A DNA stretch of 24,293 nt. Origin: Abditibacteriaceae bacterium. Its GTDB lineage: Bacteria > Armatimonadota > Abditibacteriia > Abditibacteriales > Abditibacteriaceae. Both the position numbers and the translations under genes were made by a program. A model generated the notes under the pieces. The model saw only the letters and a program-made list of their open reading frames with translations. It ran no database searches and was not told the origin of the DNA. Positions 1 to 24,293 of the stretch are shown here, in pieces. How positions within the stretch are numbered: the first letter of the stretch is position 1; each line of letters opens with the position of its first letter. The stretch spans positions 1-24,293 of the forward strand of contig JANMKN010000369.1 in the NCBI GenBank assembly GCA_031372065.1. The letters are read 5' to 3'.

Positions 1-281
1 CACTGCGGAAAGTGCTTTTCCCACAAGGAAAGCACTTTCTCCTGTGAGAAAAGCCAATTTTCCGCTTCTCCAGCCACTTTTCGACCCGAAAAAGCCAATT
101 TTCGCCGTTAATTCGACCTTCTTTATAGGGAAAAGGCCAAAATGAGGCTTATTTTTCTTTTTAGAATCTGTTTGAAAAGTCTTTTTCGCTCAATTCTCAT
201 AATTTTAGAATTGCCCCGTTCTTCGCTGGCGCGTTAGACTGTGAGGCCGACTGAAAGTCGGAATAAGTTGGTCTTTGAACT

Positions 282-1421
282 ATGTCAACCGCCGCTCTGG
301 AAGCACCTGAAAAACCAAGCAACGCGCGCCTTGTGAAAGAAAGCGTCACGCACTTGCGGCCTTATGTGCCCGGCAAGCCGATTGACGAAGTGAAGCGCGA
401 ACTGGGTTTGCCCGAAGATTTCATCATTTACAAGCTCGCCTCCAACGAAAATGTGCTTGGCCCCTCGCCCAAAGCCGTCGAAGCGATGGCGCGCGTCGCG
501 CCCGATGTGTGGCTGTATCCCGACGACACTTGTTTCGATTTAAAAGGCGAACTGGCCCGTTTTTGGGACGTTTCGCCCGATCATTTCATCATCGGCAACG
601 GCAGCGATGAGATCATTCATTTTTTAGCTCTCGCGCTCTTGGACGAAGGCGACGAAGTGATTTTCGCCGACCCCAGTTTCGTGCAATACAAAAGCGCCGC
701 GATGTCCGCCGATTGCGCGTATCATGCGATTCCCTTAACCGACGATTACCGCCACGATTTGCCCGCCATGAAAGCGGCGGTCAACGAAAATACCAAGCTG
801 ATTTTCATCGCTAATCCGAATAACCCAACCGGCACCGTTGTAACAAAAACCGAACTCGACGAACTGCTTGATGGCCTGCCGCCTCACGTTGTGGTGGTGC
901 TGGATCAGGCGTATTATGAATACGTCGAAAACGCCGATTCGCCGGACGGTTTGGATTATATTCACGATCACAATGTCGTGGTTTTACACACCTTTTCCAA
1001 AGCCTATGCGCTGGCCGGTTTGCGCGTTGGTTATGGCATCGCGCGGCCCGAACTGATTGGTTATTTACAGCAAGTGCGTGGCCCGTTCAACGTCAATATG
1101 CTGGCGCAATCCGCCGCCATTGCCAGTCTGCGCGACGAAGAGCAAGTGCCCAAAGCGCTGAAAAATAACAACAACGGCAAAGCGCAACTTTACGCGGCTT
1201 TCGAGCAAATGAACTTGCCGTATATTCCCACCGAAGCGAATTTTATTTTGGTAGATTGCGGGCGCGACACCAAAGCCCTGATGACCGAACTTTTGCGCCA
1301 CGGCGTTATCGTGCGCACATTCGCGCCGCACGCGCTGCCGACATGGATTCGCGTGACCATCGGCACCCACGAGATGAACGAGCGATTTATTTCGGCGCTA
1401 CGCGCTGTTTTATTTCAATAG
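282..1421 (+). CDS. hisC: Histidinol-phosphate/aromatic aminotransferase (PLP-dependent, class II)
   Basis: 379 aa with motifs YVPGKP, KLASNEN, GNGSDE, NPNNPTG, DQAY and TFSKAYALAGLRVG (PLP lysine); sits next to aroF and tyrA. Confidence 0.95.
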   Translation: MSTAALEAPEKPSNARLVKESVTHLRPYVPGKPIDEVKRELGLPEDFIIYKLASNENVLGPSPKAVEAMARVAPDVWLYPDDTCFDLKGELARFWDVSPDHFIIGNGSDEIIHFLALALLDEGDEVIFADPSFVQYKSAAMSADCAYHAIPLTDDYRHDLPAMKAAVNENTKLIFIANPNNPTGTVVTKTELDELLDGLPPHVVVVLDQAYYEYVENADSPDGLDYIHDHNVVVLHTFSKAYALAGLRVGYGIARPELIGYLQQVRGPFNVNMLAQSAAIASLRDEEQVPKALKNNNNGKAQLYAAFEQMNLPYIPTEANFILVDCGRDTKALMTELLRHGVIVRTFAPHALPTWIRVTIGTHEMNERFISALRAVLFQ

Positions 1422-1516
1422 AACGCGAATTTCGCAAATTTTCGGAAATTTACGCTCATCTTTTTGAAAGAAAATTTGCGTAAATTCGCGAGTATTTGCG
1501 AAATTCGCGTTCTATT
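1417..1516. repeat. 100-bp intergenic palindrome (REPIN/MITE-like)
   Basis: Perfect 23-bp inverted repeat aatagaacgcgaatttcgcaaat (1417-1439) / atttgcgaaattcgcgttctatt (1494-1516), plus an inner 9-bp stem aatttacgc (1447-1455) / gcgtaaatt (1478-1486). Confidence 0.85.
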
Positions 1517-1535
1517 TGGTTTTGAAGAGGATTTT

Positions 1536-2576
1536 GTGATTATCATTTTGAAACACGGTTCGGGCGAAGAAGCCATCGCTGCCGTGTCGGAAAAACTGGA
1601 AGAACACGGCTATATGCCGAGCGTGACACGCGGCACCGAGGAAACCATTATCGCGGCAGTCGGCTCGCCGGATATGACTGAAAAAGCCATTGTCGCGCCG
1701 CAATTGCAAGCGTTGGACGCGGTTGATCGCGTTTTGCTCGTTTCCAAGCCGTATAAATTGGTGTCGCGCGATGGGCATCCACATGATACGGTTTTCGACG
1801 TGCGCGGGGCACCCTCTGGGTCGGTCGAAATCGGCGGCTCGAATATCGTGATGATGGCCGGGCCGTGCAGCGTGGAAAAAGGTGATTCTTTGCTGACCAC
1901 CGCGCGCGCCGTGAAAACAGCGGGCGCGCAAATTTTGCGCGGCGGCGCCTACAAGCCGCGCACCAGTCCGTATGATTTTCAGGGACTGGGCGAAGAAGGC
2001 TTGCAAATGCTGGCAAATGCGCGCGAAGAAACCGGCTTGCCGATTATCACCGAAGTGATGACGCCACATTTGGTGGAAAAAGTCTGCGAATACGCCGACA
2101 TTTTGCAAATCGGAGCGCGCAATATGCAGAACTACGATTTGCTGCGCGAAGCCGGACGCGCCCGCACGCCGGTTATGCTAAAGCGCGGCCTTTCGGCGAC
2201 AATTGAAGAGTGGCTCAAAGCGGCGGAATACATTTTGGCGGGCGGCAATTTGAACGTCATGTTTTGCGAACGCGGCATTCGCACCTACGAACCCAGCACG
2301 CGTTTCACCTTAGATTTATCGGCGATTCCCGCCATTAAACGCGCCTCGCATTTGCCGATTATCATTGACCCTTCGCAAGGCACCGGACGCCGCGATATGG
2401 TGGCCGCCATGAGCAAAGCCGCCGTCGCCGCCGGCGCCGATGGTTTAATTATCGAAGTGCATCCGCATCCCGAAGACGCTCTGAGCGACGGCCAGCAAAC
2501 ACTCGACACCGCGCAATTCGCCAAATTAATGGAAGAATTAAAGCCCATCGCAACGGCGGTAGGAAGAACAATCTAA
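1536..2576 (+). CDS. aroF: 3-deoxy-7-phosphoheptulonate (DAHP) synthase, type I-beta, with N-terminal regulatory domain
   Basis: Motifs [44 protein letters not shown] and DPSQ. Start placed at GTG 1536 behind GAGGA (1527-1531); the ORF-track extension runs through the palindrome. Confidence 0.95.
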
Positions 2577-2580
2577 AGAA

Positions 2581-2640
2581 GCTGGAGGTTAAGGTTAGGC
2601 ATGGAGGCTTGCTTCCATGCCCTAATTTCCAGCCTCCAGC
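2581..2640. repeat. 60-bp imperfect hairpin between aroF and tyrA
   Basis: gctggagg (2581-2588) pairs with cctccagc (2633-2640); inner ttaggcatgga pairs with tccatgccctaa. Confidence 0.7.
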
Positions 2641-2648
2641 CCCTAAAA

Positions 2649-3521
2649 ATGCTTTTTAACTCTGTTTGCATCGCCGGAGTTGGTTTAATTGGCGGCAGTT
2701 TTGGCCTTGCCTTGCGCGAACGCGGTTTGGCCGAACGCGTTGTTGGTTTGGCGCGCCGCGAAGAAACCTGCCAAGCCGCGCTGCAAATGGGTGCAGTGGA
2801 TGCCGCCACCACAAACTTAGCCGAAGCGGTGCGCGGCGCGGAATTGATTCTCCTCGCGCCGCCCGTCGGACAAATCAAGCCACTCTGCGAACAATTAGCG
2901 CCCTTGGTTCACGGCGGCGTGATTATCACCGATGCCGGTTCCACTAAAGCGGGCGTGGTGCGCGATGGCGAAGCCCTACTCGGCCAGAAAGCGATGTTCG
3001 TCGGCGGTCATCCGATGGCAGGCAGCGAACGCACTGGCGTCGAGCAGGCCAAAGCCAACCTTTTTGAAAAAGCCGTGTGGATTCTTACGCCAACTTCCGA
3101 CACGCCTGAAGTCGCCGTTAATCGCATGGTGGAACTCATCGAAGCCCTTGGCGCGGTGCCTTTGATTATTGATGCGGCGTTGCATGATAAATTGCTCGCC
3201 ATCACCAGCCACTTGCCGCATATTACCGCTGCCGCGCTTGTGCATATTTTCATGCAAGCGCAAAACGAAACCGATTTCGCCAGTCAATTAATTGCCGGTG
3301 GTTGGCGCGATTCGACGCGCGTGGCCGCCGGCAGCGCCGAAATGTGGCGGGACATTTGTTTAGCCAACGCGCCCGCCGTGGCACGCAGCGTCGAAGACAT
3401 GATCGAACAACTCGAAGAATTCCGCGATATGCTGCGCGACAGCGACGGCGCACGCCTCAACCAATGGTTTGAATCCGCCGCCCAAGTGAGAAACAAGCAC
3501 GGCTATTTTCCGAGGAGCTGA
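2649..3521 (+). CDS. tyrA: Prephenate/arogenate dehydrogenase
   Basis: Rossmann GVGLIGGS, DAGSTK, GGHPMAGSE, HDKLLAITSHLPH and GWRDSTRVA. Start placed at ATG 2649 after the hairpin. Confidence 0.93.
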   Translation: MLFNSVCIAGVGLIGGSFGLALRERGLAERVVGLARREETCQAALQMGAVDAATTNLAEAVRGAELILLAPPVGQIKPLCEQLAPLVHGGVIITDAGSTKAGVVRDGEALLGQKAMFVGGHPMAGSERTGVEQAKANLFEKAVWILTPTSDTPEVAVNRMVELIEALGAVPLIIDAALHDKLLAITSHLPHITAAALVHIFMQAQNETDFASQLIAGGWRDSTRVAAGSAEMWRDICLANAPAVARSVEDMIEQLEEFRDMLRDSDGARLNQWFESAAQVRNKHGYFPRS

Positions 3522-3672
3522 ACATAGTGCCCAAAACTCGCCGACTCAAAAACAGAAAAAGTGGCCTGCCCGCTTTGCAAGGCGGATGCGGGGAGCGGCG
3601 CCCTATGAATGCCGCAAACACCGGAACGGAATCAACTTCGCAAGAGTCTAATGATGAACTACAAAAGTATTT

Positions 3673-5604
3673 ATGACACAACCAAAACCACTGGTTGAAG
3701 ACATTCAGAACTTTGCCCAGAACATCGTGGATACAGTGCGCGAGCCGCTGTTGATTCTTGACGCCGCGTTGCGGGTGCGTTCGGCCAACCGCGCTTTTTA
3801 TCAGGCTTTTCAAGTCTCTCCCCAAGAAACCGAAGACCGCCTGATTTACGAGTTGGGCAATGGCCAATGGGATATTCCCGCTTTAAGAACACTGCTCGAA
3901 GACATCGTGCCACAAAGTTCAGTTTTCAACGATTTTGAGCTTGAACACGATTTCCCGACCATTGGCCGCAAGGTAATGCTGCTCAACGCGCGTAAGCTGC
4001 GTCCGGGTGATCATACCGAGTTTTTGGTTTTGGCGATGGAAGATGTAACCGAGCGGCGCCGTGCTGAACGTCTGCTTGCCGAGATTGAAACCTACGCTCA
4101 AAACATCGTGGGCACCGTGCGCGAGCCGCTGCTAATGCTCGATAGCACCTTGCGCGTGCGCAGTGCCAACCGCGCTTTTTATCAAACTTTTCAGGTTTCA
4201 CCCGAAGAAACGGAAAATCGCCTCATCTATGAGTTGGGCAACGGCCAATGGGATATTCCCGCGTTGCGCACGCTACTCGAAGAAATTATCCCTAAGAGTT
4301 CAGTTTTCAATGATTTTGAACTGGAACACACATTTCCAGCCATCGGGCGGCGCGTGATGCTGCTCAATGCGCGCCAACTGCGGGCCGGCATTGACACGGA
4401 ATTGTTGGTTTTGGCGATGGAAGATGTAACCGAGCGGCGGCGTGCCGAGCGACTTCTCGCGGAAATCGAAACCTACGCTCAAAACATTGTGGACACAGTT
4501 CGGGAACCGTTGTTGATGCTTGACGCCGCGTTGCGCGTGCGCTCGGCCAATCGTGCTTTCTACCAAACTTTTCAGGTTTCACCCGAAGAAACGGAAAATC
4601 GCCTCATCTATGAGTTGGGCAATGGCCAGTGGGATATTCCCGCGCTTCGAACACTGCTTGAAGACATCATTCCGCAAAGCGCAGTCTTCAACGACTATGA
4701 ACTGGAACACGACTTTCCCTCTATCGGGCGCCGTGTAATGTTGCTCAATGCGCGCGAATTGCGCGCCGGCAATCATACGGAATTGCTGGTGCTGGCTTTG
4801 GAAGATGTCACCGAGCGGCGACGCGTGCGTGACATGGAACTTCATTTCAACGCCGAGTTGCAAGAAAGCTATCGCCGCTTGCAAGAATTGGAAAAGCTGC
4901 GCGACGACCTGACCCACATGATTATCCACGACTTGCGGACGCCGCTGACCTCGGTCATTGCCGGAATGCAGACGTTGGAAGTGGTCGGCGAATTGAACGA
5001 GGATCAGCAGGAAATGATGGGCATCGCCATCATCGGCGGGGAAATTTTGCTGGGAATGATTAACGACTTGCTGGACGTGGAGAAACTGGAGTCCGGCTCG
5101 ATGCAGCTTGATTATGCTTTGCTGTCCGCAGAAGAGCTTATCGCCAGCGCCGTTGGCCAAGTTGCACAGCTTGCAGAAAGCGAACGGTTGACGATTGTTT
5201 GTCAGCTTGCCGCTGAGGTGCCGCCGCTGTGGGGCGATGAAAACAAGCTGCGCCGCACTTTGGTTAACCTGATAGGAAATGCCATCAAATTCACGCCTTC
5301 GGGCGGAACGGTGACGGTCGCGGCGCGCCAAGGCACAGAAGAGCAAACAGTTGTGTTTTCCGTCAGCGATACGGGCGAGGGCATCCCGCCCGAAGCGTTC
5401 GGGCGTATTTTCGAGAAATTCGGCCAGGTGGAATCGCGTCAGGGCGGGCGCATCATGAGCACGGGCCTGGGCCTGACTTTTTGCAAACTCACCGTCGAAG
5501 CGCATGGCAGTCACATTGCGGTTGAAAGCGAGCCTAGCCAGGGCAGCACATTTTGCTTCGCCATTCCGCTTGTCGCGCCCCCGGCAGAGGCGGCAAAGGC
5601 TTAA
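3673..5604 (+). CDS. Cytoplasmic sensor histidine kinase with three tandem PAS domains
   Basis: Three copies of a PAS unit (NIVDTVREPLL..LD..LRVRSANRAFYQ.FQ...GNGQWDIP...EDVTERRR), H-box HDLRTPLT, N-box NLIGNAIKFT, G1 DTGEGI and G2 TGLGL. Confidence 0.93.
   Translation: MTQPKPLVEDIQNFAQNIVDTVREPLLILDAALRVRSANRAFYQAFQVSPQETEDRLIYELGNGQWDIPALRTLLEDIVPQSSVFNDFELEHDFPTIGRKVMLLNARKLRPGDHTEFLVLAMEDVTERRRAERLLAEIETYAQNIVGTVREPLLMLDSTLRVRSANRAFYQTFQVSPEETENRLIYELGNGQWDIPALRTLLEEIIPKSSVFNDFELEHTFPAIGRRVMLLNARQLRAGIDTELLVLAMEDVTERRRAERLLAEIETYAQNIVDTVREPLLMLDAALRVRSANRAFYQTFQVSPEETENRLIYELGNGQWDIPALRTLLEDIIPQSAVFNDYELEHDFPSIGRRVMLLNARELRAGNHTELLVLALEDVTERRRVRDMELHFNAELQESYRRLQELEKLRDDLTHMIIHDLRTPLTSVIAGMQTLEVVGELNEDQQEMMGIAIIGGEILLGMINDLLDVEKLESGSMQLDYALLSAEELIASAVGQVAQLAESERLTIVCQLAAEVPPLWGDENKLRRTLVNLIGNAIKFTPSGGTVTVAARQGTEEQTVVFSVSDTGEGIPPEAFGRIFEKFGQVESRQGGRIMSTGLGLTFCKLTVEAHGSHIAVESEPSQGSTFCFAIPLVAPPAEAAKA
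3712..4824 (+). repeat. Three intragenic 381-bp (127-aa) tandem PAS repeats
   Basis: Units start at 3712, 4093 and 4474 (exact 381-bp spacing) and are nearly identical in protein sequence. Confidence 0.95.
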
Positions 5605-5653
5605 AAGCAACCCGCGAAACTCTTCTTCCCACTGCTGTCAGGCGCGTTCTTCG

Positions 5654-7000
5654 TTAATCCGCAATTTTGACGCGATTATCGTAGCAGCGCGGAAGAACAA
5701 CACGAAATGTGGAGCCTTGGCCGGGACTGGTTTCCAGTTCCAAACTGGCATTCAACAATTCGCACAACCGCTTCACGATGGAAAGACCGACCCCTTCGCC
5801 CGGCTGTTGACTGGCTGGGAGAGTTTGCGATTGAGCAGGCAAGGTCGGAGCATTGGCTAAGGAGCCTGCACTCCCGACTTGCTGCTGAGTTTCATTCACC
5901 TCATGTGAAGTTTGAGTCGCTTCGTAAAGTTGGTGTGCTAAGGGAGCGCCGGGGCCGGCATTCAGGCCGGGGCCGGTATCTTGAATACAAAACATCCAAC
6001 TTTTGTTATCGTGGTTTTCGAGGGCGCTCCAGATAACCGTTACCCCGCCGCGCTGCGTGTATTTGAGAGCGTTGAGCAACAAGTTCTGCAAAATACGGAG
6101 GACTTTGGCGCGGTCGCCTTCGACGGGCAGCGACTCCGGCCCTTCCATCTTCAAAAACAAGCCGCGCTGCGCAGCCAGAGGTAGTGAAGTCTTGCAAAAA
6201 TCCGCCAGCAAAACAGCAGCGTCGAAGGGCGCGACGTGGCGCTGATCTTGTCCAGCTTCCAGCCGGGCCAGGCTCATCAAGTCGTTGAGCATTTCGTGCA
6301 ATGAGGACACGCCTCTTTGCAACATATCGAAAAACTGAAGACGCATCCGATCTGGCACCTCGTCGCGTTGCAGCATATCAGCCGCGCCTTTCACGACTGT
6401 CACGCTGCCGCGCAAATCGTGGGCGGCCTCGCGCCATGCTTCGGCGCGCGCTTGATCGAGTTCGTTCAAGGTGGACAGGGCTTGCTCCAAATCACGAACG
6501 TGGCCAGCCGCCTCGGCCTGATGCAAACGCCAGTATTGCGTGGTGCTTTCACTGATGCCATCCCAGCACAAGTGCGCCAACGCCCGCCGTGCCGTTGGCA
6601 TGACTTGCGGTTCCAAGTTGGGGTGAGCAACCGCATAGTCTTCCAATTCCTCCATCAAACACATTTGCAAGTAACCCCATTCACGGGTCAACTCGCCCAA
6701 CTGGTAACCTTGCTGCCATCGCAGCAAGCCGTGTTCTGTGACCTGTTCTTTTTCGTCCTGCTGATCCTGAACACTTTCCGTATCCGGCCATGCTCGCAGT
6801 TTGCGGGCGAAGGCATCTAAAACGCCGGGAATGTGATCATTAAATTGGAGGCGTGTCAGCGAGGAAGCGATGGTCAATCCGGAGGCATTCTCGGTTTCCG
6901 AGCGCCAGCGTTGCAAAAGAGCGTCGCGCTGCTCGCCAAAGCGAAAAGCCAGCGCGTTCAACTGCTCCCGTGTTTTTTCCATCGTGTTCATGTCGTTCAT
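5654..7000 (-). CDS. Sensor histidine kinase with an N-terminal helical (RsbRD_N-like) domain
   Basis: H-box HDLRGSVT, N-box NLLLNALKYT, G1 DTGPG and G2 GEGVGL. The N-terminal 'EHGLLRWQQGY' resembles RsbRD_N-type domains. Confidence 0.88.
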   Translation of the reverse strand: MNDMNTMEKTREQLNALAFRFGEQRDALLQRWRSETENASGLTIASSLTRLQFNDHIPGVLDAFARKLRAWPDTESVQDQQDEKEQVTEHGLLRWQQGYQLGELTREWGYLQMCLMEELEDYAVAHPNLEPQVMPTARRALAHLCWDGISESTTQYWRLHQAEAAGHVRDLEQALSTLNELDQARAEAWREAAHDLRGSVTVVKGAADMLQRDEVPDRMRLQFFDMLQRGVSSLHEMLNDLMSLARLEAGQDQRHVAPFDAAVLLADFCKTSLPLAAQRGLFLKMEGPESLPVEGDRAKVLRILQNLLLNALKYTQRGGVTVIWSALENHDNKSWMFCIQDTGPGLNAGPGAPLAHQLYEATQTSHEVNETQQQVGSAGSLANAPTLPAQSQTLPASQQPGEGVGLSIVKRLCELLNASLELETSPGQGSTFRVVLPRCYDNRVKIAD

Positions 7001-7053
7001 CGCCGATAGTATCCCATCTTTATCAGAACCTACGCAGCCCAGCCTATAAAACG

Positions 7054-7085
7054 AAAGCGCCGCTCCTGTTTGGGACGGCGCTTTT
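7054..7085 (-). terminator. Rho-independent terminator (possibly bidirectional) closing the prkA-spoVR operon
   Basis: Stem aaagcgccg / cggcgcttt with T-rich tails on both strands, 15 bp past the stop of 7100..7606. Confidence 0.7.
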
Positions 7086-7099
7086 GACGGATAGGGCGC

Positions 7100-7606
7100 T
7101 TACTTCTTGAAGTTGCCGGTCAGCACCTCGGCGGCGTCATCGGCGAGGCGCGTGAGCGTTTCATCGGTGACGCAAAACGGCACGGCTTCGCAACCCGATT
7201 GTTTGGCGTGGGGCTGAAAACGGCGCAGAGTGATTTCGCTGCCGCTGACTTTGGCCTCGAAATACTCGCTGCGCGGGGCGCGCATGGTTTCGGGCGTCGA
7301 GCGCACAATGGCGGCGCCTTTGGCATCGCATTCGACAAATTGCAAGGCTTCGGACAGATACGTCGCTTTTTCGGCGAAGCGGCGCGCAACGGTTTCCGGG
7401 TCGCGCTTTGCGCCTTCGGCATGAACGACAACTTTTTCGGCCAGATGACTCAAGCGGTCATGATCGCACACGCGCACTTGCGCCGAAACTCTGCGCTCTT
7501 TGCGCCCGCTTTTGATGGTTTCCTGCGCTTCGGCATTTATCGGAAAAGGCCGTTTCATAGCCGCTTCTTTTTGCACCGCCTGCACTAATTTAATTCCGAG
7601 TGACAT
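7100..7606 (-). CDS. Hypothetical protein, last gene of the prkA-spoVR operon
   Basis: 168-aa ORF with RBS AGGAG upstream, co-oriented with spoVR and followed by a terminator. Confidence 0.8.
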   Translation of the reverse strand: MSLGIKLVQAVQKEAAMKRPFPINAEAQETIKSGRKERRVSAQVRVCDHDRLSHLAEKVVVHAEGAKRDPETVARRFAEKATYLSEALQFVECDAKGAAIVRSTPETMRAPRSEYFEAKVSGSEITLRRFQPHAKQSGCEAVPFCVTDETLTRLADDAAEVLTGNFKK

Positions 7607-7624
7607 ATCTCCTCCTACGGAGGA

Positions 7625-7685
7625 AGTTAAGAATTATGAGTTAAGAATTTTGAGTTAAATCCCTCTCAACTCAAAACTCTTAACT
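7625..7685. repeat. Heptamer-based (agttaag/aattttg) tandem and inverted repeat at the spoVR 3' end
   Basis: agttaag-aattatg-agttaag-aattttg-agttaaa followed by the inverted aactcaaaactcttaact; arms 7639-7656 and 7668-7685 differ at 1 of 18 positions. Confidence 0.8.
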
Positions 7686-9162
7686 ATCCTATAATCGTTT
7701 GCTCGTGGTCTTTGCCGTCGAAACTTAAAATCGTTTTCAATTTGCTTTCGACGGTTTCGAGATGCACAGGACGTTTCCAGATGGCGAACAGATTCTTCAG
7801 CGTGTCCTGTGCTTCGTCGGTTTTGAGTTCGGTGCCTTCAAAGCGATGCTGCAAATACAACTCGCCCCGGTTTTGGTAATTGCCATCCGTCACATAAATG
7901 AAAGGCCGTCCGTGGTTGGTGAGGCCAAAAAGCAGCTTTTGTTTGATGGCTGCAAAGTCGCGCGTGGCGATTTCATAGGCTTCAATGTCATCGTTCCACT
8001 CGTAGCCAAAGAGCATATGCTCGGCGACAAATTCGGGCGTCAGAAATTCGTCAATGAACGACACGTCATTGAAATGCTGCCACACTTCGAAGATTTTTTC
8101 TTTGCCGAGATTCGCGCCAGTGTCCCAGTGGCGCTTCTTTTTCATGTCGTAGCATTCCTCCCATTCGCGCCCGAATTGACCTTTGTTCCAGCGACGTTCG
8201 ATATCGTTGAGCAAAGCCAAACCAAGGCGATAGGGGTTGATGCGTCCGGGATGCGCGGCGACGGTGCCGGAATGGTGTTCGGCGTAATCTATGGCTTCGT
8301 CGGGCTGCAAAATCTTTTGCGTCATCAGGCGTGTGTGCGCCCAGCACGCGCAACCTTCGTTCATGATTTTGGTCTGGCCCTGCGGCGCGAAATAATAGGC
8401 TTCTTCGCGCACGATGTTTAAAATATCGCGCTGCCACGCTTGCAACGGCGCGTAGTGCATGAGAAATTCCAGCACATCTTTTTCGGGCCGCGCCGGGAAA
8501 TGCTGTTCGGCTTTGGCGTCGGCAATTTTCTTTTGGCGTTGCTCCTCCAAAAACGCCGGAGGGTTGATGTAATCTTCCATATAACCCGACGCTTTGAGCT
8601 TATGTAGAGGCGCGTTTTCGTCTTCGCTTGGCGCCGCACTTTGCTCTTCGCGGCGCTTGATAAACGGCGCGTGCATATCAATTAAATCTTCGATGGTCAG
8701 GCAGCAGTCAATGAAATTTTCCACTTCCTCGACGCCGAACGTTGCCATGTATTGCCGCACGCGCTGGCCGTGATTCGCCATTGCATCGAGCATTTTGCGA
8801 TTCGTCGGCGCGAACATATAATTGTGCTTGAAAAAATGCGCGTGCCCGCAAACGTGCGCGATAACCAGTTTTTGGTCAACCAACGGATTGGAATCCAAAA
8901 GATAGGCATAAACCGGATTGGTGTTGATGACCATCTCGTAAATTTTCGAGAGGCCAAAACCATACGATTTCGAGAGGCGCTCGTATTCCATCCCGAAACT
9001 CCAATGCGGATAGCGCGTGGGAAAGCCGCCATAAGCCGCGACTTCGCTCATCGTCAGGTAATCCACCATTTCGTAGAACACCGGATAAAAGTCGAAGCCC
9101 ATCGCCCGCGCGTGATCTTCAATCTCGCGCTGCACTGACAAGAGTTCGGTTTTGGTAATCAT
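7684..9162 (-). CDS. spoVR: SpoVR/YcgB family protein
   Basis: Motifs GFPTRYPHWSFG, KIYEMVIN, AHVCGHAHFFK, PQGQTKIMNEG and NPYRLG; canonical context downstream of prkA and yeaH. Confidence 0.95.
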   Translation of the reverse strand: MITKTELLSVQREIEDHARAMGFDFYPVFYEMVDYLTMSEVAAYGGFPTRYPHWSFGMEYERLSKSYGFGLSKIYEMVINTNPVYAYLLDSNPLVDQKLVIAHVCGHAHFFKHNYMFAPTNRKMLDAMANHGQRVRQYMATFGVEEVENFIDCCLTIEDLIDMHAPFIKRREEQSAAPSEDENAPLHKLKASGYMEDYINPPAFLEEQRQKKIADAKAEQHFPARPEKDVLEFLMHYAPLQAWQRDILNIVREEAYYFAPQGQTKIMNEGCACWAHTRLMTQKILQPDEAIDYAEHHSGTVAAHPGRINPYRLGLALLNDIERRWNKGQFGREWEECYDMKKKRHWDTGANLGKEKIFEVWQHFNDVSFIDEFLTPEFVAEHMLFGYEWNDDIEAYEIATRDFAAIKQKLLFGLTNHGRPFIYVTDGNYQNRGELYLQHRFEGTELKTDEAQDTLKNLFAIWKRPVHLETVESKLKTILSFDGKDHEQTIIG

Positions 9163-9764
9163 GGCTTTTTCTGAAATAGACCATAAAACGGCAATTCGTT
9201 AGTCCTTCGATAATTCACTGTTGGCGCAGAGCCAATCTTACCCTGCCACTTCATATGTTTCTTCGTTTTCGGATCGTAATAACCAGCCACATTATGCAAG
9301 ACAGCACCTTTACCATCGAAATACTGAATAAAAGTCACAAGTCCTTTTCCCTGTTTTGCAGGTGATTGCCTTAAATCCTGCCAAATCACTCTCGCCAAAT
9401 TTCCCGTTTCGTAATAGGAATAGCTAACTTGCTTTTCCGAATTTAGGAGCGTCTGGTCAACTCTTTCAACGGACACGATTCTCTCATTTTTCAGCCAAAC
9501 CATTGCGCGCTTTTGATAGGTTTCCCAATTCTTTGGGTTTTTCAATGCGCTTTGTCTCTTTAATTCTTTCCAATCTTCTTTGCCTTTTCCTTTCGACAAA
9601 TCAGCAACCATACGCACCATGCTTACACGCATGGCGGTATACCTAAAAACTTCATCGCAGTAGGCCATAGCCTTTGTGGTTTCTGAATCCTTTGCAGAAA
9701 CCACAAAGGCCAGAAACAACGTCAACATCGAAGCAGCAAAAATCGTCTTCATCATTGCACGCAT
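9159..9764 (-). CDS. Secreted Lys-rich hypothetical protein (AT-richer insert)
   Basis: 201-aa ORF with a signal-peptide-like N-terminus (MKTIFAASMLTLFLAFVVSA); its stop overlaps the spoVR start (ATGA, 9159-9162). Confidence 0.8.
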   Translation of the reverse strand: MRAMMKTIFAASMLTLFLAFVVSAKDSETTKAMAYCDEVFRYTAMRVSMVRMVADLSKGKGKEDWKELKRQSALKNPKNWETYQKRAMVWLKNERIVSVERVDQTLLNSEKQVSYSYYETGNLARVIWQDLRQSPAKQGKGLVTFIQYFDGKGAVLHNVAGYYDPKTKKHMKWQGKIGSAPTVNYRRTNELPFYGLFQKKP

Positions 9765-9766
9765 AA

Positions 9767-9800
9767 ATCATCGTCCCTTTCCCAAAAACGCCTTAATCGC
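9767..9800 (-). repeat. 34-bp duplicate of the yeaH/yhbH 3' end (partner at 10464-10497)
   Basis: atcatcgtccctttcccaaaaacgcCttaatcgc versus atcatcgtccctttcccaaaaacgcTttaatcgc; both encode AIKAFLGKGR*. Confidence 0.95.
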
Positions 9801-9823
9801 TGGCTCCCCTTTGCCCAAACTTC

Positions 9824-9959
9824 AATTGCCCCGCCCGTAAACGAGCGGGCTGATGGGGAAAGCCCGGTAAACCGGGCTGCTAACCATGTATTGTGCGATG
9901 TGACAGCCCCGTTCACGGGGCTTTATAATTCAGCCCGCTCGTTTACGGGCGGGACAATT
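9824..9959. repeat. 136-bp nested palindrome made of REP-like hairpins (REPIN-like), downstream of the Y1 transposase
   Basis: 30-bp outer arms 9824-9853 and 9930-9959 (1 mismatch), each itself a hairpin; inner hairpins aaagcccggtaaaccgggctg (9859-9879) and cagccccgttcacggggcttt (9904-9924). Confidence 0.9.
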
Positions 9960-9967
9960 CGCGGTTG

Positions 9968-10393
9968 CTATTCGTTTTCGCTTTCGATTGTCTCCAACAA
10001 CCGCGAAAGGCGTTTTGCAGCGTGGCGTTCTTCTTGTTCTTCGATATAGCGCACAACTTTTTCGGTTTCGTCGGCACGCAAAGAAACCACGCCATAGCCT
10101 TCTTGCCATTTCAAAAAGTTTCGCGCACCGAAACGATGATTGTGTTCATACGAAGTAGCGCCTTTGATTTCACCAATGAATTCTGCCGGTGCAATCGTGG
10201 GTTTTAATCGCACCAGCAAATGCATATGATCGGGCATCGCGTTGCACGCTATCGGATTCACGCCGCGTTTTCGACAGGCTTCGCCAACAGCGTCAATCAC
10301 TTGTCGTTTGGTGCCTTCTTCAATGAGCGGCAATCGCTCTTTCGTGGCCCACACAAAATGAAAACACAATTGATGAAAACTATGCGATGCCAT
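9968..10393 (-). mobile_element. tnpA: IS200/IS605-superfamily Y1 (HUH) transposase, REP-associated (RAYT-like), with no tnpB
   Basis: HFVWATKER, HUH motif PDHMHLL, WQEGYG and catalytic Tyr helix VVRYIEEQEERH. Start placed at ATG 10393 (141 aa). Confidence 0.9.
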
Positions 10394-10407
10394 TGCACCC
10401 TGCCTTT

Positions 10408-10459
10408 CAGCCCCGTTCACGGTTTTTTTTGCGTCAGCCCGCTCGTTTACGGACGGGCT
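10408..10459. repeat. REP-like half element upstream of tnpA
   Basis: cagccccgttcacgg...tcagcccgctcgtttacggacgggct, a near-direct repeat of 9904-9953. Confidence 0.85.
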
Positions 10460-10464
10460 AAACA

Positions 10465-11562
10465 TCATCGTCCCTTTCCCAAAAACGCTTTAATCGCGCT
10501 TAAAATGTCGTCGCGGTCGTTGATTTCGGCGGTGACAACTTTGTCTTCGTCTTCAAATTTGTCGTAAATATCCGCCAAATACTGGCCGCTACCCCAGTAA
10601 CTTGTCACTTGGCCGTAGCAAAACTGATTCACCTTCGGCAAAAGCTGATTTTCCAGCAAGTCGTTGCAGCGATGGTTGTCTTCTTCCCAGTTATCGCCGT
10701 CGGAAAAATGAAAAGCGTAGATGTTCCAATCGCTCGGCGGAAAGCGTTCGTCAATGATGCGATTCATGGCGGCATAAGCCGAACTGATTTTGGTGCCGCC
10801 GCCTTCGCGGGTGTGATAAAAAGTGTGTTCGTCCACTTCGCGCGCATCGGCATCGTGAATGACATAGGCTTGCGAGACGCTTTTGTATTGCGAACGCAGC
10901 CATGTATCAATCCAGAACGCCGTGATGCGCACCAGTTCTTTTTGCTCGTCGCCCATCGAACCGGAAACGTCCATCGCGTAGATAATCACGGCGTTGGCTT
11001 CGGGCAGCAAAACCGGATTCCAACTGCGATAGCGTGTGTCTTCTTTGATCGGCACAATTTTCGGATTCTGCGCGTTGTAATCGCCCGATAAAACCTGACG
11101 GCGCAACGCCTGTTTATAAGTGCGCTTGAAGTGGCGCAGCGATTCGGGGCCGACATTGGAAATTCTGGTATATTTATCGGCCTCGCGCGTGATGTTTTTC
11201 TTGCCGCGCGGCTCTATATGGGGCAGTTCCAATTCTTCGCCGAGCATGGCCGCTAATTCTTCCAATGGCACATCCACTTCAAGAATATGTTCGCCCGCGC
11301 CTTGCCCGGCTTGGCCTTTGTCAGTGCCATCGCCGCCGAGCGGGTCGCCGACATCGCCCGGCCCCTGCCCGACGCCGCCGGTGTTTTTGTGGCCGTAGCG
11401 AAACTGTGGCAGCGTGATTTGCGGCAAGGGAATCGAAACCAAGTCGCGTCCTTTTTTGCCAATAAGTTCGCCATTGGAAATGTATTGCTTCAGTTGCCCT
11501 TTGATTTTTCCGCGCACGATTTGTCGAAACCGTGCGTTGTCTTCTTCAATCCTCATTGCCAT
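10465..11562 (-). CDS. yeaH: YeaH/YhbH family protein (DUF444, vWA-like C-terminus)
   Basis: RFRQIVRGKI start, Gly-rich GVGQGPG segment, MDVSGSM, GGTKISSAY and FHFSDGDNW; lies between prkA and spoVR. Confidence 0.93.
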   Translation of the reverse strand: MAMRIEEDNARFRQIVRGKIKGQLKQYISNGELIGKKGRDLVSIPLPQITLPQFRYGHKNTGGVGQGPGDVGDPLGGDGTDKGQAGQGAGEHILEVDVPLEELAAMLGEELELPHIEPRGKKNITREADKYTRISNVGPESLRHFKRTYKQALRRQVLSGDYNAQNPKIVPIKEDTRYRSWNPVLLPEANAVIIYAMDVSGSMGDEQKELVRITAFWIDTWLRSQYKSVSQAYVIHDADAREVDEHTFYHTREGGGTKISSAYAAMNRIIDERFPPSDWNIYAFHFSDGDNWEEDNHRCNDLLENQLLPKVNQFCYGQVTSYWGSGQYLADIYDKFEDEDKVVTAEINDRDDILSAIKAFLGKGR

Positions 11563-12111
11563 TTTGTTTCACCTGCCTTCGTTCTTTTGCATCCGCTATT
11601 TTGAGCAATTTGATTACGCTTGTGTAATTCCTCTTCCGAAATCCAGTTGGGGGACTAACCATTGGGTGATTCAGTGAGAACTTCGTATTGGTCAACGTAA
11701 AAGACAAGGCTGTTCGCCCGCCTTTATCTTTTTGACTTACCTTCGCGCCCTTGCTCAAAAGCAATCGCACAACAGACTCGTTGCCATCCCAAGCCGCGAT
11801 CATTAGGGGTGTCTGGCCGTCTACCCAATCTGCAACATTAACTTTTGCGCCGTTGTCTATCAAGAACTTACAGGCTTTTACATTTTGCGCTCCCTGTAAA
11901 GGTGTAAGTCCAGACCTATCTCTGTAATTAACATTTGCACCTTCGTTAATTAAATGTTGCATCTCAACAAGATTAGGTTGGCCCTTCCACGCTTCGTCGA
12001 ATAGGGCAACGTCATTGCGATGCCGTAAGGCATATCGTAGGGGCAGCAACAAACTGAAAGGTAGAGCAATCAGTGCTACCCTCTTTACAGTTCTCACTGT
12101 CTGCCACACTT

Positions 12112-12115
<4 letters not shown>
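11546..12115 (-). CDS. Ankyrin-repeat protein with an N-terminal hydrophobic anchor (AT-richer insert)
   Basis: Repeats [35 protein letters not shown] and [15 protein letters not shown]; start overlaps the prkA stop (ATGA) and the end overlaps the yeaH start by 17 bp. Confidence 0.88.
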
Positions 12116-14142
<2,027 letters not shown>

Positions 14143-14632
14143 AAACGCCTCCTTTAGAAAAGGCGAAAACCGACGAAGAGAAAGCGAAAACAGCGCGCCA
14201 CCCATAGCTTCAGCCTGTCGGCTTTTGCCCTTTTGTGGCACGATATTTCGGAGGCGTCAGGAAAGAATTTCGTGGCGCGCGTTACTGCGTTACGTTGAGG
14301 AACAACGAAGAACAAAAATAGGTTCGATGCCTAACAATTCCCCGGACTGCGAGGTTTACGAAGTCTTGCGGAAGGTTGGCCTTGATTATGTTGCGTTTAA
14401 TGTCTTGCGACATCGGCTGCGATGAGACTTCAATGCTTTAAGTGGCGGCTTTGACGTAACCGCACCGTGCAAGTTACAAAAATTTTACCATTAGCCAATT
14501 TTCTGTTCAAATAAGGTTTTCAGAACATCTTAAATCGAAGATTGCGCGCCTTTTTCAAGGCTCAGATTGTGTAAAGACGCGGACAGGAAATATAACAACC
14601 GCTTGCGGCTTTCATAACTCTAAAGATTGTTC

Positions 14633-17600
14633 ATGAGAAATCTCACCTGGCTCATTTTTCGCGGCTTGCTTTTGCTTGGTCTCGCGGCGTTTTTGCTCGG
14701 CAACAGTGGCGCGCAACAACAATATGTCGCCTTAGCCGACGCACCAAAAGCGAAGTTGCGCTTTAACAAAGACATCCGCCCGATTCTTTCCAACTCGTGC
14801 TTTTTGTGTCACGGCCCGGACGAGAAAAAGCGCTCGGCGGGTTTGCGTCTCGATATGCGCGATGTGGCCGTTGCCAAAGGCGCCATTGTGCCGGGTAAGC
14901 CGGACGAAAGTGAGATTTTAAAACGCGTCATGGCGCACGGCGACGACCAAATGCCGCCGCCTGACAGCATCAAGCCGCGTTTAACAGACAGGCAAATCGC
15001 CACACTGCGCCAATGGATTGCCGAAGGCGCCGAATACGAGCCGCATTGGGCTTTCGCGCCGCTTTTGGAAGTTGCGCCGCCTGCGAACAAAAACAAAACG
15101 TGGCCCAAAAACCCCATTGACAATTTCATCTTGGCGCGGCTCGAAAGCGAAAATATTCAGCCGTCGCCGCCCGCAGACAAAGCCACGCTTTTGCGCCGCG
15201 TGAGTTTAGATTTAACCGGCCTTCTGCCAACGCCCGATGAAGTGCGCGCTTTTCAAAACGACAAAGCGCCGGATGGTTACGAAAAAGCCGTGGACAAACT
15301 TTTGGCGTCGCCGCATTATGGCGAACGCTGGGGCCGTCATTGGCTCGACCAAGCGCGTTATGCCGATTCCAACGGCTACACTTTCGATAACGAACGTCCG
15401 ATGTGGCCGTATCGCGATTGGGTGATTAAAGCCTTCAACGATGATATGCCGTTCGACGAGTTCACCATCGAACAACTCGCGGGTGACTTATTGCCCAATG
15501 CCACAAAATCGCAAATCATAGCTACGGCCTATCATCGTAACACGGGCATCAACGAAGAAGGCGGCAGTGACCCGGAACAGTTTCGCAACGAAGCGACGGT
15601 TGACCGCACCAACACCACGGCGACAGTATGGCTCGGCCTGACGATGGGTTGCGCGCAATGTCACACCCATAAATTCGACCCGATTACGCACCGCGAATAC
15701 TATCAAATGTTCGCGTTTTTCAACAACAACGAAGACGTAAATAATAAAGGTGCGACAGTGCCTGTGGCGCAGGGCGAAGTCTTCGGCCAAACGCAGGCCG
15801 TTAGCGCCGCCGATGTTAGCAAAGCCCAAGACGCGTGGGAGAAAAAAGAAGTCGCGCGTTTGGCGCCACAAAGCACAACAAATACGCCCGCCGTTTGGAC
15901 AAACGCGCATTATGTGGATTACGACACGGAAAACAACGGCGGCTTTCAATTGTTGCCGGATAATTCGCTGCTTTCCGATGGTAAAGCCGGGCCGAACGAC
16001 ACATATCGCATCGTCAGCAAAACCGACTTGCCGCAAATCGCCGCGTTTCGCTTGCGCGTTTTGCCGCACGAATCGCTGCCCAAAAACGGCCCCGGCACAG
16101 CGGGCAACGGCAACTTTGTTTTGACGCAAATTGAAGCAACCCTCGACGGCACGCCTTTGAAAATTGCCTCAGCGCGGGCCGACCACGAACAAGCCAATTA
16201 TGCCATCAGCGGCGCGCTCGATAACGACCCAAAATCCGGCTGGGCCATCAACGCTGGCGCCGATTCCAAAGCCAAAATGAACGCGCCGCACGAAGCGGTT
16301 TTCTTCTTCCAAAAGCCGGTTGCCACCAACGGCAAGCCGCTGCAAATTCGACTCAAACACGAATTAAACGACCGCTATCTCATTGGCCACTTTGCTCTCG
16401 ATTTCATCGCCACGCCGCCAACAGTTGCATTATCCGACGCCGATGAAAAATTATTAGTGGCGCTGCAAACAGAACGGGCCAAGCGCAGCGACGAGAAAAA
16501 GAAAGTCATTGAAATCGCCTTCGAGCCGTCGCGCCCCAAGCCAAACACCGTTGATTTAATGGTAATGAAAGAGCGCGCTCAATTGCGCCCAACTTTTCTA
16601 TTGCAGCGCGGCGACTTTTTGCGGCCCGATCAAAAACTCGGCGCGCTCGAACCCGGCACGTTGGGCGTTTTGCCACCGCTTAAACATGAAGGCCGCGCCA
16701 CGCGATTGGATTTGGCGAAATGGCTTGTCTCAAACGAAAATCCGCTGACGCCGCGCGTGACGATGAACCGCATTTGGATGCGTTATTTCGGACGCGGCTT
16801 AGTCGAAACCGAAGAAGATTTCGGCTCGCAAGGTTCGGCGCCCACGCATCCCGAATTGCTCGATTGGCTGGCACGCGAATTCATCAAAAACAAGTGGTCG
16901 CAAAAAGCCATGCACCGCTTGATTGTCACCTCGGCGACGTATCAACAAAGCTCCAAAGCACGGCCCGATTTGGTGGAAAAAGACGCGCTCAATTTGCTGC
17001 TCGCGCGGCAAAATCGCCAGCGCGTTGAAGCCGAAATTGTGCGCGACGCGGCGCTTTCGGCCAGCGGACTTTTAACGGGCACCATCGGTGGCCCCAGTGT
17101 GCGCCCGCCGCAGCCCGAAGGCGTTTATGCCTTCACGCAAGTCGGCAAAAAATGGACGGCCAACACCGGCGCCGACCGCTATCGCCGCGCGCTTTACACG
17201 CTCTTTTATCGCAGCGCGCCCTACCCGCTTTTGACGACTTTCGATTCGCCCGATTTCCAGACCGTTTGCACGCGCCGCACGCGTTCCAATACGCCGCTGC
17301 AAGCGCTAACGTTAGCCAACGACGCGTCGTTTTTAGAACTCGCCCAAGGCCTCGCCGCGCGCGTTTTGCGTGAAGCGCCAGACGACACCGCGCGTTTGAA
17401 GCAGATGTTTTGGCTGTGCCTGTCGCGCGAGCCTTCGGCCAAAGAACTAAGCGTTTTGCAAACGTTTTTCGACAAGCAAAAAGCGGCTTTTTCAAAAGAC
17501 GAAAAATCTGCAAACCAATTCTTGCAAGGCGCGCTCTTGCCCGAATTAAAAAACGGAAACATAGCGCAAAACGCCGCTTTGGTTAGCGCCGCCCGCGCCG

Positions 17601-17635
17601 TTTTAAACACCGACGCGTTTATCACGCGCGAATAA
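14633..17635 (+). CDS. Planctomycete-type cytochrome c domain protein (PSCyt1 + DUF1549 + carbohydrate-binding-like insert + DUF1553)
   Basis: Signal peptide; CFLCH and CAQCH heme motifs; [42 protein letters not shown] and NTPLQALTL. Confidence 0.9.
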
Positions 17636-17640
17636 AAACC

Positions 17641-19128
17641 ATGAATGACTTCGACAAACGATTATCACGCGCCATTACGCGGCGGCATTTTTTTGAAAAG
17701 TGCGGCGTGGGTTTGGGCGCGTTTGCGCTCAACTTGATGCTGCAAAAAGATGGCTGGGCCACCGATGGTGTCTCGCAAGGTGGCGGGCCGCTGCACGCCC
17801 TCACGCCGGGCGAAATTGACATGGCGAATCCGCTGGCGCCGCGCCCTGCGCCCGCACCGGCCAAAGCCAAGCGCGTGATTTATCTGTTCATGGCGGGCGC
17901 GCCGAGCCAACTCGATTTATTCGATGACAAGCCGAAACTCCGCGAACTATCGGGCCAAAAACCGCCGCCCAGTTTGATGGAAGGCAAGCGTTTCGCGTTT
18001 TTGAAAGGCAACGAAACGCTGCTCGGCACGGGGCGCAAGTTCGAGCAAGTCGGGCAATGCGGCATGACCATCAGCGAACTTTTGCCGCACACCAAAAAAA
18101 TCGCCGACGAAGTGTGCTGGCTGCGCGGCATGAGCACCGATGTTTTCAATCACGGCCCGGCCAAATTGTTTATGAACAGCGGTTTTCAAGCGCCGGGACG
18201 ACCCAGTTTCGGCAGTTGGCTGACTTATGGACTCGGCAGCGAAAGCCGAGATTTGCCCGGTTTTGTGGTTCTGCAAAGTGGCCCGCGCGGGCCTCGTGGT
18301 GGCAGCACGTTATGGAGCAGCGGCTTTTTGCCGACGGCCTTTCAAGGCGTGCCGTTTCGCAGCGGCGGCGACGCGATCTTGAATTTGCGCTCGCCCGAAG
18401 GCCTGTCGCGCGAGCAGGAACACGACTTTTATGATGCCGTCGAAGCCTTGAATCAACTGCGCCACGACGAAACCGGCGACCCGGAAATTCTGACGCGCAT
18501 CAACTCGTATGAAACCGCCTTCAAGATGCAAACCAGCGCGCCGGAACTGATGGACATGAGCAAAGAAACGCCCGAAACGTTGGCTTTATACGGTGTCGAA
18601 GCGGGCAAACCGAGTTTTGCCAACAACTGCCTTTTGGCGCGGCGCCTCATCGAACGCGGCGTGCGTTTTGTGCAGTTGTATCACACCGATTGGGATCATC
18701 ACGGCGACAAAACCAACAACCTCAGCGATTCCATCGAAACGCGCTGCCGCGAAGTTGACCAAGCCAGCGCCGCTTTAGTCAAAGATTTAAAACAGCGCGG
18801 TTTATTGGAGGATACGATTGTGATTTGGGGCGGCGAATTTGGCCGCACGCCGATGGGCGAAGTGCGCGCCACAGTGGGCCGCGACCATCACATTGACGCT
18901 TTTACCATGTGGGTGGCCGGTGGCGGCTTCAAACCCGGCTTCATCCACGGCGCCACCGACGAACTCGGTTTCGGCGCCACCGATGGCGCCAAACACGTCC
19001 ACGATTTGCACGCCACGCTTTTGCATCAACTCGGCTTCGACCACACCCGCCTCACCTACCGCTTCCAAGGCCGCGACTTCCGCCTCACCGATGTGCATGG
19101 CGAAGTGGTGAACGAAATTTTGGCGTGA
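17641..19128 (+). CDS. DUF1501 domain protein with a Tat signal
   Basis: Tat motif TRRHFF; AKRVIYLFMAGAPSQLDLFD, LARRLIERGVRFVQL, WGGEFGRTP, GRDHH and the terminal RLTDVHGEVVNEILA; typical partner of DUF1549/DUF1553 genes. Confidence 0.92.
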   Translation: MNDFDKRLSRAITRRHFFEKCGVGLGAFALNLMLQKDGWATDGVSQGGGPLHALTPGEIDMANPLAPRPAPAPAKAKRVIYLFMAGAPSQLDLFDDKPKLRELSGQKPPPSLMEGKRFAFLKGNETLLGTGRKFEQVGQCGMTISELLPHTKKIADEVCWLRGMSTDVFNHGPAKLFMNSGFQAPGRPSFGSWLTYGLGSESRDLPGFVVLQSGPRGPRGGSTLWSSGFLPTAFQGVPFRSGGDAILNLRSPEGLSREQEHDFYDAVEALNQLRHDETGDPEILTRINSYETAFKMQTSAPELMDMSKETPETLALYGVEAGKPSFANNCLLARRLIERGVRFVQLYHTDWDHHGDKTNNLSDSIETRCREVDQASAALVKDLKQRGLLEDTIVIWGGEFGRTPMGEVRATVGRDHHIDAFTMWVAGGGFKPGFIHGATDELGFGATDGAKHVHDLHATLLHQLGFDHTRLTYRFQGRDFRLTDVHGEVVNEILA

Positions 19129-19163
19129 AGGAACATTTTTAAAAGCACAAAGAACGAACAAGC

Positions 19164-19901
19164 ATGAAAAAATTCATCGTCGCATTGTTATTGAGCGCAG
19201 CTTTCATTTGTAGTCAAATCGCTTTCGCTGACCCGCCAAAAGCAGAGACTAACGAACAAATCACAGAAGTTTCTTTTCGCCAAGCCTGCCTATGCTCGGA
19301 TTGGGTAGATATTACCCTTAAAGCAGATTCTCCTTTAACTGCTCCCTATCTTGGTTTGGTCTCCCGCTGGCTTGAAACACAACATATTTTTGACCTCAAA
19401 GACAAGTATTTTTTTCAAGATCACACTACAGAATGCAACCAAACTTTCACAATCGTTCGTGGCGGCCAGAAAAAAGTCATTGCCGCTGATTGTGCTGCCG
19501 TCCCGCCAGAGCTTTGGGCATTAGAAATGATAATGCGCCGGATAATTGATGAAATCAAACAAAGTCAGCGACGCGAGGAACTGGAAAAACAGGGAGTGCG
19601 TGGTAAGTTTCAGAATTATATTGCAGAGAAAAATCCAATGGATGAGAGGTCTGTAAATGCAATGGTATGGTTTGAACCTGAGCCATATCAACCCGGTTTG
19701 CAAGCTCGCGGCACTCAAATAACCGAAAACACGACATGGCATTTTCACGCTCCTCTGATGCCCGGCACTTATCGTATGATTCTGGATGTGCAAAGCCGAA
19801 CGCCTTCAAGAATTCCCTTGGAACTGATAAAAGTTGAAGCCAACAAATTCACAGAATTGGAAATTGATTACTCGAAAGTAGTGTCTCCAGTCAAACGATG
19901 A
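19164..19901 (+). CDS. Secreted hypothetical protein (AT-richer insert); N-domain loosely DUF6438-like, C-domain beta-sandwich-like
   Basis: 245 aa with signal peptide MKKFIVALLLSAAFICSQIAFA; the domain calls come only from recalled patterns (FDLKDKY, PPELWALE, PGTY). Confidence 0.75.
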   Translation: MKKFIVALLLSAAFICSQIAFADPPKAETNEQITEVSFRQACLCSDWVDITLKADSPLTAPYLGLVSRWLETQHIFDLKDKYFFQDHTTECNQTFTIVRGGQKKVIAADCAAVPPELWALEMIMRRIIDEIKQSQRREELEKQGVRGKFQNYIAEKNPMDERSVNAMVWFEPEPYQPGLQARGTQITENTTWHFHAPLMPGTYRMILDVQSRTPSRIPLELIKVEANKFTELEIDYSKVVSPVKR

Positions 19902-19904
19902 ACG

Positions 19905-19952
19905 CGCCTCACCGATGTGCATGGCGAAGTGGTGAACGAGATTTTGGCGTAA
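19905..19952 (+). repeat. 48-bp duplicate of the DUF1501 gene 3' end (partner at 19081-19128)
   Basis: cgcctcaccgatgtgcatggcgaagtggtgaacgaGattttggcgtAa versus ...aacgaAattttggcgtGa; both encode RLTDVHGEVVNEILA*. Confidence 0.97.
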
Positions 19953-19993
19953 TTTTACGCCATCGGACACGCTACAGCCTGTCCGAATCTTTA

Positions 19994-20224
19994 TTACGCA
20001 CTCTCATCCGATTTCCCGCCTTTGAGCAGGGCGTAAATCGCCATGGCGTGGCCGTGACCTAAATCAAAATCGTCTTTGAGCCATTGCACGATTGCGCCCG
20101 CTTTGATGCCGCTTTTGATTTTGCCGCCCTCGGTGAAGCCTTTTTCCTCAGCCATGCGCCGAAAATCGTCCGGCCCTTTGCCGGTTTTGGTCTTGATGTT
20201 GTCCAAATACGCTTGAAATGACAT
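19994..20224 (-). CDS. DUF4287 family small protein
   Basis: MSFQAYLDNIKTKTGK...WLKDDFDLGHGHAMAI signature; 76 aa from ATG 20224 with a purine-rich RBS (GAAAGGGA). Confidence 0.85.
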   Translation of the reverse strand: MSFQAYLDNIKTKTGKGPDDFRRMAEEKGFTEGGKIKSGIKAGAIVQWLKDDFDLGHGHAMAIYALLKGGKSDESA

Positions 20225-20456
20225 AATTTCCCTTTCGATATTGGCCCGCACGACAAAAAGAGCAAATATCGCCACGATTAGACAGCCGCCGATGGCGATG
20301 TCATTCGCCTGATCGTTGGAGGGCAAACCCCAATGCAACGCCCGCAAAGAGCCAAGGCGAACCAAAATCAAGATAATCCCGCCTGAAATGGCTATTTGGC
20401 GCCGCTTTTTCGCTTTTTTACTTCGCACATCCCTGATTTTACTGCTTTCTTTGCGC

Positions 20457-20600
20457 AAAACCGGCCTCGGAAATGGGAAAACCGGCCTCGGAAACGGGAA
20501 AAACCCACTCGGATTTCCCATTTCCGAGTGGGTTTTTCCCATTTCCGAGGCCGGTTTTTGCATTTCCGAGTGGGGTTTTCCCGTTTCCGAGGGAGGTTTT
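20457..20600. repeat. 21-bp tandem array in two opposed blocks
   Basis: About 2.7 forward units (aaaaccggcctcggaaatggg; 20457-20513) followed by 4 reverse-complement units starting at 20517, 20538, 20559 and 20580. Confidence 0.92.
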
Positions 20601-20741
20601 CACGAAATCAAGTCGTTTTTTTGGCAAAACGGGCGGGCGGCGCACATTCAACTTAAAAATCCGCCATAATAAAAATAGCCTGCGCGGGCAACGATTGTGT
20701 GTTGCCTGAAGCGCGGGAAATTTCTTGGATGGAGGCCAAAA

Positions 20742-21365
20742 ATGGCTCAAGTAAAGCTGAATTTGAAAGATTTGACGGTGCCGGAAAAAATTCAGATGGG
20801 ACGGCAGGTGATAACCGCCATGACGGGAAATTCCAACTTCGTCACGCCCAACCCGACTTTGGCGGCGCTGACCGCCGTAACCGACCAACTCGAAACCGTT
20901 TTCAACGCGGCGCAACTCAAAAAATTGCAATGGGCTACGGCGGTTGATGTGCAAAATGCGTCCGACAAGCTGTGGGAGACGGCGTTCACACAGGAAGCCT
21001 CTTACGTGCAATCGGCGTCGGGCGGCGACGCCACAAAAATTCTTTCTTCCGCGATGGGCGTGCGCGATGCAGCGCATCCCTCCGATTTGCCCGCGCAACC
21101 GCAAGACCCCGCCGTCACCGAAGGCGATAATGACGGCGAACTCGATTTTCATTGGGATGGTGTCAAGGGTAAAACCGCTTACGTCGTGCAGATTTTGGCG
21201 GGAGAAAACCCCAGCGGCGCGTGGGGCAGCGATAAAACCGTAACGAAATCGAAAATCGAAATTACGGGTCTGGTGTCGGGCACGCGTTATTGGCTGCGCG
21301 TCTGCGCCGTCAACGCCGCCGGACAAGGCCCGTGGAGCAATCCCGTCAGCAAAATCGCGCCGTAA
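20742..21365 (+). CDS. Fibronectin type III domain protein with an N-terminal helical domain and no signal peptide
   Basis: C-terminal FN3 pattern P.QP...LDFHW...Y.VQ...ITGLVSGTRYWLRVCAVNAAGQGPWS; RBS GGAGG at 20731-20735. Confidence 0.88.
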   Translation: MAQVKLNLKDLTVPEKIQMGRQVITAMTGNSNFVTPNPTLAALTAVTDQLETVFNAAQLKKLQWATAVDVQNASDKLWETAFTQEASYVQSASGGDATKILSSAMGVRDAAHPSDLPAQPQDPAVTEGDNDGELDFHWDGVKGKTAYVVQILAGENPSGAWGSDKTVTKSKIEITGLVSGTRYWLRVCAVNAAGQGPWSNPVSKIAP

Positions 21366-21372
21366 ATGTAAG

Positions 21373-21390
21373 TGGAGCGCGGGCGCTCCA
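21373..21390. repeat. Short GC-rich hairpin after the FN3 gene
   Basis: tggagcgc-gg-gcgctcca with no U-tract. Confidence 0.45.
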
Positions 21391-21568
21391 TGCAGAAAAC
21401 GACAAAATATGCTAATTTCACGAAAAAATCACTGCGATTGTGACCATTTCGTGCAAAATTTTCATTTTTTTCTTGCTAAAATCCGTTTTGATTCCCATGT
21501 TCGCCGTATCAATTTGAAAGATTCATTTCGCTGGCGCGGCGACAGGCAAAAATCAAAGGAGAACGACA

Positions 21569-22033
21569 ATGAAGAAGTTCGCTTTACAGATGGGCACCGG
21601 TTTGTTGATCACGAGTTTGCTTGGCGTCGCGTTGGCCGCAGGCAGCGACAAAAAAATGGACGGCAAAATGACGCCCAAGATGGCACCGAAAATGGCGCCC
21701 AAAGCCAAAATGACGCAGATGACGGCTACCATCAGCAAAATGGCAGGCCATAAACTGACGGTTATGCCCACTGCCGCCGGCAAAAAAGCTGTGGCGACTA
21801 CAGTTATGGTGCCCGCGTCCGCCAAAATCATGATGGGCAGCCACATGATGAAGTTGTCAGACCTCAAAATGGGCCAAAAAGTCGTCTTTATGATGACCAA
21901 CGGCACCGTCACCAAAGTCATGATGACGGGCGATTCCAAAATGGCACCGAAAATGATGCACAAAATGGACGGCAAAATGATGCACAAAATGGGCGGCAAG
22001 ATGGATCATAAAATGGCACCCAAAAAGCCGTAA
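21569..22033 (+). CDS. Secreted Met/Lys-rich protein with KMxx tetrapeptide repeats
   Basis: RBS AAGGAG and a signal peptide; 29 of 154 residues are Met; repeats KMDG/KMAP/KMMH at both ends of a beta-rich core. Confidence 0.85.
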   Translation: MKKFALQMGTGLLITSLLGVALAAGSDKKMDGKMTPKMAPKMAPKAKMTQMTATISKMAGHKLTVMPTAAGKKAVATTVMVPASAKIMMGSHMMKLSDLKMGQKVVFMMTNGTVTKVMMTGDSKMAPKMMHKMDGKMMHKMGGKMDHKMAPKKP

Positions 22034-22058
22034 TTGGATTTTGGCAAGTGGCATTTTT

Positions 22059-22096
22059 CAACAGCGCGCGGAATTGCTCCGCGCGCTGTTGCTTTT
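22059..22096 (+). terminator. Probable Rho-independent terminator
   Basis: 14-bp stem caacagcgcgcgga / tccgcgcgctgttg followed by ctttt. Confidence 0.7.
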
Positions 22097-22116
22097 GGGC
22101 TTACACTCTTATCGTT

Positions 22117-22776
22117 ATGGAAAACCTTTCGATTTTGGGCGACATCAGCGACGAATCGCGTCATCGCGCGGCGCGGCGCGGGCAATGGCTCGAAGTGTTG
22201 ACCATTGTTTGGAACAGTCTCGAAGCCCTGCTTAGTATCAGCGCCGGATTGTTGGCGGGCAGCATCGCTTTGGTGGGTTTCGGTTTCGATTCGTTGGTCG
22301 AAATTATGGCGGGCGTCGCGTTGCTGTGGCGCTTGCGTCACGAAGGGTCGGCGCGGCGCGACGAAATCGAAAAAACCGCGCTCAAATGGGTCGGCGCGAG
22401 CTTTGTTTTGCTGGCGCTTTATGTGTCCTACGAAGCGTTGCACGCCCTGATAAAACGCGAAACGCCACAGGAAAGCTACCTCGGCATCGCTATCGCGCTG
22501 CTGTCGCTCCTCGTGATGCCGATTTTGGCGCGGGCCAAACGAAACGTCGCCGCGCAATTGCAAAGTCGCGCTCTGCAAGCCGATTCCAAACAAACCGATT
22601 TGTGCGCTTATTTATCGGCGATTCTGCTCGGCGGGCTGGTTTTAAACGCGCTTTTCGGCTGGTGGTGGGCCGACCCGCTTGCCGCGCTGATTATGGTGCC
22701 GATTATTCTCAAAGAAGGCATCGGCGCCTTGCGCGGCCACTCTTGCGGCTGCGATTCGTGCGGCGATGCTTTGTAA
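22117..22776 (+). CDS. Cation diffusion facilitator-like transporter (short form lacking the cytoplasmic C-terminal domain)
   Basis: Several TM segments; SIALVGFGFDSLVE, SRALQADS and GWWWADPLAAL; Cys/His tail HSCGCDSCG. Start placed at ATG 22117. Confidence 0.85.
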   Translation: MENLSILGDISDESRHRAARRGQWLEVLTIVWNSLEALLSISAGLLAGSIALVGFGFDSLVEIMAGVALLWRLRHEGSARRDEIEKTALKWVGASFVLLALYVSYEALHALIKRETPQESYLGIAIALLSLLVMPILARAKRNVAAQLQSRALQADSKQTDLCAYLSAILLGGLVLNALFGWWWADPLAALIMVPIILKEGIGALRGHSCGCDSCGDAL

Positions 22777-22782
22777 AATCCA

Positions 22783-24135
22783 ATGTCTCAACCTACTTCC
22801 CTGCCCGAAATAATCTTGCGCCCGCCGGGGCCAAAAGCGCGTTATCCGGGCGAGTTTATGCTGCGTTCGCGGCGCGATATGCTGGCAGTTTTATCGGGCC
22901 TCGCGCGCGATTTTGGCGACGCGGCTTTTGTCGAAACGCTGGCCGGACGCTTATATTTTTTCAACCATCCCGACGCCATCCGCGAAGTGTTGCAAGTGCA
23001 ATCGCAAAACTTCGTCAAAAGCCGCGCGCTGGTGATGGCGAAGCGGCTTTTGGGCGAAGGTTTGCTGACCAGCGAAGACCCGCTGCATCGCCGTCAGCGC
23101 ATTTTGATGCAACCGGCGTTTCATCACAAACGCGTCAAAAAATACGCCGATGACATGACGCATTACGCGCTGCAAATGAGCGACACGTGGCAAGCAAACC
23201 GCGTGGTAGATATGCACCACGAAATGATGGCGCTCACGTTAGCCGTCGTGGGCAAAACGCTGTTCAACACCGAAGTCGGCGAAGAAACGCAGCGCGTCGA
23301 AGACGCCATGCAAGCGATTATGCCGCTTTTTACGCGCTCGTTTTTGCCGTGGGCCGAACTTTTAAATCGCCTGCCATTGCCCGCCAACAAACGCTTCGAC
23401 CAAGCGGGCGCGGCCTTGGATGAAACCATTTTTCGCATCATCAAAGAACACAAAAACTCCGGCGATGTCGGCGATTTAGTTTCGATGCTACTCATGGCGC
23501 GCGATGAAGAAAATCAGCCGATGAGCGACAGTCAAGTGCGAGATGAGGCATTAACCATTTTCTTAGCGGGCCACGAAACAACGGCCAACGCGCTGACTTA
23601 TACATGGTATTTGCTGGCCGGGCATCCCGAAATAGAAGCGAAAATGCAGCGCGAAGTGGACGAAGTTTTGGAAGGCCGCGCCGCCACAATGGATGATGTG
23701 CCGAATTTAATCTACACGCAGATGGTGTTCGCCGAAGCAATGCGCTTGTATCCGCCCGCGTGGGCTTTGGGCCGCCGTTCGTTAGAAGATTGCGAAATTA
23801 TGGGCTATCATGTTCCCAAAGATTCTTTGGTTTTAGTCAGCCAATGGACAATGCACCGCGACGCGCGCTTTTGGCCCGACCCGTTAAAATTCGACCCCGA
23901 ACGTTTTACCGAAGAAGCCAAAGCCGCGCGGCCCAAGTTCGCTTATTTTCCCTTCGGCAGCGGCCCGCGCACCTGCATCGGCGAAGCCTTCGCATGGATG
24001 GAAGGCGCACTGTTAATTGCCACACTCGCACAAAAATGGCGCGCGTGTAAAATTGACACGAAGCCGCTGCAATTGAAGCCGCTGATTACTTTGCGGCCTA
24101 AAAATCCGGTGATGATGAAGTTAATTAGCCGCTAA
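22783..24135 (+). CDS. Cytochrome P450
   Basis: I-helix AGHETT, ExxR (EAMR), PERF and heme motif FPFGSGPRTCIG. Confidence 0.96.
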   Translation: MSQPTSLPEIILRPPGPKARYPGEFMLRSRRDMLAVLSGLARDFGDAAFVETLAGRLYFFNHPDAIREVLQVQSQNFVKSRALVMAKRLLGEGLLTSEDPLHRRQRILMQPAFHHKRVKKYADDMTHYALQMSDTWQANRVVDMHHEMMALTLAVVGKTLFNTEVGEETQRVEDAMQAIMPLFTRSFLPWAELLNRLPLPANKRFDQAGAALDETIFRIIKEHKNSGDVGDLVSMLLMARDEENQPMSDSQVRDEALTIFLAGHETTANALTYTWYLLAGHPEIEAKMQREVDEVLEGRAATMDDVPNLIYTQMVFAEAMRLYPPAWALGRRSLEDCEIMGYHVPKDSLVLVSQWTMHRDARFWPDPLKFDPERFTEEAKAARPKFAYFPFGSGPRTCIGEAFAWMEGALLIATLAQKWRACKIDTKPLQLKPLITLRPKNPVMMKLISR

Positions 24136-24156
24136 TCTCCGATACGCAAAAAAGTG

Positions 24157-24194
24157 AAAAACGACGCGATTTTTCGAAAATTGCGTCGTTTTTT
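24157..24194 (+). terminator. Rho-independent terminator (possibly bidirectional)
   Basis: aaaaacgacgcgatttt-tcg-aaaattgcgtcgttttt(t) immediately downstream of the P450 stop. Confidence 0.8.
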
Positions 24195-24293
24195 CTCTAT
24201 TTTTGCGCAGCGTAGCTTGGCGGCTAATCTACAAACGTATCAACCGCAACAACGCGCGTATATTTTTCGTGCCAAAGGCTGACGGGATTGGCG

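Follow-up and report, generated by a model that had tools for sequence, protein, structure and literature searches.

The window analysed here is a stretch of 24,293 nucleotides (contig JANMKN010000369.1) from an Abditibacteriaceae bacterium. It belongs to the source genome G000, a metagenome assembly of 410 contigs that is 94% complete. A preliminary description had proposed that two loci in it share one layout, in which the 3' end of a host gene recurs behind an insert, with repeats anchored at the stop codon and only synonymous mismatches. Repeat comparison confirmed this layout at both loci, and the sequence flanking either repeat pair showed no match.

Site 1 lies in a prkA-yeaH-spoVR operon. 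The host gene is yeaH (DUF444; 10465..11562, minus strand), as assigned by PF04285 (E = 2e-89) and by NF003711 above its cut-off. Comparison of the tails places the active yeaH tail (AIKAFLGKGR*) at 10464..10497 and the orphan copy at 9767..9800, both on the minus strand. The copies are 34 bp long, differ by a single synonymous mismatch (AAA/AAG, Lys) and overrun the yeaH TGA by 1 nt. The insert of 664 nt carries an IS200/IS605-family Y1 (HUH) transposase gene (9968..10468, minus strand), whose Y1_Tnp domain exceeds the curated cut-offs (PF01797, 87.6 bits; NF033573, 85 bits against a cut-off of 55). The RAYT model REP_Tyr_transpos (NF047646) gave a score of 38, below its cut-off of 80, despite the flanking palindromes that are dispersed in the genome. 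One REP-like palindrome, found by repeat search and one of a family that forms 21 clusters across the genome, lies on the left side of the Y1 gene (10408..10457), and two inverted REP-like units at 9824..9959 form one long hairpin (folding energy −55 kcal/mol, z = −11).

Behind the orphan yeaH tail follows a 201-aa orphan ORF (9159..9764, minus strand) with an N-terminus that by eye resembles a signal peptide, and then spoVR/ycgB (7684..9162, minus strand; PF04293), the ancestral downstream neighbour of yeaH. The 201-aa ORF has no match in Pfam, NCBIfam or PADLOC; it is a separate insert and is missing from the relative G002. In G004, G022 and G023, spoVR lies 6–7 nt from yeaH, and these loci are empty sites. 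The orphan yeaH tail ends in ATGATT, the same as the start of spoVR.

At site 2, the host gene encodes a DUF1501 protein (17641..19128, plus strand; PF07394, E = 2e-152). Its active tail (RLTDVHGEVVNEILA*, TGA; 19081..19128) and the orphan tail (TAA; 19905..19952), both on the plus strand, form a 48-bp pair which terminates exactly at the stop codon and has two mismatches, GAA/GAG and TGA/TAA, both synonymous. The insert of 776 nt holds a 245-aa orphan ORF (19164..19901, plus strand; GC 43%) with a signal-peptide-like N-terminus, and its stop is 3 nt ahead of the orphan tail. This ORF matched no family in Pfam, NCBIfam or PADLOC, its nearest Atlas clusters are all hypothetical (score ≤0.90), a single relative (30%) was found among the 30 other genomes of the class, and a search of viral contigs yielded none.

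The preliminary description had also stated that the window lacks an integrase, a DDE transposase and a reverse transcriptase. Profile scans of the 20 main window ORFs bore this out, and insert 1 does encode the Y1 enzyme. The suggested translational coupling of the cargo is unsupported as a general feature: the ORF of insert 2 starts 35 nt beyond the DUF1501 stop, and the real Y1 start in insert 1 is probably near 10390, as the overlapping ATG reads through the palindrome.

The repeats were bridged by metagenome contigs from four runs, all of one study. In X1, which may be the source sample itself, one contig spans 8687–15337 without a single difference, and contigs 19086–19934 and 19910–20548 cover insert 2. 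Both yeaH-tail junctions are crossed by contigs of X2 (9211–9852 and 10432–11597). Among the joints listed (15 of 73) in the contigs of this study, there was no strain-level empty site.

Orphan gene tails in the source genome and its relatives

The genome-wide scan for stop-anchored repeats proposed with the initial observation showed an enrichment. A non-coding copy of the gene tail lies downstream of 32 of 3839 genes in G000, as compared to 1 in the upstream control (Fisher p = 7e-9), 0 and 1 in two mid-gene controls, 3 at −150 nt and 5 for gene heads upstream. A gapped search per contig gave 33 genes with a tail downstream, 1 with a tail upstream and 9 with a head upstream. When repeats were not anchored, 30 of them ended within −15..+4 of the stop and 5 within +5..+60. 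The host genes are ordinary ones (amidase, RluD-type, SelB, MetH, DUF1501). Orphan tails have a median length of 48 nt. The inserts measure 88–2563 nt (median 664), hence not all are below 1 kb as had been assumed.

The cargo is unrelated between sites and mostly without a known family. In 42 other cargo ORFs and the two window ORFs, neither a shared recombinase nor a restriction-modification (RM) gene above cut-off was found, and the cargo ORFs scanned contain no LAGLIDADG, GIY-YIG or HNH nuclease. As most cargo has no family, a remote nuclease is possible in single cases. Profile searches detected no integrase in or beside the inserts. The 33 junctions show no base bias and no hairpin or terminator, the median fold energy ahead of the orphan being no stronger than in controls. 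The layout of gene, first tail, cargo, second tail and neighbour is thus common in G000, and its cargo and junctions have no shared enzyme or motif.

Relatives provided both the empty sites and the different cargo at the same junctions that had been looked for. Besides the yeaH loci, there is an empty site at the GFO/SoFic locus in G002. At the GH26 locus, G003 has the host and the same cargo without the orphan, a donor-like state. The downstream neighbour of G000 is kept at just 1 of 24 ortholog loci, and at the same genes, relatives have other cargo as well as orphan tails of independent origin. A metagenome pattern scan returned one distant yeaH-spoVR contig with no insert. None of the 69 DUF1501 genes surveyed in other phyla has an orphan tail; 9 of 78 records were excluded from this survey for having <500 nt downstream, and L097 and L098 were omitted as Abditibacteriota records, L097 repeating the sequence of L019. 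Blind sampling of congeners gave 0 of 281 genes in G002 (400 kb only, from an error-prone assembly) and 1 of 320 in G003; as the comparison of G000 with both together has p = 0.12, it does not show a genus-wide enrichment.

Active and orphan tails evolved as coding alleles

The differences between the two copies of each tail have the character of coding sequence. Of 133 single-base codon changes, 93 are synonymous, and changes fall on the three codon positions as 63/40/123. The synonymous share of 0.70 exceeds the 0.37–0.48 predicted by duplication plus decay (p ≤ 2e-7); for ortholog tails, the comparison gave 93 of 110. The last 6 nt differ in 21 of 33 tail pairs and the stop codon in 7. We also found conservative C-terminal swaps and an AGC/TCA switch of a Ser codon that matches other species. 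Active and orphan tails have therefore evolved as coding alleles rather than as copies of one sequence. Gene ends at these loci are mosaics.

The allelic nature of the tails agrees with the earlier proposal that the tail of a homologous allele replaces the resident one; the direction of replacement is less clear. A test of six sites against five relatives gave no signal (e.g., in G002, 43 positions are like the active tail and 37 like the orphan). In the DUF1552 array, three orphans match G002 and G010 at a Ser codon and the active tail matches G003. In the window, the orphan DUF1501 tail has the GAG of G001, G002 and G003, whereas the active tail has GAA. The array and this one base point weakly to the active tail as the newcomer.

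A long-lived portable cassette was also considered, which predicts greater decay in the 5' half of the orphan. The opposite was observed, the ratio of synonymous to non-synonymous changes being 46:20 in the 5' half and 37:41 in the 3' half.

Origin of the scars and comparison with known systems

We consider it likely that the recombination machinery of the host itself produced the scars by capturing genes through homology on a single side. The donor would be a related strain or species whose DNA, probably acquired through transformation, carries the same gene with a different neighbour gene and recombines by homology within the shared gene. The other end of the donor has no homology because the downstream gene order differs, and it would be joined illegitimately 20–200 nt ahead of the resident stop. 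The route may be a linear event resembling homology-facilitated illegitimate recombination (HFIR), which we prefer, or a single crossover of a trimmed, recircularised fragment. HFIR combines a RecA-dependent anchor with microhomology at the illegitimate joint. The longest perfect runs in some tail pairs are just 8–11 nt, too short for a crossover within the repeat, and this makes the circle route less plausible. As a result, the host gene would be whole with the donor end, followed by the cargo, and the resident end would be stranded with its old downstream signals; repeated events would lead to arrays. The sharp 3' edge of the repeats would reflect the end of homology at the stop codon. An event in mid-gene destroys the gene, and repeats that are long and identical allow the cargo to loop out again, so that the scars to survive would be those with short or diverged tail copies. 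The genes comEC and dprA are present in G000, but as they occur in 10–11 of 14 control genomes, their presence is no sign of competence.

One feature of the set would not be expected if donor ends were random: at 16 of 33 sites, against a null mean of 1.2 (maximum 4), the end of a complete cargo gene in the same orientation falls −15..+50 nt from the orphan. Purely as a hypothesis, this precision could come from selection against terminators that block read-through and against leftover gene pieces. The same feature would fit a dedicated trans-acting pathway, undescribed and present in this lineage, that processes donor DNA to just behind a stop, excises gene-sized units of host tail plus cargo and inserts them at gene ends. 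Any conserved gene tail would then be the attachment site, and integron-like arrays as at the DUF1552 locus would form without integrase, attC or other att motif, or reverse transcriptase. The C67 array, where a tail-ORF unit occurs three times with gaps of 5, −2 and 3 nt, and the SoFic gene, which is found beside two different host genes, in opposite orientations and each time with an orphan tail, are in line with such a pathway, as is the higher rate in G000 than in other sampled genomes (32/3839 vs 2/1702, p = 6e-4). If an enzyme makes the precise stop-codon junction, this would be a new capture system. We nevertheless regard the pathway as unlikely, since the junctions have no motif or hairpin excess, G000 (94% complete) has no match to RVT_1 or Ku, only one of its 11 tyrosine-recombinase matches is on the same contig as one of the 33 tail sites, 10 kb from it, and an element consisting of cargo only could not supply an allelic tail.

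A true long target-site duplication at a staggered break, as in the original model of RM insertion, would leave identical copies that diverge later. Lengths of 20–200 bp and the overlap with stop sites fit the cases in passages of PMC2853133, three tail pairs are identical (20–26 bp), and changes towards AT prevail in the orphans (104 vs 69, p = 0.0095), so some decay is real. The synonymous share, the differing stops, the conservative swaps and the Ser switch speak against a single-target origin of both repeats; moreover, tail copies hardly ever pass the stop codon, and the cargo holds no clear nuclease (one weak HSDR_N match, below cut-off). This model is quite improbable and largely refuted for the set, but may still apply to individual short pairs that are identical.

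There is little chance that the insertions are driven by the Y1 transposase/REP system or by a homing-type nuclease in the cargo. The Y1 gene at site 1 does sit between REP-like hairpins, and fungal mobile ORFs share the layout (parts of PMC3630166), but just 2 of the 33 inserts contain REP-like units and just one a Y1 gene, and the 42 other cargo ORFs have no common nuclease. Furthermore, no orphan was found in G002, where the same Y1 gene follows yeaH (in garbled sequence), or in G005, which has a REP half at the yeaH junction.

Equally improbable is a whole gene duplicated or imported beside the resident copy, with all but the old tail deleted afterwards. The longer remnants at a few sites (225, 135 and 461 bp) would suit it. 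The short median orphan does not, nor does the fact that the most identical pairs are the short ones; the more synonymous 5' halves indicate no long decay at the edge expected to erode. An assembly artefact is already refuted, for even in a metagenome assembly of 410 contigs the junctions are spanned by independent contigs, the tail copies differ synonymously and the same footprint is present in G001, G002, G003 and G005.

One-sided capture by homology, our preferred reading, has relatives among described systems. Prophages and integrative elements such as e14 in the icd gene of E. coli supply a replacement 3' end and leave the old end downstream. Such elements encode an integrase and enter at a fixed att site, whereas the inserts of G000 have neither.

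In an E. coli assay (described in parts of PMC3240628), a partial anchor duplication arose in 56 of 60 clones, with 109–950 bp in the 14 sequenced. As here, the foreign DNA has a truncated second copy of the homologous anchor at its side, made by host functions. Unlike here, this was a laboratory plasmid assay with recircularised DNA and a single crossover, the 109–950 bp being identical, at about 6e-9 per recipient and with no tie to a stop codon in the parts concerned. In fungal mitochondria, mobile ORFs at atp6, atp9, cox2 and nad3 of Glomus and Allomyces likewise consist of a foreign C-terminus, an ORF and a displaced native C-terminus with synonymous differences; their mobility, according to passages of PMC3630166, depends on a LAGLIDADG or GIY-YIG endonuclease, of which none was found in the G000 cargo.

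Closer are the RM genes inserted with long target duplication, mostly in naturally competent species (Furuta, Abe and Kobayashi 2010; passages of PMC2853133). They were defined by inserts <20 kb, repeats >30 bp, no other mobile element and a relative with an empty site; here, the repeats have 34 and 48 bp, the inserts 664 and 776 nt, empty sites exist (yeaH, GFO), and the cargo of site 1 is itself a Y1 gene. Those insertions also have no recombinase and imperfect direct repeats of tens of bp, often spanning a translation start or stop. They differ in that the passages describe RM cargo and read the repeats as duplicated target, whereas here mostly non-nuclease cargo is found at about 1% of genes with allelic repeats. 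Judging by the codon result, the long target duplications of the literature may be swapped alleles, and existing genomes could tell. C-terminal displacement by HFIR at T6SS/Rhs loci (Kirchberger 2017; parts of PMC5361080) is similar in that an upstream anchor imports a new 3' end with a downstream gene and the old 3' end is pushed back, in serial arrays and with no integrase. An intact 3' end and an allelic second one displaced downstream are what we see in G000. The difference is that the parts concerned deal with toxin domains at few specialised loci, and here ordinary genes receive short, functionally equivalent tails.

The footprint is thus already known as a kind (parts of PMC2853133 and PMC5361080). 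Searches of the openly accessible main texts turned up no survey of a whole genome for allelic orphan tails at ordinary genes. The entry of lone accessory genes without a mobility enzyme is usually assumed and seldom observed, and one genome holds about 33–40 countable scars of one such route. Each scar preserves both parental target alleles, so that donor distance, arrival order and loss rate become measurable, and the orphan tail may serve as a second homology arm for further spread. Our best reading is that about 1% of G000 genes carry a gene-tail scar with a new neighbour gene, which makes this a common enzyme-free route of gene gain. Compared with the known systems, the genome-wide census, the codon-level evidence and the serial arrays are new here.

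Duplicated gene tails in the window

yeaH and DUF1501: Each of these genes is followed by an insert and then by a second copy of its own 3' end. We call the 3' end of the intact host gene the active tail and the copy stranded behind the cargo the orphan. At yeaH (DUF444, minus strand), the 34-bp tails (10464-10497 and 9767-9800) differ by a single change in a Lys codon, and the repeat ends 1 nt beyond the stop. At DUF1501 (plus strand), the 48-bp tails (19081-19128 and 19905-19952) differ in one Glu codon and in the stop (TGA/TAA). Re-comparison gave both pairs exactly as the preliminary description had claimed. The yeaH insert (664 nt) carries a Y1 transposase gene of the IS200 family, flanked by REP-like palindromes; the gene scores below the RAYT cut-off. 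The DUF1501 insert (776 nt, GC 43%) holds a 245-aa ORF without a family match, and its stop lies 3 nt ahead of the second tail. A family scan of the window's 20 main ORFs returned no integrase, DDE enzyme or reverse transcriptase, and the earlier statement to this effect holds for these ORFs. The junctions are spanned by separately assembled contigs, all from one study, and one of the metagenome runs (X1) may be the source sample.

Neighboring features: An ankyrin-repeat ORF between prkA and yeaH (11546-12115, minus) is a third insert of that operon; at the loci of 10 relatives it is missing, and its position is empty or filled by other DNA. At the 201-aa ORF (9159-9770, minus), the same 6 bases, ATGATT, stand at the end of the orphan and at the spoVR start, which suggests that the ORF was inserted where the yeaH stop and the spoVR start once overlapped. 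The REP-like palindromes (9824-9959) belong to a family with 20 other clusters in G000 (the genome holding the window), which also occurs in four compared genomes (G002, G005, G011, G013). The window also contains an inverted repeat with 49-bp arms across the end of an aminotransferase gene and the start of a DAHP synthase gene (1417-1516), a histidine kinase with three tandem PAS repeats of 381 nt each (3673-5604, plus), an inverted array of 21-nt units that makes up a long palindrome and lies upstream of an fn3-domain gene (20457-20628), and a gene with 12-nt repeats for a low-complexity protein that is rich in Met and Lys, begins like a signal peptide and has no Pfam match (21569-22033, plus).

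Genome-wide census and origin of the tails

A purpose-written dicodon caller, which missed some low-GC ORFs, called 4810 genes in G000, and the 3839 genes of at least 450 nt formed the census set. For each anchor, the highest-scoring ungapped copy at a distance of 150-4000 nt was taken if it scored at least 16 and ended at -12 to +5 of the anchor; low-copy matches outside called genes were retained. An orphan tail lay downstream of 32 of the 3839 genes and a tail copy upstream of 1 (p=7e-9), so that stop-anchored repeats are enriched throughout the genome. The other controls gave 0 and 1 (mid-gene), 3 (150 nt before the stop), 5 (head upstream) and 4 (head downstream). A gapped search to 10 kb returned 33 genes for tails downstream and 1 upstream, 9 for heads upstream and 5 downstream, and 18 for internal segments downstream (12 of them ending at most 112 nt from the stop) and 8 upstream. 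In an unanchored repeat list with no end filter, the copy ended at -15 to +4 of the stop in 30 cases and at +5 to +60 in 5. Adding one non-coding but multi-copy case gave a detailed set of 33 sites, with orphans of 20-198 nt (median 48) and inserts of 88-2563 nt.

For nine genes (on contigs C305, C181, C407, C225, C393 and others), the 5' end recurs upstream of the gene, in some cases 100% identical over 41-69 bp. This is the mirror-image event at lower frequency.

Single-base codon differences between the tails were synonymous in 93 cases and non-synonymous in 40 (codon positions 63/40/123). If the orphan were a duplicate that had decayed neutrally, a synonymous share of 0.37-0.48 would be expected, according to the transition bias assumed, and the excess over it is significant (p<=2e-7). 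Orphans lean towards AT (104 vs 69 changes, p=0.0095). As 93 of 110 changes between ortholog tails are synonymous, the tail pairs look like alleles with some decay. The last 6 nt differ in 21 of the 33 pairs; 24 orphans still have an in-frame stop in the corresponding position, seven of them with another stop codon. Differences directly beside the cargo suggest that tail and cargo came together. The orphan-tail pattern is real and genome-wide and, as judged by sequence, the tail pairs are alleles.

Related genomes and direction of replacement

yeaH-spoVR: At the 10 relatives' loci with both genes, the gap is empty (6-7 nt) in three, holds a 53-60 nt spacer in two, and is filled by other cargo, with no long copy of the tail, in four. 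In G002, the same Y1 gene is present in garbled form (C8:70890-71590), with flanks 92-93% identical to the window, but neither an orphan nor the 201-aa ORF was found there. Such garbling is what a low-coverage or mixed long-read consensus would give.

Other hosts: Behind the counterpart of the window's DUF1501 gene in G003, a separate orphan of 70 bp encloses different cargo; G001, G002 and G005 have no orphan there. The GFO/SoFic insert meets an empty site in G002; in G003, a SoFic homolog lies in reversed orientation behind another gene, threonine-synthase-like by eye, together with a decayed orphan (score 62 vs a shuffle maximum of 32). The GH26 host is followed in G003 by the same cargo with no orphan, and in G002 by different cargo (on C24), presumably a HigB/HigA-type toxin-antitoxin pair, with an orphan of its own. 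Empty sites and exchanged cargo, sought since the preliminary description, thus both occur.

Frequency: Orphans follow DUF1501 genes at 4 of 27 loci within the genus and at none of 69 loci from other phyla (p=0.005, kin not being independent). DUF1501 paralogs of this genus, with 24-41 matches per genome including fragments, are orphan-tail hotspots. Blind samples gave 0/281 (G002), 1/320 (G003), 1/252 (G005), 0/249 (G011), 0/203 (G012) and 0/397 (mixed phyla); the G000 rate exceeds that of the pooled samples (p=6e-4) but is not significantly above that of the congeners by themselves (p=0.12).

Direction: Across six sites and five relatives, the net signal was nil, since the distance between the two tails is similar to their distance from sister species. 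The three orphans of the DUF1552 array all have the Ser codon of G002 and G010, and the active tail has the alternative of G003; the DUF1501 orphan of the window has a base found in three congeners. These few data favor the active tail as the putative newcomer.

Cargo, mechanism and known systems

The hosts are ordinary genes (amidase, pseudouridine synthase, SelB, MetH, AAA ATPase, sigma-54 regulator, glycoside hydrolases, three DUF1501 and two DUF1552 genes), and four of them have two or three orphans each. At one DUF1552 locus (C67:15398-16900), the tail-ORF unit occurs three times in an integron-like layout; the ORFs are single and unrelated, and a tail copy begins only a few bases behind each. 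Most of the 42 cargo ORFs outside the window lack a family; the matches include SoFic, HTH, SMI1/KNR4, Imm5, ankyrin, WD40, tyrosinase and a pilin-like protein, and the family scan found no recombinase among them. No junction motif was found at the 33 sites, and REP-like units occur in two inserts. G000 (94% complete) has comEC and dprA, no match to Ku or RVT_1, and 11 tyrosine-recombinase matches, none less than 10 kb from a tail site on the tail-site contigs.

We consider it probable that host functions capture DNA one-sidedly, anchored by homology, and that selection then filters the products. The downstream neighbor is the same as in G000 at only 1 of 24 ortholog loci; hence, incoming DNA would usually have one homologous arm. 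Several pairs have perfect runs of only 8-11 nt, and a linear joint within the gene, resembling homology-facilitated illegitimate recombination, would therefore be preferred to a circle crossover. Uptake route, RecA dependence and joint chemistry are inferred. The core of the original proposal, cargo arriving with the gene tail of a homologous allele, stands, and this tail would replace the resident one and leave it downstream; translational coupling of the cargo is not supported as a general feature.

One feature resists capture by host functions: at 16 of 33 sites, a co-oriented and complete ORF, 100 aa or longer, has its end at -15 to +50 nt from the orphan, against 1.2 expected (60 random draws). 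This is the basis for proposing a new enzyme system that captures whole gene units, which we regard as possible but unlikely; under one-sided host capture, the same arrangement could arise if selection favored intact cargo and disfavored donor terminators. Erosion as its source was not supported.

The e14 prophage in E. coli icd is the comparison case for gene-end restoration. No genome-wide census of such scars was found in the literature searched, subscription journals lying outside its coverage. Insertion with long target duplication (PMC2853133) leaves the same footprint as the G000 sites, but its restriction-modification cargo and single target do not recur in G000; further cases may stand in its supplements. 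Fungal mitochondrial mobile ORFs (PMC3630166) share the anatomy but have a nuclease that was not found here, C-terminal displacement in T6SS/Rhs loci (PMC5361080) works as the G000 scars do, and E. coli provides an experimental analogue (PMC3240628).
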